Shown: one piece after another, positions 1 through 64,000 of the stretch
Numbering within the stretch: the first letter of the stretch is position 1
How the letters are laid out: every line of letters starts with the position of its first letter
DNA from: a phage
Direction: 5' to 3' (one strand)
DNA: 64,000 bases
Sequence record: PZ445443.1
Made by a program: the position numbers and the translations under genes
Notes under the pieces: model-generated
Seen by the model: the letters and a program-made list of their open reading frames with translations, nothing else
The model's database searches: none
What the model was told of the DNA's origin: nothing

Positions 1-9425: not shown

Positions 9426-10049
9426 ATGACCACCGTTAACATTACCGCAGGTTACAATTTATCTTTCGACGTGCTGACCGACGAACAAAAAGAAAAAGCC
9501 GTTGAAATGGTCCGCGAAAGAGAAGAACACAGCGGGGATAACTTTTTTGCAGAAAGTGTAATTGAATACTATAAAGAATATGTTTTTCCAGAGTATGGCC
9601 TTGAAGATACCGAAGTACATTGGTCAGGCTTTTGGTGCCAGGGTGACGGCGCGTCAATCAGTGCTGAAAACGTGGATTTAGAAAAATTTTTGCGTAAAGT
9701 AAAGGCCCTGACCAAGTTCCGATCAATTCGTCACTTGTTCGGCACAATGCACGATGGCGAGTTATCAGCCAGTGTTGAACGCGACAAGTACAGCCATTAC
9801 AGCCATGAAAACACTGTAAGCGGGTACATTGATACCACTTGGCTAGATCTGACCGCCAAACAAGAAAACAAAGTTGAAGAGCTGGAAGAGCTGATCACCG
9901 AGACGGTACGGGAGCTATCCCGCAAGGTTTACGTAGACCTGGAGGAGGCCTATCTTGAACAGTTTACTACCGAAAACCTGATCGGCCTTATTGAAGCCAA
10001 TGATTGGCGGTTTGATGTGGATGAATATGGGGAGATGAGTTTTTCATAA
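9426..10049 (+). CDS. hypothetical protein
   Basis: ATG with TAGGAGAA RBS; 207 aa, acidic. Confidence 0.6.
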   Translation: MTTVNITAGYNLSFDVLTDEQKEKAVEMVREREEHSGDNFFAESVIEYYKEYVFPEYGLEDTEVHWSGFWCQGDGASISAENVDLEKFLRKVKALTKFRSIRHLFGTMHDGELSASVERDKYSHYSHENTVSGYIDTTWLDLTAKQENKVEELEELITETVRELSRKVYVDLEEAYLEQFTTENLIGLIEANDWRFDVDEYGEMSFS

Positions 10050-10138
10050 ATAAAGTGTTGCAATAATCTAAAAACCTGCTATATTAAAACTCAAGGGGCG
10101 AGATGACTTGCCCCACACAAAACAAAGAGGATAACATC

Positions 10139-10519
10139 ATGAAAAACACCACCAAGGCCATTGACACCGTTATGTTTAACCTGGTTACATTCCGTGAAGA
10201 TATGAAAGATCTTCCACGTGAAACAGTGTGCGACCATATCGAAAACTATCGCAAACTTATTAAAGAATTGCCATTGAAACGAGATCAGTACGCGGCTAAC
10301 GCCATGCTTAACGCCATGATCAAAAAGATGATTCAGTGTGATTTAACTCTGGCCTATGATTATGCAGGTGGTCGTTTTGCAGTATACAATCAGCCCGTGC
10401 CTGGTATGAGCACCACCGAAGAATTGCACGCGCTCAATCTAAAACAAGATGTGTGGGATAGTATGCCCCGCGTGGTGGTATGGGTAGAAAGCGGAAAGAT
10501 TTACGGCGATAATTTTTAA
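10139..10519 (+). CDS. hypothetical protein
   Basis: Track start 10103 trimmed to ATG 10139 with AGAGGA RBS. Confidence 0.55.
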   Translation: MKNTTKAIDTVMFNLVTFREDMKDLPRETVCDHIENYRKLIKELPLKRDQYAANAMLNAMIKKMIQCDLTLAYDYAGGRFAVYNQPVPGMSTTEELHALNLKQDVWDSMPRVVVWVESGKIYGDNF

Positions 10520-10528
10520 TCAGGTAAC

Positions 10529-10558
10529 AGGCGGCGGCATATTTGCCGCCTTATTGTT
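10529..10558 (+). terminator. intrinsic terminator
   Basis: GGCGGCGGC-atattt-GCCGCC hairpin followed by TTATTGTT. Confidence 0.55.
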
Positions 10559-10586
10559 AATCAGAACTGTAAAAGAGGTACATAGA

Positions 10587-10958
10587 ATGGAATTTATCAT
10601 TTTGGCTATATTAGTTGCCTTGTTTAACGCCTGGATCGCTGGCAAGATGGGTAGATCCGCCTTTTTATGGTTTATTATATCTATCTTCCTGGGAGTGGTT
10701 GCAACTATTGTATTGGTTATCCTTGCAATTGTTGACAAGGGGAATAATAGAAAGGGTAAAGTATTTTCAGACCTGTACGACGCTCAAACGTTTGTCAACG
10801 CCTATTATAGTGATCTTCCAGTCTCCCTACGTTGCAGCCTTGCACAACAGGTTTTCGATGAAGCTAAAACCAGAGATCACGCCCATGAGATTTGTTTAAC
10901 TGAGGCGGATCGCCTATTTGAGAGGAATAGAAAATATGTGGACCAGCCGTTTAAATAA
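10587..10958 (+). CDS. membrane protein (two predicted TM helices)
   Basis: ATG 10587 with AAGAGG RBS; hydrophobic N-terminal half. Confidence 0.55.
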   Translation: MEFIILAILVALFNAWIAGKMGRSAFLWFIISIFLGVVATIVLVILAIVDKGNNRKGKVFSDLYDAQTFVNAYYSDLPVSLRCSLAQQVFDEAKTRDHAHEICLTEADRLFERNRKYVDQPFK

Positions 10959-11177
10959 TGCCACGTTAATTAACCCCTTTAGTGAAGATTTGAAGCCAGC
11001 CGCCTGGCGTGATGGATTCAATAACGAAAGCTTTATTTTCAGGCCTGATCTTAAGGAATTTTATAACAATGGATCGAACAACGACAGAGATAATTTTTCT
11101 TGTAATGTGCGTGGTGATAATACTCCTGGGGGCCATTGCAAACCACGTCACTGCTAACAGGAGGGAAGGGGGAGACG

Positions 11178-11297
11178 ATGACACCCAAGGATAAGCCCCG
11201 CACCGATAAGGCGCGCCGTGTTATGGTATGGCTTGAGATCATCGCCCTTGAAATATTGTTAGGCGTAGGGATGTATTTTATCGCTGTAAGTAACTGA
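11178..11297 (+). CDS. small membrane peptide (39 aa)
   Basis: ATG with GAAGGGGGAG RBS; hydrophobic core; not in ORF track (<60 aa); followed by strong terminator. Confidence 0.3.
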   Translation: MTPKDKPRTDKARRVMVWLEIIALEILLGVGMYFIAVSN

Positions 11298-11301
11298 TAA
11301 C

Positions 11302-11340
11302 GGCCCCCGATCCCTGGGGGCCTAACTTTTTAATTTTTTT
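11302..11340 (+). terminator. intrinsic terminator
   Basis: GGCCCCC-gatccct-GGGGGCC hairpin followed by T-rich run. Confidence 0.65.
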
Positions 11341-11439
11341 TCTCCCTGGGTGTTGCAATCCGATCCAGAATATGGATAATAACAATCAACGGGGAGACAC
11401 TCCCCACCGCACAGACAAAGTTCCAAAAGGAGAAACAAA

Positions 11440-11640
11440 ATGAGCAATAATATCCGCGTTATTAACTTCAAAAAAGAAGAAAAAATTGCTGTACTGGTTG
11501 ATGGTCAAGAAATCTTCAAGGGCGATTATGAAGATCATCAAACGGCGATTAGTATCACTCGCGTGATTGGTTACCATAATTTCTACCCCCAAGGCGCTGA
11601 GGCAGCAGTTAAACGAATCAAAGAGATTGTAGGCCTGTAA
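11440..11640 (+). CDS. hypothetical protein
   Basis: ATG with AAAAGGAG RBS; 66 aa. Confidence 0.55.
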   Translation: MSNNIRVINFKKEEKIAVLVDGQEIFKGDYEDHQTAISITRVIGYHNFYPQGAEAAVKRIKEIVGL

Positions 11641-11690
11641 AATTTATTTTTAGATGGCCTTGACTCCAGGGCCATCAATAAAGTAAATTT
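11641..11690 (+). promoter_or_regulatory. repeated intergenic hairpin-promoter cassette, copy 3
   Basis: Same element as 7290 and 7921. Confidence 0.45.
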
Positions 11691-11733
11691 AAACCCTGTT
11701 AAAATACCACGCAGTTAACAAGGAGTGATAGAC

Positions 11734-12033
11734 ATGTTTATCCAGGCTAATAATCTTTATTTCTTTGATGGTCAGATCGTAGATGGTGTGGAAGTGGAGA
11801 TCACCGGGTGCCCTGGCGGTCAGGCTATGACTTTCCGGAATAATGCCTTTGATGATTCTCATATCGTTATGAAAATGGAAGTTACGAAGCTGGACGACAA
11901 GAAAGCACTCATTGACTATTCTGTGAAAGATCATCCAGACTACCACATGATCTATGGTGATTTGTGCATTGTTGACCGTGACAAGGTAGGCGGCATTGTG
12001 ATCGCTATTGTGAACGATGTTTTCTCAAACTAA
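11734..12033 (+). CDS. hypothetical protein
   Basis: Track start 11725 (GTG) trimmed to ATG 11734 with AGGAG RBS. Confidence 0.55.
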   Translation: MFIQANNLYFFDGQIVDGVEVEITGCPGGQAMTFRNNAFDDSHIVMKMEVTKLDDKKALIDYSVKDHPDYHMIYGDLCIVDRDKVGGIVIAIVNDVFSN

Positions 12034-12050
12034 TTTCAGCAGGTGATTTT

Positions 12051-12401
12051 ATGAAAGTCAAACTATATTACCTTAATGAGCTTAACCCCCTTGCCCAGGT
12101 CCGCGCCCTGGCTAATACCTTGATTTGTGAGAAATCTGTATATTGTGTTGAGCTTAACGCCATGCGTGAACGTCTCAAAGGTGGTTACTTTGACATCCAT
12201 GCTGCAATCAACGGCCTGAATATGGAATTTATACGCCTACGTAACAGCCGCCGGAATCTGGCAAGAATGGAACAAGATCCGGCCCACCTTCGTAAACTGG
12301 TTATTGAAAATCATCTGATGTTCAATGCCGAGGGTGATTATTACCATTTTAACCGCAAACGTTGGTACCGTGGCGGCAATACAGACAAGGATGCAAAATA
12401 A
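12051..12401 (+). CDS. hypothetical protein
   Basis: 116 aa ORF. Confidence 0.5.
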   Translation: MKVKLYYLNELNPLAQVRALANTLICEKSVYCVELNAMRERLKGGYFDIHAAINGLNMEFIRLRNSRRNLARMEQDPAHLRKLVIENHLMFNAEGDYYHFNRKRWYRGGNTDKDAK

Positions 12402-12436
12402 GGCCCCTAGCAGGGCCTGCAGCGATATAATCACAT

Positions 12437-12470
12437 AAAGGCCATGCAACCGCATGGCCTTTATTATTTT
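12437..12470 (+). terminator. intrinsic terminator
   Basis: AAAGGCCATGC-aacc-GCATGGCCTTT hairpin followed by ATTATTTT. Confidence 0.65.
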
Positions 12471-12605
12471 GGCGTTACAACGGCATACGGAGCGCTTAAA
12501 AATTTTTTAAATAAGTACTTGCATCATGTCCGACAATATGGATAATAAGAGTTGTCGAAGGGGCTATGCCTCCAATCATTAACCGGATAGATAGGAGTTA
12601 AAATC

Positions 12606-12890
12606 ATGGCTATTGTTACCGCTGGTGATGTAGTAGAAATGGAAGCAAAATACTTAAAAACTGGTATGCATATCCTACGCAACGATCTTGAACTGGTCCT
12701 GACAATGGTTGACTATAACCCAGGGCAAGATTATCCAAGTGTTGACTACTTTTTTGAGTATGTCGATGAAGAGCTAAAAGAGGATGAGGCCTACTGCGGA
12801 GAATTCTGCAACTACTTTTGCCCTGACGAGGTTGTAAAAGTTATCTACCAACCTGGCGTACCTTTCCCGCTACACGCTATCAATAAATAA
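12606..12890 (+). CDS. hypothetical acidic protein
   Basis: ATG with TAGGAG RBS; 94 aa. Confidence 0.55.
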   Translation: MAIVTAGDVVEMEAKYLKTGMHILRNDLELVLTMVDYNPGQDYPSVDYFFEYVDEELKEDEAYCGEFCNYFCPDEVVKVIYQPGVPFPLHAINK

Positions 12891-12945
12891 ACCTGGCGGG
12901 GCCGAAAAGGCCCCCAATTATGAAAATAAAGAGAGGCAAATCATC

Positions 12946-13179
12946 ATGATGGAACAAATTAAACGCGCCGAGGCTATTAATGGCAACGTGATCTATTTTG
13001 TCAGCAAAAACGAAAAAGGCGTACCCTATGCGGCGGTAATAGTACAGCCTGACGGCGATTATTGGTGCACTGTGTACGGCGCTTATTCTTTTGGGCGTCC
13101 AGTGCATGATAAAATTTTGAAAGTAGCGAACCCTACCGGGAAAAATATCACAGCAGAAAAATTTTTTGAAAATAGTTGA
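12946..13179 (+). CDS. hypothetical protein
   Basis: ATG with AGAGAGG RBS; 5' UTR has GGCGGGGCC-gaaaa-GGCCCCC hairpin. Confidence 0.5.
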   Translation: MMEQIKRAEAINGNVIYFVSKNEKGVPYAAVIVQPDGDYWCTVYGAYSFGRPVHDKILKVANPTGKNITAEKFFENS

Positions 13180-13256
13180 CACGACCATATAAGACTGTAG
13201 TATATAAATCAAAGGGGGGCAACAAGCCCCACCAACCACAAAGAGGATAAAAAATC

Positions 13257-13436
13257 ATGGCTATTATTGCAAAGACTGAGATCGTAGGCTTAGATTCTAT
13301 TCTTCTCGCATATGAGGAAGCTATAGAAATGTATGTGGTTTCCTATGGTGAATATATCCGTGAATATAAATCTATTGATCTAGCTTTTGAATGTTATATT
13401 CGCCAGGTCAATAAAGCATATGATGATTATCGTTAA
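13257..13436 (+). CDS. small hypothetical protein (59 aa)
   Basis: ATG with AAGAGGA RBS downstream of TTGACA promoter and GC hairpin; not in ORF track (<60 aa). Confidence 0.4.
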   Translation: MAIIAKTEIVGLDSILLAYEEAIEMYVVSYGEYIREYKSIDLAFECYIRQVNKAYDDYR

Positions 13437-13518
13437 AATAGTTTGACAACAGTCAACAATCTGGTAAAGTGTACTACATAGCGCGGGAATACTTCCCGCC
13501 ATTAATGAGGATAATTTA

Positions 13519-13656
13519 ATGAAAACTTTCAACGCAACAGTCTCGACAATTGGTTATATTATTACAGTACAAGCCGTGGATCTGGTAGCAGCAGCAAACA
13601 AGATTAAAAAGATGATTCCGCCAGGCAGTGAATTTTCCGTTTGGAAAGTAAAATAA
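13519..13656 (+). CDS. small hypothetical protein (45 aa)
   Basis: ATG with GAGGA RBS after promoter and CGGGAAtacTTCCCG hairpin; not in ORF track. Confidence 0.35.
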   Translation: MKTFNATVSTIGYIITVQAVDLVAAANKIKKMIPPGSEFSVWKVK

Positions 13657-13854
13657 ATCTTGACAATAGTTTATTACTTGATAGACTGTATTTCGTAGGG
13701 CGGGGCAATAAGGCAACGCCCATTAATGATGGTAGAATCATGTTAGATAAAATTTTCACGGTTGTAGTAGTTGGCCTGGCATTATAGGTTGGAGTGGTTG
13801 CAACTATGGCTAACATGATCCTATCTTCCCATGGTATCGGTTAAGGTGAATCAA

Positions 13855-14070
13855 ATGATCACGAATAAGACAGGTAAAACGGAATTCTTGCGCGGCTTGC
13901 AGATCGGCAAGCCAGAGATCTGGTATTGCACTAAAACACCACGTGACGAAATGAAAGACTTCACCGCCACGCTGCAACGGGTAAAGATATCCATCACGCA
14001 GAAAAAGGCCTTGATAGTGGTGGAAGGTGAGATCCCTCAAACCGTTGTTATAGTTGAGCGTACAGCATAG
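13855..14070 (+). CDS. hypothetical protein
   Basis: ATG 13855 with AAGGTG RBS (alternative in-frame ATG at 13831); TTGACA promoter at 13660. Confidence 0.45.
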   Translation: MITNKTGKTEFLRGLQIGKPEIWYCTKTPRDEMKDFTATLQRVKISITQKKALIVVEGEIPQTVVIVERTA

Positions 14071-14161
14071 TTTAATTTATAGCGATACCTGAAAATTAAC
14101 CAATAAATCATAAACAGGCGGTTACCGCCGCCTTAAACGTAGCAGAAAGAGGCTAGACACA

Positions 14162-14446
14162 ATGAAAAAGATGATCGCAGTAGTTGCCCTGGTTGTTGGA
14201 CTTAATGCACCTGTAATGGCTAAAGAGCTGGCAAAAGAGGTTAATCTAACGGATATCCATGCCGTCAATCAAATCGGGGTTACTTATCGCTTATGCCTTG
14301 CCGCTAAAACTTTTAATGACGGTACAACAGAGTACTACGGATTCGAAGGTATCCGGTGCGGTGAGCTTGCTCGCGACCTTAAGGAAGATCCAGACCTGGA
14401 AGATCTGCCCATCACCGTAAACGGTAAAGCTTACGTAAACCGTTAA
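14162..14446 (+). CDS. secreted/periplasmic protein (signal peptide)
   Basis: ATG with AAGAGG RBS; N-terminal MKKMIAVVALVVGLNAPVMA signal-like sequence. Confidence 0.55.
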   Translation: MKKMIAVVALVVGLNAPVMAKELAKEVNLTDIHAVNQIGVTYRLCLAAKTFNDGTTEYYGFEGIRCGELARDLKEDPDLEDLPITVNGKAYVNR

Positions 14447-14448
14447 CC

Positions 14449-14583
14449 ATGAGAAAGATAATCATCACCTTGGGGATTGTGGCGGGATCGCTGGCGCTCT
14501 TTCCCCTTATGGTTAGGTATGTGCTGATCAGTATTGTCCTGGTAGTCAGTGATCTATTGGAAACGGTTGGCACCTTGTTTTAA
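14449..14583 (+). CDS. small membrane peptide (44 aa)
   Basis: ATG 2 nt after upstream stop; hydrophobic; not in ORF track. Confidence 0.35.
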   Translation: MRKIIITLGIVAGSLALFPLMVRYVLISIVLVVSDLLETVGTLF

Positions 14584-14595
14584 AGAGCGGTAAAA

Positions 14596-14787
14596 ATGAA
14601 TATCGAACAAGTTAGAAAAGTATTAGCGGTACTGCGTTATCATAATCATAGAAAGGTCATAGACGATCCTGATTATGTTGATTCAAGCCTGGAAGGGGAT
14701 ACACTACAAGCTATAAGTAACATGCAAGAATTGCTAAAGCGCATGACAGAGAAAAACCGACCGGACTACATAGGCGAAAAAATATAA
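14596..14787 (+). CDS. hypothetical protein
   Basis: 63 aa ORF followed by terminator. Confidence 0.45.
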   Translation: MNIEQVRKVLAVLRYHNHRKVIDDPDYVDSSLEGDTLQAISNMQELLKRMTEKNRPDYIGEKI

Positions 14788-14802
14788 TATTTATAAACTA
14801 CA

Positions 14803-14832
14803 AAACAGGGCTTGCAATGGTCCTGTTTTTTG
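14803..14832 (+). terminator. intrinsic terminator
   Basis: CAGGGC-ttgcaatgg-TCCTG hairpin followed by TTTTTTGTT. Confidence 0.55.
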
Positions 14833-14915
14833 TTATACTTGTTTCACGGCAGGCACCTGGCGACGGGTGGAGACAATCACCGGGCCTGCCTGTCATATAA
14901 GAACTATAAAAACCG

Positions 14916-14944
14916 TTGACATCTGCCATGGGGTGGGGTAACAT
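14916..14944 (+). promoter_or_regulatory. sigma70-like promoter (TTGACA-17-TAACAT)
   Basis: Hexamers upstream of CDS 14999; 5' UTR hairpin GGGCA-aaag-TGCCC. Confidence 0.5.
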
Positions 14945-14998
14945 TTATCTTGAAGGGGCAAAAGTGCCCACACAACAACCAGGAGAGAGGAAAACACT

Positions 14999-15271
14999 AT
15001 GTCAAGCTGGATTAATCAAGAAGTCGAATCACGTTTTAATGCTATTTGGGATCTCATCGAAAAAGAGGACGGAACATCAAGCCCCTACCTCAACAATTTG
15101 GAATTCCATTTTGTGGAAGCGATGAACGCAGAACATGATCACGAAGGTGGCGCGGATGAGTTCGCTAAAGGTTATGGCTTTAACAATGCCAACGAAATGA
15201 TCGAGGCGGTAGTACTCCAGGCTGAGGAAGATTATCAATTAAAAACGCTTGAATTCTGCCGCCATAAGTAA
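14999..15271 (+). CDS. hypothetical acidic protein
   Basis: ATG with AGGAGAGAGG RBS; 90 aa. Confidence 0.55.
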   Translation: MSSWINQEVESRFNAIWDLIEKEDGTSSPYLNNLEFHFVEAMNAEHDHEGGADEFAKGYGFNNANEMIEAVVLQAEEDYQLKTLEFCRHK

Positions 15272-15331
15272 TAAGATAATGACACGGGCCAAAAGGCCCA
15301 CTAATCAGAACCGCACAAAGAGGTAAACATC

Positions 15332-15595
15332 ATGAAACGTCTTGACCAGCTCAAACTAGTTCAATATATGGCTTATCGTGTTCTTGAAGTCCAGAAAGGT
15401 AGCAAAAAAGAGGTTTGCGAGAAAGCTTATAAGATCTTTACCCGCAAAAAAGATGACTGGATGCTACGCCAGACCAAAAAAGCCGATATACTGGGGTACC
15501 TGGAAGAAGAGATCCGCCTTGAAGAACAAGAAGAGATCCGCCGTAGTGAGGCAGATTATCAGGCAGCTTGGGAAAACTGGATGAGCAACAAATAA
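15332..15595 (+). CDS. hypothetical protein
   Basis: ATG with AAGAGG RBS; K/E-rich 87 aa. Confidence 0.55.
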   Translation: MKRLDQLKLVQYMAYRVLEVQKGSKKEVCEKAYKIFTRKKDDWMLRQTKKADILGYLEEEIRLEEQEEIRRSEADYQAAWENWMSNK

Positions 15596-15663
15596 TACAA
15601 CAAGTTACATGGTCAGGGGGGCAATAAAGCCCCTTGATCGCATGAAAATTATGCTATCTCTGG

Positions 15664-15692
15664 TTGACAGGGATCGGCAGTTTTGCTATATT
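15664..15692 (+). promoter_or_regulatory. sigma70-like promoter (TTGACA-17-TATATT)
   Basis: Hexamers upstream of CDS 15742. Confidence 0.5.
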
Positions 15693-15741
15693 CTTTTTTA
15701 AAGGGAAGTTGTAAGAAAATTAACTAAGAGGTAAAAACACC

Positions 15742-16161
15742 ATGAATATTAAATCTGATAATCCGGCATATAGCTTTGATAACGCTTTTTGTCACGGTCC
15801 GGCGGCGAAAGGTTTTGAAATTGATGGTAAACTAGTTATTGTCAATGTTGACGGGGAAGAGGTTGCAGTGTATCCGGTGGCAGACGTTAAAAGCCGTTTA
15901 CAATGCCGCATCGATGTTACCGCATATCAGCTTGATCCGGTCCGCGTAGTCTCCCTGGTCCTGGAGGAAGAAATCAAAGCAATGCACCACAGCAATAAGT
16001 TTATCGGTGACGCGCAAGATAATATGAAGGTATGCCGCTATAAAGTTAATGAAGTGCTTAAAGAATATGGATTTAAGGATCTGATGATCAAACGTGATGA
16101 AAAATTTCGTTATCGTAACGACCTGGCAAATCGAATCTATGAAATATACGAATCATTATAA
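15742..16161 (+). CDS. hypothetical protein
   Basis: ATG with AAGAGG RBS; 139 aa. Confidence 0.6.
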   Translation: MNIKSDNPAYSFDNAFCHGPAAKGFEIDGKLVIVNVDGEEVAVYPVADVKSRLQCRIDVTAYQLDPVRVVSLVLEEEIKAMHHSNKFIGDAQDNMKVCRYKVNEVLKEYGFKDLMIKRDEKFRYRNDLANRIYEIYESL

Positions 16162-16179
16162 TTTTTTAACTGAATTATC

Positions 16180-16206
16180 AAGGGGCTTAGGCCCCTTTCT
16201 TTTTGT
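16180..16206 (+). terminator. intrinsic terminator
   Basis: AAGGGGC-tta-GGCCCCTT hairpin followed by TCTTTTTGT. Confidence 0.65.
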
Positions 16207-18665
16207 CTGCTCTTCCCCTACCATAAACGGCCATACATGGCAAGTGGAATAATTGACGAGCCATCAATCCCACACACTGTACAAATATACATGTAAAATA
16301 ACTATTGCATAACTTTTCATTGTGTGGTAGCAGGGCCATTTTTACACGTTTTTCCTTCCAAAATTGCACGTAATGCAGCATTTGCACAAAATTTAACCTG
16401 ATGCATATCTTCAATAGCTTGTCAACAACTAAAAATCTTTATAAGTCATACACTTACATAACTACAAAAGCGTTTTCTACGTGAAAAATCGAGTATAACT
16501 ATAGCCGCCAGACCTCAGAATTTACGTACGCTCGACATTCTATAGCCTGCTAAGCATTTATTCCAACCATAGAATAACGGAATAGTCAATACCTGCATAA
16601 AATAATTATTCGTGTAAACTGCATAACATAAATCGGCCCAGGTGTCAACATTTTTCGTAAACAGTCCGAAATTATCACTATGAGTTATCATAAACAGGGA
16701 AATCTTTAGTCGTCTAATGTTTACTGTACATTACTATACTGACTGGAATCATTAGATGACTAAGAGAAAGATAAGAAATAATTAACAATACAATTATTTT
16801 ATCTGTAACAATAAGGCAACTATGCAAACGAATGGCATGGCGCGACGGAGTCGCGACATAATATAAAAGCAGTAACCATCACCCCCGTGATAGTTTGTCT
16901 GCAAACTATTAATCAGATCATAGTTGCCTTGTATTTAGTTAATCATGACATAACAAGCAAGGCAACTATAGATCTGCTAATAGTTGCCCTGCTTTTATAT
17001 TATGTCATAGAAACACCCGAAGGGGTGACCAAAGGTCACCTGGCATGGCCAGTGAAAGATTATTAACTTGCTAATAGTTATCATGCAAACGAATGGCATG
17101 GCTGATTATCGGTGTGTAAACAGTCAATCATGTAAATGGTTAGCATGTGAACAATCAGGAATGTAAACAATCCAGTGTGTAAACTAATAGGTGTGTAAAA
17201 GTGTCATGTTGTGTCAGTTAGGTCACATTATGTCATATTGTGTCAGACAAGTTTTTCTCCTCTTTGTCAAGTGCTGCATGAAAAATTTACAATCTGGTAT
17301 GGTAGCATTTTTGCGGCCCTGTTTACATTCAGGGGTGTATGTATAATCCTTGTTGTGTGGGCGTTTAGACGTCTGGACGGTCAGAAGTCTGCAGGTTAAT
17401 ATCTAATCTATTGGCTGCTAACTATATCCCACACAAATAGTAAGAAATATGATTGTTATATGCGTAAACTGTAACTCATGTTATCAATCCCTGTATGTAT
17501 CGCCAGTGGTGCGCATAATGGGTATTATGTTAAATTGCCCGTAATGATAAAGGTTCTCACAATGATAGGTATTCTCATTCACCCCCACAAAATAGATTGC
17601 AAATGTTGTGCCACTGTGTGAACGGCCTAGCCTATTAATTTGCCTCACTGCCTCGATATTTGAGAATTGTTATAAGAATGAGAAGTATTCCCATTTCGTC
17701 CGCCTGGCAGCACTCCTGTAGGTCAGGTCAAAATCGTGGTAGAACTGGACCTGTTCAGATATTTCTGGCTGACTCTTCAGGTCTGTGTGGGAAAAGCCAA
17801 CCTCTCCGGCGGGGCAGGGGATAGGTCAATTAAAAAATTTACGTGGTGTATGAAGCGCTCTTCAGGTAAGGCAGGTATTATGGGATGAAACCCTCTTCAG
17901 GCAATGATATTTGTGGGTGTGATATTTGCTGGAAAGCCAGATATGACGGGACTCCCGGCGGGGCAGGGGTGGTACAGACAGGGAAAATATGAAGGATGTG
18001 GTTGGGTAGATTGATCAGACAGGTAGAGTATGGAATATGTTACAAGTATGTTAAATATGGAGGTTGAATATCTGTAGGATTTGTGTGTAAAATCAAAGAC
18101 TTAAGTGGTGTTGTGGTATTTTCTATAAATAATTCAAGTTTAATAGGTGATATTTGTCTCTATCCGCTTTGTGTGGTAAACAGATTCAGATGAGATTGGT
18201 TTACAAGTGTATACATAATATACAAATTAAAGATACAAGAAACCCCCCTCCCCCTTCGGCTACCATTCACCTTTTCCTCTGACTGGTACTTAAACACTTA
18301 TTCAGACTCTTCAGGTTATCACCTATATATCATATGGCAGTGACTGGTGTCCTCCGGCCCCTCTTTCGTCACCCGTCCGCTTCGCCATGCTAATGCCATA
18401 GCCAATGGTTCGGTTGTTCACCCTGTTCACTCAGGTGTATCTCCATACCCCTTCAAACCGAAGAGAACAGAAAACCCGAATTACTCGGTAAAAGAAAAGA
18501 GAAGAACTTAATTTTATCAGGATAGGCAAGAATGTCAAGGCATGACTGCTCACTAAACAAGCAAACAGTCATGTGTGGGAGGTAAGTGATTGTGGTGGTA
18601 GGAAATTTAGTTGAAAGATGTGTTATAGGTGCTTCCAGCACTTTAGCCGGGCAGCTAATTGTGTG
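16207..18665. other. 2.5 kb ORF-free repeat-dense region between convergent gene blocks (candidate origin, packaging/injection-control region or ncRNA locus)
   Basis: No credible ORF with RBS; 20-bp direct repeat ATGCAAACGAATGGCATGGC (16822, 17083); TAGTTGCC iteron-like motifs; palindromes CGCGACGGAGTCGCG and GGTGACCaaaGGTCACC; GTGTGTAAAC run about 17120-17200; CTC(C/T)CGGCGGGGCAGGGG twice (17802, 17952); CTCTTCAGG 5-6 times. Confidence 0.6.
18511..18539 (-). promoter_or_regulatory. sigma70-like promoter on minus strand (TTGACA-17-TAAAAT) firing into the ORF-free region
   Basis: Reverse complement of 18534-18539 is TTGACA, of 18511-18516 is TAAAAT, spacer 17 bp; no CDS downstream. Confidence 0.45.
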
Positions 18666-18881
18666 TCAGTCCAGCGGTTCATCCTCTACTTCACTGAAAT
18701 CAATGTTCATGGTCTCCTCCCAACCATCGATCTCAGCACAAGAGTGGAGTTCTTTAGGGTTTACTCCCAAAGCCTCAGCAACAGAGTCTATATTTAACAC
18801 CTCTGGCAGGTATGATTCATCAAATTCAAGGTAAATCAGGCCACGAGTGTTGTCAGCCCCACCAAATATTTCTATCTTCAT
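18666..18881 (-). CDS. small acidic protein (MKIEI-start family)
   Basis: 71 aa ORF, acidic C-terminus. Confidence 0.5.
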   Translation of the reverse strand: MKIEIFGGADNTRGLIYLEFDESYLPEVLNIDSVAEALGVNPKELHSCAEIDGWEETMNIDFSEVEDEPLD

Positions 18882-19002
18882 GAAATCTCCTCTGGAAATG
18901 AGAGTGTGAACAGGGTTTTATGCGTTCCAATACGCTGGAATTATACACGTTTGCCTCTTCAGGCCATGCTTTAGCATGAGGAACCTGTGTGGGCTCGGTG
19001 CT

Positions 19003-19416
19003 TCATAGTCTACCACCTCTGAACTCTTCGTGCTCAGGCATAATAGAGAACCAGATATCTACGATGTCTCCCCACGTTAGGTCATCAGCCTCAGGATCTA
19101 CCTGGAGCGAAGATGGAGAATCTTCAGAATCGAAGTTTTCCTCTTTCACTGGCTCAGCCAAGGGACATATAGCCACTCCTTTGGATGTCTCTTCAGATGC
19201 ATGTGTGTTTATCATGTTCCACCCGTGAGTATTCCGGCAACAGCCACTATGGACGTAATGATCATCAGAATCACCACCAAAACCTCTGACAATGTTTTCA
19301 TTGTGTATCCCATATTCTCCAAACGATGTGTGGATACTATCACTGGAGCGACAATGTGTCAACAGAAACGCCGCGAGGGTTTGGTTAAAATCCGAGCGTA
19401 TGGTGATTTGGGTCAA
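19003..19416 (-). CDS. hypothetical acidic protein (start uncertain)
   Basis: Track start is TTG; a shorter ATG-initiated version is possible. Confidence 0.4.
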   Translation of the reverse strand: MTQITIRSDFNQTLAAFLLTHCRSSDSIHTSFGEYGIHNENIVRGFGGDSDDHYVHSGCCRNTHGWNMINTHASEETSKGVAICPLAEPVKEENFDSEDSPSSLQVDPEADDLTWGDIVDIWFSIMPEHEEFRGGRL

Positions 19417-19575
19417 AACGGACGTGCGTTCTCGCTACGCTCGAAATATAGAGTTGTTTGCAGGAAGCTCTTAAACGCTCTGTAATGAGATTAACTACCC
19501 AAGGTATGCAATCGTGCACCAGATAAAGAAAAGGACGCCACAGAGCGTCCTAGGTGTCTTAAATTTGATATTTTG

Positions 19576-19887
19576 CTATACCCACGAGGGCTTATCAAGA
19601 TTGGAGTAGCTGAAAGGTGTCAAAAGGTGACTGTCAAAATCTCTCAAACTATCCAAATCTTTTTCCTCGTCCTGACACCATCTGTGCCTACATTTATTGT
19701 TGTAGTGCATGGAATGCATAGCGTTCTGCAACTTAACAGGCACAAGTGATTCAGGAGTAGATAGTATTGTAGGGTATGCCAGAACCACCTCAAACAGTGG
19801 AAACACATCGAAACTAAAGTCTACCTCTGCAGAGGTTGATGGCATATAGGAGTATTTAGCCGCCTTTGTAGACATAATCCACCTCAC
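19576..19887 (-). CDS. hypothetical protein
   Basis: 103 aa ORF. Confidence 0.45.
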   Translation of the reverse strand: MRWIMSTKAAKYSYMPSTSAEVDFSFDVFPLFEVVLAYPTILSTPESLVPVKLQNAMHSMHYNNKCRHRWCQDEEKDLDSLRDFDSHLLTPFSYSNLDKPSWV

Positions 19888-20210
19888 ACAGGTTTGATAA
19901 TACCTTCACCGAATAACTCTTCATATCTAATCTTATCCGGATCCCACTCCTGGATAATTTCGAAGACAATATCCAACCCAGGAATAATCACTTCTCCAGT
20001 GTCAAGTTTGGCAAGAACAAAACCAGAAGGCTGAATGGTTTCCCAGTTGCGACGATTGGAATAGAAGACCTCGAAAATATCACCGACCTTGATCTGTTGA
20101 TCAAGATGTTCAAGATTCTCTTTCATATAGACGCAGCGGATTTTTCGTGCAGGCCATAGACCACCTGCATCACGTTCATTTAGCTCTTTCACAGTGATTG
20201 GCATTCTCAT
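19884..20210 (-). CDS. hypothetical protein
   Basis: Trimmed from 20261 to ATG (MRMPITV) with AAAAGGAA RBS; longer form would read through upstream terminator hairpin. Confidence 0.5.
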   Translation of the reverse strand: MRMPITVKELNERDAGGLWPARKIRCVYMKENLEHLDQQIKVGDIFEVFYSNRRNWETIQPSGFVLAKLDTGEVIIPGLDIVFEIIQEWDPDKIRYEELFGEGIIKPV

Positions 20211-20224
20211 AGCTGGTTCCTTTT

Positions 20225-20256
20225 GCAAATAGTGAAAGAGGGGCCGTAGCCCCTCT
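20225..20256 (-). terminator. intrinsic terminator-like hairpin (minus strand)
   Basis: AGAGGGGC-tacg-GCCCCTCT hairpin just downstream of CDS 20263..20568. Confidence 0.45.
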
Positions 20257-20262
20257 GCCATA

Positions 20263-20568
20263 TTATTCTACAGAGCGTTTGAACAGAATGTCTGCCTCAG
20301 ACATGTGCTCAACCTCTTCTTCAATCTTAGCGCGACGTTTTTCAGCTTCGTAGCGGATATCAAACTCTGTAGCCACCAAAGATTTGATGAATTTAGGAGA
20401 ATACAGATGATCCTGCTTCTCAACAAGAATGATATCCTTGATGGCATCTTTCAAATCTTTAATCTGAAGCTGGAGTTCCACCAGTTCTTCAATTGTTTTG
20501 CGAAGGCGATCACGTTCTGCAGTGTCAGAAGGAAGAGAGGTGAACAGTTCAACTTTAGATTTAGCCAT
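20263..20568 (-). CDS. coiled-coil protein
   Basis: ATG with AAGGAG RBS; heptad-rich charged sequence. Confidence 0.55.
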   Translation of the reverse strand: MAKSKVELFTSLPSDTAERDRLRKTIEELVELQLQIKDLKDAIKDIILVEKQDHLYSPKFIKSLVATEFDIRYEAEKRRAKIEEEVEHMSEADILFKRSVE

Positions 20569-20596
20569 AGTAAGAGTCTCCTTATGTTGTTTTAAA

Positions 20597-20848
20597 TTAA
20601 CGTTCTACAAAAATACCGTTCAGTTCAATAACCAGGAATTTCTGGTCTTCACTATCGTCTCGTGCCAACACCTCACAGACGTATCGGTCATCCCCATCAT
20701 CATCGCAGTCAAATACAAGACTGAGGACTTTATCATGATAAACCTTCGCCACTATCGCCTCGTAAGTATTGCCGATTGTGAATCCAAGATAATCTCCAAT
20801 GCATTTGACAACAACATGATCGCCAGCATTCAAGTCAATCTTCGTCAT
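20597..20848 (-). CDS. hypothetical protein
   Basis: Trimmed to ATG (MTKIDLN) with AAGGGG RBS. Confidence 0.5.
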   Translation of the reverse strand: MTKIDLNAGDHVVVKCIGDYLGFTIGNTYEAIVAKVYHDKVLSLVFDCDDDGDDRYVCEVLARDDSEDQKFLVIELNGIFVER

Positions 20849-21003
20849 TACTGCGCCCCTTGGGTAATAATACTGTATGTAAAACTTTAACCAGAGATGT
20901 GAATAACGCCCCAAAACACACCGATAGCGCTAAAACAGACAAGGCCATCATTAAAGCTTCAGTAAAATCAGTCACCCCTCACCTCTTGTTAGTCACTATA
21001 CTG

Positions 21004-21267
21004 TCATTTATCCTTGCCGTCAAGAACTTTTTTAAATCTTTCAGGGATATCGCCTGTTCTTAGATAGCTCATGACCTCACAAGGTTCCCACTTAAATTTC
21101 TTACAAAGCAGGGCGGCTGAGATTGTTTCATTGCGAAAAGAAAGGATATTAATATCCCATTCTGAGAACCCCAACTTCCGAAGGGTAGCTACAGAAATCC
21201 TCACCGCAACCCAGCAGCAAAAACATGCAACAAACGCCACTGCTATAACCCACATCAGGATGTTCAT
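21004..21267 (-). CDS. membrane-anchored protein with possible C-terminal HTH
   Basis: N-terminal TM helix; C-terminal segment resembles small DNA-binding HTH. Confidence 0.45.
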   Translation of the reverse strand: MNILMWVIAVAFVACFCCWVAVRISVATLRKLGFSEWDINILSFRNETISAALLCKKFKWEPCEVMSYLRTGDIPERFKKVLDGKDK

Positions 21268-21356
21268 ACAAGCACCTCACTGAAATACAAGACACAGTGT
21301 TAAGGTTACTGACCAGCAAATAATTAACAGTGCCGTTGCAACCTTGGCAAGATTTA

Positions 21357-21644
21357 TCATAGTGCCTCTAAGATTTCATATCCTTCGGGTCGGAATACAA
21401 GCCACTCCGTGGCTCCGTTTGGTCGATACGCTTTATACAGAACAACCTGATCTCGGCACATGCACATAGCTACATAGTTTTCATCCACACCTGCAGCCTG
21501 CATTGCAGCTTCTTCTCCGGCAACTGCTTTGCTTACAACCTCCTTGGTAGGCAGGTGTGCGATCAGCTCGTCACCATCATTAATTCCAAAATGACTGAGT
21601 TCTCCATTGGTATCTTTAATCTTAATCTTAACCAGATCTTTCAT
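21357..21644 (-). CDS. small acidic protein
   Basis: 95 aa ORF, tightly packed. Confidence 0.5.
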   Translation of the reverse strand: MKDLVKIKIKDTNGELSHFGINDGDELIAHLPTKEVVSKAVAGEEAAMQAAGVDENYVAMCMCRDQVVLYKAYRPNGATEWLVFRPEGYEILEAL

Positions 21645-21973
21645 TAGTCTTCCTCCAGGTTCAAAGGCCCTAAGATTTCATATGCCAGATTAGAAGTTAC
21701 CAGAGGGTCTTCTGCATCTTTAGTATTGTACCACCCGTGAATAACCAGAGTCCCACTTTGTTTCATGTCCAACTGGAACTCTTCTGCCGTTTCCTCATCC
21801 AGCTCCAAGATTTCCATGAGGTATTTGATGTTAGGAAGGTATGCAGCTGTTACAGTTCCCTCCACCAAACCTTCGGGCCAACCTACATCCGGATGACAAG
21901 TAGGAACCAAGTTGGTCAACTTAATGGTGTACGCTTTTTCTGCACGAGCCTTCAGTAACGGGTCAATCTTCAT
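21644..21973 (-). CDS. hypothetical acidic protein
   Basis: 109 aa; start overlaps upstream stop. Confidence 0.5.
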   Translation of the reverse strand: MKIDPLLKARAEKAYTIKLTNLVPTCHPDVGWPEGLVEGTVTAAYLPNIKYLMEILELDEETAEEFQLDMKQSGTLVIHGWYNTKDAEDPLVTSNLAYEILGPLNLEED

Positions 21974-22323
21974 TATTCGTCCTCCTCTTCGGTGCCTGCT
22001 TCCAGTAATAAGTTAAGAATATCTTCTGCACAAGGCTCATAGAACTCTTGGCCTTCATTATCGATGATTTTGTAGTCATCTCCGCGAATAATCAGAGGAT
22101 CACTCTCAAAATTATCGAGACCTTTAACAACGACAACACGATCGATTGCCATCATTGTAAGAACTTTATCGACATCTTCCTCTGCTACACCATACTGCAG
22201 CAGAATGTCTTTGGTAGGAGGAACAGCATCCACCACAACACCGTTACCAAAACCTTCCGGTAAGTTAGCTAAAATATCTTCCGGAACCACACTAACATCA
22301 AAACCAGTAATTTCTACTTTCAT
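21973..22323 (-). CDS. small acidic protein (MKVEI-start family)
   Basis: 116 aa, acidic tail. Confidence 0.5.
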   Translation of the reverse strand: MKVEITGFDVSVVPEDILANLPEGFGNGVVVDAVPPTKDILLQYGVAEEDVDKVLTMMAIDRVVVVKGLDNFESDPLIIRGDDYKIIDNEGQEFYEPCAEDILNLLLEAGTEEEDE

Positions 22324-22584
22324 TTACAGCACCTCTTCGTCAACTACTTCATAAAAATGGCCTGGGATTGCAATAGCGTTCTCACCTTCACCTACAAACA
22401 CAGTTCCGTCAAGAATCAACATCATAAGAGTTTCTGGAATATCCTCTTCCTGAACGTTGCCAAAACCTTTAATCAGCTCGTAGGTTGGAAGATTTACCTC
22501 TAAGATGTCACCATCTTTAGAGCGGAAATCAACACCATCCTGAATCTCTGCCATTTCAAGGTTTTTCAGTTTAATCTTCATCAA
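22324..22584 (-). CDS. small acidic protein (ends YEVVDEE)
   Basis: 86 aa; shares N- and C-terminal motifs with neighbours. Confidence 0.5.
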   Translation of the reverse strand: MMKIKLKNLEMAEIQDGVDFRSKDGDILEVNLPTYELIKGFGNVQEEDIPETLMMLILDGTVFVGEGENAIAIPGHFYEVVDEEVL

Positions 22585-22660
22585 TCAGTCTCCCGTCTTG
22601 TTAAGATGAAGGTATTATTTCACACAGGGTTGGTGTTGTCAACACCTGTGTGCAAGAAAA

Positions 22661-23053
22661 TTACTGAAACAGTGCGGATAAATTACCTTCTGGTGGGAAC
22701 TTATCTGCCAAAAACGGTGTTAGCACAGTAGCCTTCTGAAGATCTGGGGTCCACTCGTTGTTCAGAACATCCCAGTAGTACGCAATGTTGCTGTGTGGGT
22801 GCCGCATTACGAACTTTTTCCCTTCGTAGTCATCTGAAACCTCTACAGAAGAAATGACAACAGAATCTTCAAGTTCTTCATAGAAAGATCCGCCTTCAAA
22901 TTTCCAACGAGATGCAAGAGCCCCTGCCTTGAACGCTGCAGATAACGGACTGTCGGCAAGAACATACATTTCTTGCACTCTGTCGCTGCGATCTTTGCTT
23001 CTTACGTTGTATACAGTATCTGAGCTATACTCAACACGGTATAGGCTTACCAT
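22661..23053 (-). CDS. hypothetical protein, paralog of 24860..25258
   Basis: Shared motifs HP.S...YW...W.TP and TP.L with 24860..25258. Confidence 0.55.
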   Translation of the reverse strand: MVSLYRVEYSSDTVYNVRSKDRSDRVQEMYVLADSPLSAAFKAGALASRWKFEGGSFYEELEDSVVISSVEVSDDYEGKKFVMRHPHSNIAYYWDVLNNEWTPDLQKATVLTPFLADKFPPEGNLSALFQ

Positions 23054-23385
23054 TACCGCACCTCCTCAATAACTTCCACATCTGAACCCACCACAAATGC
23101 AAAAGGACAGGTTTCATGAAAGACATCCGGATCGCCGCCAAGCTTGCTAACAATTTCTCCACCACTAATAAACACAAGCTCACCGATATTCATCAGATTG
23201 CTGAAATAGTATCCATAATGATTAAAGAATGCAGCAGGGTCAGGTAGACTAGTAGCCTCAAGCACTACATCGGTTGAGGTTACTTTCTTATCATAGCCTC
23301 TCGCCTTCTGAGATGCAAGATCTGCAGAATCCTCAGGCGACCGGAGATGCACAGGAATTGTTTCACCAATAAAGCGTACTTTCAT
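23053..23385 (-). CDS. small acidic protein family member
   Basis: Trimmed to MKVRFIGE start consistent with family N-termini; ends VEVIEEVR. Confidence 0.5.
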   Translation of the reverse strand: MKVRFIGETIPVHLRSPEDSADLASQKARGYDKKVTSTDVVLEATSLPDPAAFFNHYGYYFSNLMNIGELVFISGGEIVSKLGGDPDVFHETCPFAFVVGSDVEVIEEVR

Positions 23386-23389
23386 ATTA

Positions 23390-23653
23390 TCACCCAACAA
23401 CCATAGCTTCAAAAGGGGTCATGAACGAATAAACGGCATCATCATCTGCTTCAGGGAATGCTCCCAAAGACTTCATGTCAGATCCCTTGACAAATACAAG
23501 GTTTTGATCAAAGGCTTCTTGGGGATCAATCCGATACATATTTCGTAGAATATCTCCTACCTCCTCATCAAGAGGTGAGTATGCTGTGCACGTTTTTCCG
23601 ATCAAGCTTTGAGAATCAGGGTATCCACCTGAAGTTTTAAAATAAACAATCAT
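23390..23653 (-). CDS. small protein, VKG-DL-AGA motif family
   Basis: Motif VFVKGSDMKSLGA shared with 25271, 25515 and 29170 ORFs. Confidence 0.5.
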   Translation of the reverse strand: MIVYFKTSGGYPDSQSLIGKTCTAYSPLDEEVGDILRNMYRIDPQEAFDQNLVFVKGSDMKSLGAFPEADDDAVYSFMTPFEAMVVG

Positions 23654-23744
23654 ATAGTATCACCTCTGGTAAGAGATTGGGATTCCTTTCCCACAAATAA
23701 TTACAAACCTTCCTTGTCGAGGAAGTATGCTAATCCAAGCAGGA

Positions 23745-24014
23745 TTATTCCTCTACAATCTCATACACATCCGGAGTTACAATCAACTCTTCTCCGTTAC
23801 CCGGTGCAACAAACACCACCAAACCTTCAGGTGTGTGCTTTTTAGCCATCTCGATAACATCTTCTCGCAGAGCTGGCTCCATCAGATCAAAACCTTCACC
23901 CAGGGCATCACGAACCACCTTCATATAGTCAACTGGTTGTGCTTCGACAATCATGCCTTCAACCAGTCCACAGTTTTTGTCTGCCAGCTCAGTTTTGAAT
24001 AATTTAATTTTCAT
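23745..24014 (-). CDS. small acidic protein (ends YEIVEE)
   Basis: 89 aa, family-like termini. Confidence 0.5.
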   Translation of the reverse strand: MKIKLFKTELADKNCGLVEGMIVEAQPVDYMKVVRDALGEGFDLMEPALREDVIEMAKKHTPEGLVVFVAPGNGEELIVTPDVYEIVEE

Positions 24015-24041
24015 TTAGAGGTCTCCTCAATTATTTGATAT

Positions 24042-24142
24042 TAATAGCCGTAACCTAACACATTAACTACAACTGCGATTGCAAACATAATTTCAAAGCA
24101 TGCAATCTCTACATTTGGGACTAATTTCTTAATCACGCCCAT
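24042..24142 (-). CDS. small membrane peptide (33 aa)
   Basis: ATG with GGAG/GAGGTG RBS; hydrophobic; not in ORF track. Confidence 0.3.
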
Positions 24143-24151
24143 TGTAGCACC

Positions 24152-24469
24152 TCATTCTCCAAAGTCAATCTTTACTTTGCCTTTCCCCTTACCTTTCTTT
24201 CCACCGCATTTAGCCAGCTGACGTGCTGCAACATCTACCATACGGTCAGTTGCCTCGTAAGCATCACTACCTTTAGCCTTGGCAATAACTTCTTTTCCAG
24301 AAGTGTCAAAAATGAACGCCATAACTTCCTGGTGATCATTTTCAACTTTTACACTTACACGTGCATGATTTACAGAAGGATGTAGACGCTCCAGTTTTGA
24401 CATTTTGTGGGAAATGAAAGACACCATGCCTTCGGTGATTTCTACGTTGCCAGTGATCTCAATTTGCAT
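24152..24469 (-). CDS. hpf: ribosome hibernation promoting factor / ribosome-associated inhibitor homolog with Lys/Gly-rich tail
   Basis: MQIEITGN-VEITE, KLE, VKVE and ARQLAK segments align with the bacterial HPF/YfiA family; C-terminal GGKKGKGKGKVK extension. Confidence 0.7.
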   Translation of the reverse strand: MQIEITGNVEITEGMVSFISHKMSKLERLHPSVNHARVSVKVENDHQEVMAFIFDTSGKEVIAKAKGSDAYEATDRMVDVAARQLAKCGGKKGKGKGKVKIDFGE

Positions 24470-24551
24470 AACGTGTTCCTTTTAAAGAAGAGGGAATAAC
24501 TCTCTCTTTGAAAACAATAATACTATAGCTGAAGCGTTGTGTCAACAGTTT

Positions 24552-24842
24552 TTACAGATTGTTGTCGATAGTATTTAAAATATCCACAGCAAGATTTGCC
24601 ATTTTTCGAACATACTCTGCAAACTCAACAGGATCCTTGATCAAAGAATTTACAGGGTCGTACCCTAGAGCGTTCAAAATGGCTGCAGCATCTACAACCT
24701 TTTCATCATTTGCAAAGATCTCTCCGTCAAACTTATAGGTCCATTTTGAGTCAATCTTGGCAGGGCATGGCTGGTCCATGCTTGTTACACCATCGTCTTT
24801 AACCTCTCCTGCGTTATCAATATTCAGAACTAAATCCATCAT
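24552..24842 (-). CDS. hypothetical acidic protein
   Basis: 96 aa ORF. Confidence 0.5.
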   Translation of the reverse strand: MMDLVLNIDNAGEVKDDGVTSMDQPCPAKIDSKWTYKFDGEIFANDEKVVDAAAILNALGYDPVNSLIKDPVEFAEYVRKMANLAVDILNTIDNNL

Positions 24843-24859
24843 AGTGGCACCTCACTGTT

Positions 24860-25258
24860 TCAGTTTAGCTTTTCTTCAACAACCCCATAGCTCGGGGCAG
24901 AGTCAAGAGCTTTTTGGTTTAAAAGTGGTGTAGCAGAATCTGCAAACGGTGTCCAAGTTTTTGTTCTGGCATTCCAGTAATGCTTCACTCTGGAATCTGG
25001 ATGCACTATAACAAAAACTTTTTCACTTGTCAACACATTAATTTCTTCTACACCCTTGCTGATAATTTCTCCGTCATAGCCCCCAGTCTGGTATCCTTCG
25101 TACCAGGTTCTTGCATAGGCATAGCCAGCCTGCCAGCATGCAGCCTCCTCCGAGGTGGAGACTACGTAGAAGTCTTTCTCAAATTCTGGAATACGCCCTT
25201 GCTTTACGCTCCAAGCTCCGCGAATTTTCATTGTAACTTTAAACAGTTTATTTTTCAC
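24860..25258 (-). CDS. hypothetical protein, paralog of 22661..23053
   Basis: Shared motifs with 22661..23053. Confidence 0.55.
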   Translation of the reverse strand: MKNKLFKVTMKIRGAWSVKQGRIPEFEKDFYVVSTSEEAACWQAGYAYARTWYEGYQTGGYDGEIISKGVEEINVLTSEKVFVIVHPDSRVKHYWNARTKTWTPFADSATPLLNQKALDSAPSYGVVEEKLN

Positions 25259-25270
25259 AACGGTTACCCA

Positions 25271-25525
25271 TCACAGCTCTACAATATCTGCATCTGACCC
25301 TACCCCAAAGGCATAATAGGACTCTTCCCCGAAATAATATTCAGGTGCACCAGCGGTGATCAGGTCTGATCCCAAGATAAACACCACGTTGTGGCCTACA
25401 TAACTGTGATGTTGCCGCACAGGATCATCCCACGGCAACCCTTCAAAGTATACCGCAGGAACTACCTTTCCCTTCAGGAAGGATTGTCCCAAGTAGACGT
25501 TAGAATCAAGAATTTTAACCTTCAT
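25271..25525 (-). CDS. small protein, VKG-DL-AGA motif family
   Basis: MKVKILD start; motif ILGSDLITAGAPE. Confidence 0.5.
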   Translation of the reverse strand: MKVKILDSNVYLGQSFLKGKVVPAVYFEGLPWDDPVRQHHSYVGHNVVFILGSDLITAGAPEYYFGEESYYAFGVGSDADIVEL

Positions 25526-25742
25526 GATCGTCCTCCACTACCTCTACATCCTCGCCTAGGGCAAAGTTGTAGGTCCACTGACTGTCAAAGCAGTCCTGAG
25601 GTGCACCAGCGGCAATAAGATCTGCTCCTTTTATTTTTAAAAGGTCAGGGTAATCTTCGTTAGGGACAGCAGTAAACACTTTTCCTACTAAAGGCTCCTG
25701 ACCAATATAGAAGCTTGAATCTAAAACTTTAACTTTCATCAA
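25515..25742 (-). CDS. small protein, VKG-DL-AGA motif family
   Basis: MMKVKVLD start; motif IKGADLIAAGAPQ; ends EVVEDD. Confidence 0.5.
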   Translation of the reverse strand: MMKVKVLDSSFYIGQEPLVGKVFTAVPNEDYPDLLKIKGADLIAAGAPQDCFDSQWTYNFALGEDVEVVEDDHEG

Positions 25743-26026
25743 CGGTCTCCATCAGGTGGTTGTGGGACGTAAACACTGTTACGAATATCGTCCGCAGTAT
25801 AGTAATAAGTGTCTCCAACCCTATCTCTGGCTGCAATGTACTCTGCTATACCAATAAGTGCCATTGATTTGGTGGCGTATCTTCCCAGCTCGTTAGCTCC
25901 CCAGTAGAATTTAGACCAATAGGGAATAAGACCGAACAAATATACCTTTTGACGAACTTCCCAGTAAGTGCCTTTCCCGACAAGTTTAAACTCAACTTCA
26001 CCACTGTTAATCTTTTTCATTATCAA
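25739..26026 (-). CDS. hypothetical protein
   Basis: 95 aa ORF, overlapping starts/stops. Confidence 0.5.
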   Translation of the reverse strand: MIMKKINSGEVEFKLVGKGTYWEVRQKVYLFGLIPYWSKFYWGANELGRYATKSMALIGIAEYIAARDRVGDTYYYTADDIRNSVYVPQPPDGDR

Positions 26027-26319
26027 TCTCCCTCCACCGTGGTTGGATTGTCAGTAAGAAATTGAGCATTAGCTGGAGGCACGCCTGACATTTTCCACAC
26101 AACCATAAGTTTGTAACCAGGCACTCTATTAAGTGCAGATCGAGTAGAGTTTGTGCACGTATATTTTCGCTTTCCAAACCCGTTCTCCATCATAATCCAG
26201 TACCCAGTATCTTTGTCACCAGGTATTGGTAGACCACCTTCATCAACCCACTGAATGGACCACGGCACGATGGCTACAGCTTTATATTTAAACTTTTTAA
26301 ACCACTCAAAAAGTTTCAT
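26023..26319 (-). CDS. hypothetical protein
   Basis: 98 aa ORF. Confidence 0.5.
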   Translation of the reverse strand: MKLFEWFKKFKYKAVAIVPWSIQWVDEGGLPIPGDKDTGYWIMMENGFGKRKYTCTNSTRSALNRVPGYKLMVVWKMSGVPPANAQFLTDNPTTVEGD

Positions 26320-26322
26320 AAT

Positions 26323-26412
26323 TCAGCCTCGCATAGACATAATCACTATAAACAGGCAAACAATGAATCCGAATGCCACGCCACCCATAAACGTTAATAT
26401 TGATGCAATCAT
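26323..26412 (-). CDS. small membrane peptide (29 aa)
   Basis: ATG with GAGG RBS; stop 3 nt before next start; hydrophobic. Confidence 0.3.
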   Translation of the reverse strand: MIASILTFMGGVAFGFIVCLFIVIMSMRG

Positions 26413-26414
26413 AG

Positions 26415-26600
26415 TCAATCAGCCTCGCTTGGCAATTCTTCCACCTTAACATGCCGAAAAGTGTTACCGTAATGGTTGATCCATGACATCAGCTCACTTT
26501 CTTGCTCTTCCTCTGGGATGAACTCTCGAATACTGACAAGTTTTAAGAAAACCCAATCACAATCTGCACCCATTCTACCAGACAGACAATAGTGCTTCAT
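26415..26600 (-). CDS. hypothetical protein
   Basis: 61 aa ORF. Confidence 0.4.
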   Translation of the reverse strand: MKHYCLSGRMGADCDWVFLKLVSIREFIPEEEQESELMSWINHYGNTFRHVKVEELPSEAD

Positions 26601-26619
26601 AAAAACCCTCCACCCTGGT

Positions 26620-26820
26620 TTAGAATACTGCCTCTTTTAATGATCCAAGGAGCAGCAGGTGTGAAATCTGATCCACATTCATGGTAGATTCAATCTCCTC
26701 TCTTTTGAAAGGTTCTCGGCAAAACAGTACTACATTCGGGTTTTCGCTACGCACTATATAATACAGATCGTTCAAATCATTCTCATAGTAGGTATTAAAT
26801 TTAAGAATTTTGTCACTCAT
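26620..26820 (-). CDS. hypothetical protein
   Basis: 66 aa ORF. Confidence 0.45.
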   Translation of the reverse strand: MSDKILKFNTYYENDLNDLYYIVRSENPNVVLFCREPFKREEIESTMNVDQISHLLLLGSLKEAVF

Positions 26821-27104
26821 TTTCTAATCCTCTTCTTAGATTTTTGGGGAGAAACGCTTTCTGCAATACGAGACAAACGTTCTTCTGAAGCCTTGCCTAT
26901 TCCAGGTTTTTTGAGTGGATTATCTTTATGACCACAATCCAATTGGATATTGGATACCTCTCCAACCTTGTAAGTCAATTCTAGCAAAAGGTTGTCGTCC
27001 TTGTCAAATGTTCTTACGATAAATTTTTTATCGTTCTCCTGAACTTCGTATCTGGTACCTGCAGTATACAGCATGGTGCCATCAGCATAGGATATCCAGA
27101 TCAT
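26817..27104 (-). CDS. hypothetical protein
   Basis: 95 aa; basic C-terminus. Confidence 0.5.
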   Translation of the reverse strand: MIWISYADGTMLYTAGTRYEVQENDKKFIVRTFDKDDNLLLELTYKVGEVSNIQLDCGHKDNPLKKPGIGKASEERLSRIAESVSPQKSKKRIRK

Positions 27105-27448
27105 TGAACCTCCTTCTGCTGCAACAGCATTAACTCTTTGTTAGAGATCTTTACTGCTGTTTTTATTGTTCCATCTTTACGGAACCACGACCAGAACTCT
27201 ACAGTGTCCCCACTATCAAGCAAAGCATACCCGTGGTAGAAGTCTTTGTCCTTGGACAGTTTCTCATCTATGTCTGCATCGACACATTCGTGATCCATAG
27301 CATTTTGCCTGAATGCATCGGTTATGCCAATGCACGCCTTGCTCTCAAAACTGGCATATCCGATATCTTTTAATTCAGTTTCCCAAACCCAGAACCCTAT
27401 AAAAGCCACAACAGCTACCCACATTAATATCGATTTAATCTTTGACAT
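27101..27448 (-). CDS. membrane-anchored protein
   Basis: N-terminal TM helix. Confidence 0.5.
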   Translation of the reverse strand: MSKIKSILMWVAVVAFIGFWVWETELKDIGYASFESKACIGITDAFRQNAMDHECVDADIDEKLSKDKDFYHGYALLDSGDTVEFWSWFRKDGTIKTAVKISNKELMLLQQKEVQ

Positions 27449-27508
27449 TCTCTCTACCTCTTTCTTAGTTTATTTAGTTATGGCACATCCTTTGTGCCTT
27501 ATTGCACG

Positions 27509-27970
27509 CTACTTAAACAACAGTTCAAGATAGTGCAAAATTAACAGAAGTTGAATTACGCCTAGCACCACGGCAAGTATGTTAATCTTAGAATCAAAAA
27601 ACTTCTTAACTTTTACCCTAAAAGGCTCCTTGATGTCCTTTACGATCCTATTTATAGATGATTTCATATCCCTGATTACCATCCTAAACATTAGAGACGG
27701 ATCTTCCTTCTCTGTAATAGAATCGAAAACATACTCTCTTCGGTCATAAGGACCTCCAGATCTGCGTATTAACCTCTCCACAGAGACCTCGTACGACACA
27801 CCTGTAACGTAATCATCTATGACAAGTAGTGACGGGTCTTTATCATCTAAGGGTATCAAAGTTATCTTTCCAGATTTTGTTAAAATTTCTCCTTTTTCAA
27901 GCAAGGTGTACCAATGCTCTCTACCAAGATTGTTGAGGCACGTTTTTACATATTTAACAAACATCGTCAC
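27509..27970 (-). CDS. protein with C-terminal TM helix
   Basis: 153 aa; hydrophobic C-terminal segment. Confidence 0.5.
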   Translation of the reverse strand: MTMFVKYVKTCLNNLGREHWYTLLEKGEILTKSGKITLIPLDDKDPSLLVIDDYVTGVSYEVSVERLIRRSGGPYDRREYVFDSITEKEDPSLMFRMVIRDMKSSINRIVKDIKEPFRVKVKKFFDSKINILAVVLGVIQLLLILHYLELLFK

Positions 27971-28170
27971 CCCTCATCGCACGTCTGATATAACCATTCT
28001 ATGAAATCTTGATACCATTCGCCCTCTGAGCGCTCCGTAGGCCAATAATCTTCACCCTCTCGTGCATTAAAATCTGAGTATTCAACTTTCCACTCCTTTA
28101 CCAGTTCGTGTAGAAGGTTTTCAGCCTGTTCTAAGGATTTATTTTTTGTCATTACTGTCCCCTTTTTCAA
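27967..28170 (-). CDS. hypothetical acidic protein
   Basis: 67 aa. Confidence 0.45.
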   Translation of the reverse strand: MKKGTVMTKNKSLEQAENLLHELVKEWKVEYSDFNAREGEDYWPTERSEGEWYQDFIEWLYQTCDEG

Positions 28171-28258
28171 GATAATTATACATTAGCGCCGCACCACCCA
28201 AAATGGCTACCAGCAGTAATACTCCTGAGAGCATTTCAATAAACATGGCTTGAAACAT
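28139..28258 (-). CDS. small membrane peptide (39 aa)
   Basis: ATG with AGAGGGG RBS; hydrophobic; overlaps downstream start; not in ORF track. Confidence 0.3.
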   Translation of the reverse strand: MFQAMFIEMLSGVLLLVAILGGAALMYNYLEKGDSNDKK

Positions 28259-28372
28259 TAGAAGGTCCCCTCTAATTTCACGCACCATTTTAAATACACA
28301 CTCTTTTCCCATGAAGATACTGAACTAAGGTCTGTATAGAATGCAATCTCCCTAAGAACAGTATAAACAGTT

Positions 28373-28609
28373 TCAGTCACTGTTACCATTCTTATCTGCC
28401 TCCTTCATTTTTCTGACGGTTTTACAGTGATCTACCAAGCACATAACAACAATGAAGAGAACGACAGGCCAAAAAGGTGCGGCAGTGATTATAATTATAA
28501 AGTCGTCAAACTTCACCCTTCGTGTGAACACGATGCATACACCTGTCAAGAATACAGCCGTTATAACGGCTATTACCAGGTAACCTATTAGCACAACATT
28601 TATACTCAT
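28373..28609 (-). CDS. membrane protein (two TM helices)
   Basis: 78 aa, two hydrophobic helices. Confidence 0.5.
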   Translation of the reverse strand: MSINVVLIGYLVIAVITAVFLTGVCIVFTRRVKFDDFIIIITAAPFWPVVLFIVVMCLVDHCKTVRKMKEADKNGNSD

Positions 28610-28639
28610 TAGTCCTCCCTTTGTAGGTTAAATTATATA

Positions 28640-29173
28640 CTACAGATGGTTGCTGATGGTGTCAAGAAAATTATCTCGTTCTTTCTCGGAGTTTTCACGG
28701 GTGTAGCTGAAAAACATATCTAGAATAACCTTATTGATATATTCCAGCTCCTCTGTGTTCAGGTACTTAGCAGGATCTACAATGACATCCCAAATATCAT
28801 ACAGACCACACTCATGATATCCATAACGCCACTCAATTGTCAAGCTGAGCGGCAAATCTTTACCGTCACAAACAACCTTCCATCTACATATGTTGGTATC
28901 TGGGCGTATCTGTGCACGGTATACCTGTACAAAATCCAATTTGAATTTGAGGTATTCGTCATGCAATTTAAGCACAAAGCTCTCGATTTGTGGAGACACT
29001 TTTGCAGCAAACTGTGCGTATTTGTATTTGCACTGGATGATCTTTCTGCGTTTTGCAGTTAAATTTTTTGCCGCCAGTTGTTCTTCAGTGTATCTCCACC
29101 TACGATCAATAAACGCAACAGGGTCTTTGTCCCCATAGAGGTCTTCCCAGTTAATCAGAAGCATACCTGTCAC
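28640..29173 (-). CDS. hypothetical protein
   Basis: 177 aa ORF. Confidence 0.55.
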   Translation of the reverse strand: MTGMLLINWEDLYGDKDPVAFIDRRWRYTEEQLAAKNLTAKRRKIIQCKYKYAQFAAKVSPQIESFVLKLHDEYLKFKLDFVQVYRAQIRPDTNICRWKVVCDGKDLPLSLTIEWRYGYHECGLYDIWDVIVDPAKYLNTEELEYINKVILDMFFSYTRENSEKERDNFLDTISNHL

Positions 29174-29403
29174 TCCTCCACAACTTCAAGGCCTTTGCCG
29201 CCTCGCTCTGGCAGATTACTTAAAGACAGGTAATACGTATAGTCAGGAGAGATCCTGCCAGACTCTGCACCTGCAGCTAGTAAATCTTTTCCCTTAACCA
29301 TGACAGCATTATCGTTTGCAGATAGTCGTTTTGCTTCCACAATTTTACCAACGCAGTCAACCAAGGAAGGGTACCCTAAATCTGTAAGAAATTTAACTTT
29401 CAT
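29170..29403 (-). CDS. small protein, VKG-DL-AGA motif family
   Basis: MKVKFLTD start; motif VMVKGKDLLAAGAE; ends LEVVEE. Confidence 0.5.
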   Translation of the reverse strand: MKVKFLTDLGYPSLVDCVGKIVEAKRLSANDNAVMVKGKDLLAAGAESGRISPDYTYYLSLSNLPERGGKGLEVVEE

Positions 29404-29442
29404 GCTACCTCCTACTTCTACCGTCCCTGGTAAGATAAATTA

Positions 29443-29841
29443 TTACTGAACAGAGCGCGGAGCTGGGAAGGATAACTCTTCTAAAGAGAAGATTTCATTT
29501 CCCACAATCCATGTTGCAGGATCATCTGGGTTGACTGGATAGATAATCATCACCTCGTCAGTGTTACATACCCGCTTTTTACCTGTGGAGTCATCAGCAA
29601 CCAGCATGCGCGGTTCTTCAGAAATGCACAGGTAGCCTCCTCGGCCCACTGTTCCTTCCACAGGGTCTTGTCCTTTGATCACGATGATTATCTTCTCTCC
29701 TGAGGCGATATTACCTTGCACACTCACCGTTTGACCAACCTTGGATGTGCCAATCTTAGTGACTTCGAACATTACATCCCGAATTACTGTTGCATAATCG
29801 CCAGACACTTTCTTACCTTCTTTAGTGATCTCAATCTTCAT
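29443..29841 (-). CDS. hypothetical protein (MKIEIT start)
   Basis: 132 aa ORF. Confidence 0.5.
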   Translation of the reverse strand: MKIEITKEGKKVSGDYATVIRDVMFEVTKIGTSKVGQTVSVQGNIASGEKIIIVIKGQDPVEGTVGRGGYLCISEEPRMLVADDSTGKKRVCNTDEVMIIYPVNPDDPATWIVGNEIFSLEELSFPAPRSVQ

Positions 29842-30077
29842 ACACTAGGCTCCTTAAATGAATCTATGTAATCAATTAAATCCCAAGCATCCCTATGACC
29901 TGTCAGAGGGTATACTTCTCCAAGAGGGATCATAGCAATAAGCCTATCAAAAACCCAATCTGGACGCAACATTTTATGATGATATTCCCACTCACCTTCT
30001 ACAGATTTTTTCTGAGTGATCAGAATCTCTGTGTAGTGTTTTGCCTGTCTTGAGTAAATTGAAAATGACTTATACAT
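29838..30077 (-). CDS. hypothetical protein
   Basis: Trimmed to ATG (MYKSF) with AGAGGGGGG RBS. Confidence 0.45.
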   Translation of the reverse strand: MYKSFSIYSRQAKHYTEILITQKKSVEGEWEYHHKMLRPDWVFDRLIAMIPLGEVYPLTGHRDAWDLIDYIDSFKEPSV

Positions 30078-30113
30078 AGATGACCCCCCTCTTGTTGAAA
30101 ACAAAATACACTA

Positions 30114-30398
30114 CTACCAAGTCACTGTCAAGTAGGCAACCGTGTTATTTTTCTCCGGAGAGATGCCAACAACATCCACCTGCAGACCTCCTGCCCTCAA
30201 ATCCCCAACAATGTGTGGGAAGTAGTCTGAGAGGTGTGATGGGAGATTTATCGAAAATCCGCATCCCAGAAAGCCTGCTACCGCTTTATTTTGTATCTCC
30301 CCTACAATCGCATCATAAATAGAGTTAAGCTCGTCAGGAAGCGTTACAGGGCGTTTTAGCGCTAACTGGTGCAACTTGTCCTTAGCACTCATTTTCAT
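30114..30398 (-). CDS. hypothetical protein
   Basis: Trimmed to ATG forming ATGA overlap with the methyltransferase stop. Confidence 0.45.
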   Translation of the reverse strand: MKMSAKDKLHQLALKRPVTLPDELNSIYDAIVGEIQNKAVAGFLGCGFSINLPSHLSDYFPHIVGDLRAGGLQVDVVGISPEKNNTVAYLTVTW

Positions 30399-30928
30399 TT
30401 CAAGTCTGCCTCTGGAGGTGCCAACCACATAAATGGCGGCAGGTCTAAACGGTTCTTCTTGTCCCACACAAAATATGCATATGCTTGCCCGTCAGTTCTG
30501 CCATTCGATTGGAATGATGGACGCTTAGATATTGTGATCACAGTGGTAGGTGCATTATCAAGCCACCATTCAAATCTGGCTTTGCTTTCCAGAAAATTAA
30601 GACGCAAAAGCATAATAACTACGTCAGCATCTTTCAACGCCTTGTCTACAAACTCACGAGCCAAGCTGTACGGTGGGTTGGTGATAATACAGTCAACATG
30701 GTTGTATTCTGTATTCAGATAGTCAACACCTTCTTGGATTTCTCCCCATGCAGATCCTAACGGCATACGGGAGTAGAACACGCCTGAGGCGCTATTTCTG
30801 CAAGGCTCCAAATAGGTCCAATCTTCTGGGAACGGAATGAGGTCATACAGCCCTTCTGCACACCACTCCGGTGTCACATACTCATCGTAGGCGTTACGTT
30901 GTTCATCAGGTTTTCTAGCACAAGTCAT
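30395..30928 (-). CDS. DNA N6-adenine methyltransferase (NPPY motif)
   Basis: Catalytic motif IITNPPYS. Confidence 0.7.
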   Translation of the reverse strand: MTCARKPDEQRNAYDEYVTPEWCAEGLYDLIPFPEDWTYLEPCRNSASGVFYSRMPLGSAWGEIQEGVDYLNTEYNHVDCIITNPPYSLAREFVDKALKDADVVIMLLRLNFLESKARFEWWLDNAPTTVITISKRPSFQSNGRTDGQAYAYFVWDKKNRLDLPPFMWLAPPEADLK

Positions 30929-30939
30929 GCAAATCTCCA

Positions 30940-30968
30940 GATCATAAAAGCCCTCCGAAGAGGGCTTT
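30940..30968 (-). terminator. terminator-like hairpin (minus strand)
   Basis: AAAGCCCTC-ttcg-GAGGGCTTT followed on minus strand by TTTTATGAT. Confidence 0.45.
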
Positions 30969-30979
30969 AGAATTAATGT

Positions 30980-32029
30980 TTAAGCTTCTTCGACAATTCC
31001 TGCGCCCAGGATTTTTTCATTAAGCTCTTTTGCTGTTTTAATAATATTGTCCACCAGACGCTTGCGAGTCTTATCTTTCACCTGAACTTCTTCACCTCCG
31101 TTCAGGGTAGTTTTCAATTGGGACAAAATGTCCTGAAGCTCTACCACAGAGAATCGCTGCAGATCTTCCGAGGTAATCTCACCTAGTGCAATCTTAACGG
31201 TCTCACCACTCTCCATCTGCAGATTCAGGAACACAGTGTGAACATCACCTTTCATACCATTTTCTTTTGCAGACTCAACAGCATGAACCAGCTCGTCCAA
31301 AGATGTGCATTGGTGAATCTCTGGAAGGCCTGCTTCACCTAACACACCTTCTTCATCGCTTTTTTCCAAAAGCTTTTTCGGTTTCTGTCCATTCTGAATG
31401 CGCTGAATGTTTTCATCGTCCAAGATGATAGCACCAGTTCTAGATGCCAGCTCTTCTCCATCCAACCACACTTCGCCACCAGCTGTGATTGATGCAATCT
31501 CATCTTCTGTTAGCACTCCACCATAGTATTTTTCAATCAGGCGTTCAAAACGTTTCTTCCAGTAGTTGACCTGGGTATTCATGTTCACACCATTGCCATA
31601 AGTACCGCCTTGATAGTAGTGGAACATAAATTCTGTGTCCGGAGCCACAGTCCGTTCTTTGCAACCCAGCCATAAGATTGTTCCTGCTGAGCAGCACATC
31701 CCTTCAGCGTGTACGACAACGCTTGCCTGAGACTCTCGGAATGCCTGCAAATACGCCATAGCAATGTGAACGCAACCACCAGGACTGTTAATGATTACAC
31801 GAATGCTTTCTTCCGGCTGAGCCATACGGATCGTCTGCAGACGAGACATATGATCTTGTAAGTCTTCCAAATCGTCGATATAAAGAACGTGGTCAACAAC
31901 AGGCGTTGGGTAGCTGTATGTTTCCATAATACCACCCGGCATACCAAACATTTTATTACTCATAGGTTCGAAACCGTTCTGTTTTTCTTTCATGCCGTGT
32001 ACCATGGTTCTGCGAGGTGTTAAATTCAT
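30980..32029 (-). CDS. ClpP-like serine protease (S14-like) with C-terminal extension
   Basis: INSPGG motif and serine motif CCSAGT typical of the ClpP family. Confidence 0.65.
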   Translation of the reverse strand: MNLTPRRTMVHGMKEKQNGFEPMSNKMFGMPGGIMETYSYPTPVVDHVLYIDDLEDLQDHMSRLQTIRMAQPEESIRVIINSPGGCVHIAMAYLQAFRESQASVVVHAEGMCCSAGTILWLGCKERTVAPDTEFMFHYYQGGTYGNGVNMNTQVNYWKKRFERLIEKYYGGVLTEDEIASITAGGEVWLDGEELASRTGAIILDDENIQRIQNGQKPKKLLEKSDEEGVLGEAGLPEIHQCTSLDELVHAVESAKENGMKGDVHTVFLNLQMESGETVKIALGEITSEDLQRFSVVELQDILSQLKTTLNGGEEVQVKDKTRKRLVDNIIKTAKELNEKILGAGIVEEA

Positions 32030-32089
32030 GAGAAATCCTTAATATTGGAAGTTGAAAGCTATTTATTTAAACCTGATTAACATTTACCT

Positions 32090-32401
32090 TTATTTAGCAA
32101 TCACTATAGAATACTTACGATTGTCAGAAGCATCCCAGCTCAATGATTGCCAGTCTACCACATACCACGTATCATTGTCAACAATTACTTTATCGCCTGT
32201 TCTGTAGCAGGTGCTGCTTTCAATAATCCGAGACTCGATAAAGAATCTGTGTCTGCGCTCACGTAGCAACGCTAAGTTGATTATATTACCACCACTGTCC
32301 TTGATCCACACATTCTTGGATCCTTTATTTGCCAAAATTGTCTCGCCGTTATAGACAAACAGGCAGTATATTTTATTCAGTCTCTCTTGTATTGTAGCCA
32401 T
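32090..32401 (-). CDS. hypothetical protein
   Basis: 103 aa ORF. Confidence 0.5.
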   Translation of the reverse strand: MATIQERLNKIYCLFVYNGETILANKGSKNVWIKDSGGNIINLALLRERRHRFFIESRIIESSTCYRTGDKVIVDNDTWYVVDWQSLSWDASDNRKYSIVIAK

Positions 32402-32504
32402 ACTATTTCCTTCTCCTTGTCTTGTCCGATAATAATATCTAAAGCTTACCTGTTTGTCAACAACTGTTTTAGATATTTAAGGGTGGAATAACCACCCTTC
32501 TGTA

Positions 32505-33293
32505 TTACTCAGAAACAGGGGTCCAAATATGATTTGCACGATCCTCAATAAGATTGAGTGCAATCTGACGACCCAACCCGGAACGAACGACATCGTCTGG
32601 ACTATCAAAGCTGATCATTCCAACCTCAGGATCTGGATGACGAGTAAAGAAATCCGTCACCCATGCAAGGCCAGATTTACCAGGGATGTCACGTTGGCTA
32701 TTATCGCCCATAATTACAAGGGTGGCCTGATCAGAGATCCTTGTGATAATTGACAACATTTCTTCAGGGTTAGTTTGCTGTGCCTCGTCAATCAGGACAA
32801 AGCATCGCTCATCGAAACTACGACCACGAATGCTTTCAACTTCACAAATCTCGATACGGCTGTTCTGACCGTCTCCCAGCATTGCGGCAAAAGCACCTTT
32901 GCCAACACGACGACAAATCGTGTCCATCATACTACGAAGGTAAGGCCAAAGCTTCTGCATTGACGTTCCCGGTTTGTATCCGCTTGATTTTCCGGTCTGT
33001 ACATAAGGACGTGCAACAATGATCTTATCAATCTCATTCTTACGCAGAAGATCACCTGCATATGCAGATGCCATGAATGTCTTACCGGATCCAAACACAC
33101 CGTTTACAATAATAATCTTACGTGACCCTAGATAATCAAGATACTTTTGCTGCTTTTTATTCATTGGTCGGAGAGCTGGAGCGGTGTGCTCTCGTTCGTC
33201 AGCAAATTTCTCAGCAGCCTTACGCAGGCGATCAGATTTGCGAGCCTCTCTAGCTTCATCACGCATGCGTTTTGTTTCTTTAGCTCGACCCAT
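32505..33293 (-). CDS. phoH: PhoH-like ATPase
   Basis: Walker A GVFGSGKTF plus PhoH-like downstream segments. Confidence 0.7.
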   Translation of the reverse strand: MGRAKETKRMRDEAREARKSDRLRKAAEKFADEREHTAPALRPMNKKQQKYLDYLGSRKIIIVNGVFGSGKTFMASAYAGDLLRKNEIDKIIVARPYVQTGKSSGYKPGTSMQKLWPYLRSMMDTICRRVGKGAFAAMLGDGQNSRIEICEVESIRGRSFDERCFVLIDEAQQTNPEEMLSIITRISDQATLVIMGDNSQRDIPGKSGLAWVTDFFTRHPDPEVGMISFDSPDDVVRSGLGRQIALNLIEDRANHIWTPVSE

Positions 33294-33331
33294 GTTGGGA
33301 CTCCTTTCAGATTGAGATGTGCCAAGTACTT

Positions 33332-33682
33332 TTACTGCAACAGTTTTTCAATAGCCGCTTCCATGCTGCTTGCAACAGCCTGAACTCGGATATTCATCTC
33401 TTCTTGGTGGATCAGCTCCTTAAGCTCTTTAATGGTAAATTCTTTAGAGAAACCTTCCACCATAATCTTGTGCAAGGCTTCTTGCGTATCTACTTGCAAG
33501 AACTTTTCCAGTTTGTTGGCAGAGGCTTCTAAATCAGCCCGAATACGAGGGTCATCTGTGCGATTCAGCATTAGACGTAAGCCATCAAGATTAGTAGAAA
33601 TAGCGTCTGCATGTTGAGTAACTAACCGTGGCAAAATGAGATCTACAAACTTATTAGCCAAATCGATACGTTCTTGTGTCAC
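33332..33682 (-). CDS. hypothetical protein
   Basis: 116 aa ORF. Confidence 0.5.
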   Translation of the reverse strand: MTQERIDLANKFVDLILPRLVTQHADAISTNLDGLRLMLNRTDDPRIRADLEASANKLEKFLQVDTQEALHKIMVEGFSKEFTIKELKELIHQEEMNIRVQAVASSMEAAIEKLLQ

Positions 33683-33792
33683 TGTTGCACCCCCTCTTCA
33701 TCCTCATGATATTTCTTTTCACGCTTGTGTTTTTTCTTAAGCTCAAGCGCAATCTCTTTTTTGTACGCCTTCTTCAAGGCTTTTTTAGCCAT
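33679..33792 (-). CDS. small basic protein (37 aa)
   Basis: ATG with AGAGGAGGTG RBS; ATGA overlap with downstream gene; K/R-rich; not in ORF track. Confidence 0.35.
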   Translation of the reverse strand: MAKKALKKAYKKEIALELKKKHKREKKYHEDEEGVQQ

Positions 33793-33854
33793 TTGGCACC
33801 TCCTCTGCTCTTATTACGCTAATTATAACCAACTTAACAAAGCTTTGTCAACGA

Positions 33855-34328
33855 TTAGTCAACCTGAACCCAACCATCCGCTACCTTTTTAAACATTCTT
33901 TGGTTATCACTACCTCTGAATGGTTTTTTGGTGGGGTTATCTTTTTCGTACTTACCATCCATAATGTAATCGACACTATCTTTAATGTAATCTGGGACTT
34001 CTTCAAACAAATACCCTGTGTACACCCAGATAGTTTTTGTGTTGCCGAAGCGTTCACGGATAGCGAGAATGATCGAGTACATACCATCGATATTGTAAGG
34101 CGCTAAAGGTTCGCCACCACACAATGTAACTCCGGTAATATGTTTCGGCTCTATAGAGTGAAGTATACTCTCAATTGTGTCATTTGTTAACGGTTCCCCT
34201 TTAGCGGGTGACCAAACACTTTTGTTTTGGCAACCAACGCAGTGATGTGGACAACCAGAACAGAACACCGTTGTCCTAATGCCTGGGCCGTCAACCATGC
34301 TACACTCTATAATATTAACAACATTCAT
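33855..34328 (-). CDS. nrdG: anaerobic ribonucleotide reductase activating protein (radical SAM)
   Basis: CxxxCxxC radical-SAM motif (CSGCPHHCVGC); adjacent to nrdD. Confidence 0.8.
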   Translation of the reverse strand: MNVVNIIECSMVDGPGIRTTVFCSGCPHHCVGCQNKSVWSPAKGEPLTNDTIESILHSIEPKHITGVTLCGGEPLAPYNIDGMYSIILAIRERFGNTKTIWVYTGYLFEEVPDYIKDSVDYIMDGKYEKDNPTKKPFRGSDNQRMFKKVADGWVQVD

Positions 34329-34561
34329 TCCTTATCCTCTTTGAGGTAGGGATATTCAGGCCCACAATAAGCTCTATCTAAGAAAACAGCTTCTTCCCCT
34401 CTGGAATCAGTAGATCTATAATACCCATCCCCATGGTAACTAACGAACCAGTAGCACCCATCATCGCTTTCTACTGTTGTGGCTCTGTCCGAATGAAAGA
34501 TAATTTCGTAATCCTTACCGAATGTAAACCATCTGTTAGCTTTTACACAGACACCTATCAT
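34325..34561 (-). CDS. hypothetical protein
   Basis: 78 aa ORF. Confidence 0.45.
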   Translation of the reverse strand: MIGVCVKANRWFTFGKDYEIIFHSDRATTVESDDGCYWFVSYHGDGYYRSTDSRGEEAVFLDRAYCGPEYPYLKEDKE

Positions 34562-34712
34562 AAGGAACCTCTCTTCTGTGGTGTGCTTCTATTCAAGATA
34601 AACCTATAAAAGTCCATTTGATGAAGCCGTATAACTTTTTATACTTACGCTTCAGTGCTAACAATTTTATCTTGATTTTCTTGATAGATTTCCGCATTTC
34701 GCCCCCTTATGC

Positions 34713-34829
34713 TTATAAGTACTCCGCATCGCATTCAGGGCAATGCCAAATAAAATCGTCCAGTGCCTTGCACCAACGAAGATTGCAACGACAACCACAC
34801 TTGCAAATTTTATAAATACCTTTAGACAT
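34713..34829 (-). CDS. Cys-rich zinc-ribbon microprotein (38 aa)
   Basis: ATG with AGGAGG RBS 8 nt upstream; CKCGCRC...CPEC; replaces track ORF 34667..34903 in another frame. Confidence 0.35.
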   Translation of the reverse strand: MSKGIYKICKCGCRCNLRWCKALDDFIWHCPECDAEYL

Positions 34830-34890
34830 ACTGTACCTCCTAGTTCACTGTGCCAACAATATGCCACATCCTTGTGGCTTTTGTCAAGTA

Positions 34891-37014
34891 TCAGCAACCA
34901 CAACTTCCGTAGTGCTTAACCCGTTCTATAACTTCCGCTTGCTTACCTTTATTGTAAGGACGGGAGTTAGGACTGGAAAGGTATCCAGACACACGTCGAA
35001 TTACGCTGATCGTTCCCTCTTCATGGTTTCCACACTCTGGGCATACAAAGCCTTTAGCTGTTGCACTGAACTCACCAGAGAAACCACACTTGAGACATTT
35101 ATCCACAGGCTGGTTGATACCAAAATACATAATGTGTTTATATCCGAAATCAACAAGAGCTTCCAAAGCATCTAAGTTGTTTTTCAGATTTGGTGTCTCT
35201 ACGTATCCGATGTTGCCACCAGAGGAGATCATAGCAAAACCTTCCTCATACTCCCACTTATCAAAAGGAGAGCTATTGATCCATACTGGCTGATGGAAAC
35301 TGTTGGTGAGATATTCATGCTCGTGCTTCAACACTTCCGGATATTCACGATCCAGACAGGTTGCAGCTTTATAGCATAGACTCTCAGAAGGAGTGCCGTA
35401 CAAGCTAAATGCTAGTCTACTTTCCTTCTTGTATCGCTCACAAGCATCTCTCATGTGCTGAAGTATTCCAAGAGCTAAAGCCTTGTCACCCTCCCTGCCC
35501 AAAATCTGACAGGTTTCATACACACCAATATACCCAATACTGATGGAAGCGTACCCGTCATAGAAGAGTTTATCAATACTCTCTTCAGGATCCAGGCGAG
35601 CAAGAGCGCCTTCACACCACATGATGGGGTTCTGCCCTGCCTTTGTTCCTTTTAGACGGTTAACCCTTACAAGGTGAGCCTCGTATGCAAGATTCAGGTA
35701 TTCGTCAAGAACTGCAAAGAAATCAACACCTTCCGTTTTAGCTTTTGCCGCAATCATTGGCAGGTTAAGGCTAACAACGCCTAAGTTAAATCTGCCAAGG
35801 TATTTCTCCTCGCCTGTTTCCAAGTCATTGTATTTGCTAAGAAAACTCCGGCAACCCATGCTCGTTACTTTGCCATCTGTCGAGCCTGTCACTTTACTAT
35901 TTAGTGGAACAGAAACAAAGTCAGGATAAATCCGCTCTGCAGAGCATTCCAGAGCTAATCGTTTCAAATCATAGTTGGGATCTCCAGGGCTCATGTTGAC
36001 ACCCTCTTCTAGGAAGAACAGCACTTTAGGGAACACAGGTGTGATACGTTCTTCACCAAGACCCATTTTGTGGACTTTCAAGTAGTTTTTGGTAATCATT
36101 CTACCAAAGACCGAGGTATCCAGTCCTAAACTTAATGTGATGAATGGAGTTTGCCCGTTGACAGAGGTTAACGTATTGATTTGATATAGCAAAGTCTGCA
36201 TGCTGTCAAATACGTCTTTATCTGTCATTTGCATTGCAACAGTCTCAGCATCTGGCAACCAGTGTTCCTGGCAAAATTTAAGGTTCTTCTCATAGGTCGC
36301 CTCAGCATACTGTGCCAGATAATGATCAATATGGCTCATAGTCTGACCCCCATATTGAGCACTAGCTACTGCACTAGAGATTTGGCTAAGGATTGTTGTT
36401 GCAACCCCTATTGACTTCGGCTTACTGACATGGGCGTTACCAATGTTGAATCCGTTTTCCAACATATCTGGATAATTTACCAAACAACAGTTTGTTAACG
36501 GACTGATCAAGTAGTCAAGATCATGCACATGGATGAAGCCTTTATTGTGCTCTTCTGAGACACGGTCTGGCAGGATCTGTGTTGATGCAAGGTGTTTGCT
36601 AAGGATGCCTGCAAGCAGGTCACGATGAGTGTGTACATGATTGGTAGGCTTATTTGCGTTTTCTTTTGTAAATTCATCACAAGTTCGATCCAAGAAGCCA
36701 CTAATATCTGCAAGCAGTTTTCCACCTGCCTCTCTGTTATTATCTCTTGTCTGTCTATACTGGATGTATTCTCTGGCTGCACATTTTAAACCCATATCCA
36801 TAAGAGCATCTTCAACAAGGATATGGATATTTTTTACAGAGATCGTGCACTGATCGGTTGGTAGATTGTTAGCAACAACTTCATTAACCGCACAAGCGAT
36901 CCGGTAAGCTTCTTCTTCAGTATGTCCAGACTCAAGTAAGGCGGACTCTGCCGCCTTGATCACCTTAATTCCGTTATAGACCTCTTCTCTACCGTCCCGT
37001 TTTACAACTTTCAC
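34891..37014 (-). CDS. nrdD: anaerobic ribonucleoside-triphosphate reductase
   Basis: 707 aa; C-terminal glycyl-radical motif RRVSGYL and Zn-ribbon cysteines. Confidence 0.85.
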   Translation of the reverse strand: MKVVKRDGREEVYNGIKVIKAAESALLESGHTEEEAYRIACAVNEVVANNLPTDQCTISVKNIHILVEDALMDMGLKCAAREYIQYRQTRDNNREAGGKLLADISGFLDRTCDEFTKENANKPTNHVHTHRDLLAGILSKHLASTQILPDRVSEEHNKGFIHVHDLDYLISPLTNCCLVNYPDMLENGFNIGNAHVSKPKSIGVATTILSQISSAVASAQYGGQTMSHIDHYLAQYAEATYEKNLKFCQEHWLPDAETVAMQMTDKDVFDSMQTLLYQINTLTSVNGQTPFITLSLGLDTSVFGRMITKNYLKVHKMGLGEERITPVFPKVLFFLEEGVNMSPGDPNYDLKRLALECSAERIYPDFVSVPLNSKVTGSTDGKVTSMGCRSFLSKYNDLETGEEKYLGRFNLGVVSLNLPMIAAKAKTEGVDFFAVLDEYLNLAYEAHLVRVNRLKGTKAGQNPIMWCEGALARLDPEESIDKLFYDGYASISIGYIGVYETCQILGREGDKALALGILQHMRDACERYKKESRLAFSLYGTPSESLCYKAATCLDREYPEVLKHEHEYLTNSFHQPVWINSSPFDKWEYEEGFAMISSGGNIGYVETPNLKNNLDALEALVDFGYKHIMYFGINQPVDKCLKCGFSGEFSATAKGFVCPECGNHEEGTISVIRRVSGYLSSPNSRPYNKGKQAEVIERVKHYGSCGC

Positions 37015-37289
37015 TTTTTCTCTCCAAAACCATTCTTAACAAAAGAGATGAAATCGTCGGCACCGCCTATATGGACACTTTCAAGATTGCTTTCTAAGAA
37101 GATCTGCGGCAACGTTCTGGGTACGATTGGACTGCACTTCTCAATAAGCTCTTCTTTTGTGTAACCCTCGCCAAGTGTCTTATATACAAAAGGCAGACCT
37201 TTACTGACTGCAAATTCTTTTGCTCTTACACAATGTGGGCAGTTATCTTTACCGTAAATAATAAAGAAAAAAGATTTTTCACAGCTCAT
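37011..37289 (-). CDS. glutaredoxin/NrdH-like redoxin
   Basis: CPHC active-site motif; between nrdD and nrdB. Confidence 0.65.
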   Translation of the reverse strand: MSCEKSFFFIIYGKDNCPHCVRAKEFAVSKGLPFVYKTLGEGYTKEELIEKCSPIVPRTLPQIFLESNLESVHIGGADDFISFVKNGFGEKK

Positions 37290-37292
37290 GTA

Positions 37293-38381
37293 TTAAAACT
37301 CCCAAATTTCTTCTTCAGCGTCATTAACAGTTGTGTTGACGCGGTAGTCAGTGTTCGACATTTCTTGGTTCGCCGTCTGTTGCAATGAAGGTTTCATCCA
37401 CACCTGCATAAACGGTAGAGGGTCCTTTGTTGGCGGCACAAAGTCTTTGTCGATGCCGTAGTAATCATAAATCGGTGAGCAGTTATAGTCAACCCATTCT
37501 TTAAGCAACGGTGAGTTAAGACCTATAATCGCTCTTCCTTCGCTGAAAATATAGTCACTCCAACCGTACTCTTTGGTTCGTACTTCATCAAGAATCTCTT
37601 TTAACTCCCCTTTTATCTCAAGGAAGCTTTTCTCCCATGCTGGATCATTAAGCAGGATATCAATGATGGCAAAATCACCTTTCGAGTGTAGCATTTCGTC
37701 AAGCATGATTTTTTGAACAAGCTGCGCCACCTGAACAAAAATACCCTGTTCAGCTACTGCGAAAGTGCATGCAAAACTTGCAATAAACTCAATACTCTCC
37801 AGAGCTAAAAGTGCAAAAAGCGCTCTAAGAATGCATTTCCGCACAACATCTTCTTCAACACTAGAAGGATCCAGTCGGTATTTTGCACCAATAACCTCAA
37901 GCTCTTGCATATATTTGACAATAACGCCGGATCTGCTCAGAACGTTTTGGTTTTCCTGAATCTCTTCTATAATCTCACGGGCATTGGGGAGGCATTGTCT
38001 AACAATCTCTGAGTAAGTTAGTGCGTGAAGAACTTCAATCTCTGACTGTTTCATCAATAGAGTGAAAAGCTCACTATTGGTGATAAATGGTGAAAACAGA
38101 CAAATGATAGATCTTGCCGCAACGCTATCAGCCTCCCATTGCCACATCAAGGTCTGCACCATCACGTCATAAGTTGACTTTGAGCATGTTACAAAATCTG
38201 AAATAGATTGCGACAAATCCACTTCATCCTCTGCCCAGTCTTGTTCTTTTTGTTTTTTGTATAGTTCAAACAGTTGTGGATATTTTTTGTTGATAGAGTC
38301 GTACATACCCATTTGCTGTCCCAGAAACAGCGGATAGTCACCAGTTTTATGAGCGGTGTTCTCAGCATTAAATACAGCCAT
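37293..38381 (-). CDS. nrdB: ribonucleotide reductase small subunit (class I beta)
   Basis: 362 aa ferritin-like ORF immediately downstream of nrdA. Confidence 0.7.
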   Translation of the reverse strand: MAVFNAENTAHKTGDYPLFLGQQMGMYDSINKKYPQLFELYKKQKEQDWAEDEVDLSQSISDFVTCSKSTYDVMVQTLMWQWEADSVAARSIICLFSPFITNSELFTLLMKQSEIEVLHALTYSEIVRQCLPNAREIIEEIQENQNVLSRSGVIVKYMQELEVIGAKYRLDPSSVEEDVVRKCILRALFALLALESIEFIASFACTFAVAEQGIFVQVAQLVQKIMLDEMLHSKGDFAIIDILLNDPAWEKSFLEIKGELKEILDEVRTKEYGWSDYIFSEGRAIIGLNSPLLKEWVDYNCSPIYDYYGIDKDFVPPTKDPLPFMQVWMKPSLQQTANQEMSNTDYRVNTTVNDAEEEIWEF

Positions 38382-38420
38382 TATTCTAACCTCTAAAATG
38401 GGGCCGAAGCCCCTTTAAAA

Positions 38421-40736
38421 TTATAGTGCACAGCTTTCGCAATACGGATCTTCAACTGAACTATCTGCAATCAAAGGATAGTTCTTTCTGGTTTCATCTT
38501 CAGCCTGTTTCTTGGCATGAAGTTCCTCTGCCAAGGAGTCACCAGCACCAACCCTAGAGTTTAAATAATACCATGTCTTCATCCCGAATTTAGTGGCACG
38601 GATAAGGTACCCTAGCTGCTCCTTCATTGAAATTTTACCATCTTTCAACTTGGTGTAGTCTATGTATAAATCCGCGCTGATTGCCTGACCTGTGAATTTT
38701 TGAATCACAGCATACATATCGATCATGTCGTTAGTATCAACGTCCCAAGCCGAAGTGTAATACTCTTTCAACTCATCATAGTCAGGAACGATAAACAGCA
38801 CCTGCCCTTGTGGCGACTTTTTAAAGATAATGTGCTCACGGACAGGATAAACCCCGTTAGTGGTGTTTGTTGCCAGCGAAGAGCTTTCATTAGGCATATA
38901 TGCTTCAAGAACGCTATTACGTAGCCCACCATTTTCAATGATCTCTTTACGTAACCCTTCCCAATCCTGTTTAAGAGAAGGATCTTTCACCACGCTATCG
39001 ACCTCTTTGTTATAGGTGTCGATTGGTAACCAACCTTCTGGATATTTTGTCTTATGCATCCACTCGCAGACACCACGCTCTTTTGCCAACCGTAAACTTG
39101 CCTTATGCAAGCTGTAGCTGTGAAGTTCTGCAAGATCGTGAACAAGCTGTTTACTTTCAGGAGATCCGTAAGCAACCTTGTGGCTGGCAATAAAATGTGC
39201 AACATTGGTAAGGCCAACCCCGATGGATCTGCGTTTTTTAACAGTGCTCTCCATATTTTCATACGGATATGTCATGATTTCCATAACATTGTCAATCATA
39301 AGCACCGTGTAGTATGCAACATCCTCATACTCCTCTGGGGTAACCCTTCCAGCTACAAGGGATGACAGGAAGCACAATGCAACCTCACCATCATCAACAT
39401 CGTACTTGAAGATATTACGCATATCTGAATAGCCTTTTGTCGGGAGGGCTATTTCTGCACACAGGTTACTTGAATAGATCACATCTTTAAAAGGTGTATG
39501 TCTATTCATCTCATCTGTCCAGTATACGAACAGCCTTCCAACCTCAGTACGCTGCGTGAGCAGTTCAACAGCAAGATCTCTAGCTCGGATCCATGTTTTA
39601 GGAATACTGTCATCTTTAGCGATACGATCAACCTCTGCATCAAACTCCTCCATAGACATGGTGAAGATACCCTCATGCAGTTGAGGCGCGTGCTTATAAG
39701 AAACAAGCATCCAATCCAAATTCTTAGCCACACGGTTGATAAACGACCTATTAATACCGATGGAGTAGTCCATGGTGTTGATTCTTTTTGAAGCAACAGT
39801 CATAGGGTTTCTCAAACGGATTAGCTCATCAATCTGCGGGTCCAGTGCAAGGAATGATACTGTTGCAGAACCGCCACGTGATTGTTGTCTGTTCTCCTTA
39901 ACACCAGCATCAATACCTCGATAATATGGAATCTTACCCATATGTTTAATAGTGTTACCACGAACACCATCGCCTGCAGATCTTGAGGATAAGTAGTAGC
40001 CGATACCTGCTTGGTTAACCGTCATTGTGTACGCAACTTCACGTGCCACACCAATAGATTTTGCTGTATCATCAGCTTTTATTACACAACAAGATGCATA
40101 CCCTGTCTTACCTGTACGCAGCCCGTTTAAGTACGGTGTCGGAGCATTGATCTTTAGGTCGGACAGATAAGTGTATAATTTTACAACATCGTTGATACGA
40201 CGTTCTTTCGGCATATTCTTCATGACAGCCATTGCTATCCCCATAAACATCATCTGGGGAGATTCAAACAGGGTGTCTTTAAGAGTATCCTTGATCCCGT
40301 ATTTGTCGCGAAACTGTTTAAGGACTGCATAGCCATAACCGAGATCTTTACTGTGATCAATAACAGTGCCTAAAGTGTTTAACTCGGTAAAGCTATAACC
40401 CATATCCTCCCAATACCCTTTCTCAACCATGTCGTTGTAAAATGATGGTAAGGAAGGGATCTTTGTAAACCCTCCAAAAGCCTCTTTATAAATCTGACCA
40501 ATAAGAACACGACCAGCCATACGGGAATGTGCTTCGTCTTTACGGCTAACACAGGAGTCTATGATAGCTTGGTTAACTTCTTTGGTCGTACATCCATCAT
40601 ACAGTCGTTTGTATGCATCCAGTGCAATGTGTGACCAATTGCCGTTACCGTCGTCACCGAAAATAGCTGCCTTATTTAAACGTTCTGGATCGAATGCCAC
40701 TTCACATCCGTTGCTTTTAATTACCTTGGTGATCAA
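38421..40736 (-). CDS. nrdA: ribonucleotide reductase large subunit (class Ia alpha)
   Basis: 771 aa; active-site NLCAEI motif; C-terminal CESCAL cysteines. Confidence 0.85.
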   Translation of the reverse strand: MITKVIKSNGCEVAFDPERLNKAAIFGDDGNGNWSHIALDAYKRLYDGCTTKEVNQAIIDSCVSRKDEAHSRMAGRVLIGQIYKEAFGGFTKIPSLPSFYNDMVEKGYWEDMGYSFTELNTLGTVIDHSKDLGYGYAVLKQFRDKYGIKDTLKDTLFESPQMMFMGIAMAVMKNMPKERRINDVVKLYTYLSDLKINAPTPYLNGLRTGKTGYASCCVIKADDTAKSIGVAREVAYTMTVNQAGIGYYLSSRSAGDGVRGNTIKHMGKIPYYRGIDAGVKENRQQSRGGSATVSFLALDPQIDELIRLRNPMTVASKRINTMDYSIGINRSFINRVAKNLDWMLVSYKHAPQLHEGIFTMSMEEFDAEVDRIAKDDSIPKTWIRARDLAVELLTQRTEVGRLFVYWTDEMNRHTPFKDVIYSSNLCAEIALPTKGYSDMRNIFKYDVDDGEVALCFLSSLVAGRVTPEEYEDVAYYTVLMIDNVMEIMTYPYENMESTVKKRRSIGVGLTNVAHFIASHKVAYGSPESKQLVHDLAELHSYSLHKASLRLAKERGVCEWMHKTKYPEGWLPIDTYNKEVDSVVKDPSLKQDWEGLRKEIIENGGLRNSVLEAYMPNESSSLATNTTNGVYPVREHIIFKKSPQGQVLFIVPDYDELKEYYTSAWDVDTNDMIDMYAVIQKFTGQAISADLYIDYTKLKDGKISMKEQLGYLIRATKFGMKTWYYLNSRVGAGDSLAEELHAKKQAEDETRKNYPLIADSSVEDPYCESCAL

Positions 40737-40984
40737 TTTGCTTCCTCCACTTCATTAACGTATTTATCAAGGCAGGTATCAGTATCTTGCTGGATAAAGG
40801 TATCCTCTTCTACAGAGATATTTATAATTTTACCTGTATACTCGTCATAATAAACATCATCATACATTTTAATATCGTTTGTCAGGCCGTTGAACCAAAG
40901 CCAACCAACATATTCTGCCCGACTTGCAAAACCAAGATCCTTCCACTTGGAGTTATGACTCATCTTCACCACCTTAGCTTTCAA
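40733..40984 (-). CDS. hypothetical protein
   Basis: 83 aa ORF. Confidence 0.45.
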   Translation of the reverse strand: MKAKVVKMSHNSKWKDLGFASRAEYVGWLWFNGLTNDIKMYDDVYYDEYTGKIINISVEEDTFIQQDTDTCLDKYVNEVEEAN

Positions 40985-41474
40985 TACCGAATAATTTTTC
41001 TAGGCGATGCAGATCTTCAAAATTGAAAGGTTCATCAACAATATGAATATCTTCAGCCTTTTCAGATTGTTTTGTATACTTTCTTACATTAACACGATCC
41101 TCTACAGGGATATCATACGGAAGATCTTGAACAAGCATTGCCTCACCGGGTGCTTTATCTACATCCAAAATATCTACACCGTTATACATTTGCGGGTATC
41201 TAAAGTCTGCACGCATGACACCAGCAAATACATCTGCCTTTCGATAATGTGTTGGCTTATTTTTGCATCGAACGTTTTTTCCACGAAGAACATCAATACT
41301 TTTTAAATCAAACCCTACGGCAAAGAGTGCAGCTCGGAGACCGTTTCGTGTGCGAACGTTAAACCCTGGAACGGTAGATAGGAAATCCAAAGTAACTGAA
41401 ATAAATGTCTTTTTAGGAATCATAACATTACTCATATCTGTCTCCATTTCTGGCTCACCAACAAAGTGAGCCAT
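40974..41474 (-). CDS. hypothetical protein
   Basis: 166 aa ORF in nucleotide-metabolism block. Confidence 0.5.
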   Translation of the reverse strand: MAHFVGEPEMETDMSNVMIPKKTFISVTLDFLSTVPGFNVRTRNGLRAALFAVGFDLKSIDVLRGKNVRCKNKPTHYRKADVFAGVMRADFRYPQMYNGVDILDVDKAPGEAMLVQDLPYDIPVEDRVNVRKYTKQSEKAEDIHIVDEPFNFEDLHRLEKLFGIES

Positions 41475-41533
41475 TATTATAGATTATCTGATACTATTAG
41501 TCAACACAAAAGTTACCTATCGCTGTGATAGGA

Positions 41534-42517
41534 TTAACCTTTCACGAAGTGGTTATTAAGCAGTTGTCTGTGCTGAACCCACCCACAAAAGTTGGCAGAC
41601 CAGAATTTACCATCACGGTCTTGATGGGTTACACCTTCCTGCCAAGTACTAATGTCTTGTGTGATTTCACATGAAGACAGGTAGTAGTTTAAACGTTCCA
41701 TTGCGTTATCATGATCCATAGGTGTTGCCTGGTGTTCGTAAGGGCTTGCATGAATACGATCCCCACCAATCAATTTTTTAGCCACACTGTCTGCCTTTTC
41801 AAACGTACTGTCAATATTTCGATAAGATACTTGTGCACAGCAACTAGCACTAATAGACAGAGCTTCTTTAGTATCAAGAATGCAGAGCTTTCCTTCTGTG
41901 TCACGTACAGCGTAGTTAAACTCTCCGTCCAAATAAACGTGCTCTACATATGGAGTGTGCCATTGACCTGGTTTAAGGATTTCAGGAGTGCTATTCACAA
42001 GAGCTTCCCACATACAATTAGCCAACATCTGAATCGTAGGATCCGCATCGTGCCAGCAACGGAGATGGAAAAAATTATTCCACTCTGTGCTTGTTACAAC
42101 TGTTTTCATGCGCTGAAACGGCTCCACTAAGCGGTTACATACTTGTTTATGGTAACCAGCAAGGGCGAACTTCTCTGCATGCCAAGCGGCGTTTTTTGCA
42201 GCTTCTTTCCAAAACTCTTCAGGGGTTAGCTCCATGTCAGTGTACTCTACACGGATCTTTTGATCATGTTCCCCACCATCTTCCATCCCTCGCTTATTTA
42301 CACCGAAGCGAACTGGCATTGCCGGATTCTCCACAATCTGCTGCAGCATCTTGCCGACAGGCACTGCACGGGAAGACATGGCGTTTCGGCTGAATACTCG
42401 ATGCGTCATAAGCTCTGAGTGAATAATTCGAGGATACTCTAGCTCAAAAGTGGTGATGCGCTTACCTTTCTCGGAAATGCTGTCAGCAATGATCTTTGCA
42501 GTGCACAGTTTTAGCAT
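41534..42517 (-). CDS. thyX: flavin-dependent thymidylate synthase
   Basis: ThyX signature RHRxxSxNxxSxR present as THRVFSRNAMSSRA. Confidence 0.8.
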   Translation of the reverse strand: MLKLCTAKIIADSISEKGKRITTFELEYPRIIHSELMTHRVFSRNAMSSRAVPVGKMLQQIVENPAMPVRFGVNKRGMEDGGEHDQKIRVEYTDMELTPEEFWKEAAKNAAWHAEKFALAGYHKQVCNRLVEPFQRMKTVVTSTEWNNFFHLRCWHDADPTIQMLANCMWEALVNSTPEILKPGQWHTPYVEHVYLDGEFNYAVRDTEGKLCILDTKEALSISASCCAQVSYRNIDSTFEKADSVAKKLIGGDRIHASPYEHQATPMDHDNAMERLNYYLSSCEITQDISTWQEGVTHQDRDGKFWSANFCGWVQHRQLLNNHFVKG

Positions 42518-42717
42518 TATTTAGCTCTCCTTGTTTTAATTTTGGAAATTTCGTCTGGGTTTATATTGGCCTTAAATGCAAGGTATCTGTTAAACATATC
42601 AGAGCACATGTCTTGGGTGATCCTGGAGGCATACACTAGCTTACCCCCCAGATCATATACCTCCAGCCAGTCACCGTATCTGACTACAGGATCTCCACCT
42701 TTAGAACATCTGCCCAT
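42517..42717 (-). CDS. hypothetical protein
   Basis: 66 aa ORF. Confidence 0.4.
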   Translation of the reverse strand: MGRCSKGGDPVVRYGDWLEVYDLGGKLVYASRITQDMCSDMFNRYLAFKANINPDEISKIKTRRAK

Positions 42718-42718
42718 T

Positions 42719-43312
42719 TCAAATACCTTCTAAAAACTTTCCTATTTTATACCAACTATTAGCGATATAGTCAACACTGACCTTTAACTCCTCGAATTGC
42801 TCATAAGGCGTATCTTTTAGGATTTTAATAACTTCAGGTCGTGAAGCGAATTGGTTAAGGTATTCATGCCTGTCGTCAATTATAACATCTACAGCCACAT
42901 TTCCTTTGAAATGTGTGGCGTAGAAGCCGTGACCCTGGGTGTGATCGTCCAGATCCATAAAATCACTGGTCCAACGCTTTAAGAACCTTGATTTAGATGC
43001 AAGGTGACCTTTCTTGCATACCGAGATAAATGCAAGCTTGTGACCACGAGCCACCAAATCTTTCATAACCTCAATAGCCCCCTCTTCAGGCTTAAGAAAG
43101 TCGTAGAGGAATGGGTCACTCCAGAAATCAAAAGGCCCTATGATGTTTTCTTTGGGGCGATCAGGCCAATACTTTGACAGATCGTAATACATCAGCCCAT
43201 TAGAAGGTTTAGCGACTGCCTTACTGGCTGGACCATACAAACGCTCCAACCACTCCCACCATGCTGTTCCTGAATCTACCAGTGTCAAATCTACATCAAT
43301 TCCGATTAACAT
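42719..43312 (-). CDS. HAD-family 5'-nucleotidase/deoxyribonucleotidase-like
   Basis: N-terminal DVDLT (DxDxT) motif. Confidence 0.55.
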   Translation of the reverse strand: MLIGIDVDLTLVDSGTAWWEWLERLYGPASKAVAKPSNGLMYYDLSKYWPDRPKENIIGPFDFWSDPFLYDFLKPEEGAIEVMKDLVARGHKLAFISVCKKGHLASKSRFLKRWTSDFMDLDDHTQGHGFYATHFKGNVAVDVIIDDRHEYLNQFASRPEVIKILKDTPYEQFEELKVSVDYIANSWYKIGKFLEGI

Positions 43313-43923
43313 TCTTCTTGGGCCTCTTTAGCATCAATATACTTGCACACAATCTCCGATGCACACTCCCAAGGTGCACCTTCAGGGTTTACAACATCGA
43401 ACTCAATCCCTTTTATTCCGTTCTTTTCCAGACTTAGATAGGTTCTGGAATCATTTCCCCAGTCATATCCGACACGGTGAATACGGAACAACAACAGATC
43501 TCCACCTGTGCTGTATGCGTACTCGCTAAGGCATGCCAGCTCCTCTCTGAAGCCACCATCGGAGTAAACAACAACCCCTTTACCTTTAGGGAAATCTTTC
43601 TTCAAAGATTCGACTGCGGCTTTACCGAAAGCATCCTCACCAAAAATAGGTTTAATCAGATTTTCACTACAATGGATCATCCATTCTCGCGGAGAAACAT
43701 GCTTGCCGTCTATCATTAAGAAAGGGCAAGGCTCTTCTTTGTAGTGGCGGTCATAAAGTGCATTCCAGAGCTGAGGAGTTACACCAGCTGCCTTAATTGC
43801 CACACTGAATAGCATCTCCTTAACCTCACGGTGGTGTGAGTTAGGAATAGCTTCCAACAAGAGATCTGCAATGTGATCCTTACCACTGCTAGGTGGGGCA
43901 TTAAGAACAATAATATCCATCAA
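43306..43923 (-). CDS. deoxynucleoside monophosphate kinase-like P-loop protein
   Basis: N-terminal P-loop NAPPSSGKDHIADLL. Confidence 0.55.
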   Translation of the reverse strand: MMDIIVLNAPPSSGKDHIADLLLEAIPNSHHREVKEMLFSVAIKAAGVTPQLWNALYDRHYKEEPCPFLMIDGKHVSPREWMIHCSENLIKPIFGEDAFGKAAVESLKKDFPKGKGVVVYSDGGFREELACLSEYAYSTGGDLLLFRIHRVGYDWGNDSRTYLSLEKNGIKGIEFDVVNPEGAPWECASEIVCKYIDAKEAQEEC

Positions 43924-44123
43924 AAACCTCCGTGGTATTCTTCAACTGCATCAATAATACTTTTACACTTATCTACCAGCTCGTTAGCCACTACAGCATC
44001 GTCTTCCCAAACAGCTTCCTCAATCTGATCAAGCAATGATCGCATCTTGCCCATCATTTCTGGGATAAAGTTTTCTGAAAAGCTGTCTGGAATTGTTAAC
44101 TTTAGTGTCATTGCGGTCTCCAA
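43920..44123 (-). CDS. hypothetical acidic protein
   Basis: 67 aa ORF. Confidence 0.45.
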   Translation of the reverse strand: METAMTLKLTIPDSFSENFIPEMMGKMRSLLDQIEEAVWEDDAVVANELVDKCKSIIDAVEEYHGGF

Positions 44124-44138
44124 CCATACTATGCGTTA

Positions 44139-44597
44139 TTAGAAGTTTGTTTTTACACGTCCCTTTTCATCGACTTCGTTATTAGCTAAAAGCGTTACAA
44201 AGTCTGTGAAACGGACATGAAGAACTCTTTTCTTATCAAGGTATCCTAAAGCCACCCCTGAGAAATTTAGCATCAAAGGGGCTAAAGAAGCTCTGGCACT
44301 GAAATGCTGTTGTTCTACCCTTCCAACACCCTTAGTGTAGGAAGGGTTAAGATTGTAAGTTCTGAATCCTAGTTTTGTTGGAGCTTTAGAATTAAAAACA
44401 ACTTTATAGCGTTTCTTACTCAACTTATGCTCCAGGATAAGCATTCCCTTATCACCCTTGATAAGTTGAAAATCTGTAAAGTGCTCTTTTAAGACGAAAG
44501 GTAGTGCCAGCCCCATCGCCTGCCCCCTTTGTACCGCTGTCTCACCAAAAGCTTTTGCATCAGTAAGTTCTTTGGTCAAGTCTATGCTTTTGATCAT
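44139..44597 (-). CDS. hypothetical protein
   Basis: 152 aa ORF. Confidence 0.5.
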   Translation of the reverse strand: MIKSIDLTKELTDAKAFGETAVQRGQAMGLALPFVLKEHFTDFQLIKGDKGMLILEHKLSKKRYKVVFNSKAPTKLGFRTYNLNPSYTKGVGRVEQQHFSARASLAPLMLNFSGVALGYLDKKRVLHVRFTDFVTLLANNEVDEKGRVKTNF

Positions 44598-45378
44598 ACC
44601 TAGTCTCCAAAATGTATTGTAGTTCTTTCTTACCTATACTCTTCATTCCGGCAGTCTTACCTGCTTCTTCTTGAAAAGAAGAATAGCATTCAGCAAACAC
44701 TCTGTCAACACCGTCAACTAAAGATTTTATGAAATATGTTGATTCTTCAGATTTTGGGTCATCATCCCCCAATACTTTTCCAGCATTATACCCAACACGT
44801 CTTACACAGAAGTCGTAGTCATCTGGTGTGCTAAAAGAAAATAACTTATTCTCTCCAATCTTTACAGGATCCCTATTGCACTCCTTTTTCTCCCAAATTT
44901 GGAAAACACATGGCACGTCATAAGGTTTGCCATTAAGTAAAAACGAGTTCTTAGGGCACCTTTCGCTGTAGACAAGGTGCATCGACATGTCCAATTTGTT
45001 TGCAAAAAATATTTTTTCAAATGTCCGTGGCAAGATGAAGGCTATAGCCCCTCCAAGCTCTAGCAATGATGCACAATGGTTAAAGAATTTGCAAGCTAAG
45101 GATGAATTCTTGCCAAATGGTGGGTTACCTATGAAGACATCTGCCTTGGGATGCACCTCCAAGAAGTTTGCCTGAATGCACGGTGTTGGTCCTTCAAATT
45201 CAGGGTCTGGTACTAAATCGTACGACAGTATCTCTGAAAATAGTTTTGAAAAAGAACCCCTTCCAGCAGAAGGCTCAACGTATGCACAATTCCCATATTT
45301 GTCTTTTACTTTACCAACAAGATATTCTGCATACCCTGGGTTTGTGTAATATTTGTCGTTAGACTCTTTCTTGCTCAA
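44560..45378 (-). CDS. DNA methyltransferase (NPPF motif; N6-adenine or N4-cytosine)
   Basis: Catalytic motif FIGNPPFG. Confidence 0.65.
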   Translation of the reverse strand: MSKKESNDKYYTNPGYAEYLVGKVKDKYGNCAYVEPSAGRGSFSKLFSEILSYDLVPDPEFEGPTPCIQANFLEVHPKADVFIGNPPFGKNSSLACKFFNHCASLLELGGAIAFILPRTFEKIFFANKLDMSMHLVYSERCPKNSFLLNGKPYDVPCVFQIWEKKECNRDPVKIGENKLFSFSTPDDYDFCVRRVGYNAGKVLGDDDPKSEESTYFIKSLVDGVDRVFAECYSSFQEEAGKTAGMKSIGKKELQYILETRYDQKHRLDQRTY

Positions 45379-45424
45379 AGTGCCTCCAAAAGGAAAAGGG
45401 AGGCTTGCGCCTCCCCTCTACTTG

Positions 45425-46414
45425 TTAGATTATCTGAATCAGGGTGTTTTTCATCTCTTCTCTGGTACGGATGTTGTTACGATCACGAACAACAGATCCA
45501 CAACCTTCGCAGCGGTATGTTTTAAATGCACTCAGCTGAGTATACGCCAAAGCTTCTTCCTCGTGAAGGTGTTCTCCACCACAGCGTGGGCAACGAACCT
45601 TTAGCTCCTCGTCCTGGTAGTACAATGACATGTTTGGGTGCTGCTTAGCAAACGGGCGAGCCAGCAAATACAGGCCTTCCAGAGACAGGATATCACCAAC
45701 ATTATACTCCCGCATCTGTTTAAATGCCTCAAGATCACCGTGAACACACTTGATCCACATTTCAAATGTGTGGTCAATCAGTTTCTGCCGGGCTAGTTGG
45801 AAGTATTTGCATGCATACTCTAAAGTGTTTGCATTCAAACGGAATGCCTTCTTGATCATTTTAAGGGTGTCAACCTCTTTGTAGGGGCTTGTTGGAGGCA
45901 ACCCGTGAAATGCAAATCGTTGGTTGGCCCACCCGCAGTCAAAACCTGAATTGTGGGCTACTGCGACATCGCATTTATCCAGATAATACCACAAATCCTG
46001 AATCAATTCGAGATCATTGTGAATATCCTCATCCCACATTTTGTAATCGGGAAGAGCGCAGTCAACCACACTAGGGCTGTCTAACCACTTACCTGCGAAA
46101 GTTAGCATATAAGGCATAACTTCAATACCACAGGTTTGAATGTTGGTCTTATAGTGCCCAAAGAACCAGCCGTTTGTTGGGGATGTCTCTGTATCATACA
46201 CCCAAACTTTAGCGCCTTTGTGCTCTTCAAGGAAGCGCTCCGTTGCTTCTCCTACAATCTCTGACATATTCTCTTGTGCACGTTTAAGCTGTAGTCGGAT
46301 CCAGCTCTCACGTGACTCACGGCCTAAAAATTCACGAGCAATTTGTCTATTAGTGTATCCCTGTTGCTTTAGTGTTAAAATTTGCTCAAGAGTTAACTTT
46401 GTCATCATCGTCAA
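45425..46414 (-). CDS. DnaQ-like 3'-5' exonuclease with N-terminal HTH and C-terminal Cys cluster
   Basis: Exo I motif VYDTETS; C-terminal CPRCGG...CEGCG. Confidence 0.55.
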   Translation of the reverse strand: MTMMTKLTLEQILTLKQQGYTNRQIAREFLGRESRESWIRLQLKRAQENMSEIVGEATERFLEEHKGAKVWVYDTETSPTNGWFFGHYKTNIQTCGIEVMPYMLTFAGKWLDSPSVVDCALPDYKMWDEDIHNDLELIQDLWYYLDKCDVAVAHNSGFDCGWANQRFAFHGLPPTSPYKEVDTLKMIKKAFRLNANTLEYACKYFQLARQKLIDHTFEMWIKCVHGDLEAFKQMREYNVGDILSLEGLYLLARPFAKQHPNMSLYYQDEELKVRCPRCGGEHLHEEEALAYTQLSAFKTYRCEGCGSVVRDRNNIRTREEMKNTLIQII

Positions 46415-46420
46415 GATTCC

Positions 46421-46642
46421 TTAGTAAAACTGAAGAATGTCTTTTAAAGCGAAGTCACGATATTCGCCCTTGTCTACATCGAAGGCACGCATCAACCACT
46501 GCTCTTCTTTATGATACTCTGTAGAGCCAAACCATAAATTAGGCTCAGTAACGCAGCGATCTGCAACAACACCTTTCCAGTTACGGTATTTCATCCTGAT
46601 CAGGACTGAGTCGCAAGGATTGAATACCTTTTTCATCCCCAT
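46421..46642 (-). CDS. hypothetical protein
   Basis: 73 aa ORF. Confidence 0.4.
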   Translation of the reverse strand: MGMKKVFNPCDSVLIRMKYRNWKGVVADRCVTEPNLWFGSTEYHKEEQWLMRAFDVDKGEYRDFALKDILQFY

Positions 46643-47186
46643 AGAAGTCTCTCTCCTCAGTTTTCTTTATAAACTCCTGCATGTAGGACTCAATAGCCTC
46701 ATGCTTGGTGCACTCTGGATTAATGACAAGATTGAGATCTGATTCTGCTCGTGCAATAACCGTAGCTTTAGAGCATCTCCTCAAGAACTTTGTCATATCA
46801 TCTCTGTAGTTTTTGTGGAGCGGGAAGTCGCTGTAGTCTTTCTCCAGATAGTCAGCCATCCGGCGCAACGCCTCTGATAAGCTGCAATCTGTATACTCGT
46901 TACAGTATTTCATCCAGTATTTAAGCACATACCCCTCAAAGGTATTAGTGCACTGAGACAAAACACCCCTGCAACGACCAGTCAGATGATCATGATCTAA
47001 ACAAGGCTTACGAAGTGGCTCGCACAAGATCGGATCAAGACCATCCTGCTCCTCTGACAATTCTTTTCGAAAGTTGGCTATGTCCTTAGAATCTTTTAGC
47101 CACCCGCTATGAACGGGGGCTTTGACAGCTTTCTTTCTTATTTTACGCTTTGCGATAACCCCTCCAGATGCGCCCTGCCTATCCAA
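46581..47186 (-). CDS. endonuclease VII-family nuclease
   Basis: Motif CLDHDHLTGRCRGVLSQCTN. Confidence 0.55.
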   Translation of the reverse strand: MDRQGASGGVIAKRKIRKKAVKAPVHSGWLKDSKDIANFRKELSEEQDGLDPILCEPLRKPCLDHDHLTGRCRGVLSQCTNTFEGYVLKYWMKYCNEYTDCSLSEALRRMADYLEKDYSDFPLHKNYRDDMTKFLRRCSKATVIARAESDLNLVINPECTKHEAIESYMQEFIKKTEERDFYGDEKGIQSLRLSPDQDEIP

Positions 47187-47767
47187 TAAGCATCTGCGAG
47201 ATCGGCCTTACCTTGTACCAAATTGATCCCATCTAGGAACCCTGGTTCAGATACTTCGCAGGCCTTAACCATCAACTTTTTATCCATCGTAACAGGTTTC
47301 TTCACAGTATGCTCTTTACCTGTCTTTTTGTCAAGCTTTTTCTTCTCCTCAAAAGCAAGTTCTTCAGGAAGATGACTACGAGCAAACTTTTTGGCAGTTG
47401 TTGGTGTCACTGTGTGAACCTTAAACAGGCCGTCATTTTCACAATCAGCTAAAGCATCCCAAAGCATAACTTCGAGACCGTAAAACAACCCAGCCAGTTC
47501 ACGTGTGGCATCCCCGCGAGATCCGAAGGAAAGTCCTTCCATAACCACGGTGTCAACGCCGTGCGTGTGGATATAATATCTGACCTGTTTGCAGATCCAG
47601 TCAATACGCTCAGCAGCTGTTGCAAAAGAAACCGTCCCTGGTTTCTTCTCTTTTGCAGATGAGCTTTGAGTTCGTAACACAACCTTATGAACAGGCTTTC
47701 CATCGTCCCATACAACGCAAGCTGTGTGTGTCAACGACTGGTCTATGGATAATAGACGCTCTCTCAT
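47138..47767 (-). CDS. putative RuvC-like Holliday junction resolvase
   Basis: N-terminal LLSIDQSLTHTACVV resembles RuvC-fold first strand; weak. Confidence 0.35.
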   Translation of the reverse strand: MRERLLSIDQSLTHTACVVWDDGKPVHKVVLRTQSSSAKEKKPGTVSFATAAERIDWICKQVRYYIHTHGVDTVVMEGLSFGSRGDATRELAGLFYGLEVMLWDALADCENDGLFKVHTVTPTTAKKFARSHLPEELAFEEKKKLDKKTGKEHTVKKPVTMDKKLMVKACEVSEPGFLDGINLVQGKADLADAYWIGRAHLEGLSQSVK

Positions 47768-48099
47768 ACTTCCTCATCCTCCTCTCCTTCATCAGGAGCA
47801 TAAGCCTTATCTTTGAACAAGACGAGAGAGCAAAGCTTAACATCTGTTTCCACACTGGTGAACATGCATAACCGCTCGCCCTCAATCAGTTCACAATCCT
47901 CTTTTAAAACAGCAGACCATACACGGTCATCTGCGTAATCATCAGTGTACAGGATGTATGAAATGGTGTCATCTTCATACAACCGCCACATACCTGTGGC
48001 AACAACGAATGTATTTTTTGTTTTAAGTGTCCCTGTTGTATGATCATCCTCAAAAACAGCTTCCATAATTGCACTATCTACAGAATTTTTAGTCATCAA
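47764..48099 (-). CDS. hypothetical acidic protein
   Basis: 111 aa ORF. Confidence 0.45.
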   Translation of the reverse strand: MMTKNSVDSAIMEAVFEDDHTTGTLKTKNTFVVATGMWRLYEDDTISYILYTDDYADDRVWSAVLKEDCELIEGERLCMFTSVETDVKLCSLVLFKDKAYAPDEGEEDEEV

Positions 48100-49235
48100 A
48101 TTGCTCCAACATTTCTAAGAACGTTAACAAGTTTTGTTTGATCATTGAATGTTCGCTTCATATACAAACAGTCAAAAATTATACTCATCCATTGACCTAC
48201 GGAAATTCTACGATCAACACCATTGAAGTCAGTATACTTAACAACACCTTTCGGGAACCACTTCTTGTACTGATCAATAATAGCCACCCACATCTCCTTT
48301 GGAGTGCTGCACTGAGACAGTAGGTAGAATGCTGAGGCATCCCCGAACTTACCCTTACCGATAAGTCCTTGATACGGCTTGATATTGTCAGCAGAGTCAC
48401 CACACAGCATTTGGTATCCGAAGAACAGCATTCCGTAACCACCAACCTCTCCATTAGGCTTCATGAAGATGTTTCCCATACCGTTATCGATCAGCATAGG
48501 GGTTTCCCTTACAAAATCTCCCTTATCGTTTCGCATGGGATCGAACACAAGCCCCGGTAGTGTTCTTTGGTCCTTATCAATAGAGATAATAAACTTGTTG
48601 AACTTACCTGTTTTTTGGTAGTGGTTCCAACCTTCAAATTGCTGGATAGCTAACCAGTCGTCAGCCTCGATACCGTTGATCACTTGAGCATTATACTGCT
48701 TTTGGAGATACTGTCTTGCATCTCCAAGCAGCAGTGGTCGAAGAGTATTGTTACGGTTGGCTTTGTATCTTTCCGGCATGGGAAGATCTAGTCTGAAATT
48801 ACCTGTGCCTCCAAGTACCCCCACGCACCGATCTTCCGGAATACCGAGATAATTAAGGACTGCATTAGCTTTACACTTAATTGTGTGCAAGCAGTTCTCT
48901 ACAGGATCAGGGGTTTGGATATCCAAGACATCGAAATCTTCTCGTGTCCACGGAATAAACTCCTTGCCAGCCTTTTTACATGCAGCTTCACGGTTGGTAT
49001 TCTCAGCTTTTAACCAACCACCAACGGTGTTCTTCTGCCGCCCCCAGAACTCTGTTCGTGTTTTAAACATCTTCTTACGTCCGGAGGCTTTGTGTGTTAC
49101 CTCAATTGTCCTTTTTTCACAACTTGCTGCAGCTTGATATGCAACCTGATCGAAGTCATAATAAACTATAGCGTCAGGTTCAAGAAGATCAGCCAGACAA
49201 TCTATGGACTCAATAAGTGGATATTCTCTACTCAA
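48096..49235 (-). CDS. 5'-3' exonuclease / flap endonuclease-like protein
   Basis: FEN-like acidic clusters GIEADDWLAI, ISIDKD and GDSADNI. Confidence 0.5.
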   Translation of the reverse strand: MSREYPLIESIDCLADLLEPDAIVYYDFDQVAYQAAASCEKRTIEVTHKASGRKKMFKTRTEFWGRQKNTVGGWLKAENTNREAACKKAGKEFIPWTREDFDVLDIQTPDPVENCLHTIKCKANAVLNYLGIPEDRCVGVLGGTGNFRLDLPMPERYKANRNNTLRPLLLGDARQYLQKQYNAQVINGIEADDWLAIQQFEGWNHYQKTGKFNKFIISIDKDQRTLPGLVFDPMRNDKGDFVRETPMLIDNGMGNIFMKPNGEVGGYGMLFFGYQMLCGDSADNIKPYQGLIGKGKFGDASAFYLLSQCSTPKEMWVAIIDQYKKWFPKGVVKYTDFNGVDRRISVGQWMSIIFDCLYMKRTFNDQTKLVNVLRNVGAI

Positions 49236-49536
49236 AGACCCTCCTGTTAGTTATTCTGCAAGATGGTTGGATGCTGTAATGGAATGCATCATCACTTTCT
49301 GCAATAAGTGACTCAACATCCCAATACTTTTCAAAAAGGAACGGATTAGAACCCCAGTGATGAGTTATTTTCATCAAGGAGTCTGGTATCAGATAACCAG
49401 AGATCTTAACTACATCACCAGGTTGAATTGTGTTTTCATGAAGGTTGCTTGCCTTCTTCAGGATCATACCTTTATGATTCTCGTTTGCATACAACTGGAC
49501 AATATCTTTATCTTCAACAATAAAAATTTTAAGCAT
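49228..49536 (-). CDS. hypothetical protein
   Basis: 102 aa ORF. Confidence 0.45.
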   Translation of the reverse strand: MLKIFIVEDKDIVQLYANENHKGMILKKASNLHENTIQPGDVVKISGYLIPDSLMKITHHWGSNPFLFEKYWDVESLIAESDDAFHYSIQPSCRITNRRVFE

Positions 49537-49595
49537 ATCTAGTTCTCCTGGTTTATAAATATCTGAACGATAATATCAGATTAATAACACTTTTG

Positions 49596-49889
49596 TCAAG
49601 ACTTTTTAGTCTTTCTTGGAGAGCTTTTTGTTGATCTTTTCCTTTTGTGGTAGATTCCAAGTGCAGCGTTTTCTTGGGCGCACGTTTTAACAGTTCTCAG
49701 ACAAGAACTTTCAGCTTTAGGCAGGTTTAACTCCCACCAACCAAGCCAGTAAAGTTCTGATTCAGACAACTGCTCAGATTCAGCCTTCCGATACAAGGCT
49801 TGCATACCTCTAATGATATCGTCCAGAGGTGTATCGAATACAAAAGCTGTCTTATCGAATTTCTCTTTTACAGGTCTCTTAGCCATCAA
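49596..49889 (-). CDS. hypothetical protein with basic C-terminus
   Basis: 97 aa ORF. Confidence 0.45.
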   Translation of the reverse strand: MMAKRPVKEKFDKTAFVFDTPLDDIIRGMQALYRKAESEQLSESELYWLGWWELNLPKAESSCLRTVKTCAQENAALGIYHKRKRSTKSSPRKTKKS

Positions 49890-50343
49890 GGTAACCCTCT
49901 ATCCACGAAAAGTCAGTCTTCCATTCTGGAACTTTACTAAGCTCACGCCACTCTGCAAAGCAGTCTCGGTAATACGCCTCTGCCATACCTTTGGTGATCT
50001 TATTCACCTTAGCCAACTGATTAACTGCCTGAGCATACTTTCCACGGATATTTGCTAACCCAGGATGCACCGATGTGTGACAATCTGGGCACAACGCTAT
50101 CAGTCCGACAAGCCGGATCACTCCCTCTTCGAAAGTGTAAAGTTCATGACACTCCACTGGGTGTTTGCTGCCTTTACCTCCGCACACCTCACAAGTGTAG
50201 TTGGCTTCTCTGTAGCACTTCTTACGGATCTTATCCCACTCACTCTTCTTCACAGCGTTTCGGAGGTTATTATACCAAGCTGTTTCTGGGATCAGTTGCA
50301 CAATAAGCCTGCGTTCAGACTTCATTAAACGTCCGTCTTCCAC
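49879..50343 (-). CDS. HNH endonuclease
   Basis: Cys/His HNH arrangement CEVCGG...HELY...CPDCH. Confidence 0.6.
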   Translation of the reverse strand: MEDGRLMKSERRLIVQLIPETAWYNNLRNAVKKSEWDKIRKKCYREANYTCEVCGGKGSKHPVECHELYTFEEGVIRLVGLIALCPDCHTSVHPGLANIRGKYAQAVNQLAKVNKITKGMAEAYYRDCFAEWRELSKVPEWKTDFSWIEGYLDG

Positions 50344-50352
50344 GTATCCTCC

Positions 50353-50559
50353 TCATTCAAAGAAATGGGTGCGAGGGCAGGAACCTGCCTCACCTTGTTT
50401 CACAAGTTCGTAGAGCTCACCTTGGCTTGTCTCATAAAGGCAAATACGTTTACCATTGTCCCGATATACATCGACAAGATACGCTGTTTCACCTGCAAAC
50501 ACGACACCACAGGCCAGACATGCTGCCATGAACAAAATTGCCAACAGAAAATCTTTCAT
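50353..50559 (-). CDS. small lipoprotein
   Basis: Signal peptide with lipobox LACG; 68 aa. Confidence 0.5.
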   Translation of the reverse strand: MKDFLLAILFMAACLACGVVFAGETAYLVDVYRDNGKRICLYETSQGELYELVKQGEAGSCPRTHFFE

Positions 50560-50622
50560 GGTTAAACCCTCCTAAACATTTTATGAGGTAAAAATACCAC
50601 GTCCGTGTGGTTATGTCAATGA

Positions 50623-51384
50623 TTAATCCTCAACACAAGGTCTTGGATAGCCTCTGGATAACTTCCACTCAGTTAGTGACATCCCTCCGTAGAGACAGTT
50701 TACTTCCCAAGATTTTCTTGCACAAACTGCCTCCCACCACGGATTTAGCCACTTCCTGTCGTTGAAGCACCTTAAGTTTCTTCCTTTGTTATCTCGTGCC
50801 CTCCAACAGGTATCTTTCTTAGACCAATCAATACCAGGCAGGATATTATTCTTGTGCGGGTTTGGAACTATCTTTAAAGCCTCTTCAGGGTTAGCTATTG
50901 ACCATTCAATCCTAGACTTAGCCTCTTCGAAAGTGTCAAAATCTCCCAACCTAACATTTACCCTATTTATCCTTCTACTTGCCCTCCACTTACCCTCTCT
51001 TTTCAGCCATACCACCCCAGTCACTGTAGAGGTATTATTGCTTTGTACATTTTCCAAGGCTCTCTTACAGTAGTTATCCCAAGGCTTCAACATTTGAAGG
51101 TTTTCTATCTTGTCTACAGGCACCCCGTTAGTAGAATTTTTCTTAGAGACAATATGATCGATATGCCAAGTATCTGTGACACATCCGTAAAACATGTCAA
51201 AAATTTCCCTATGTCTGCCACGTTTAACATTTGTCAGCTTATTATACACTTGGAAATATCCAGTCTTTTTGTTGTAGTGTCCAGCCCTATTTCCATTTCT
51301 ACTGCAGCCAGGTTTCCAAAAGATTAGATCACCATCCTTGTACCAATAAGGATAGTGATCATTAAAAAAGAAATGTATCGTCAT
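50623..51384 (-). CDS. HNH homing endonuclease with AP2-like DNA-binding domain
   Basis: HIDHI...N...N HNH motif; C-terminal AP2-like segment. Confidence 0.65.
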   Translation of the reverse strand: MTIHFFFNDHYPYWYKDGDLIFWKPGCSRNGNRAGHYNKKTGYFQVYNKLTNVKRGRHREIFDMFYGCVTDTWHIDHIVSKKNSTNGVPVDKIENLQMLKPWDNYCKRALENVQSNNTSTVTGVVWLKREGKWRASRRINRVNVRLGDFDTFEEAKSRIEWSIANPEEALKIVPNPHKNNILPGIDWSKKDTCWRARDNKGRNLRCFNDRKWLNPWWEAVCARKSWEVNCLYGGMSLTEWKLSRGYPRPCVED

Positions 51385-51438
51385 ATCTCAACACACCTCT
51401 GGTGTAGCAAGGTAGGCGAGTGGCCTACCTTTTGATCA

Positions 51439-51936
51439 TTAATCCAGAACAACACCTCCAAACTCTACAAATTTCTTAAGCAACTTGTCAATGGTTTTTG
51501 GATTTTGGTCGTACTGGTTGTATGGGAACGAAGCCCAAATATTTGAGGTCTTACGTATAGCAGATTTAATATGACCGTTATCTATATCTTCAAGTGCTTT
51601 ACGTTCTCTGATCAACTGGATCGCCCACTTATCCTGACTGTCTGGTCCAAAATCAGGCAACTTAAGCTGTTTTTTGTAGTGTTCCCAGTATTTGACAAGA
51701 AATTGATATTTACCGCAGGCTGTAGTTCTTTGCCCTTTTGAGTTAAACACTTTACCAGGGCGACCGTTTGCAAAAGGGTGCGTAGAAAAATCTGTAAAGA
51801 TTTCAGGTTTTCCGTCCATCCCGTATGCTACAACATCGTATCCTCCACATTTGGTGGCAGGGTGGGTTGTTGTTCCCTCTGCCCAGCCAATAAGATCCAA
51901 GAAAGCTTTTCGTTGAACATTTTTATCAAGTTTCAT
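51439..51936 (-). CDS. endolysin, lambda R-type lytic transglycosylase
   Basis: N-terminal QRKAFLDLIGWAEGT matches lambda R-family catalytic region. Confidence 0.75.
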   Translation of the reverse strand: MKLDKNVQRKAFLDLIGWAEGTTTHPATKCGGYDVVAYGMDGKPEIFTDFSTHPFANGRPGKVFNSKGQRTTACGKYQFLVKYWEHYKKQLKLPDFGPDSQDKWAIQLIRERKALEDIDNGHIKSAIRKTSNIWASFPYNQYDQNPKTIDKLLKKFVEFGGVVLD

Positions 51937-52059
51937 TTTTCATACTCTCCAGTTTACTCATAACTAACCCGATCAACAACACTGCATAGTGTGGTTATGT
52001 AGGTGCCAATTGAAAACCATCATTCAATTGGTTACCGTTACCTACTAGACCTTCCTACA

Positions 52060-53325
52060 TTATTCCAGCACCTCCCAAGTTTCTGGATTAAGATTGCGGA
52101 ATGCGATACCCACAGGGAATTGAGGCACACCGTCCACCGTACGCTGTTGGAATTTTATCGTGATAAATTTGCCAACATATGAGCAGCATTTTTCGTAGTT
52201 CCTTACGGCAAAAGTGCCTTTCATTTTGCATTTGCATTGTGTCCCATCTTTCTCTTCGCAGATAAGAACACCTTCTCCGTTTTTATCTTTTTCAACACCG
52301 ATCACTTTTGCTTCAACATCGGTGAACAGTTTCCACTTGAGCAGATCAGTAGAGCGTTGACCGTATTCGTAGGTGCCACGGAAGTTACGAATAATAGATC
52401 CTTCATAACCTTCCTGCATGTACTGTCCGATGGAGTTGCGAACCTCTTCCTCGTTGTAGGCGATCTTGAAAGGAACACCCTCGACGTTGGTGAGATGGTT
52501 AACTTCACAATAATCAATAACTTCCTGAAGATTTGTGGCCCGATCTTCCCAGCGATGGATGCAATCAGGAACATCGAACACCATCAGTTTCAGGTCATAA
52601 GAGCAGTAACCTCCATACCGATCAGAATCACGGACAGGTTCTTCATAAACCGGATGATCAACCTTGTTGAAGTCTTTCCAGGTCTCCTCTCCGGCCTTGA
52701 TCGCTTTCTCACGGCGTTTTATGTCTGCCATGAAGTCCTTATCAATTTCTTTCTCAATGTCTTCCAGACTACGCCATTTCTTAACGAGGGAGGTTATTTT
52801 CTGCAACGGTAGACCGTGAATGTAGAACTCTCCATCAAATTCATCAAAGCCTGTTTCTTCATGCAGGTCTTGTAGCTCACGGAGGATGTTACCTTTCGGC
52901 TCATACACTTTGTTACCGCGAGAGATGAATTTAGGTACACCGTCTACGAATTTGACAAAGCAACGGTTCCCGTCAAGTTTGTGTTGCAGGTGGCATGGAT
53001 ACACAATAGCGTGTGGTTTTTTCGAAGCATCTTGCGCCAGCATAGGTGAAATGTCAATGGCCTCAAGGTCTTCGACATTTTCTTTGTAACCCAGCCGGAC
53101 TTGCTTTTCCCATTTAGACTGCGCCTCTAAAACAGCTTGTTCTTCTGCTGTAGTTTCGTTGGATCGCCCGATGTTTTTGGCTTCACATTTTGTGGTTTTT
53201 GATTGTACAGCGCCACCAACCCTGCCGAACACAACAATAACCTCGTTGCCGCTTGTATCGACTTTCCACATCTGGATGGACCCGTCTTTATTGCGAGCAT
53301 AAAGTGTTGTTTTGAATTGATGCAT
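52060..53325 (-). CDS. ATP-dependent DNA ligase
   Basis: Adenylation motif KLDGNRC (KxDG); 421 aa. Confidence 0.75.
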   Translation of the reverse strand: MHQFKTTLYARNKDGSIQMWKVDTSGNEVIVVFGRVGGAVQSKTTKCEAKNIGRSNETTAEEQAVLEAQSKWEKQVRLGYKENVEDLEAIDISPMLAQDASKKPHAIVYPCHLQHKLDGNRCFVKFVDGVPKFISRGNKVYEPKGNILRELQDLHEETGFDEFDGEFYIHGLPLQKITSLVKKWRSLEDIEKEIDKDFMADIKRREKAIKAGEETWKDFNKVDHPVYEEPVRDSDRYGGYCSYDLKLMVFDVPDCIHRWEDRATNLQEVIDYCEVNHLTNVEGVPFKIAYNEEEVRNSIGQYMQEGYEGSIIRNFRGTYEYGQRSTDLLKWKLFTDVEAKVIGVEKDKNGEGVLICEEKDGTQCKCKMKGTFAVRNYEKCCSYVGKFITIKFQQRTVDGVPQFPVGIAFRNLNPETWEVLE

Positions 53326-53594
53326 TACTCTACCTCTTCCTTAAAAATTTTAAACATCTCTTCTTTACTCATTACCAACCAGTCACCCATAAAATCAACA
53401 AGCCAATCACCCTGGTACAAGACTAGGTTACCAAACGGCTCTACAAGCTCACACATACGACGAAGATCTCTGGTCCGAACAGGTGACGATGTAAACACAC
53501 CTGTATCAATCCACCGTTGCAGATCAGATACTGATGAAGAGCTTCCGTCAAACTGGTGTGCTTCTACAGGTTTAGCAAGATTAAATAACGGCAT
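53325..53594 (-). CDS. hypothetical protein
   Basis: 89 aa ORF. Confidence 0.45.
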   Translation of the reverse strand: MPLFNLAKPVEAHQFDGSSSSVSDLQRWIDTGVFTSSPVRTRDLRRMCELVEPFGNLVLYQGDWLVDFMGDWLVMSKEEMFKIFKEEVE

Positions 53595-53889
53595 TGCAGT
53601 CCTCCTTATCTAATAGGTCTTTTATCGGGTAAACAAGCAGGTGTGGATCGTAATAATTTATAGTTTTATTCTGCCACACTATGAACTTAATTACAACTAA
53701 ATTTACCACATCTTTATCTCCATGCAGTCCAACACACAGATTTGTCCATATTTTGTGGTTGAATACTTTGCTGTCGATGTAGATCTTAGTGTCAAACTTA
53801 TCCTCTATCCTACCTATAAGTTTAACCAATTCTTTCATCTGATCTCCAAACACAGCATCGTTTTCAAGATCTCTGGAGTGCTTGTACAT
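53581..53889 (-). CDS. hypothetical protein
   Basis: 102 aa ORF. Confidence 0.45.
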   Translation of the reverse strand: MYKHSRDLENDAVFGDQMKELVKLIGRIEDKFDTKIYIDSKVFNHKIWTNLCVGLHGDKDVVNLVVIKFIVWQNKTINYYDPHLLVYPIKDLLDKEDCNAVI

Positions 53890-53952
53890 AACTTTCTACC
53901 TCACTTGCATACTTTCCGAAACAAGTAAAGCCGGGTAATCCCGGCTATGTTG

Positions 53953-54666
53953 TTAAATATACTCTGTTACATCCTTGAAGCTCGAAGGCTTCATGATCTT
54001 ACCTTTACTGTCAAGGAATATGATAACTTTATTACCGTTGTAGAATTCTTCCTTAGCAACAAAACCTTCATATCGACCATCAAAGCGTCGCTCAAGATCT
54101 TTAATCTCCAACTCGATGAGTTGTTCAGCAGGCATATCTGCACTGGCACCGTGTGAATACCGTAGATGATTTACCCGTGCAAACTTGCTGTCATTCGATT
54201 TGAGAACCTTACGCATCATCCCGCACACATCTCCGCGAAGCTGGAACAGCAAAGCTGTTGACAACTCTGCTAAGCGGTAAGCGGATGCTCTTTGCTTAGA
54301 GGTGTTTTTCGCAGCGATCAGTGTATCATAGAACTCACCGATCTTGAACTTAAGATCATGCGGATTATCAAACAGGTCTGACCACATTTTGTGATTATCA
54401 TTAACAAGATAAGCGGCATAACTTGTGACAACGTGAAGATCGCAGGCCTCTTTTAGCAGGTGATCTCCGCCATCACCTTTCTCCAGCTCTTCCAAAACTT
54501 CATTGAACTCTTCCTCAATGAAGCTAAGCTGTAATTCGAACGGTGTGTATGATTTTTTCACTTTAGCTGCCACACGGTTCCAGTTTTCCACCCAGTTGGC
54601 AGACCAAAGGTAGTTTTCAGGCTGGGACAGTTTTTCAAGGTTGTCAATTAATTTAGTATTCAGCAT
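53953..54666 (-). CDS. hypothetical protein (possible MazG-like pyrophosphohydrolase segment)
   Basis: EEEFNEVLEEL...LKEACDL weakly resembles the MazG EExxE motif. Confidence 0.45.
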   Translation of the reverse strand: MLNTKLIDNLEKLSQPENYLWSANWVENWNRVAAKVKKSYTPFELQLSFIEEEFNEVLEELEKGDGGDHLLKEACDLHVVTSYAAYLVNDNHKMWSDLFDNPHDLKFKIGEFYDTLIAAKNTSKQRASAYRLAELSTALLFQLRGDVCGMMRKVLKSNDSKFARVNHLRYSHGASADMPAEQLIELEIKDLERRFDGRYEGFVAKEEFYNGNKVIIFLDSKGKIMKPSSFKDVTEYI

Positions 54667-54679
54667 TAAAGGTCTCCTT

Positions 54680-55441
54680 TTAAAGTTCCATAAAGTTTTC
54701 TACGGTCTCAATGAATGTTTTATCAGAGAAAGCGTCAACCGCCCCGTTAAACCAAACCGGGATGCCGCGATCCTCGTACTGGTAAATATCACTACGTGAA
54801 ATGCCATTCTCCTCTAGATGCTGTGAGTCGTATTTGTTAACGATCAGCAGTTTGGTGCCCTTATTGCAGGCAGGGAATAGCTCCCAGTTAAAATTGATAA
54901 CTGTGTTGGAACACCCTACAAGGATAACCATATCATTGCTTGTAAGAGAAGTCAACAGGTCATACATGTCTGTATACTTCGGAGCTACTTCTCCGAAGAA
55001 CACCACATTAGGTTTAACCCAGGTATACTTTCCTGCATCTACCTCAGAGTATCCAATGTCCTTAATGACGTCACTTCCTTCATCGTCCTCATAGACTATT
55101 TCTGGCAAATACCCGTGAACATGTAAAATATCTTCATGTTTTACACCAGCACGCTCCAGCAAATCATCTACATTGGTGGTAAGGTTGATCACACGACCAG
55201 ACCAGCGGGAATACCACTCAGCGATCCGAAGATGTGCAAGGTTAGGCTCAACACCGCCTAGAGCTACACGACGTGCATTGTAAAAGTCATGCACCTTGTA
55301 GTAGTTCTTGGCAAAGGTGTGGATGTTGCACACCTCATCGATGCTGAAATTCTCCCACATTGCAGTGCTACCAGATCGGAAAGTGGGAATACCAGATTCA
55401 GCGCTCAAACCAGCACCGGAGATAATAATCAGTCGTCGCAT
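54680..55441 (-). CDS. Sir2-family NAD-dependent deacylase/ADP-ribosyltransferase-like protein
   Basis: N-terminal NAD-binding motif GAGLSAESGIPTFRSG. Confidence 0.75.
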   Translation of the reverse strand: MRRLIIISGAGLSAESGIPTFRSGSTAMWENFSIDEVCNIHTFAKNYYKVHDFYNARRVALGGVEPNLAHLRIAEWYSRWSGRVINLTTNVDDLLERAGVKHEDILHVHGYLPEIVYEDDEGSDVIKDIGYSEVDAGKYTWVKPNVVFFGEVAPKYTDMYDLLTSLTSNDMVILVGCSNTVINFNWELFPACNKGTKLLIVNKYDSQHLEENGISRSDIYQYEDRGIPVWFNGAVDAFSDKTFIETVENFMEL

Positions 55442-55449
55442 AAGTGTCC

Positions 55450-55800
55450 TCAGTAGATGTTTTGTTTAATCTCTATTCCAAACTTTTTAAACGAGTCAGC
55501 TGCAAGCATGAATTTACGAGCCGCTGATGGGTTAGAAGTATGCACGAAAATCTTCACGTTGTCAACTACAGGGGGCTTACCAAATACAAATTTTTCCTCC
55601 AACATAGATAGGCAATCGTACCCTTCGAACACCTCTCCAAGGTCGTTGTCCATGTGCCACTCAGAAACGCGTCTGTAGAGCTTTCCCCTATCGTTAATAA
55701 AATCTATAAACTCGGAGGAATTCTTTAGCCAAATAGCGTCTGGGAGCCCATAATTTGACGGATCTCTCAAGTCATCCAGCCACACAATCAACTTCTTCAT
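55450..55800 (-). CDS. hypothetical protein adjacent to Sir2
   Basis: 116 aa; 9 bp from Sir2 start. Confidence 0.5.
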   Translation of the reverse strand: MKKLIVWLDDLRDPSNYGLPDAIWLKNSSEFIDFINDRGKLYRRVSEWHMDNDLGEVFEGYDCLSMLEEKFVFGKPPVVDNVKIFVHTSNPSAARKFMLAADSFKKFGIEIKQNIY

Positions 55801-56732
55801 TGCATATAGTTCTCGTTGTGGAAATAGTAATCAAGTATCTCACGGCGTTCCTGCTCCAGGAGGCAGTTCCACACATCTTCTGTGTAATTGTTACGAATGA
55901 AGTTTACCATGCCGTAAAACTCTTCGTCAACACGTTTAAAGATATCATCATCCCAAATCTTCCAAGCTTTACCCCTCATTACGGCCTTCCGTGCCAGGTA
56001 GTATGGAGACTTGATCTTCAGCCGCAGGTCATAAGGGTAGTAAGGCTTACGGATCATATACCCTTCGCCCCTTGTTTCTGCGGCTAATTCTTTTGCATAG
56101 CTGAACGGGATTTCACGCACAGTGTGAGGACGTTTTGCACCAAGGTATTTGGCAATCCCATCTAAAGCTGCTTCTGGTAGCATTATTCCAGAATCATTAT
56201 ATCTGCAACCTATCAAATATGCGCCATGGTCTTCTTGAACAATATGCGGATCTGAAGGGTGACAAATTTCAAACATGAATGTCATGTTTTCATTGCCCAT
56301 AACCTTCTTGATAAGATCTAAATTACCACATTGCTCTTGGATGGTTTCCTTTGCAAGGTTACAATATGGAGAATCAAGAGACCCGGTTGTTGAGAACAAT
56401 AGGTCACCTTTATGAGATGATACCACACCAAGGAATCCGTTCTTTTTCTCTACCGCAGTCACAAGCTTATTGTCAGGCAGGTTGGTGGAGTTTTCTCCCA
56501 AGTTAAACACTTTTGTGAAGGGCCATGCCACAACATTTCCTTCATTACCTACAACAATGCCTCGGCACTCCAGTAAACGAGGGGACAAATGCCATAAATT
56601 GTTGTAAAATACTTTTCTAGCATATTTATAGATCTTTAACCCGAGATCTGGGTAATACCTACTGGTTACAAGACCTTTGTCAACTAGGTCGTCTGCATTA
56701 AAATACTTCATTATACGTTCCTCATTTGTCAT
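55797..56732 (-). CDS. Rnl1-like RNA ligase
   Basis: Nucleotidyltransferase motifs: I EKKNGF, IV GEGYMIRK, V LRLKIKSPYY. Confidence 0.55.
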   Translation of the reverse strand: MTNEERIMKYFNADDLVDKGLVTSRYYPDLGLKIYKYARKVFYNNLWHLSPRLLECRGIVVGNEGNVVAWPFTKVFNLGENSTNLPDNKLVTAVEKKNGFLGVVSSHKGDLLFSTTGSLDSPYCNLAKETIQEQCGNLDLIKKVMGNENMTFMFEICHPSDPHIVQEDHGAYLIGCRYNDSGIMLPEAALDGIAKYLGAKRPHTVREIPFSYAKELAAETRGEGYMIRKPYYPYDLRLKIKSPYYLARKAVMRGKAWKIWDDDIFKRVDEEFYGMVNFIRNNYTEDVWNCLLEQERREILDYYFHNENYMQ

Positions 56733-56832
56733 TTTGTCAGTCTATCCTGCCACACAAATAACCTAGTGTCAACACTTGAAATTAACAAAACAGTCAGGTA
56801 TACTACCGTTGAAATTAAAACGGAGGGTCACT

Positions 56833-57243
56833 ATGTCTAAAATGCTATATATCGTGCGTGGTCTACCAGGGTCTGGCAAATCAACACTGGCAAATGCGCT
56901 ATCTTTAGAGGGTCTGTATCCACATTTTGAGAACGACATGTTCTGGTATGACGATGACGGCAATTACAACTGGGATGCAAGTAAAGTAACACTCGCAGCA
57001 AAATGGTGCAAAGATAACGTAGAAGATATGATGCGTATGGGATACGACCGTATCGTGGTAAGTAATACGTTTACAAAAGAAAAACATGTGCAGGAATATG
57101 TTGACATGGCAATCAGTCATGGGTATAGTTATACCGTGATCGTGGTTGAAAACCGCCACGGTAATAAAAGCATTCATGATGTTCCAGACAAGGTTGTGGA
57201 TCGTATGGAACGCCAGCTTAAAAACTGCATTAAACTTAAATGA
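56833..57243 (+). CDS. P-loop polynucleotide 5'-kinase-like protein
   Basis: Track start 56776 trimmed to ATG 56833 with GGAGGG RBS; Walker A GLPGSGKST. Confidence 0.5.
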   Translation: MSKMLYIVRGLPGSGKSTLANALSLEGLYPHFENDMFWYDDDGNYNWDASKVTLAAKWCKDNVEDMMRMGYDRIVVSNTFTKEKHVQEYVDMAISHGYSYTVIVVENRHGNKSIHDVPDKVVDRMERQLKNCIKLK

Positions 57244-57250
57244 GGAATGT

Positions 57251-57805
57251 ATGAAATACTTTGTAACAAGCGACACACACTTTCTCCACCAGCGGGTCAT
57301 GGAGTTTGATTCATGTCAAAAACACAGATCTCAGTATGATCACAATCTTGACAGTATGAATGCGGGAATCATCGCCAAGTGGAACTCTGTTGTGTCACCT
57401 GCAGACACTGTGTTCCACTTGGGAGATATTGCGTGCACCAATGATAAGAATATCAACAACTTACTTCCAGATATTCTAAATATGTTGAACGGACATATTA
57501 TTCTTGTTCGTGGCAACCATGACACAAGGACGACTGTCAGAATTATGAAAGAGTTCGGTCATGAGGTTGTAGATTATTACGAGCTTCGCCACAACAAGAA
57601 TTTGATCTGTATGAGCCATTACCAGTTTGCAAAGTGGAACAGAAAGCCTCACGGATCAGTCCAACTGTTCGGTCATGCTCACGGAACCACACAACAGTTG
57701 TTTGGCAGGCAGCTTGATGTCGGTTGGGATGTGTGGGGGAGACTCTTACCATTAGAAGAGGCATACCGTATTGCAATGAGTTTTGATATTGACAGCAGGG
57801 AGTAA
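57251..57805 (+). CDS. calcineurin-like metallophosphoesterase
   Basis: Track start trimmed to ATG 57251; motifs DTHF, GDIA, GNHD. Confidence 0.65.
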   Translation: MKYFVTSDTHFLHQRVMEFDSCQKHRSQYDHNLDSMNAGIIAKWNSVVSPADTVFHLGDIACTNDKNINNLLPDILNMLNGHIILVRGNHDTRTTVRIMKEFGHEVVDYYELRHNKNLICMSHYQFAKWNRKPHGSVQLFGHAHGTTQQLFGRQLDVGWDVWGRLLPLEEAYRIAMSFDIDSRE

Positions 57806-57852
57806 TCCCTGCTATTTTAAAGAAAATTGCCACACAAGGAGAATCAGGAGAT

Positions 57853-58203
57853 ATGAAAGATGGGGATAAGCTGCTATATCTTAAAGTCCCCCTTGAAATA
57901 CTATCTATGTCAAAAGTTTTGAATGACACAACTGGGGAGGTTGTTGTTCTTGACTTGTATGACAAGATCGTATACTGCTACCTGCACAACTGGTATAAGC
58001 TTGGAGGAAATTCACGCTTCACACCAAGCACAAGGAAAATTGCAGCAGATGTTGGGATAAAGAAAACAAAAGCAGCAGCGTGCGTTAAAACTTTAGAATG
58101 TGCAGGAGTGGTTGAAACATCCACACAAGGGAGAGGTAAAAGATGCACATTTTCCAAAGTTTTGCCACCAGAAGAAGTTATTCGGATGTCAACAACTGGT
58201 TAG
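57853..58203 (+). CDS. putative HTH DNA-binding protein
   Basis: ATG with CAGGAG RBS; HTH-like STRKIAADVGIKKTKAAACVKTLECAGVVE. Confidence 0.5.
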   Translation: MKDGDKLLYLKVPLEILSMSKVLNDTTGEVVVLDLYDKIVYCYLHNWYKLGGNSRFTPSTRKIAADVGIKKTKAAACVKTLECAGVVETSTQGRGKRCTFSKVLPPEEVIRMSTTG

Positions 58204-58278
58204 ACCAGTAAAAAACTTAAATATCTGTACTATAAGGATTCGTATGTTTTATGTTCGCCATGGAACGGATACTATTAA

Positions 58279-58362
58279 CTGTCCGTGATACGGACACTAC
58301 TGTCCGTCACGCGGACACATCTGCCCGTAATACGGACACTAACTGTCCGTGATACGGACACA
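58279..58362. repeat. array of four tandem palindromic operator-like sites (GTCCGT-N3-ACGGAC) at 21-22 bp spacing
   Basis: Cores at 58281, 58302, 58323 and 58345; copies 1 and 4 perfect, 2 and 3 one mismatch. Confidence 0.6.
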
Positions 58363-58500
58363 TAAAGAATATAACTAAAATAACTAAATAATAAAAAATA
58401 AAAGATCTAGTACTTATGGTACTAAGTACATATACTTAACTTATGTAGAATATACTAGATCCTAAGTACCATGTTTTAAATTTATTACTTACTATGGACA
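58363..58500. promoter_or_regulatory. AT-rich region with nested inverted repeats
   Basis: About 85% AT; inverted repeats AGATCTAGTA/TACTAGATC and ATGGTACT/AGTACCAT. Confidence 0.4.
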
Positions 58501-58790
58501 GTGTCGGCCCTTCATTGGCACTCGCCTACGAGGGGCGAGATGCCGGGCCTCCTTGGTGCACACAATAACAGAAGTGCATACATGCAGGTCTGTTAACATG
58601 TGTGGGAGCGAAGCGATAGCGCAGGCCAAAGGCCGAGCACTGATGTGGACCACCGACGAAAGCTTGCCAGCGCCGTAAGGAGTCGGTTGAGAGTCTCCCG
58701 CGCGAGCTTGGATGAAGTTTATGTGTGGAAACTGACAAGAAGGCCCCTAAATCGCTCCACAGCTATATAAACTATACCAGGTAATGCAAT
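58501..58790. other. GC-rich ORF-free island A (candidate structured RNA or protein-binding region)
   Basis: Locally high GC in an AT-rich genome; hairpins visible; only low-complexity ORF lacking RBS. Confidence 0.35.
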
Positions 58791-58864
58791 CGCACCAGTT
58801 TGATAGAAAAGCTCGTTACAAAGCGATACAGTGAGTTTTTCTATAACTTGAAGAGGAGGCAGTT

Positions 58865-59443
58865 ATGGGTTCACGCAAAGATGACCGTGAAAAGATTGCA
58901 AAACGTTATCAGAATGAAGAACAGATGGAGAAAACTTTCAAGTGGAAGCCCGGTTTCCAGCGTAATCATTCTAACGCTCGTGATCGTAAGCATCCGGATA
59001 AGTGGCTAACACCGCCAAATGATGGCATGCAGGTTGGGGATGAGAAGGAGATGTCGCCTGGAAAAGATGGCAACTACATTCGCACTAAGGACGCTGGTCC
59101 AAAGGATGACAGCTATCTTGTAGATAAGGTTCTTGATGGTATCAATGTAGATGTTGACACTGCACGAAACCTTTTTCTTGGGTGGTATCGCACAGGTTTT
59201 TTCGACATCAAGGCTATTCGTCGTGTTTGTGATATTAAAAAGTCTGCATATGATGACGACTCGTTACATCGCACCCTGAGACAATATTCAGAAAGATATG
59301 GTCATCCGGTTATCACTCTTGACGATGTTAACGAAGTGATGTATCATGCAGAGGTTGTTGCAGGAAGATTTGGTGATGCATATCTTGATATCCTTTCTGC
59401 AAAGGATGAGGTAATGTTAAATAAGATTTACTATGAACGCTGA
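58865..59443 (+). CDS. hypothetical protein
   Basis: ATG with GAGGAGG RBS; 192 aa. Confidence 0.55.
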   Translation: MGSRKDDREKIAKRYQNEEQMEKTFKWKPGFQRNHSNARDRKHPDKWLTPPNDGMQVGDEKEMSPGKDGNYIRTKDAGPKDDSYLVDKVLDGINVDVDTARNLFLGWYRTGFFDIKAIRRVCDIKKSAYDDDSLHRTLRQYSERYGHPVITLDDVNEVMYHAEVVAGRFGDAYLDILSAKDEVMLNKIYYER

Positions 59444-59453
59444 GGGGCGATTA

Positions 59454-59642
59454 ATGAACAACCCGGTAGCAAAGAACTGTAATAAGTTCAACAAGTCTGC
59501 AATTCACACTGACAGGAAAAAGAGCTGGTCTCCTGACATTGACGAGGAGCTTGAGAGTTACTTTGAAGACCTGGTCACCAATGCAGATGAGGTTGCGATT
59601 AAAGAATACGCAGACAGGAAGGATAAGGCCGGAATCTGTTGA
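59454..59642 (+). CDS. hypothetical acidic protein
   Basis: Track start 59433 trimmed to ATG 59454 with GAGGGG RBS. Confidence 0.45.
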   Translation: MNNPVAKNCNKFNKSAIHTDRKKSWSPDIDEELESYFEDLVTNADEVAIKEYADRKDKAGIC

Positions 59643-59667
59643 CAAAAATAGTGTTACCTGATAAGAT
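59639..59667 (+). promoter_or_regulatory. sigma70-like promoter (TTGACA-17-TAAGAT)
   Basis: Hexamers upstream of CDS 59719. Confidence 0.45.
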
Positions 59668-59718
59668 CTGCAATATGATGTGATGCAATTTTAACTTACG
59701 AGGTCTACAGGTAATGCT

Positions 59719-59961
59719 ATGTTTAAGGTTAAGCTCGTTTTTCGTTCCATGAATGAGGATTATTTAGAAGATGAAGGTGAATTTCGTGCACTGGATGATG
59801 CAATAGATTTTGCCAACGACTTAGCTTGTATGAATACAGGTTATGGGCTATGTTGTTGGGATGGTGGTGTTCAGATCGGTGATAGCAAGATCTTCTACTT
59901 CTACCCTGAGCCTGATAACAAACAAATTAAGTATGTTTTATTTATTTGTGCTTTACAATGA
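59719..59961 (+). CDS. hypothetical protein
   Basis: 80 aa ORF. Confidence 0.5.
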   Translation: MFKVKLVFRSMNEDYLEDEGEFRALDDAIDFANDLACMNTGYGLCCWDGGVQIGDSKIFYFYPEPDNKQIKYVLFICALQ

Positions 59962-60040
59962 GGTTGTTTTCGTGTATCATGATGAATATCCAATTTAAAG
60001 ATGAATTTGATGGCTTTATCTCTGGATGCTTTGAAACAGG

Positions 60041-60250
60041 GTTCGGAGAAGACTGAGTTCCCCTTAGAGGGCTTGATAGTGCACCACACTTAAAATGGTA
60101 GGGGCAGCCAGCACATGACGATGTGACCCCAGCCAACCTGTAACAAGGTCGAGCCGAAGCGCGGGTAATAGGCCTCTGGTAACCCACTTGTTGGGTCTTG
60201 CTGGTCCAGGACGCTGGACAAGTCGCAGGGAACACCACCCTGCGGCGAAC
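60041..60250. other. GC-rich ORF-free island B (candidate structured RNA)
   Basis: High local GC; hairpins CACAT-gacg-ATGTG, GTCCAG-gacg-CTGGAC, GCAGGG-aacaccac-CCCTGC; overlapping minus ORF looks spurious. Confidence 0.35.
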
Positions 60251-60296
60251 TTGACAATCAGTATTTGCTATGATAAAATCCACCTATCACGTGATA
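60251..60296 (+). promoter_or_regulatory. sigma70-like promoter (TTGACA-18-TAAAAT) with perfect palindrome TATCACGTGATA at the start site
   Basis: Palindrome at 60285-60296 lies between -10 element and RBS of CDS 60308. Confidence 0.45.
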
Positions 60297-60307
60297 ATGG
60301 AGGAAAC

Positions 60308-60646
60308 ATGGCGGATACAACTAAAAAGCGTCGCCGTAGAGGCAGACCTCTGAAAGAGGAGTCCAACGCCATTCAGCTAGAGAAGAACATCCTTGATATG
60401 AAGGAATCTTTTATAGCGATGGTTCCAGAAGCTCACAAAGTTTTAAGAGAGCTGATGTTGGACCCGAAAACCAAACAAAATATTCGTCAAAGCATTGCAG
60501 AGTATGTTCTTGATAAGGCAGACCGAATGCAGGAAGAATATGATGAGATGTTTGGTGAAGAGGAAGAGGTGGTAGTGGAAGAGGCTGAAAAACCAGCACC
60601 TTTTATGCCATTTACTACAGAAATACAGCCTGTTAGCAATAGATAA
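60308..60646 (+). CDS. hypothetical protein with basic RRRRGRP N-terminus and acidic C-terminus
   Basis: Track start 60188 trimmed to ATG 60308 with GGAGG RBS. Confidence 0.55.
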   Translation: MADTTKKRRRRGRPLKEESNAIQLEKNILDMKESFIAMVPEAHKVLRELMLDPKTKQNIRQSIAEYVLDKADRMQEEYDEMFGEEEEVVVEEAEKPAPFMPFTTEIQPVSNR

Positions 60647-60655
60647 AATATTTTC

Positions 60656-60684
60656 TTGACAAACTTTGCTTAACAGTGTAATAT
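60656..60684 (+). promoter_or_regulatory. sigma70-like promoter (TTGACA-17-TAATAT) for tRNA cluster
   Basis: Hexamers about 60 bp upstream of first tRNA. Confidence 0.5.
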
Positions 60685-60742
60685 TGTAAACATGGTCTCC
60701 CACCTTTTCTGGCGGCTAAGGTGTAAAAGAAAGCCACCCAGT

Positions 60743-60817
60743 GCCCTGTTAGCTTAGTGGATAAAGCAGCGGCCTTCTAAGCCGTTGACACTGGTTCGAG
60801 TCCAGTACGGGGTGCCA
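60743..60817 (+). tRNA. tRNA-Arg (anticodon TCT), CCA encoded
   Basis: Hand-folded cloverleaf: 7-bp acceptor stem (two G-U), anticodon loop CTTCTAA, T-loop TTCGAGT. Confidence 0.7.
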
Positions 60818-60821
60818 AATT

Positions 60822-60908
60822 GGGGAGTTATCCCGTAGAGGTAGCGGTGTAGACTGTAAATCTATTGTCATTGCGACTCGGGTGGTTCGACTCCACCACT
60901 CCCCACCA
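60822..60908 (+). tRNA. tRNA-Tyr (anticodon GTA), long variable arm, CCA encoded
   Basis: Perfect 7-bp acceptor stem GGGGAGT/ACTCCCC; anticodon loop CTGTAAA; T-loop TTCGACT; 87 nt. Confidence 0.7.
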
Positions 60909-61022
60909 AATTTATATTTTTAGATGCATAAATAATACAGATAATGGCATTGATATTTATCGTCGTTTATACTAGTCACTAACTGCTCGAAAATCAGTGT
61001 CATTATCAGTATAATTTATAAA

Positions 61023-61113
61023 GGAGGGTAGGGAGCAATGGTGCTCAAGCGGTCTTGAAAACCGTCCCGTTGAGGATGACTCGATGATGGTTCGATTCCA
61101 TTACTCTCCGCCA
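61023..61113 (+). tRNA. tRNA-Ser (anticodon TGA), long variable arm, CCA encoded
   Basis: Acceptor GGAGGGT/ACTCTCC; anticodon loop CTTGAAA; T-loop TTCGATT; 91 nt. Confidence 0.65.
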
Positions 61114-61211
61114 CATTGTTGACCTTGTAATTAAGCGAAAGTCGGAAGCAGAACCGGATTATCAAATGTTACAGTCGTCATCGCCGACTAGCAACATGGT
61201 CAACATACTGA

Positions 61212-61308
61212 GCTAGGTAAGCCCTTTGGCAAGGGCGAGGATTTTTAATCCTGAAAATAGACGAGGTAGTCGTTGAATACATAGGTGGTTCGATTCCATC
61301 ACCTAGCA
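61212..61308 (+). tRNA. atypical tRNA-like gene (possible UUU anticodon, oversized variable region, no encoded CCA)
   Basis: Perfect acceptor stem GCTAGGT/ACCTAGC and T-arm GGTGG-TTCGATT-CCATC; anticodon arm non-canonical (AGGA-TTTTTAA-TCCT); 29 nt between anticodon and T stems; 97 nt. Confidence 0.4.
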
Positions 61309-61315
61309 CCTTTTT

Positions 61316-61391
61316 GCTGATGTAGCACAATCGGTAGTGCAATTGATTTGTAATCAATAGGTTGTAGGTTCAAGTCCTGCCATCAGCACCA
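61316..61391 (+). tRNA. tRNA-Thr (anticodon TGT), CCA encoded
   Basis: Perfect acceptor stem GCTGATG/CATCAGC; anticodon stem ATTGA/TCAAT with loop TTTGTAA; T-loop TTCAAGT. Confidence 0.75.
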
Positions 61392-61392
61392 A

Positions 61393-61467
61393 GGCCCTGT
61401 AGCTGGAAGGTTCAAGCAAGCGACTCATAATCGCCAGACGGTGGTTCAATTCCACCCAGGGCCACCA
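61393..61467 (+). tRNA. tRNA-Met or tRNA-Ile2 (anticodon CAT), CCA encoded
   Basis: Perfect acceptor stem GGCCCTG/CAGGGCC; anticodon loop CTCATAA; T-loop TTCAATT. Confidence 0.7.
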
Positions 61468-61478
61468 AATAGTAAATA

Positions 61479-61555
61479 CTCCGCGTAGCTCAGCTTGGTA
61501 GAGCGCCTGATTTGGGATCAGGAGGTCGAGTGTTCGAATCACTCCGTGGAGACCA
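61479..61555 (+). tRNA. tRNA-Pro (anticodon TGG), CCA encoded
   Basis: Acceptor CTCCGCG/CGTGGAG; anticodon stem CCTGA/TCAGG with loop TTTGGGA; T-loop TTCGAAT. Confidence 0.7.
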
Positions 61556-61601
61556 CTTTCAGTTATACTTTAAACATATATAAACAAAAGGAACCTTTAA
61601 A

Positions 61602-61871
61602 ATGTATACACTTAAAATTGTAGAGCGTGTAAATCCAACTCATACCGTAGATTTTCGTGACGATTTCAATCCTCTGGCTGTAAATCTTCGAGAGTCATAT
61701 CATGAACTCAGCTGCGATGCAGTGGTGGTCTTTTTTGAAGACAACTCTGAAGGGGCGGTAGCTTGTGTTGTTGATAGTGAGCAGAAGTTTTATATTTACA
61801 GAGATGTAGATGCATACTTGATGAATGAAAATGCAGTTACTGTTAGAATCATCCACCGAGTGCCTCGATAA
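61602..61871 (+). CDS. hypothetical protein
   Basis: ATG with AAAGGAA RBS; 89 aa. Confidence 0.5.
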   Translation: MYTLKIVERVNPTHTVDFRDDFNPLAVNLRESYHELSCDAVVVFFEDNSEGAVACVVDSEQKFYIYRDVDAYLMNENAVTVRIIHRVPR

Positions 61872-61925
61872 GTATTAGTCTCCTTTTAGTTAGTTTCGAT
61901 CTATTTAGGTTACTCAATTTTAACC

Positions 61926-61958
61926 CGCCCCGTTAGCTGTATAGCTGCGGGGTTTTTT
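61926..61958 (+). terminator. intrinsic terminator
   Basis: CCCCG...AGCTgtatAGCT...CGGGG hairpin followed by TTTTTT. Confidence 0.55.
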
Positions 61959-61976
61959 CGTTTCTGGAGCCTTAAA

Positions 61977-62375
61977 ATGATTTCAGTTTTAACATGGCTG
62001 AGCAGGTATAAAGGGATCATAAAAGGTTTAGTTTTTGCAGCTGCGATAGGTACAGCTTATCTTGGGGCCGTGTATTGGTTTAACTCTAAGCTTAATGATG
62101 CCTACCAAGAAGGTGTGTCAGCAACAGAGTTAAAGTGGGAACGGATCCTTGATCAGCAACAAAAGCAGGCCGACAAAATTAAAATGGGCCACGCAGAGGA
62201 GGTTAAAAACCTTGAAAAATCCCTTTCTGATCTGCAGGATAAATTAAATATAGCTGAGAAGGCAGGTAAAGAAAAGCAGATTATCTACCTCCAGTCACCT
62301 GAAGGCAAGAAGTCAACACTTCCTGATCAGCTTATAGATATTTATAATGAGAGTATCAATCAGGAGGATCAATGA
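61977..62375 (+). CDS. i-spanin-like protein (Rz-type)
   Basis: N-terminal TM helix then charged coiled-coil region; overlaps downstream lipoprotein gene. Confidence 0.5.
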   Translation: MISVLTWLSRYKGIIKGLVFAAAIGTAYLGAVYWFNSKLNDAYQEGVSATELKWERILDQQQKQADKIKMGHAEEVKNLEKSLSDLQDKLNIAEKAGKEKQIIYLQSPEGKKSTLPDQLIDIYNESINQEDQ

Positions 62376-62659
62376 GAGTTGCTACACTGTTTATTGTGTG
62401 CTTGTTATTATGTGGGTGTGCAACCAGCGTTGAGAGAGAATACAAGATTGACCCTCCTGATGTAGGAAGGTTGATTGTTAAACCCCCGGAAGGTGCCATG
62501 AAACCACCTGCTAAAGCTATGCCTTTGAAGAAAGGTGCGCCAGATGCAGTGAATTCTGGCATTATGAGGGATAATAATCTGTCTTGTAGCAATGATAGAG
62601 CTAAATTGATCATTTTGCAAGACTATATTAGAACACTTTTTCCAAAGGAGAGAGGTTAA
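62372..62659 (+). CDS. o-spanin-like outer-membrane lipoprotein (Rz1-type)
   Basis: Signal peptide with lipobox LCGC; proline-rich; ATGA overlap with upstream gene. Confidence 0.5.
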   Translation: MRVATLFIVCLLLCGCATSVEREYKIDPPDVGRLIVKPPEGAMKPPAKAMPLKKGAPDAVNSGIMRDNNLSCSNDRAKLIILQDYIRTLFPKERG

Positions 62660-63087
62660 TGTCTAAGATTTACGGACCGTGTTCTGAAAAGCAGAAGATG
62701 ATCCTAGAAAACGATGCAGATATTTTGGTAATCGGCGGTGCCGCAGGGTCTGGCAAGTCGTTCCTCTTGCAATTGATGCCACTTAAAATTATTGATGACC
62801 CCCACAGCTCTGTGGTTATGTTCCGAAGAACAACCCCACAGTTGGAAGGTGAGGGTGGATTATGGCCTAAAGCAGTAGCTATTTATAGTGATCTGCCTGA
62901 AAACATTAAGCCAAAGTTTAGAGAGAAGGATCATAAGTTCATTTTTCCACGGTTTGATCCGAACACTGGCAAGTGGGATAGAAGCAAAAAGGGAGCTGTT
63001 GTAAAATACTGCCACATGGAGTATGTACAAGATAAGCTTAACCATCAGGGGCTTGAGTACACCATGGTTTGCTTCGATGAGGGTTAA
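62659..63087 (+). CDS. terminase large subunit, N-terminal ATPase segment (interrupted after Walker B)
   Basis: Walker A VIGGAAGSGKS preceded by QK-ILE-DA; ends at Walker B-like MVCFDEG followed by stop. Confidence 0.5.
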   Translation: MSKIYGPCSEKQKMILENDADILVIGGAAGSGKSFLLQLMPLKIIDDPHSSVVMFRRTTPQLEGEGGLWPKAVAIYSDLPENIKPKFREKDHKFIFPRFDPNTGKWDRSKKGAVVKYCHMEYVQDKLNHQGLEYTMVCFDEG

Positions 63088-64000
63088 TTTGTAGCTCTCG
63101 TAAAACCTCCCTAATTGCGGGGAAATCTTTATTATTGACACCACCAACCTGTCATGGTAACATGACAGAGGCTTCGAAGAGAGATCGAAGGTATGGTAAC
63201 AGTGTGTTAATTTAGATAATCCGCAGCGAAGCATCCGAGAGGATGAACGTTCAACGACTAGTCGAAAGACGTAGAATCAAGCGATTCGAAACGGGAGGGT
63301 GAATGTGTAATACTAAAAAATGTATGGATTGCCAAAGAGTTCTACCTATTGATGATTTCTTTTTATCATCTAAGAGCAAGGATGGATACTCAGGTACATG
63401 CAAGGAATGCTATATGTACTACAGGAAGGGTGGATCTCGTAAAAACAAAAATATGGTTAAGAGAGATGATGCAGCATTGTTTATTCAAGACTTGCTGAAG
63501 AAAGGTGAACTTTTTGAATGCAAATCTTGTCATGAAAGTATGCTCGCTGATAGTTTTTACACAAAACGTGACTATGGTAAAGTATATCTGGTTACGAACA
63601 GGTGTAAGATGTGTGAAAAGTTTTATCAGATTGAGAAGAAATTTCACATAACAAAAGATGAATACTATCGTCTACTCTCAGATCAAGATCATAAGTGTGC
63701 CATTTGTAGAATATCCCTTGATGAGTATAGGACGCAAGGGTATAGAGATTTCTTTTGTGTTGATCATGACCATAAAACTGGTGCTGTAAGAGGGTTGCTT
63801 TGTGATAAATGCAACAGAGCTTTAGGTTTCTTCCAAGAGGATGAGGAAACTATTCTTAGAGCGGCAGAGTATTTACACATTCATAAGATATAGTCTGGTC
63901 TGCATGGAGACATGCAGCTGCCTGAAAATGGCGGGGCAAGACTAGCGACCTTGCCCGAACATAAACGACACAATTCGAATGGGAGCAGATAGACTATCTG
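63088..64000 (+). mobile_element. intron-like insertion (probable group I intron with homing endonuclease ORF), 3' end beyond window
   Basis: Interrupts terminase ORF at a conserved site; structured flanks (TAGTCT...AGACTA, GGGCAAG...CTTGCCC pairings); free-standing nuclease ORF with own RBS. Confidence 0.4.
63303..63893 (+). CDS. endonuclease VII-family homing endonuclease
   Basis: ATG with GGGAGGGTG RBS; motif CVDHDHKTGAVRGLLCDKCN; N-terminal Cys clusters. Confidence 0.6.
   Translation: MCNTKKCMDCQRVLPIDDFFLSSKSKDGYSGTCKECYMYYRKGGSRKNKNMVKRDDAALFIQDLLKKGELFECKSCHESMLADSFYTKRDYGKVYLVTNRCKMCEKFYQIEKKFHITKDEYYRLLSDQDHKCAICRISLDEYRTQGYRDFFCVDHDHKTGAVRGLLCDKCNRALGFFQEDEETILRAAEYLHIHKI

Follow-up and report, generated by a model that had tools for sequence, protein, structure and literature searches.

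The 64,000-nt stretch of phage DNA analysed here (sequence record PZ445443.1; hereafter the window) contains, between a plus-strand and a minus-strand gene block, an interval of about 2.5 kb in which, as a preliminary description had claimed, no credible ORF is found. Megablast matched the window to 121 Vequintavirus records at 86-96% identity, which by sequence similarity makes the source an rV5-like myophage (Vequintavirus); no T5-like match was obtained, ruling out a T5-like genome, and the T5 relationship proposed earlier had been built on a wrong taxonomic guess. The features of the interval are as follows:

16180-16207, plus strand: intrinsic terminator closing the plus-strand gene block, found by a terminator scan (hairpin AAGGGGCTTAGGCCCCTT, then a T-run)
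16208-16804, unstranded: AT-rich non-coding spacer (GC 34%), set apart by composition, with no ORF maintained across relatives
16805-17102, unstranded: module of iterons and inverted repeats, bounded by a 20-nt direct repeat at 16822 and 17083
17009-17058, unstranded: presence/absence mini-element with the palindrome GGTGACCaaaGGTCACC, missing from 6 of 11 aligned genomes
17108-17245, plus strand: two hypervariable short-repeat arrays abutting the predicted left cut site
17246-17704, unstranded: very probable 459-bp direct terminal repeat (DTR), GACAAGTTTTT...CGTCCGCC, present once in the window and, judging from relatives, at both ends of the virion DNA
17543-17695, unstranded: motif AATGATA-N4-TTCTCA inside the DTR, in tandem at 17543 and 17561, with a palindromic copy at 17677/17679
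17705-17850, unstranded: indel hot spot, beginning 7 nt past the predicted right cut site
17773-17970, plus strand: two same-orientation modules CTCTTCAGG ... TGTGGG ... CCGGCGGGGCAGGGG, with a third CTCTTCAGG at 17858
18241-18504, minus strand: near-invariant 264-nt non-coding block, a putative transcription unit by its conservation and promoter
18511-18538, minus strand: near-consensus sigma-70 promoter, TTGACA-16-TAAAAT with an extended -10 TG, 11/12 matches

The interval 16162-18665 is non-coding and holds the longest ORF-free stretch in the window: no ORF of at least 80 aa occurs over the 2,424 nt from 16162 to 18585, and the next-longest such stretch measures 922 nt. Third-codon-position bias is absent from all 21 ORFs of 30-75 aa in the gap, nearly all of which are interrupted by stops or frameshifts when 10 relatives are compared; in the flanking real genes, variable sites fall on the three codon positions as [7,4,25] and [8,3,38]. 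Some depositors have annotated up to 14 tiny ORFs here, which might be taken as the remains of decayed coding sequence (pseudogenes), but these annotations are inconsistent from record to record, no ORF is maintained across relatives, and the gap itself is common to all 121 of them, leaving this reading with practically no credibility. Neither frameshifted genes in relatives nor a lack of conservation of the repeats, both named in the preliminary description as grounds for abandoning it, was found.

The proteins encoded on either side have no Pfam matches, and their PHROGs matches are all of unknown function. In a scan of the whole window with the Rfam 15 covariance models, only tRNAs elsewhere reach the gathering score, and the best match within 16100-18750 is a plant miRNA model (E = 4.5). 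Taken together, promoter-like sites show no significant enrichment (16 vs 10.8 +/- 3.4 expected). The terminator at 16180-16207 is annotated as such in the Murica and HdK5 records. Our search of the Vequintavirus literature returned no transcriptomics, origin-mapping or pac-site study.

Phages with determined ends explain the centre of the interval. The HdK5, EdH4 and YN3 records carry 100% identical copies of 458-459 bp at both ends, and these map to 17246-17704. For LL12, PhageTerm gave a non-permuted 459-bp redundancy at coordinates 104,966-105,424, which map exactly to window positions 17704 and 17246, and Korf et al. gave terminal redundancies of 458 bp (PMC6563267). The boundaries are identical in these four genomes (LL12, HdK5, EdH4, YN3), and at least nine records open at 17246 or 17704, although some of those may copy earlier records, with ends that were not independently determined. 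The LL12, HdK5 and EdH4 redundancy (PMC6658697, PMC6563267) is the same element as that in the window, with boundaries identical to the base, a length of 458-459 bp, 94-97% identity and the same site in a non-coding gap between convergent gene blocks; the termini of the window phage are transferred from relatives that have this identity across the repeat.

Sequence variation follows the same boundaries. Across 117 records the DTR segment measures 458-460 bp and shows no indels; conservation steps at both of its edges in an alignment of 11 genomes, and hypervariable, indel-rich zones start within 10 nt outside each boundary. A second clade (clade B) keeps the last ~50 nt of the DTR up to the right boundary. 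Of the properties of the short exact DTR class (PMC5557969), identical sequence at both ends is found in the HdK5, EdH4 and YN3 records, i.e. in relatives, and conserved, sequence-specific boundaries are found as well. In KPP-1, from another genus of the same subfamily, a DTR of 514 bp lies at the equivalent convergent gene-poor spot and shows twofold coverage, and phage Jab has a terminal repeat of 475 bp. Since the ends mapped in relatives coincide with steps in conservation and with indel hot spots, the "convergent intergenic region" is best read as a concatemer junction, and we hold it very probable that 17246-17704 is a 459-bp non-permuted DTR marking the genome ends of this rV5-like phage. 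The DTR core is already known, having been published in 2019 for the close relatives LL12, HdK5 and EdH4; those papers (PMC6658697, PMC6563267) give coordinates and length only, and leave the flank elements, the promoter-driven block and the boundary-linked hypervariability undescribed.

We propose that the virion DNA is linear and non-permuted, beginning at 17246 and ending at 17704 after one full genome length, such that the 459-bp segment would stand at both ends as a short exact DTR. In a circularised assembly the two copies would collapse into one, and through this collapse the left-end flank (17705-18665) and the right-end flank (16162-17245) abut and mimic a 2.5-kb gene-free gap. The convergent arrangement described earlier thus exists on the circularised map only; physically, it corresponds to the two ends of a linear genome. 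By analogy with T7-type phages, replication would yield head-to-tail concatemers with a single repeat per junction, and the terminase would introduce sequence-specific nicks at both boundaries, the repeat being duplicated via 3' extension. Extension at staggered nicks is how the repeat is made in the short exact DTR class (PMC5557969). While the position and boundaries of the repeat were established in relatives, this cutting mechanism is our reading by analogy.

In the rV5 paper these genomes are taken to be circularly permuted, PhageTerm returned "circular permutated" for four bov phages, and BpE1AUH was reported as headful. Under such headful packaging the region would be a pac site only, and the 459-bp "repeat" an artefact of assembly or analysis. 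However, three groups (LL12; HdK5/EdH4; YN3) reached the same two boundaries to the base, the pattern of conservation and indels shifts exactly at both, and KPP-1, a relative from outside the genus, shows doubled coverage over its repeat; an artefact would not yield identical 459-bp limits across genomes differing by 5-10%. We therefore regard headful packaging as very unlikely. The PhageTerm authors note that transposase libraries hide termini (PMC5557969), which may explain the permuted or headful calls in rV5, the bov phages and BpE1AUH. Most of the ~120 Vequintavirus records start at an arbitrary position, the genome being taken as circular or permuted. Placing the true ends at 17246 and 17704 would settle genome orientation and prevent spurious ORF calls in the gap (up to 14 per record), and correct ends are required for rebooting or engineering therapy-relevant E. 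coli phages from synthetic DNA.

Inside the DTR, the motif AATGATA-N4-TTCTCA is probably a protein-binding site. It has 16 matches in the window vs 3.1 +/- 1.7 expected, a number reached by 0 of 100 shuffles, its variable positions lie only in the N4 spacer, and in the naswa, navn and magaca records it was given a repeat_region annotation by the depositors. The motif resembles a Fur box. A candidate plus-strand promoter at the left edge of the DTR (17264-17293) was discarded, since 7 of 11 genomes have lost the last T of its -10 hexamer.

Under the packaging model, the flanks would supply the cis signals required by such a junction: to the left, a strongly conserved module of iterons and inverted repeats followed by helically phased short-repeat arrays; to the right, same-orientation CTCTTCAGG and G-rich modules, with the protein-binding motif lying inside the repeat itself. 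A near-consensus host promoter lies 0.8 kb to the right of the repeat, and from it a conserved and probably structured ncRNA of ~265 nt would be transcribed toward the repeat. The flank elements are most likely candidate sites for terminase and/or for a replication or end-binding protein. The roles proposed for the flanks (packaging signal, origin, ncRNA) are read from architecture and conservation, and we likewise infer which protein would bind which repeat and that the ncRNA would be made and functional.

All repeats listed in the preliminary description are present: the 20-mer, the alternating motifs, both palindromes, the repeats at 17108-17199, the CCGGCGGGGCAGGGG pair and the CTCTTCAGG copies. 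On the left, the spacer 16208-16804 has 23.6% variable columns, can be aligned with clade B at 16399-16508 only, and ends, where it adjoins the iteron module, in 56 nt at 21% GC (16750-16805). The module itself, 16805-17102, contains the 20-mer ATGCAAACGAATGGCATGGC at 16822 and 17083, four copies of TAGTTGCC in alternating orientation (33-fold enriched over the rest of the window), ATAGTTGCC iterons at 16815, 16921, 16961 and 16981, likewise alternating, a perfect 18-nt inverted repeat (16855-16872 / 16989-17006) and the palindrome CGCGACGGAGTCGCG. Its left half, 16805-16935, has only 4.6% variable columns, compared with the 23.6% of its flank (Fisher p = 8.6e-8), and in clade B (L005) the layout of the module is the same while the repeat sequences are different. 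This near-invariant module is undescribed in the literature. The mini-element at 17009-17058 has extra copies elsewhere in three relatives (L006, L128, L135) and no second copy within the window.

Between the module and the DTR lie the two short-repeat arrays, also undescribed in the literature. The first consists of TGTRAACA-type repeats (GTGTGTAAA-type) at 17108-17199, and the second is a 10-nt-period array of 4.6 copies of GTGTCATATT at 17201-17245, which ends exactly at the left DTR boundary. Across 17108-17245, 59% of the columns are variable or gapped, and copy number differs between genomes, including a one-unit indel of 10 nt.

The AT-rich stretch and the iterons at 16750-17102 could also be a replication origin, with the iterons as binding sites of a phage initiator and the AT-rich DNA as the place where it would open the helix. 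We consider this unlikely, although several observations lend it weight: the 56-nt stretch of low GC lies immediately beside the iteron cluster, the iterons are near-invariant within the genus, clade B rebuilds the module with other repeat sequences, as co-evolution of the sites with a specific binding protein would predict, and its repeat-equivalent region contains, in tandem, three perfect copies of the DnaA-box-like site TGTGGATAA. Iteron-type origins such as lambda ori and plasmid oriV are alike in having repeated sites of 9-13 nt beside a stretch such as the one of 21% GC here, and in a site sequence that changes between clades under a retained arrangement. They are unlike the present module in orientation, spacing and company: the iterons here alternate and are irregularly spaced, lacking a phased direct array; DnaA-box-like sites with at most one mismatch number 7 in the window vs 3.9 expected, with none perfect and no enrichment; and no initiator gene is identifiable. 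No initiator domain is recognisable in any neighbouring protein, and HdK5 is without the adjacent ORF164 altogether. The switch in GC/AT skew that the rV5 authors report in the interval is equally explained by a change of transcription direction, and this architecture is also compatible with a terminase recognition site.

On the right, relatives carry insertions of 8 to ~90 nt starting at 17712, and 40% of the columns between 17705 and 17850 are variable or gapped. CTCTTCAGG occurs in four copies in the region and once more at 18955, all on the plus strand, and CCGGCGGGGCAGGGG lies at 17806 and 17955. Only three islands can still be aligned in clade B; module 2 (17885-17983) is among them, at 77-79% identity. 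The right-flank modules have no homology to the Fur-box-like modules at 5.5 kb, and CCGGCGGGGCAGGGG proved too unspecific a pattern for a scan of viral contigs to be informative.

T7/T3-type DTRs share the fixed non-permuted ends, the short exact repeat and the non-coding surroundings, and T7 has short-repeat arrays beside its terminal repeat as well as a promoter reading into the junction. They differ in repeat length (131-231 bp, vs 459 bp here), in the phage (a 40-kb podovirus, vs a 137-kb myovirus) and in the junction-facing promoter, which here is of the host sigma-70 type, not the phage RNA polymerase type; the iteron/inverted-repeat module is a further difference, and there is no sequence similarity. 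Lambda cosB, P1 pac and SPP1 pac likewise have clusters of short repeats within a few hundred bp of a sequence-specific cut, comparable to the 10-nt-period array ending at the left boundary and the CTCTTCAGG modules 70-270 bp from the right one; unlike the two cut sites 459 bp apart proposed here, each has one, and there is no similarity of motif. Taken as a set, the flanks offer a compact and testable collection of cis elements in a type of packaging for which nearly all work has been done on T7-like podoviruses.

The T5 terminal region is also a repeat-rich genome end, and the preliminary description had considered an injection-stop region of that type. A first-step-transfer function would fit the location of the interval at a genome end, yet the resemblance is a general one, of a repeat-rich non-coding stretch; the T5 terminal repeat is coding and belongs to a different phage family, and T5-type repeats measure ~10 kb, vs 459 bp here (PMC5557969). 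On taxonomy and repeat size this reading is refuted, and we assign it a negligible probability. The broader suggestion of a packaging or injection locus was correct in essence, because the 459-bp DTR and, with it, the physical ends of the genome very probably lie in the region, even though the terminal repeat had gone unrecognised and the T5 analogy was wrong.

The near-consensus minus-strand promoter that had been noticed before was recovered at 18538..18511, with a predicted start near 18504. Its hexamers are invariant, while in one relative (L006) the spacer differs in both sequence and length; clade B has TTGCAA-17-TATAAT, again with a variable spacer, and the termini of KPP-1 and of a Phapecoctavirus lack an equivalent strong promoter. 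The conserved block, 18241-18504, has a sharp 5' edge at the predicted transcription start. Its 5' leader is CU-rich and includes a hairpin with a U-run (18476-18488), and internal stem-loops follow; at the 3' edge of the block a G5AG6 run is followed by AT-rich DNA, and a canonical terminator is lacking. Only 8 of its 264 columns are variable (3.0%), vs 21% in the adjacent ORF163 CDS (p = 1.4e-10). The block is 97-100% identical in 118 GenBank records and has a homologue of ~70% identity in nine clade-B sequences. It has no Rfam match and no coding signature, nor any similarity to E. coli genomes; a search of bacterial genomes with a 20-mer from its core gave five matches, which is chance level, none with flanking similarity where checked, and a metagenome scan for a third clade returned clade B and chance matches only. 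Block and promoter are undescribed in the literature.

We consider it an even call whether the block and its promoter form a gene for a structured ncRNA, made early by the host RNA polymerase and acting as a regulator or decoy, a function compatible with a terminus. The conserved block runs from the predicted start to the G-run, its conservation is above that of the adjacent CDS, and in two clades the promoter hexamers are fixed and the spacers vary. In the structure test, 94.8% of cells are paired, vs 45-52% in slid controls, with 13 compensatory pairs vs 0-4, and none of 500 shuffles reaches the observed values; the split between two clades is the sole source of this covariation, and the structure was predicted from the tested sequences. 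One hairpin of the block shows a C-G > U-G > U-A series in clade B, and the leader hairpin is kept despite differing sequences, being called terminator-like by the scan in both clades. Against this, single-sequence folding is not better than shuffles on either strand (z = -0.79 and -0.34), the RNAalifold covariation term is small (-1.5 to -3.5 kcal/mol), several helices pair CU-rich with GA-rich arms, i.e. promiscuously, and the invariance may instead reflect a DNA-level signal. We rate the covariation support for the predicted fold as moderate. The suggestion of an ncRNA locus is supported for this block, nearly invariant and with covariation, while the rest of the gap gave no RNA signal; the promoter-driven block is a candidate new phage RNA.

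A more specific proposal, which we regard as improbable and put forward as speculation, is that the block represents a new structured phage RNA family tied to the genome end, and not to the control of genes, either priming replication or licensing the terminase to process the junction. Transcription of the block by the host RNA polymerase would run toward the terminal repeat. In the packaging variant, the RNA would license junction processing by analogy with T7, in which transcription into the concatemer junction is thought to license the terminase. In the priming variant, an RNA ending in G5AG6 would form a persistent RNA-DNA hybrid, as do ColE1 RNA II and mitochondrial CSBII. Transcript-primed origins (ColE1 RNA II, the T7 primary origin, mitochondrial LSP-CSBII) are alike in having a strong promoter upstream of a conserved, possibly structured transcript, which here would end at the G5AG6 run before AT-rich DNA; the likeness is purely architectural, and, unlike in those systems, the block transcript would point toward a nearby genome end.

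The gap, a repeat-dense region at 16162-18665 between the plus-strand and minus-strand gene blocks, is the longest stretch of the window without an ORF of at least 80 aa (2,424 nt vs 922 nt for the runner-up). In an alignment of 11 genomes, every gap ORF of at least 30 aa was examined: all lack third-position bias, and relatives disrupt nearly all of them; in the same alignment, variable sites in the flanking genes fall by codon position as 7, 4 and 25 and as 8, 3 and 38. Thus, the region is non-coding, as the preliminary description had proposed, and its caveat that relatives might hold genes frameshifted here found no support in the 11 genomes, since the gap ORFs lack the bias and nearly all are broken there. 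Depositors place anywhere from 0 to 14 ORFs in the gap, and their annotations are mutually inconsistent. The repeats listed earlier were all recovered, being strongly enriched over the remaining window.

Around the gap, approximately 2.7 kb match 121 phage records at 86-96% identity, nearly all of them Escherichia Vequintavirus (rV5-like myophages) and none T5-like, so that the earlier framing by analogy with T5 was wrong. The equivalent gap of rV5, flanked by ORF164 and ORF163, carries no annotation in the record, and the only remark on it in the rV5 paper concerns a GC/AT-skew switch, put down to the change in transcription direction. About 19 GenBank records (MG0656xx) named “Campylobacter phage,” with C. 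jejuni as host, share 90-96% identity with E. coli Vequintaviruses across the region, which suggests mislabelled or contaminant genomes. A second group, clade B, is an uncultivated, metagenome-only sister clade of Vequintavirus (clade A), with no close GenBank relative in the gap region.

Where GenBank records start or stop inside the gap, as several do, only two positions are used. In HdK5, an exact 459-bp copy of 17246-17704 stands at each end of the record, and EdH4 and YN3, which come from another laboratory and another year, have copies at both ends with identical boundaries; Korf et al. reported terminal redundancies of 458 bp for EdH4 and HdK5 (PMC6563267). The published PhageTerm repeat coordinates of LL12 align exactly to 17704 and 17246, one or the other boundary is the opening point of at least nine records, and the segment is 458-460 bp long and indel-free in 117 records. 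In the wider group, KPP-1 (Mydovirus) has a 514-bp direct terminal repeat (DTR) with twofold coverage at the equivalent gene-poor convergent point, phage Jab has a 475-bp terminal repeat, and a Phapecoctavirus has one of 328 bp, with records of that group also opening in the homologous region. From these record ends, terminal copies, LL12 coordinates and equivalents, the gap is the concatemer junction and contains a terminal repeat whose boundaries are base-precise in relatives, the virion left end being 17246 and the right end 17704 in window orientation. Reports of a circularly permuted genome conflict with these fixed repeat ends; the PhageTerm authors noted that termini are obscured by transposase libraries (PMC5557969). 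The packaging region proposed earlier was therefore right in spirit, as the gap holds the genome ends, apart from its T5 framing. As the literature on the genus already gives this core identity, little in the finding is unexplained or out of the ordinary; some interest remains in the undescribed architecture of the flanks, above all in an invariant promoter-driven block.

Features of the gap, in window coordinates
16180-16207: terminator of the plus-strand block, followed by an AT-rich spacer
16805-17102: iteron/inverted-repeat module bounded by a 20-nt direct repeat, with a perfect 18-nt inverted repeat and four ATAGTTGCC sites in alternating orientation
17009-17058: 50-nt presence/absence element with a hairpin and a GGTGACCaaaGGTCACC palindrome, varying among close genomes
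Between module and terminal repeat: TGTRAACA-type repeats, variable in copy number
Ending exactly at the left boundary of the repeat: 10-nt-period array, GTGTCATATT x 4.6
17246-17704: terminal repeat, in EdH4 and YN3 starting GACAAGTTTTT... and ending ...CGTCCGCC
17543 and 17561, inside the repeat: AATGATA-N4-TTCTCA in tandem, with a palindrome at 17677
Right of the repeat, beyond an indel hot spot: two same-orientation modules, CTCTTCAGG ... TGTGGG ... CCGGCGGGGCAGGGG
18241-18504, minus strand: 264-nt near-invariant block
18538-18511, minus strand: promoter TTGACA-16-TAAAAT, TG-extended, 11/12 matches

The conservation profile of 11 genomes shifts at both repeat boundaries. To the left of 17236, in a hypervariable zone, 59% of alignment columns are variable or gapped; the repeat is indel-free from TTGTGTCAG|ACAAG through CCGCC|TGGCAGCA, and insertions of 8 to ~90 nt start beyond it at 17712. 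The flanks hold strongly constrained elements together with boundary-linked hypervariable arrays. In clade B (L005, L135, L136) the non-coding DNA is otherwise unalignable, yet the repeat keeps its final ~50 nt, and similarity ends at the boundary. The repeat-equivalent region of these three sequences also has three tandem perfect TGTGGATAA sites, DnaA-box-like (L005, IMGVR_UViG_3300045988_159287, 7839-7886), where clade A has degenerate TGTGTGG.

In the left flank, at the right genome end, the left half of the iteron module is near-invariant (4.6% variable columns vs 23.6% in the flank, p = 8.6e-8), and clade B rebuilds the same layout from different sequences, using iterons of its own, two direct-repeat copies lying 243 bp apart and a perfect 17-nt inverted repeat that starts GACATAATA. 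Together, these comparisons suggest that the module is functional, and such rebuilding is what co-evolution of the sites with a specific binding protein would be expected to produce. The 50-nt element is also found at other places in L006, L128 and L135 (three copies) and, given its presence or absence among close genomes, resembles a small dispersed insertion element in its behaviour. The ORF164 homologue (15742-16161, phrog_12277; 139 aa, function unassigned), with 91-92% identity among Vequintavirus, clade B and a Phapecoctavirus of another subfamily, is always the last gene ahead of the terminal non-coding region; it is dispensable, as it is deleted in HdK5.

In the right flank, at the left genome end, the second CTCTTCAGG ... 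CCGGCGGGGCAGGGG module is one of only three islands alignable in clade B. The near-consensus minus-strand sigma-70 promoter noticed earlier is present, and the block begins at its predicted transcription start. Across 118 records the block is 97-100% identical. In the 11-genome alignment, only 8 of its 264 columns vary, whereas the share is 21% for the neighbouring ORF163 gene (p = 1.4e-10) and 23% for the repeat. Neither promoter hexamer varies, while the spacer in L006 is changed in sequence and length, and the clade B homologue (~70% identity) has its own TTGCAA-17-TATAAT promoter with variable spacers. A leader hairpin with a U-run is retained through different sequences and flagged as terminator-like in both clades, and AT-rich DNA comes after the end of the block, which reads G5AG6 in clade A and G5-6TAG5 in clade B. 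Evidence for a structured RNA is mixed: single-sequence folding was no better than shuffles, and Rfam gave no match, while an RNAalifold consensus from eight transcripts was 94.8% paired vs 45-52% with partners slid by 1-3 columns, with 13 compensatory pairs vs 0-4 and none of 500 shuffles reaching these values, a structure derived from the very sequences tested and whose compensatory changes amount to one clade split. The non-coding RNA locus proposed earlier survives as a candidate for one 264-nt unit. The block has no similarity in E. coli genomes and only chance matches in bacterial genomes, and the KPP-1 and Phapecoctavirus termini have no equivalent promoter. Within the conserved clade B transcript, a 26-nt segment with CCTGAAGAG, the reverse complement of CTCTTCAGG, varies in presence between L005, L135 and L154 on the one hand and L136, L147, L148, L155, L158 and L160 on the other, so the block's CTCTTCAGG copy is dispensable there.

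By analogy with the DTR class (PMC5557969), concatemers would carry one repeat per junction, and terminase would nick at both repeat boundaries, with 3' extension duplicating the repeat. More tentatively, the arrays and modules within ~450 bp of each cut are putative terminase and/or end-binding or replication-initiator sites, and the promoter may drive an early non-coding RNA transcribed in the direction of the junction. Segment 17705-18240 has a strong positive GC skew (+0.36) that makes the region downstream of this RNA C-rich and G-poor, which, speculatively, would suit Rho-dependent termination ahead of the repeat.

The AATGATA-N4-TTCTCA motif is over-represented in the window (16 matches vs 3.1 expected; none of 100 shuffles reaches 16), and substitutions among genomes are confined to its N4 spacer. 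It resembles the E. coli Fur box consensus, and the termini of KPP-1 and a Phapecoctavirus have closer matches. In these two other genera, Fur 7-1-7 palindromes with 1-2 mismatches (e.g. TGATAAGGATTATCA) cluster at or beside the terminal repeats (KPP-1, L010 4347-4964; Phapecoctavirus, L007 6669-7656), and next to the KPP-1 DTR lies a perfect 21-nt inverted repeat. In a Keio-collection screen with LL12, LPS genes alone were required, so that plating depends on no non-essential host factor.

Elsewhere in the window, the tRNA cluster 60743-61555 includes a 99-nt tRNA-like gene called by ARAGORN at 61212-61310, whose anticodon has four bases (atcc) and whose Rfam score is only 35.5 bits. A second ORF-poor stretch, 5190-5850, has the AATGATA-N4-TTCTCA motif in common with the terminal repeat, being otherwise without homology to the gap region. 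It comprises two tandem modules, in each of which a close Fur-box-like site (5517, TTGAATGATAATCATTCTC; 5652, AAATGATAATGATAACCGTTCTCATT) precedes ~40 nt of C/G-rich sequence.

Follow-up and report, generated by a model that had tools for sequence, protein, structure and literature searches.

Phage-encoded hibernation-promoting factor (HPF) was described by Mizuno et al. 2019 (Nat Commun 10:752, PMC6375957), who assigned the protein ABI79209 of phage rV5 and four or five close relatives to this class. In that study, the rV5 protein was expressed from pBAD24 in E. coli NM522, high-salt sucrose gradients were used for the 70S and 100S ribosomes, and mass spectrometry was used for peptide detection (PMC6375957). 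The ribosome fractions contained no HPF peptides, and expression left 100S unchanged, yet the crude extract did contain the rV5 protein, its C-terminal peptide VKIDFGE included (PMC6375957). The authors named dissociation by salt and the wrong growth phase (exponential cells) as possible causes of the negative result, and proposed that viral HPF may compete with the host factor, preventing dimers (PMC6375957). The gene was later mentioned "as already described" by Mathieu et al. 2020. Our literature search for functional work after 2019 found the gene mentioned only in these two papers, and infection-stage data were not found. Other phage copies of small ribosome-binding proteins are the HPF-like AFC21633 of Cronobacter phage GAP32, the pelagiphage bS21, and phage bL12 (PMC6375957). 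These were acquired independently of the rV5-type protein. Unlike bS21 and bL12, the rV5-type protein was not found in purified ribosomes (PMC6375957).

For the E. coli factors HPF and YfiA (RaiA, protein Y), ribosome contacts are available from a cryo-EM preprint (10.1101/2025.10.07.680626). In HPF, K26 and Q29 contact nucleotides 1496-1498, H55 and E60 contact the C-terminus of uS9, T53 and H62/V62 contact m2G966, and K80, R83, K87, K89, and K91 of helix alpha2 contact 16S rRNA (10.1101/2025.10.07.680626). K80 is among four basic ribosome-contact residues that are identical in HPF and YfiA. YfiA is without K89, and R95/R96 of its tail contact 16S rRNA and uS7, with the tail running toward the RMF site (10.1101/2025.10.07.680626). 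The tail of RaiA is flexible, and RMF-mediated 100S formation is inhibited by RaiA (PMC13152769).

The DNA analyzed here, which we refer to as the window, is a stretch of 64,000 nucleotides from sequence record PZ445443.1. Its source is an rV5-like Vequintavirus, and the 3 kb surrounding the gene of interest were 97-98% identical to around 115 rV5-like genomes, which agrees with the phage origin assumed in a sequence-only reading of the window. The gene and its signals were arranged as follows, in coordinates of the window:

24152-24469, minus strand: coding sequence of the phage HPF homolog, from the ORF list; 105 aa plus stop, ATG start; ortholog of rV5 ORF144 / ABI79209
24209-24469, minus strand: HPF core segment; Pfam match at residues 3-88, AlphaFold2 pLDDT of about 80-95 at residues 1-90
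24155-24208, minus strand: C-terminal tail, residues 88-105, CGGKKGKGKGKVKIDFGE; net charge +4, residues 91-105 predicted to be disordered
24477-24481, minus strand: Shine-Dalgarno-like AAGGA, read from the sequence, 7 nt upstream of the ATG
24517-24545, minus strand: putative sigma70-type promoter TTGACA-17-TATTAT from a promoter scan, with 11 of 12 consensus matches; the ATG follows about 48 nt downstream

The translation of the minus-strand ORF, MQIEITGNVEITEGMVSFISHKMSKLERLHPSVNHARVSVKVENDHQEVMAFIFDTSGKEVIAKAKGSDAYEATDRMVDVAARQLAKCGGKKGKGKGKVKIDFGE, begins with MQIEITGNVEITEGMVSF and ends with ARQLAKCGGKKGKGKGKVKIDFGE, and the ORF list contained no overlapping ORF of at least 40 aa on the plus strand opposite 24152-24469. 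The promoter element at 24517-24545 is the promoter P144 annotated in the rV5 record DQ832317, and in phage Murica an RBS is annotated at the place equivalent to the AAGGA at 24477-24481. Since this promoter is of the host sigma70 type and close to consensus, it suggests that the HPF gene is transcribed early by the host RNA polymerase. Having its own promoter, the gene looks like a self-contained accessory cassette. Directly after it lies a 33-aa hydrophobic ORF, MGVIKKLVPNVEIACFEIMFAIAVVVNVLGYGY (24041-24142, minus strand), which corresponds to ORF145 in rV5, and a promoter-like TTGACT-16-TACAAT with an upstream TG was seen at 24168-24141, within the 3′ end of the HPF gene.

The gene is the same as that encoding rV5 gp144 (ORF144), with which it shares the length of 105 aa, the tail, the position, and the upstream promoter. 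The two proteins have 97% amino acid identity and are set apart by the substitutions V33A, H35Y, and T56N. More broadly, the window protein was 94-100% identical to the gene product in 117 rV5-like records, and about 118 of the roughly 120 records bearing the region have the gene. The original rV5 record labels ORF144 as a "sigma 54 modulation factor", and later records use HPF, RaiA, or ribosome hibernation factor. The gene, its assignment to the HPF family, and the first obvious experiment are already known, both from the literature and from more than 100 GenBank records. Since all three had been published, our finding adds no discovery.

Some annotation entries deserve mention in their own right. 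In four records (OR062525, OR062530, MT884008, and MT884010), the gene carries the label "ATP-dependent protease La type I". The record of APCEc02 (KR698074) places the "sigma 54 modulation factor" label on a neighboring gene, and RefSeq uses the name RaiA, yet the HPF model scores far higher than the RaiA model. Furthermore, 18 "UNVERIFIED: Campylobacter phage" records (MG0656xx, e.g., MG065647.1 42360-43274) were around 97% identical to the region and are classified as Vequintavirus; their Campylobacter host label looks doubtful.

The sequence-only reading had aligned the ORF by eye with bacterial HPF/YfiA along its length, and the similarity was borne out by profile, sequence, and fold searches. 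In the PDB sequence search, residues 1-89 were matched to residues 1-89 of E. coli HPF (2rql, 4v8h, 6h4n) with E = 1.5e-12, and V. cholerae HPF was likewise among the best solved relatives. The motifs that had been quoted in support (MQIEITGN-VEITE, KLE, VKVE, and ARQLAK) were all found, and the quoted tail GGKKGKGKGKVK corresponds to residues 89-100. Pfam PF02482 (Ribosomal_S30AE) covered residues 3-88 (E = 4.4e-13) and, at 50.2 bits, exceeded its gathering score of 23.7. TIGR00741, the HPF/YfiA family of NCBIfam, was likewise above its cutoff of 40.9 with 50 bits. The best-scoring model was the short-HPF equivalog NF007780 (YhbH type) with 57.5 bits, which is under its cutoff of 125 and hence not at ortholog level, while the YfiA/RaiA equivalog NF007654 reached 20.3 bits, under a cutoff of 158. 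Among the PHROG families, the rV5-type protein has its own entry, PHROG 12469, and PHROG 8990, which holds other phage S30AE proteins, was matched only at 9e-7. Pfam, NCBIfam, PHROG, PDB, and fold searches all returned HPF/YfiA. The sequence-only reading would have been refuted by profile searches without S30AE/HPF similarity, and this outcome did not occur.

The AlphaFold2 model had a mean pLDDT of 83, with values below 50 for residues 91-105. Its predicted elements (E2-7, H13-29, E33-43, E46-55, E60-67, and H70-89) follow an order that fits the HPF/YfiA superfamily. In a Foldseek search against the PDB, the top 36 matches were all HPF/YfiA/pY, with TM scores of up to 0.93. The predicted model had an rmsd of 1.0-1.1 Å to V. 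cholerae and E. coli HPF, and its core superposed at 1.1 Å on the E. coli HPF of the 100S structure 6h4n. Sequence identity was 40-44% to E. coli HPF (residues 1-87) and 21% to YfiA. A C-terminal dimerization domain of the long-HPF type was absent from the 105-aa protein, in which PF02482 was the sole Pfam domain and the tail was predicted to be disordered. Since the Pfam, NCBIfam, PDB sequence, and predicted-structure fold searches agree on HPF/YfiA, the homology is secure, and there is hardly any doubt that the ORF product is an HPF-family homolog. It is a single-domain protein of the S30AE fold whose core is closest to the enterobacterial short HPF (YhbH).

The positions named in the cryo-EM preprint were located in the phage protein, and the residues there were set against those of 34 diverse members of the family. 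Equivalents of contact residues were kept in the window protein at K25, R28, E60, I62, R83, Q84, K87, and K91. Across the phage lineage, including a relative of 64% identity, K22, K25, R28, E43, D69, Y71, D75, R83, and K87 were invariant, and Q84 and K91 were retained by the window protein and the rV5 group but not by the 64% relative. Three contact positions that are usually basic differed in every phage copy, as follows:

E. coli R17: V16 in the phage protein; R, K, or H in 26 of 34 representatives
E. coli K80: V80 in the phage protein (T in the 64% relative); K or R in 30 of 34 representatives
E. coli K89: G89 in the phage protein (S in the 64% relative); K or R in 28 of 34 representatives

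In addition, the position of E. coli H55 is occupied by F54. Thus, the phage protein resembles E. coli short HPF in its fold and keeps the equivalents of K26, E60, R83, K87, and K91, but is without those of R17, H55, K80, and K89. Loss of the K80 contact could abolish binding and not merely weaken it.

The tail is a further difference from E. coli short HPF. After K87, the phage protein continues with the 18-residue Lys/Gly tail CGGKKGKGKGKVKIDFGE (net charge +4), whereas the E. coli tail, HKDKLKQH, has eight residues and a charge of +2. With YfiA, the phage protein shares the fold, an extended flexible C-terminal tail (predicted to be disordered in the phage protein), the lack of a lysine at position 89, and basic residues around 94-96; K94, K96, and K98 of the phage tail fall in the stretch of YfiA R95/R96. 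However, the phage tail has 18 residues against 27 in YfiA, its sequence is unrelated, and the acidic end of the YfiA tail is missing from it except for the terminal D/E.

Within the genus, the tail was identical in the rV5, MaxBurger, and IMG/VR copies and invariant in most copies, one of which had synonymous changes. In the 64% lineage, the tail YSKSKGIDKRTAKWDY (+3) has a similar length, charge, and aromatic-acidic end, and is without the Lys/Gly repeat. Two records had a ±1 indel in the G/A-rich run, giving a truncated tail ending in ...GKGKAK* in Murica (L007 540-600) and a frameshifted tail ending in ...GRKKGKGERQSKD* in APCEc02 (L008 540-606). Since the Lys/Gly pattern is not conserved in the 64% lineage and two records had altered tails, the exact tail sequence may matter little. 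The two frameshifts were also considered as signs that the tail is dispensable, and this was set aside, as they are indistinguishable from homopolymer sequencing errors; programmed frameshifting in the G/A run was rejected because both other frames stop within a few codons. A Lys/Gly tail was sought in other proteins as well. The word-indexed search gave the phage cluster only, and the exhaustive phmmer search found no such tail. Some bacterial HPFs carry Arg-rich tails. A seemingly strong match, P0006 (1160 aa, 9 stretches), was a repeat protein and was discarded as spurious. Apart from the tail, the 106-aa variants of MaxBurger and Murica have GNNVEIT as in E. coli HPF, where one codon is deleted in the window and in rV5.

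The explanation that we favor overall, by somewhat more than even chances, is an early-made, ribosome-binding phage HPF that is more YfiA-like than 100S-promoting. The protein would be made early by the host RNA polymerase and would bind the decoding channel (A/P sites) of vacant host 30S/70S ribosomes via K25, R28, E60, I62, R83, K87, and K91. Its core would do so minus the three usually basic contacts (E. coli R17, K80, and K89), with about six lysines gained in the flexible tail of 18 residues, which would be long enough to follow the YfiA/RaiA tail path toward uS7 and the RMF site. Idle ribosomes would then stay 70S monomers that are protected and can soon be used again, and the phage HPF would compete with 100S formation through host HPF and RMF. 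It is probable that the phage HPF still acts on the ribosome, like its relatives, by occupying the decoding channel of host ribosomes that are vacant. A YfiA-like or anti-100S direction of this action is a tentative proposal, drawn by analogy from the length and charge of the tail.

Because three basic contacts were lost and a lysine tail was added, the phage HPF is likely to bind less tightly through its core, in a more electrostatic and salt-sensitive manner. Such salt-sensitive, reversible binding would explain the negative high-salt result of Mizuno et al. 2019. A more elaborate proposal, which we regard as speculative and rather doubtful, is that of an anti-hibernation decoy. The HPF-shaped core would bind weakly and reversibly, the polylysine tail of YfiA length would lie on the RMF/anti-SD side, and expression would be driven early from a strong promoter, so that the ribosomes of slow-growing or stationary hosts would be kept as, or returned to, nuclease-protected, reusable 70S monomers. 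The sequence-only reading had suggested that a phage copy manipulates the ribosome pools of the host and had named rRNA binding by the tail as a point to test; both are only suggestions.

That reading had also named sucrose-gradient analysis after expression as a check, and the published result, obtained for the 97%-identical rV5 protein, was negative: stable ribosome association was not seen under high salt (PMC6375957). Ribosome binding of the phage HPF may have been lost, since phage HPF peptides were missing from the 70S/100S fractions despite the presence of the protein in the extract. The HPF fold would in that case have been recruited to other nucleic-acid or protein binding, e.g., of phage or host RNA via the lysine tail. 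The changed contact positions, V16, F54, V80, and G89, which are usually basic, are in line with such a recruitment, as is the isolation of the lineage. When 1.84 billion representatives were searched exhaustively with phmmer, the protein's own cluster (65% identity) was followed only by bacterial short HPFs with at most 44% identity and E values of at least 8e-8. However, most of the family-defining and contact positions were retained and did not vary within the phage lineage, the 64% relative included, and the negative experiment, which used stringent salt and exponential cells, was not conclusive to its authors (PMC6375957). We therefore consider a recruited fold that no longer serves the ribosome to be unlikely.

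A classical hibernation-promoting factor would either drive 70S ribosomes into 100S together with host RMF or block the A/P sites, so that host translation is shut off or ribosomes are parked during takeover. The preference of the core for short-HPF models, its 1.1 Å superposition on the E. coli HPF of 6h4n, and the absence of the YfiA tail sequence from the phage protein would all fit this role. The equivalog score of 57.5 bits is nevertheless far under 125, K80 and K89 are missing from the conserved basic contacts, and 100S formation was not discernibly affected when the rV5 protein was expressed, which also distinguishes it from E. coli HPF (PMC6375957). Moreover, a non-selective block of initiation would presumably hit phage mRNAs too. 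Consequently, a classical role appears quite improbable.

The history of the gene was traced beyond the cultured phages. Since the nearest bacterial short HPFs were at most 44% identical, the acquisition of the gene looks older than the "relatively recent" transfer proposed in 2019. When E. coli HPF was used as query against 50,697 phage records, 118 of the 129 records bearing a homolog belonged to Vequintavirus, and the rest were mostly short unannotated fragments; in IMG/VR, only two near-identical copies of the gene were found. A sister lineage was represented by uncultured contigs of up to 125 kb (Logan ERR6997038_58, ERR4623478_391, and SRR25571739_58736), which were syntenic with the window and matched cultured Vequintavirus across only 15-19% of 8.3 kb (megablast). 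Their HPF (P0004) was 64% identical and encoded at the same position, while the immediate neighbors were less conserved (43-58%). Retention at the same position in so divergent a lineage implies that the HPF gene predates the split and is maintained.

Between the window and rV5, the HPF gene had 15 synonymous and 3 non-synonymous changes (dN/dS of about 0.05), a substitution pattern that indicates strong purifying selection on the gene in a lytic phage. Synonymous sites were saturated against the 64% lineage (pS 0.80-0.85), so that dN/dS is undefined for that comparison. The idea of a host-derived passenger gene drifting without function, which could draw on the surrounding region of small accessory genes without assigned function and on the tail frameshifts in a few records, is already largely refuted and highly improbable given this dN/dS, the presence of the gene in about 118 of about 120 region-bearing records, its retention in place while the flanking genes diverged to 43-58% identity, and its own strong promoter and SD.

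The sequence-only reading had placed the gene inside a block of small paralogous proteins, and three paralog families were indeed found on both sides of it, all on the minus strand. Family A comprises 21973-22323 and 22324-22584, family B comprises 22661-23053 and 24860-25258, and family C comprises 23053-23412, 25271-25525, 25515-25742, and 29170-29403, giving the order C-C-B ... HPF ... C-B-A-A along the direction of transcription. Membership of the HPF gene in these families was tested, and it belongs to none of them. A Pfam search with ten neighboring ORFs, including the small paralogs, gave no match, and the neighbors consequently offer no contextual clue to the function of the HPF gene. 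Elsewhere in the window, a cluster of seven tRNA genes was predicted on the plus strand at 60743-61555. Six of them are Arg-tct, Tyr-gta, Ser-tga, Thr-tgt, Met-cat, and Pro-tgg; the remaining one, at 61212-61310, is an unusual call of 99 nt whose anticodon has four bases ("atcc") and to which no amino acid was assigned.

The new details that we add to the published gene are the lost contacts corresponding to K80, K89, and R17, the conserved basic tail, and strong purifying selection together with retention in a divergent sister lineage, as well as the isolation of the lineage (at most 44% identity to bacterial proteins) and the gene's own near-consensus sigma70 promoter. Phage copies of ribosome-associated proteins are among the few direct handles that phages have on host translation, and whether phages can grow in dormant bacteria is determined by ribosome hibernation. 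An HPF with which a phage adjusted hibernation would bear on phage therapy against stationary-phase E. coli. If the reading as an anti-hibernation decoy is true, rV5-like phages could replicate in nutrient-limited gut hosts, their typical isolation source.

What the first reader, a model, noticed from the sequence alone, without database searches (positions are those of the whole stretch)
54680..55800. Sir2-family protein coupled to a small neighbour of unknown function
The Sir2 NAD-binding motif is clear. Sir2 domains in prokaryotes frequently act as NADases, so a phage copy with a tightly linked 116-aa partner may alter NAD metabolism or protein acylation during infection rather than act as a classical deacetylase.
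Basis: partly seen in the sequence, partly recalled or inferred. Interest (0 to 1): 0.5.

Follow-up and report, generated by a model that had tools for sequence, protein, structure and literature searches.

The report
Phage sirtuin–cREC RNA-repair gene pair
The two genes are real, but the "unknown" neighbour is a known cREC receiver-fold domain, and the pair sits in an RNA-repair gene cluster of an rV5-like E. coli phage that was described computationally in 2022 and has never been tested at the bench.

Summary
Both ORFs exist exactly as described. 54680..55441(-) encodes a 253-aa sirtuin. 55450..55800(-) encodes a 116-aa protein that is not an orphan: it is Pfam PF20274 cREC_REC, with a confidently predicted CheY-like receiver fold.

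The window is about 99% identical to Vequintavirus (rV5-like) E. coli phages. The pair lies inside a tight minus-strand operon: T4 Rnl1-type RNA ligase, cREC, sirtuin, MazG-like pyrophosphatase. A polynucleotide kinase and a metallophosphoesterase are transcribed divergently.

The sirtuin is CobB/SIRT5-like. It keeps every NAD-binding and catalytic residue (H109, plus the Y54/R57 anion-binding pair) but has no zinc-binding cysteines. It matches no defence-type NADase Sir2 model.

All 12 viral contigs whose cREC is at least 42% identical also carry this sirtuin clade. It is adjacent or one gene away in 8 and about 31-33 kb away in 4. In T5-like phages the same clade pairs with a HAD "Swiss-army-knife" RNA-repair phosphatase instead.

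Iyer et al. 2022 described exactly this neighbourhood for phage V5. They predicted a Tpt1/KptA-like removal of RNA 2'-phosphate by the sirtuin and cyclic-phosphate opening by cREC. I found no experimental test.

Verdict: a real feature, already known as a prediction, with open biochemistry.

The parts
54680..55441 (-). Sirtuin (253 aa). Class-III/CobB-like and zinc-cysteine-less. Catalytic H109, with the Y54/R57 pair.
55450..55800 (-). cREC (cyclic-phosphate-processing receiver domain), 116 aa. Conserved D9 D10 R12 P14 D51 D53 H87 S89 N90 P91 K96.
55797..56732 (-). T4 Rnl1-type RNA ligase and first gene of the operon. Its stop overlaps the cREC start (ATGA). A close relative annotates a start about 18 nt further in.
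   Evidence: (RNA_lig_T4_1, 55.8 bits).
53953..54666 (-). MazG-superfamily-like all-alpha nucleotide pyrophosphohydrolase (237 aa) and last gene of the operon. AAGGAG lies ahead of its ATG.
   Evidence: phrog_671, 5.8e-22. (orthologues have weak or faint PRA-PH hits). EEFNE...EACD motif in the translation..
53929..53946 (-). Terminator-like GC hairpin followed by a T-rich tail, directly after the MazG-like stop codon. Probable end of the operon.
   Evidence: The number of terminator-like sites in the region is not above chance, so only the position is suggestive.
56733..56832 (.). 100-bp divergent intergenic region between the RNA ligase operon and the kinase/phosphoesterase genes. Presumed promoters.
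   Evidence: Promoter-like matches are not above chance.
56833..57243 (+). Polynucleotide 5'-kinase-like P-loop protein (136 aa, GLPGSGKST).
   Evidence: AAA_33, 41.8 bits; phrog_2071/505.
57251..57805 (+). Calcineurin-like metallophosphoesterase (184 aa) with DTH, GD, GNHD and GHAHG motifs.
52060..53325 (-). ATP-dependent DNA ligase. A conserved neighbour of the sirtuin, directly abutting it in PVP-SE1/Mydo-like phages. Whether it belongs to the module is uncertain.
53325..53889 (-). Two small conserved ORFs (102 aa and 89 aa) of unknown function that travel with the cluster.

Best explanation
The sirtuin and its 116-aa partner are two components of a phage RNA (probably tRNA) break-repair module. 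The module counters host ribonucleases that leave 2',3'-cyclic-phosphate and 5'-OH ends.

Proposed route. All steps are inferred. None is shown by experiment.
1. The cREC protein, a receiver fold that keeps the acidic pocket but lacks helix 5 and the canonical lysine, opens the cyclic phosphate to a 2'-phosphate without metal.
2. The P-loop kinase phosphorylates the 5'-OH.
3. The Rnl1-type ligase seals the break.
4. The sirtuin uses NAD+ to take off the remaining 2'-phosphate. The phosphate oxygen attacks C1'' of NAD+ in place of an acyl-lysine oxygen. [quoted passage not shown] This is the same chemistry as Tpt1/KptA, carried out on an unrelated fold.
5. cREC, the metallophosphoesterase and the MazG-like pyrophosphatase then clear that by-product.

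What is shown: the gene content, the intact active-site residues, the folds, the operon arrangement and the co-conservation.
For: Gene content and arrangement:
- The junctions are translationally coupled: ATGA, an 8-nt gap with GAGGA, and a 13-nt gap with AAGGAG.
- A hairpin lies after the fourth gene.

Folds and residues:
- The conserved cREC residues sit at the ends of beta1, beta3 and beta4, the canonical receiver-domain phosphoryl site.
- The sirtuin keeps all NAD-binding and catalytic residues, plus the Y-x-x-R pair that binds anionic groups in SIRT5 and CobB.
- The sirtuin model has pLDDT 87, and its best fold matches are CobB and SIRT5.

Co-conservation:
- 12 of 12 IMG/VR contigs with a cREC at least 42% identical also carry this sirtuin clade.
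- Rnl1, kinase, phosphoesterase, DNA ligase and MazG-like genes stay clustered through several rearrangements.
- In the unrelated T5-like phages the same sirtuin clade (58% identity) sits two small ORFs from a HAD_SAK_2 RNA-repair phosphatase.

Other support:
- A seven-gene tRNA cluster, including tRNA-Lys(UUU), lies about 3 kb away.
- Iyer et al. 2022 (PMC9503650, sec. 3.7.3) and Iyer et al. 2021 (PMC7824862) made the same prediction independently.
Against: - There is no biochemical evidence for either protein.
- The sirtuin clade is acidic, with pI 4.7-5.8 and a net charge of about -15. That is unlike the basic Tpt1 enzymes.
- Its acyl-lysine-site motifs (FGE loop, catalytic His, Y/R) are those of a working deacylase.
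- The kinase, metallophosphoesterase and Rnl1 could already heal and seal breaks the T4 way, which would make a 2'-phosphotransferase redundant.
- In phi92/PHB05-like phages the sirtuin sits about 31-33 kb from the cluster.
- Some cREC clusters show no detectable Rnl1 or kinase (L008, L012, L155).
- T5-like phages show no RNA ligase next to the sirtuin.
- Neighbours of 31 distant cREC clusters are mostly unrelated genes, and the cellular or prophage contexts are uninformative.
- Most of the synteny evidence comes from related phages, so the observations are not independent.
Confidence: 0.45

Rival explanations
1. The sirtuin is a genuine CobB/SIRT5-type protein lysine deacylase (deacetylase or desuccinylase). 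It acts on host or phage proteins, for example by reactivating acylated ligases or other enzymes. cREC would be either an unrelated end-healing enzyme or a receiver-fold partner or substrate of the sirtuin.
For: - The best sequence and fold matches are CobB and SIRT5.
- The top NCBIfam hits are NAD-dependent deacylase models.
- H109, the FGE loop and the Y54/R57 pair are all conserved.
- The acidic pI fits a protein-directed enzyme.
- The gene directly abuts an ATP-dependent DNA ligase in PVP-SE1-like phages.
- From prior knowledge: E. coli CobB deacetylates the receiver protein CheY.
Against: - All NCBIfam deacylase models score far below their cutoffs (122 bits against 243).
- No member has the four zinc-binding cysteines.
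- The near-universal Q of TQN(I/V)D is an invariant T, and GTSLxVxP is replaced by GCSNxVINF.
- The clade associates independently with RNA-end-processing enzymes in Vequintavirinae and in T5-like phages.
Confidence: 0.25
2. The pair processes small NAD+/ADP-ribose-derived molecules rather than RNA. Examples are immune second messengers or the breakdown products of host NADase defences. It would work with the phosphoesterase and the MazG-like enzyme, as a counter-defence or salvage route.
For: - Some cREC, phosphoesterase and MazG-like clusters lack a detectable RNA ligase (L008, L012, L155).
- In phi92-like phages the cREC cluster lies next to NAPRTase-family and PRPP-synthetase-like genes.
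- Distant cRECs occasionally neighbour NADAR and NAD synthase genes.
- The literature lists cREC among the predicted ADPr-derivative processors.
Against: - A sirtuin consumes NAD+ rather than restoring it.
- The rV5-type phage has no NAPRTase or PRPP-synthetase homologue.
- In the window the two genes are translationally coupled to an RNA ligase.
- The NADAR and NAD synthase neighbours were only 2 and 1 of 137 proteins.
Confidence: 0.17
3. One reading: the sirtuin is an NADase that depletes or reshapes the NAD+ pool during infection, and the 116-aa protein is its regulator.
For: The NAD-binding site is intact. A receiver fold could in principle act as a switch.
Against: - There is no significant similarity to any defence-type NADase Sir2 model. 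The best PADLOC hit has E = 0.011 over 34 residues.
- The protein is CobB-like.
- NAD+ depletion harms phage replication, and phages are known to rebuild NAD+ (PMC13464706).
- The cREC model contains neither helix 5 nor the canonical lysine of signalling receivers.
- No histidine kinase is annotated anywhere in a 99%-identical genome.
Confidence: 0.04

Closest known systems
Phage sirtuin-centred RNA-repair neighbourhood, configuration 2 of Iyer, Burroughs, Anantharaman & Aravind 2022 (Viruses 14:1977; prototypes Escherichia phage V5 and Proteus phage Mydo)
   Same: The gene set is identical: T4-like RNA ligase, cREC, sirtuin, nucleotide kinase, MazG-superfamily pyrophosphatase and calcineurin-like phosphoesterase. 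The window is about 99% identical to rV5-like phages.
   Different: Nothing essential differs, because this is that system. Details added here:
- the operon junctions;
- the zinc-cysteine-less, Q-to-T, Y/R-retaining character of the sirtuin clade, and its acidity;
- co-occurrence at genome level rather than strict adjacency.
Fungal/plant tRNA ligation pathway (Trl1 CPDase + kinase + ligase, then Tpt1, then a 2H phosphodiesterase acting on Appr>p)
   Same: The proposed logic is the same: open the cyclic phosphate to a 2'-PO4, phosphorylate the 5' end, seal with an Rnl1-family ligase, remove the 2'-PO4 with NAD+, then clear ADP-ribose>p (PMC6097658 and PMC6573784 describe the Tpt1 chemistry).
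   Different: No Tpt1/KptA and no 2H domain is present. A sirtuin and a receiver-fold protein would be non-homologous replacements. None of this has been demonstrated.
T4 Pnkp + Rnl1 tRNA-Lys repair against the PrrC anticodon nuclease
   Same: An Rnl1-family ligase together with a P-loop 5'-kinase in a lytic coliphage, with phage tRNA genes nearby.
   Different: The kinase has no fused HAD phosphatase. A separate metallophosphoesterase is present instead, as in bacterial Pnkp. The sirtuin, cREC and MazG-like genes have no T4 counterpart.
CobB / SIRT5 (class III sirtuins)
   Same: Same fold (TM 0.73). Same GAG, FR, N-x-D and HG motifs, FGE loop and Y-x-x-R pair.
   Different: About 27% identity. 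No Cys4 zinc site. Q-to-T change in the TQN(I/V)D motif. Altered motif after GxS. Scores below all NCBIfam equivalog cutoffs.
CheY-like response-regulator receiver domains
   Different: - 9-22% identity.
- The protein ends after beta5, so it has no helix 5 and no beta5 lysine.
- It has its own invariant R12, H87 and N90-P91.
- No histidine kinase is annotated in the phage.
Defence-system Sir2 NADases (ThsA, DSR1/2, Sir2-HerA, pAgo-associated Sir2)
   Same: Only the Sir2 superfamily Rossmann fold and NAD+ binding.
   Different: No significant PADLOC match. Encoded by a phage rather than a host. A different clade.

Membership tests
Sirtuin (Pfam SIR2, PF02146) | Profile score above the gathering threshold | tested here: met
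   95.3 bits against a cutoff of 24, covering 1-178 of 180 model positions.
Sirtuin (Pfam SIR2, PF02146) | NAD-binding GAGxS / (G)IPxFR motifs and catalytic His in the HG motif | tested here: met
   G9-A10-G11, S16-G17, F21-R22 and H109-G110 are invariant in 24 homologues. They align to the same residues of CobB.
Sirtuin (Pfam SIR2, PF02146) | Cys4 zinc-binding module between the HG and FGE motifs | tested here: not met
   No cysteine lies in residues 111-142. The whole protein has three Cys (38, 177, 192), and no member of the clade has the CxxC...CxxC pattern.
Class III sirtuins (CobB/SIRT5) | Y-x-x-R pair that binds anionic acyl groups | tested here: met
   F53-Y54-N55-x-R57-R58 is conserved and aligns with FYNARR of CobB. 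The equivalence to SIRT5 Y102/R105 rests on prior knowledge.
CobB equivalog (NCBIfam NF040867, NF001753 and related models) | Score above the curated cutoff | tested here: not met
   Best score is 122.4 bits against a cutoff of 243. The CobB model gives 102.7 against 320.
cREC (Pfam PF20274) | Profile score above the gathering threshold | tested here: met
   55.1 bits against a cutoff of 27. All full-length homologues carry PF20274; the only exception is a 63-aa fragment (P0054).
cREC (Pfam PF20274) | Receiver (CheY-like) fold with conserved aspartates at the phosphoryl site | tested here: met
cREC (Pfam PF20274) | No association with histidine kinases; instead found with RNA-repair or ADPr-processing genes | tested here: met
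   No kinase is annotated in the 99%-identical genome MZ501111. The neighbours are Rnl1, PNK, a metallophosphoesterase and the sirtuin. For distant members the context was mostly uninformative.
cREC (Pfam PF20274) | Cyclic-phosphodiesterase activity | not testable with these tools
   This is a prediction only (PMC7824862, PMC9503650). No experimental paper was found.
Tpt1/KptA RNA 2'-phosphotransferase | Homology to the Tpt1/KptA (ART-type) fold | tested here: not met
   The only Pfam hit is SIR2 and the fold matches are sirtuins. The protein is therefore not a member. 'Works like Tpt1' is an inference from context.
Tpt1/KptA RNA 2'-phosphotransferase | [quoted passage not shown] | not testable with these tools
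   Needs an enzyme assay or yeast tpt1-delta complementation.
Phage healing-and-sealing RNA repair (T4 Pnkp/Rnl1 type) | Rnl1-family ligase, 5'-kinase and 3'-end phosphoesterase encoded together | tested here: met
   RNA_lig_T4_1 at 55.8 bits, AAA_33 at 41.8 bits and Metallophos_2 at 28.5 bits, all above their cutoffs. The genes are adjacent and divergent.
Defence-type Sir2 NADases | Match to a PADLOC Sir2 model (ThsA, DSR, Sir2-HerA and others) | tested here: not met
   Only one spurious hit: E = 0.011, 13 bits, 34 residues.

The most novel reading that the evidence does not exclude
The phage sirtuin is the first sirtuin whose physiological substrate is a nucleic-acid phosphate. It would be a non-homologous functional analogue of Tpt1 that removes RNA 2'-phosphates using NAD+. 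Its partner would be a new class of metal-independent cyclic phosphodiesterase built on a truncated response-regulator receiver fold. Together with Rnl1 and the kinase, they would give a bacteriophage a yeast-type, 2'-phosphate-dependent tRNA repair route. The idea was published as a prediction in 2021-2022, so the novelty would lie in proving it.
Probability: 0.3. Interest if true: 0.75.

Novelty: already known. Interest (0 to 1): 0.35.

Why it matters
If the predicted chemistry is right, two very well-studied folds would gain new catalytic roles. The sirtuin would act as an RNA 2'-phosphotransferase, and the CheY-like receiver would act as a cyclic phosphodiesterase.

Common coliphages (rV5-like, PVP-SE1-like, phi92-like and T5-like) would then carry an NAD+-dependent answer to tRNA-cleaving host defences. 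These phages and their hosts are easy to manipulate genetically, so the question can be tested directly.

As a genome-scan finding it adds nothing new. The gene pair and its context are already in the literature and in Pfam.

Tried and rejected
- **Defence-type NADase Sir2.** Rejected: no PADLOC match.
- **CobB orthologue.** Rejected as a membership claim: all scores fall below the NCBIfam cutoffs and there is no zinc site.
- **Solved relative of the 116-aa protein.** A sequence search of the PDB gave only chance hits with E of at least 0.1. The fold search was needed.
- **Solved relatives of the other cluster proteins.** Sequence searches of the PDB for the Rnl1, kinase and MazG-like proteins found nothing.
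- **A wider cREC–sirtuin link.** I scanned 50 distant cREC loci (31 clusters, 137 neighbour proteins). The contexts were heterogeneous, with only HAD_SAK_2 x2, NADAR x2, NAD synthase and Band_7 reminiscent of RNA or NAD systems. Ten cellular-genome hits were uninformative.
- **Sirtuin neighbours elsewhere.** Neighbours of jumbo-phage and phi92-like sirtuins gave no useful Pfam hits, so I did not reproduce configuration 1 of the 2022 paper.
- **A divergent cREC in L101.** The 162-aa protein that occupies the cREC position in L101 was tested against the cREC profile. It is not one (hhalign probability 1%).
- **NAD salvage genes in this phage.** NAPRTase and PRPP-synthetase homologues were searched for in the window and in a full rV5-like genome. 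They are absent.
- **Promoter and terminator scans.** Site counts were not above chance.
- **Literature.** Searches for experimental work on cREC or on phage sirtuins found nothing beyond the two comparative-genomics papers.
Full report
**Observation**

- The larger product hits Pfam SIR2 at 5.5e-27 and PHROG 2162 at 3e-109.
- The smaller product is not an orphan. It hits Pfam PF20274, 'cyclic-phosphate processing receiver domain' (cREC_REC), at 1.3e-14 (55 bits against a cutoff of 27). It also hits PHROG 1479, a family of unknown function, at 7.5e-35.
- The cREC stop codon is followed by 8 nt and then the sirtuin ATG, with a GAGGA Shine-Dalgarno sequence overlapping the stop.

**Where the window comes from**

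A 4-kb stretch around the pair is 97-99% identical to more than 100 rV5-like E. coli phages (Vequintavirus), among them PMBT16, inoa, WalterGehring and rV5_ev146. In those records the sirtuin is annotated as an 'NAD-dependent deacetylase' and the 116-aa gene as 'hypothetical'.

**Anatomy of the locus**

Four genes are packed head to tail on the minus strand:
- A T4 Rnl1-type RNA ligase at 55797..56732 (Pfam RNA_lig_T4_1, 55.8 bits). Its stop overlaps the cREC start as ATGA.
- cREC.
- The sirtuin.
- After 13 nt containing AAGGAG, a 237-aa protein at 53953..54666.
  - It matches PHROG 671, 'nucleotide pyrophosphohydrolase', at 5.8e-22.
  - It carries an EExxE...ExxD motif.
  - Its orthologues give weak or faint PRA-PH hits. 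PRA-PH belongs to the all-alpha MazG-like superfamily.

A GC-rich hairpin with a T-rich tail follows immediately at 53946..53929.

Two genes are transcribed divergently from a 100-bp spacer. The first is a P-loop polynucleotide-kinase-like protein at 56833..57243 (AAA_33). The second is a calcineurin-like metallophosphoesterase at 57251..57805.

Further downstream on the minus strand lie two small conserved ORFs and an ATP-dependent DNA ligase. A cluster of seven tRNA genes lies at 60743..61555.

**The sirtuin**

Family placement:
- Its best solved relatives by sequence are E. coli CobB (1S5P, 4e-21) and SIRT5.
- The AlphaFold model (pLDDT 87) also superposes best on CobB and SIRT5, with TM 0.73.

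Conservation across 24 phage homologues of 50-61% identity:
- These motifs are invariant: GAG (9-11), S16-G17, F21-R22, T89-N90-V91-D92, the catalytic H109-G110, K143-PNVVFFGE-151, G176-x-S178 and N202.
- The F53-Y54-N-x-R57-R58 segment is conserved. It aligns with FYNARR of CobB. From prior knowledge, this is the Y/R pair that binds anionic acyl groups in class III sirtuins.

Three departures define the whole clade:
- No member has the four zinc-binding cysteines.
- The near-universal Q of TQN(I/V)D is an invariant T.
- The GTSLxVxP motif is replaced by GCSNxVINF.

Other properties:
- All NCBIfam deacylase models score well below their cutoffs.
- No PADLOC defence-system Sir2 model gives a significant hit.
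- The clade is acidic, with pI 4.7-5.8.

**The partner**

Thirty homologues of 36-84% identity share the following residues:
- Invariant: R12, P14, D51, D53, H87, S89-N90-P91 and K96.
- At least 90% conserved: W7, D9, D10 and T88.

The conserved acidic residues sit at the C-terminal ends of beta1 and beta3, and H-T-S-N-P follows beta4. That is the canonical phosphoryl-site geometry. However, the protein ends right after beta5, so helix 5 and the canonical beta5 lysine are missing. No histidine kinase is annotated anywhere in a 99%-identical phage genome.

A profile search of 1.84 billion representatives finds 1,467 family members. Most are stand-alone proteins of 100-125 aa.

**Co-conservation**

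From the cREC side, 62 IMG/VR loci were recovered. All 12 with at least 42% identity lie on contigs that also carry this sirtuin clade.
- In the rV5 type the two genes are adjacent (L001).
- In the PVP-SE1/Mydo/4MG type the kinase gene sits between them, giving the order Rnl1, cREC, kinase, sirtuin, DNA ligase (L002-L007, L009).
- In the phi92/PHB05 type they are about 31-33 kb apart (L008, L010-L012 against L093-L096).
- None of the 50 more distant cREC loci had the sirtuin nearby. Their neighbours are heterogeneous. Among 137 proteins there were two HAD_SAK_2, two NADAR, one NAD synthase and one Band_7, and the rest were unrelated.

From the sirtuin side, 76 loci were recovered.
- 13 have a cREC on the same contig.
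- Three 146-149-kb phages have phosphoesterase, Rnl1, kinase, sirtuin, DNA ligase and MazG-like genes without a cREC (L101, L111, L115). The 162-aa protein that occupies the cREC position in L101 is not a cREC.
- The largest group is T5-like phages. I take L065, at 121,750 bp, to be T5 itself. There the sirtuin (58% identity) follows NrdD and lies two small ORFs upstream of a HAD_SAK_2 'Swiss-army-knife' RNA-repair phosphatase at 4e-20.

The pair is therefore co-conserved within one broad group of related myoviruses, although strict adjacency is not required. The sirtuin clade has a second, independent association with an RNA-end-healing enzyme. Much of the synteny is inherited rather than independent, which limits its weight.

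**Literature**

Two comparative-genomics papers from the Aravind group already cover this.
- PMC7824862 (2021) named the cREC domain. It predicted that cREC opens the 2',3'-cyclic ends of RNA or cyclic ADP-ribose derivatives.
- PMC9503650 (2022, sec. [quoted passage not shown]
- The same paper describes a T5-like variant with the Swiss-army-knife HAD.
- It proposes that the sirtuin acts like KptA/Tpt1 to remove 2'-phosphates, and that the accessory enzymes open cyclic phosphates or process ADPr>P.
- It states that cREC is experimentally uncharacterised.

My searches found no later experimental work. The 2026 NARP3 paper concerns host Sir2-HerA, not this protein.

**Mechanism**

The best-supported reading is the RNA-repair one.
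1. Host or competitor ribonucleases leave 2',3'>p and 5'-OH ends.
2. cREC opens the cyclic phosphate.
3. The kinase phosphorylates the 5' end.
4. Rnl1 seals the break.
5. The sirtuin removes the 2'-phosphate using NAD+.
6. The phosphoesterase, cREC and the MazG-like enzyme dispose of ADP-ribose>p.

The chemistry is plausible by analogy, which is an inference. In sirtuins an acyl oxygen attacks C1' of the nicotinamide ribose. The catalytic His then activates the 2'-OH to form a 1',2'-cyclic intermediate. Tpt1 does the same with a phosphate oxygen (PMC6097658, PMC6333775). The conserved Y54/R57 pair could hold an anionic phosphate.

Points against:
- The protein is acidic, and its deacylase-type substrate-site motifs are intact.
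- The kinase, phosphoesterase and Rnl1 could already heal and seal breaks the T4 way, which makes the sirtuin redundant.
- In phi92-like phages the sirtuin is far from the cluster.
- Some cREC clusters, and the T5-like phages, show no nearby RNA ligase.

My estimates are about 0.85 that the pair belongs to this RNA-repair/NAD-ADPr module and about 0.3-0.35 that the specific Tpt1-like and cyclic-phosphodiesterase chemistries are correct. I report 0.45 for the combined statement.

Rival explanations:
- A true CobB-like deacylase: 0.25.
- A small-molecule ADPr-processing or counter-defence role: about 0.17.

**Verdict**

The feature is real. It missed both the identity of the partner and the RNA-repair context.

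The system is already described in the literature and in Pfam, so it is not novel as a finding. It remains an attractive, untested biochemical prediction.

Noticed in passing
window 61212-61308 (+): A tRNA with anticodon loop UUUUUAA, i.e. tRNA-Lys(UUU), carries a roughly 26-nt insertion in the variable region (97 nt in total). ARAGORN could not assign it. Rfam tRNA scores it at only 35.5 bits. It is annotated tRNA-Lys in MZ501111. tRNA-Lys(UUU) is the classical PrrC target repaired by T4 Pnkp and Rnl1, so this odd phage copy may be linked to the neighbouring repair cluster.
   Followed up: partly
L153 2269-4967, L154 1642-4539, L155 1068-4165: In phi92/PHB05-like phages the cREC / phosphoesterase / Rnl1 / kinase cluster lies next to, and divergent from, a NAPRTase-family (NAMPT-like) gene and a PRPP-synthetase-like gene. 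This looks like an NAD+ salvage pair. Neither has a homologue in the window or in a complete rV5-like genome.
   Followed up: partly
L084 6001-8078 (also L086, L087, L089, L092, L120): In PVP-SE1/Mydo/4MG-like phages the sirtuin stop codon overlaps the start of the ATP-dependent DNA ligase gene. There the sirtuin is translationally coupled to a DNA ligase rather than to the MazG-like gene.
   Followed up: no
window 54680-55441 (residues 111-142 and T89): The whole phage sirtuin clade lacks the Cys4 zinc module. It also replaces the near-universal Q of the TQN(I/V)D motif with an invariant T. The clade is uniformly acidic, with pI 4.7-5.8. I did not find these features mentioned in the passages of the 2022 paper that I read.
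   Followed up: partly
proteins P0190, P0192, P0200, P0212, P0237, P0254, P0299, P0312: Very long proteins (760-3483 aa) match only positions of about 56-100 of the cREC profile, 6-12 times each. This could be a repeat family resembling the G-Y...LE helix region, or a low-complexity artefact.
   Followed up: no
L100 332-976; L021 5977-6702: Two cREC proteins are longer than usual. One has about 100 extra N-terminal residues (214 aa). The other has about 115 extra C-terminal residues (241 aa). Neither extension has a Pfam match, and I did not find the Nudix fusions reported in the literature in these two.
   Followed up: partly
one search hit list (e.g. MG065655 'Campylobacter phage C2', MG065635, MG065658): Eighteen to twenty-three records named 'Campylobacter phage', with host C. 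jejuni, match the query. The listed ones are 85-97% identical to E. coli rV5-like phages over this region. Host misassignment or contamination in those records is likely.
   Followed up: no
window ~18000-20000 and ~56000-57000: GC skew changes sign at about 18-20 kb and again at about 56-57 kb. The second switch coincides with the divergent intergenic region between the RNA ligase operon and the kinase gene, so it marks transcription-unit polarity.
   Followed up: no

Follow-up and report, generated by a model that had tools for sequence, protein, structure and literature searches.

Do the genes for an RNA ligase, a P-loop kinase and a phosphoesterase, which stand side by side in an rV5-like Vequintavirus of E. 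coli, act together in the repair of broken RNA, and how do they relate to the repair systems already known? tRNA-cutting defences are increasingly recognised (PrrC, RloC, Cas13, PARIS, OLD and retron-linked nucleases), and phage T4 counters the PrrC anticodon nuclease by tRNA repair with Pnkp and Rnl1; to our knowledge, no phage RNA repair system other than that of T4 is backed by experiment. We analyzed the locus within a stretch of 64,000 nucleotides of sequence record PZ445443.1, here called the window. A sequence-only reading of the same DNA had described three ORFs with the motifs of such enzymes, and all three were found at the coordinates it gave, with the motif residues in invariant columns of their families; as this holds in alignments of 44-45 homologues, the motifs of ligase, kinase and phosphoesterase are not chance matches. 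Overall, the analysis demonstrates the family assignments, the intact catalytic residues and the conserved linkage of the genes, and we consider it likely that the locus is an accessory phage module for RNA end-healing and sealing, working by the mechanism proposed below.

Family assignment of the three proteins

The ligase gene (55797..56732, minus strand) encodes an Rnl1-type ATP-dependent RNA ligase of 311 aa, with the motifs ECRG at residue 55, KKNG at 96, EGY at 223 and LKIK at 238. The protein exceeded the 28.3-bit cut-off of Pfam RNA_lig_T4_1 (PF09511) with 55.8 bits (7.8e-15) and matched phrog_562 at 1e-66, but it scored 38.3 bits against the NCBIfam equivalog TIGR02308, far below the cut-off of 242.25; by these scores, it is a member of the family and not a T4 RnlA equivalog. 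PDB searches with the single ligase or kinase sequence gave no useful match, and profiles were needed. With its family profile, T4 Rnl1 (2c5u) was the best match of the ligase (8.8e-13), and motifs I, IV and V of the two are in register: KKNG, in which K96 is the motif I nucleophile, falls on KEDG of T4 Rnl1, while motif IV, motif V and ECRG fall on its 'iEGYV', 'FKIKS' and 'lECRGi', respectively. Residues R57, K96, N98, G99, E223, G224, K239 and K241 are invariant in 45 ligase homologues. Moreover, an AF2 model of the protein (pLDDT 91) retrieved Trl1-LIG, T4 Rnl1 and Rnl3 as the top Foldseek matches. The earlier description of the protein as Rnl1-like therefore stands, T4 Rnl1 being the best solved sequence match and Trl1-LIG and T4 Rnl1 the best fold matches.

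Translation of the ligase probably starts at Met8 (56711), giving 304 aa, because a GAGGAA Shine-Dalgarno sequence is found there, homologues begin with MKF..., and residues 1-7 are modelled with pLDDT below 50. In T4 Rnl1, the C-terminal helical domain (residues about 255-374) gives tRNA specificity. The profile alignment of our ligase to T4 Rnl1 ends at motif V, after which the model holds about 65 helical residues (helices 243-254, 270-282, 285-290 and 293-306), and most of a C-terminal domain matching that of T4 Rnl1 appears to be missing from it, which counts against the repair reading.

The second gene (56833..57243, plus strand) encodes a minimal P-loop kinase of 136 aa, with the Walker motif GLPGSGKST at residue 10, which matched AAA_33 (1e-10), phrog_2071 (3e-58) and phrog_505, 'polynucleotide kinase' (5e-10). 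The best PDB matches of its profile over the full length were Pnkp1 (5.7e-5), PSTK (8e-5), T4 PNK (1.2e-4) and CthPnk (9e-4), and polynucleotide and tRNA kinases outscored adenylate or dNMP kinases, even if the similarity to characterised PNKs is modest, hmmsearch giving E = 1e-3 to 1e-5. Alignment by hhalign to the kinase domain of T4 PNK, using a T4 sequence that agrees with the PDB matches 1ly1 and 1ltq, reached a probability of 96.6% and placed K16, D35 and R108 on T4 PNK K15, D35 and R122. These residues (Walker A lysine, catalytic aspartate and lid arginine) are invariant among the kinase homologues. The best TM-scores, 0.65-0.66, were obtained with CthPnk, T4 PNK and PSTK, and other small-molecule kinases appear in the Foldseek list at similar E-values; the protein may also resemble the N4BP2 kinase domain. 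Judged by its sequence, then, the 136-aa protein is a member of the polynucleotide-kinase clade. It consists of the AAA_33 domain alone, without the C-terminal HAD (DxDxT) 3'-phosphatase of T4 Pnkp. Two outcomes had been named beforehand as speaking against RNA repair, namely an unrelated nucleotidyltransferase in place of the ligase and a dNMP or adenylate kinase in place of the kinase; profile and fold searches yielded neither, since the ligase is Rnl1-type and the kinase is nearer to polynucleotide and tRNA kinases, in keeping with the P-loop kinase first proposed.

The phosphoesterase gene (57251..57805, plus strand) starts 7 nt past the kinase stop codon and encodes a binuclear metallophosphoesterase of 184 aa, with the motifs SDTHF at residue 7, LGD at 57, GNHD at 88 and GHAHG at 141. 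It matched Metallophos_2 (1e-6), Metallophos and phrog_547 (2e-51). Across 44 homologues, D8, H10, D59, N89, H90, H123, H142 and H144 are invariant, so that every metal ligand expected of the calcineurin-type enzyme first proposed is kept. The closest solved relative is aq_1665 of Aquifex aeolicus (PDB 1XM7), a structural-genomics metallophosphoesterase matched over nearly the full length at 2e-10 with the single sequence and at 1.4e-28 with the profile; a literature search for the function of aq_1665, COG4186 or 1XM7 returned nothing. After 1xm7, the profile ranked GpdQ, YfcE, a PdeM-type MPE nuclease, MJ0936 and Rv0805 among PDB entries. Its nearest characterised relatives act as phosphodiesterases or, in one case, as a DNA nuclease, and phosphatases of RNA ends are not among them. 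Among the PDB matches of the 44-homologue profile, neither lambda-phosphatase nor the CthPnkp phosphatase was found at E <= 10. Moreover, motif II reads LGDIAC, without the arginine of GDxxDR. Profile comparison hence assigns the phosphoesterase to the aq_1665 branch, outside the lambda-phosphatase/Pnkp branch.

Organization of the locus

A fourth gene (55450..55800, minus strand), which the sequence-only reading had overlooked, encodes a protein of 116 aa with a cREC (cyclic-phosphate processing Receiver) domain. It matched Pfam PF20274 (1.3e-14; 55.1 bits, cut-off 27) and phrog_1479 (7.5e-35). The start of cREC and the stop of the ligase share 4 nt, and translation of the two genes is coupled. 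Between the ligase operon, which runs leftward, and the rightward pair of kinase and phosphoesterase there is a divergent intergenic region of 100 nt (56733..56832), in which a sigma70-like site (56776-56804, plus strand) and, before the kinase, a GGAGGG Shine-Dalgarno sequence (56823-56828) were recognised by consensus match only. The cumulative GC skew reaches its minimum at about 56 kb.

The leftward gene string continues downstream of cREC with a gene for a Sir2-family NAD-dependent enzyme (54680..55441, minus strand; SIR2 5.5e-27, phrog_2162 3e-109) and one for a MazG-like nucleotide pyrophosphohydrolase (53953..54666, minus strand; phrog_671 5.8e-22), and a hairpin terminator-like site (53929-53946, minus strand), whose 7-bp stem contains 6 G-C pairs, would end this leftward unit. 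Whether either gene belongs to the repair module is uncertain. Among the viral loci described below, synteny with the module is limited to Vequintavirinae-like relatives for Sir2 (L011, L022, L030 and L050, 4 of 80 loci), and it was seen in these four and in L063 for the MazG-like gene; as co-occurrence is confined to close relatives, Sir2 and MazG were rejected as core parts. A PADLOC search with six proteins gave no meaningful match to any defence system, and no defence-Sir2 match for the Sir2 of the window, for which reason the reading of these genes as a defence system carried by the phage, or of the Sir2 as a defence enzyme, was likewise rejected.

A cluster of seven tRNAs (60743..61555, plus strand) was predicted by ARAGORN, namely Arg(TCT), Tyr(GTA), Ser(TGA), one without an assigned type, Thr(TGT), Met/Ile(CAT) and Pro(TGG). 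Six of the seven were confirmed by Rfam, whose scan of 55000-64000 recovered tRNAs alone and no other RNA family; the untyped one is annotated as tRNA-Lys (AAA) in the related phage Bas54. The module had been described as lying next to this cluster, but 2.9 kb holding several ORFs separate it from the tRNAs downstream, and the two are near rather than adjacent. A 'two-pronged' link of the repair module with these tRNAs may plausibly be inferred.

Linkage in other genomes and genetic data from phage Bas54

We then asked whether these genes are a unit or merely neighbours acting independently, for example in tail-fibre attachment (T4 gp63-like), degradation of cyclic-nucleotide immune signals and phosphorylation of small molecules. 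Several observations are in favour of independence: phrog_562 and many GenBank records bear the label 'tail fiber attachment catalyst' for the ligase family, the PDB neighbours of the phosphoesterase include cyclic-nucleotide and glycerophospho-diesterases (Rv0805, GpdQ, MJ0936), and the phosphoesterase is present without kinase or ligase in some phages, e.g., Enterococcus phage KEN11. In addition, genes of the kinase family commonly stand by themselves in Bacteroidota, Leptospira and Vibrio, among neighbours that are not conserved, which means that the family is not intrinsically tied to RNA repair.

We collected 80 viral and 80 bacterial loci through kinase homologues; in the viral loci, same-strand genes no more than 4 kb from the kinase were counted as linked. 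Although the viral kinases are only 42-51% identical to that of the window, the phosphoesterase family was linked in 57 of the 80 viral loci, an RNA ligase in 47 (Rnl1-type in 29, PF09414-type in 19) and cREC in 16. In the 48 viral loci flanked on either side by 4 kb or more of sequence, the phosphoesterase was found in 33, a ligase in 33 and both in 27. The bacterial loci had the phosphoesterase in 4 of 80 and the ligase in 2 of 80 (viral vs bacterial linkage, Fisher p = 2e-19, for loci that are not phylogenetically independent); they show no conserved neighbour, the commonest occurring in at most 10 of the 80, and therefore give no functional clue. The same trio is contiguous in phAPEC8-like phages, and in PAK_P1-like phages its genes lie near one another; no domain fusion was detected, judging by length, among 120, 89 and 120 listed homologues. 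Among the linked viral loci the gene order varies and the two ligase families are interchangeable; same-strand linkage that survives both reordering and ligase replacement would be difficult to account for if the genes had no function in common. The three genes are linked across diverged phages, in support of the module that the sequence-only reading had proposed.

The proteins of phage Bas54 are 97-99% identical to those of the window, and on E. coli K-12 its genes for ligase, kinase and phosphoesterase score as non-essential and that for cREC as intermediate. The Bas54 ligase tolerated insertions in 56 of 60 TA sites, whereas the N-terminal catalytic domain of T4 rnlA is intolerant of insertions; this difference disfavours an essential assembly role for the ligase. 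An accessory or counter-defence function predicts such non-essentiality, and the data agree with it. Against such a function, as far as the text of the Bas54 paper goes, its anti-defence hits are two other genes and not bas54_0208-0211, and in the comparison rows examined there was no depletion of bas54_0208-0211. The linkage, together with the tolerance of the ligase gene for insertions, makes independent action of the neighbours unlikely.

Proposed mechanism and competing explanations

What the enzymes catalyse, how phosphoesterase and cREC share the work and which RNA is repaired in nature are inferred, as follows. Metal-independent host ribonucleases, with anticodon nucleases (PrrC, RloC), HEPN or Cas13-type enzymes and toxin RNases as candidates, would cut tRNA or other RNA, leaving a 2',3'-cyclic phosphate and a 5'-OH. 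The 136-aa kinase would phosphorylate the 5'-OH, and the metallophosphoesterase, probably helped by cREC, would open and remove the cyclic or 3'-phosphate to give a 3'-OH. The Rnl1-type ligase, after being adenylylated on Lys96, would then reseal the break. Ligase and cREC would be co-translated leftward and kinase and phosphoesterase co-transcribed rightward from the shared 100-nt divergent region. Breaks made by Toprim nucleases (OLD, PARIS) carry a 3'-OH and a 5'-phosphate, and of the module's enzymes the ligase alone should count against them.

The same healing enzymes could act on DNA instead, with kinase and phosphoesterase turning the 5'-OH and 3'-phosphate ends that nucleases of host or phage leave at nicks and breaks into substrates for the phage DNA ligase, and the RNA ligase playing at most a small part. 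In fact, an ATP-dependent DNA ligase (52060..53325) is encoded 2.5 kb away on the strand of the ligase operon, T4 Pnkp works on DNA as well as RNA, and the phosphoesterase matches PdeM, a ligase-associated DNA-damage endonuclease. Nevertheless, the PdeM matches are weak (TIGR04123 at 2.6e-4, with 20.5 bits against a cut-off of 150; 6nvo at 3e-3), and the recurrent viral partner is an RNA ligase, of two families, while the DNA-ligase cluster was seen in only 6 viral loci, all close relatives. We thus hold repair of DNA ends to be quite improbable, and somewhat more so than independent action of the genes.

Least probable of all is a Trl1-like or NAD-linked route, in which cREC or the phosphoesterase would open the cyclic phosphate to a 2'-phosphate and 3'-OH, the ligase would seal leaving the 2'-phosphate or another adduct, and Sir2 with NAD+ would clear that adduct or reverse ADP-ribosylation of RNA: in fold, the ligase model is as good a match to fungal Trl1 ligase domains as to T4 Rnl1, Sir2 follows cREC in apparently the same leftward unit, and the cREC family was defined by association with NAD+/ADP-ribose-processing enzymes and RNA ligases (PMC7824862), but the few Sir2-bearing loci may owe their synteny to shared ancestry and no Tpt1/KptA-like gene was seen nearby. 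By a small margin less doubtful, yet still a long shot, is the idea that the module, with cREC and a co-transcribed Sir2, could form a biochemically distinct NAD-linked RNA repair route, where cREC would be a true 2',3'-cyclic phosphodiesterase, the phosphoesterase a dedicated RNA 3'/2'-phosphomonoesterase, and Sir2 the enzyme clearing a 2'-phosphate or ADP-ribose adduct; if true, such a route, different from T4 Pnkp/Rnl1 and from bacterial Pnkp/Hen1 alike, would occur widely among large virulent phages.

Relation to known RNA repair systems

Healing and sealing by kinase, phosphoesterase and ligase, the reading that we favour, follows the same logic as T4 Pnkp (PseT) and Rnl1 (RnlA), which are also phage-encoded; the ligases belong to the same family and the kinases have the constellation of P-loop lysine, aspartate and lid arginine in common. 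The differences are that in T4 the 3' end is healed by a HAD/DxDxT phosphatase fused to the kinase, as opposed to a separate binuclear metallophosphoesterase, that T4 Rnl1 has 374 aa compared to 304-311 aa with a short helical C-terminal tail, that a cREC protein is added here, and that part of T4 rnlA is essential while the ligase is dispensable in Bas54. In turn, the bacterial Pnkp-Hen1 systems (Clostridium thermocellum Pnkp; Capnocytophaga Pnkp1-Rnl-Hen1) combine the same three chemistries of 5'-kinase, binuclear metallophosphoesterase and adenylyltransferase/ligase, and Pnkp1 and CthPnk are among the matches of our kinase. However, Pnkp of the CthPnkp type holds these activities in one polypeptide with a lambda-phosphatase-clade phosphatase, and here they reside in three ORFs on two strands with an aq_1665-branch phosphoesterase and an Rnl1-type ligase. 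The locus had been interpreted as a bacterial Pnkp split into separate genes, an interpretation at odds with the branch of the phosphoesterase, the variable gene orders, the interchangeable ligase families and the lack of Hen1 among the annotated genes within ~6 kb in phage 241Ecol014PP; because the phosphoesterase is of the aq_1665 and not the lambda-phosphatase/Pnkp branch, the likeness is one of analogy and not of descent. Fungal and plant Trl1 provides a top structural match of the ligase fold and also joins kinase with ligase, but its activities, among them a cyclic phosphodiesterase of the 2H family, are combined in one polypeptide, and it requires and leaves a 2'-phosphate that is removed by Tpt1.

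The module fits the phage RNA-repair systems of ATP-grasp ligase, PNK and phosphoesterases including cRec that were predicted by comparative genomics (Iyer et al. 2021, PMC7824862, citing Burroughs & Aravind 2016), in which cRec shares operons with Rnl1/Rnl2 ligases, with polynucleotide kinases and with 'calcineurin-like' phosphatases in some phages. Jumbo phages were the subject of that survey, and it described phosphatases of the calcineurin-like type as rare, whereas in our non-jumbo and metagenomic phages the aq_1665-type phosphoesterase is the commonest partner of the kinase family, a point that Burroughs & Aravind (2016) may already cover. More than 100 GenBank records name these genes RNA ligase, polynucleotide kinase and phosphoesterase. 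Since the genes are annotated in this way and the class of system has been predicted, the finding is confirmatory and not surprising, and the module is real and fairly ordinary. That it is widespread and previously annotated had gone unnoticed in the sequence-only reading.

Implications

Kinase, aq_1665-type phosphoesterase and RNA ligase, with cREC as an optional component, are found together in many cultured phage genera, including Vequintavirus, Phapecoctavirus and Pakpunavirus, some of them in therapy collections. The module would offer a route to the functions of two uncharacterised families, the aq_1665-type phosphoesterases and cREC, and it could explain differences in host range against RNase-based immunity.

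Protein Families of the Module

The ORFs for the ligase (55797..56732, minus strand), the kinase (56833..57243, plus) and the phosphoesterase (57251..57805, plus) were all found where the sequence-only reading had placed them, and the motifs it quoted are present in all three proteins. Moreover, the active sites are intact: in alignments of 44-45 homologues, the invariant residues are K96, N98, G99, E223, G224, K239 and K241 in the ligase, G15, K16, D35, N78, T79, R108 and H109 in the kinase, and D8, H10, D59, N89, H90, H123, H142 and H144 in the phosphoesterase.

The proposal of an Rnl1-like ligase was borne out, as the protein scores above the Pfam RNA_lig_T4_1 threshold and T4 Rnl1 is the best solved match to the family profile (8.8e-13), in an alignment that pairs motifs I, IV and V as well as the ECRG arginine. 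It also matches phrog_562 (1e-66). Its AlphaFold model is confident (pLDDT 91.4) and resembles fungal Trl1 ligase domains, T4 Rnl1 and archaeal Rnl3, all with a TM-score of about 0.6. The protein scores far below the NCBIfam T4 RnlA equivalog cut-off, and only about 65 helical residues follow motif V in the model; the ligase is a short member of the Rnl1 family. Its true start is probably Met8 (56711), since a GAGGAA Shine-Dalgarno sequence is found there, homologues start at this position, and residues 1-7 have pLDDT below 50.

The kinase matches AAA_33, phrog_2071 and, more weakly, a PHROG for polynucleotide kinase, and belongs to a very large family with members of about 130 aa. Its assignment as a polynucleotide kinase withstood the profile check, in which Pnkp1, O-phosphoseryl-tRNA kinase (PSTK), T4 PNK and the Clostridium thermocellum enzyme (CthPnk) were the best full-length matches, and adenylate, shikimate and gluconate kinases obtained lower scores. 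Alignment to the T4 PNK kinase domain by hhalign gave a probability of 96.6% and placed K16, D35 and R108 on T4 K15, D35 and R122. The model (pLDDT 83) has its top TM-scores to CthPnk, T4 PNK and PSTK, which are not set apart from other small kinases by Foldseek E-values.

The phosphoesterase, whose family occurs in 1357 phage records, matches Metallophos/Metallophos_2 and phrog_547. By profile, its nearest solved relative is the uncharacterised Aquifex protein aq_1665 (PDB 1XM7, 1.4e-28), followed by GpdQ, YfcE, a PdeM-type nuclease, MJ0936 and Rv0805, while lambda-phosphatase and the CthPnkp phosphatase are absent from the matches to solved structures even at E <= 10. The protein is therefore a binuclear metallophosphoesterase from a branch other than that of the Pnkp enzyme, and the suggested split-Pnkp arrangement had to be abandoned.

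Gene Layout and Existing Annotation

A fourth member, missed by the sequence-only reading, is a cREC domain protein (55450..55800, minus; PF20274, 55.1 bits against a cut-off of 27), the start of which overlaps the ligase stop by 4 nt. The cREC domain was defined as a divergent Receiver domain with predicted cyclic-phosphate processing, and its operonic linkage to RNA ligases has been noted (Iyer et al., PMC7824862). Further downstream, the minus strand carries a Sir2 gene (54680..55441) and a MazG-like gene (53953..54666), and a terminator-like hairpin follows (53929-53946). The Sir2 protein is similar to CobB-type deacylases, with a match to NF001753 (1.5e-35) that stays under the cut-off, and it matched none of the PADLOC defence Sir2 models. 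A NAD-linked pathway involving cREC and Sir2 is improbable.

Kinase and phosphoesterase are separated by 7 nt, on the strand opposite to the ligase, and the 100-nt region between the ligase and this pair carries a sigma70-like site and a good Shine-Dalgarno sequence. In the nearest relatives outside the rV5 group (loci L011, L030 and L050, collected via the kinase), phosphoesterase, ligase, cREC, kinase, Sir2 and, further on, MazG follow one another on one strand; the divergent rV5 layout is therefore the product of a local inversion. Gene direction changes from leftward to rightward at the ligase/kinase intergenic region (56733-56832), and the minimum of the cumulative GC skew coincides with it (window ~54000-58000). 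Separately, an HTH protein (57853..58203) has matches to PHROG families named "replication initiation protein" (phrog_12838 at 5e-80); just downstream, an ORF-poor stretch (58276-58361) holds four tandem 21-22-nt repeats (TAACTGTCCGTGATACGGACAC and variants), each with the palindrome GTCCGT-N4-ACGGAC, which could be origin iterons or operator sites.

The 2.9 kb round the module shares 99.8% identity with Escherichia phage rV5_ev146, and 119 phage records match this region, nearly all Vequintavirus and 117 with at least 80% query cover. These records name an RNA ligase (often "and tail attachment protein"), a polynucleotide kinase or AAA ATPase, and a phosphoesterase; in one, the next gene is a "cyclic-phosphate processing domain-containing protein". 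The module is a further example of a predicted kind already so named in GenBank, with predicted functions. Two records labelled Campylobacter phage C12 and C14 (MG065635.1 and MG065653.1) share 98% DNA identity with E. coli rV5-like phages across the module region, and C14 encodes an identical phosphoesterase; the probable explanation is a mistaken host label or contamination of the samples.

Conservation of Gene Linkage

Using the kinase alone, 80 viral loci were gathered (42-51% identity), and were analyzed by profile search with the three families, clustering of neighbour ORFs, and Pfam confirmation of cluster representatives. Within 4 kb on the same strand, the phosphoesterase was found in 57, an Rnl1-type ligase in 29, a PF09414-type ligase in 19, any ligase in 47 and cREC in 16. 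Among the 48 loci that extend 4 kb or more in both directions, 33 had the phosphoesterase, 33 any ligase, 27 both together, and 14 cREC. By comparison, in 80 bacterial loci (Bacteroidota, Leptospira, Vibrio and others), counting the whole locus and both strands, the phosphoesterase was present in 4, an Rnl1-type ligase in 2 and cREC in none, and no conserved neighbour of the kinase was detected at all. For the phosphoesterase, this difference gives a Fisher p of 2e-19, a value overstated by the phylogenetic non-independence of the loci. Genomes of Bacteroidota, Leptospira and Vibrio often carry a member of the 130-aa kinase family as an isolated gene (loci L090-L169).

Viral gene orders include kinase-phosphoesterase, phosphoesterase-kinase, ligase-phosphoesterase-kinase, phosphoesterase-ligase-kinase and phosphoesterase-kinase-ligase. 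A phAPEC8-like phage has the three genes side by side, and they lie near one another in PAK_P1, whose kinase carries just the label hypothetical. As the linkage persists through shuffling of gene order and replacement of the ligase family, it argues strongly that the three proteins share a function. Other recurrent neighbours within the 80 viral loci are a NUDIX hydrolase gene within 4 kb of the kinase (24 loci, of which 20 also have the phosphoesterase, e.g., L006-L009 and L029) and uncharacterised ORF families of ~100 aa (28 loci) and ~428 aa (19 loci). A ribose-phosphate pyrophosphokinase follows the phosphoesterase-ligase-kinase block in L003 and L171 (PAK_P1), and in L003 NAPRTase (NAD salvage) follows it as well, a hint that RNA repair and NAD metabolism may be repeatedly linked.

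Proposed Function

The best-supported reading of the module is an accessory RNA heal-and-seal system. Protein family membership, gene linkage and the integrity of the active sites were observed directly, and we infer both the RNA target and the enzymatic activities. The kinase would place a phosphate onto the 5'-OH, the phosphoesterase, perhaps with cREC, would remove the 2',3'-cyclic or 3'-phosphate, and the Rnl1-type ligase would seal the break. The parts required would depend on the nuclease behind the damage: 2',3'-cyclic phosphate/5'-OH ends would require healing ahead of ligation, while OLD-like Toprim nucleases generate 3'-OH/5'-phosphate ends, and a single nick of this type is resealed by ligase alone (PMC12445682). 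The module would work like T4 Pnkp/Rnl1 and bacterial Pnkp, but it lacks the HAD domain that defines the T4 healing enzyme, as well as the lambda-phosphatase-type domain and the fusion of bacterial Pnkp, and Hen1, the partner of the latter, is not annotated nearby. It agrees with the phage RNA-repair systems predicted by Iyer et al. 2021, in which an ATP-grasp ligase and PNK are combined with phosphoesterases, among them cRec and, in rare cases, calcineurin-like enzymes (PMC7824862).

Phage Bas54 (MaxBurger, MZ501093) has the same layout, with proteins 97-99% identical. According to the HIDEN-SEQ transposon study in E. coli K-12, its Sir2, ligase, kinase and phosphoesterase are non-essential and cREC is intermediate, whereas the N-terminal domain of T4 rnlA is reported there not to tolerate insertions; an essential assembly role for the rV5-type ligase is therefore unlikely. 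No depletion of bas54_0208-0211, the counterparts of the module genes, was seen in the comparison rows examined, and the Bas54 anti-defence genes named in the text of that study are two others, outside the module.

The tRNA cluster (60743..61555, plus), 2.9 kb from the module, includes an atypical Lys(UUU)-like gene and one for Thr(UGU), a tRNA whose phage versions have been reported to rescue infection from OLD. The idea of a two-pronged counter to tRNA-targeting defences, combining the proposed repair module with these tRNAs, is a reasonable hypothesis. The atypical gene (61212-61310, ~93-99 nt; Rfam 35.5 bits) was left unassigned by ARAGORN (4-base "atcc" anticodon), and its Bas54 orthologue is annotated as tRNA-Lys (AAA); read by eye, it has the loop UUUUUAA (anticodon UUU), a 7-bp acceptor stem from 61214 and a long variable arm. 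PARIS targets tRNA-Lys(UUU). The same tRNA is described as the target of PrrC (PMC1484252). The gene may thus encode a nuclease-resistant tRNA-Lys(UUU) substitute.

Overall, these results are not expected to surprise specialists; it is the breadth of the kinase/aq_1665-phosphoesterase/ligase/cREC module that deserves experimental attention.
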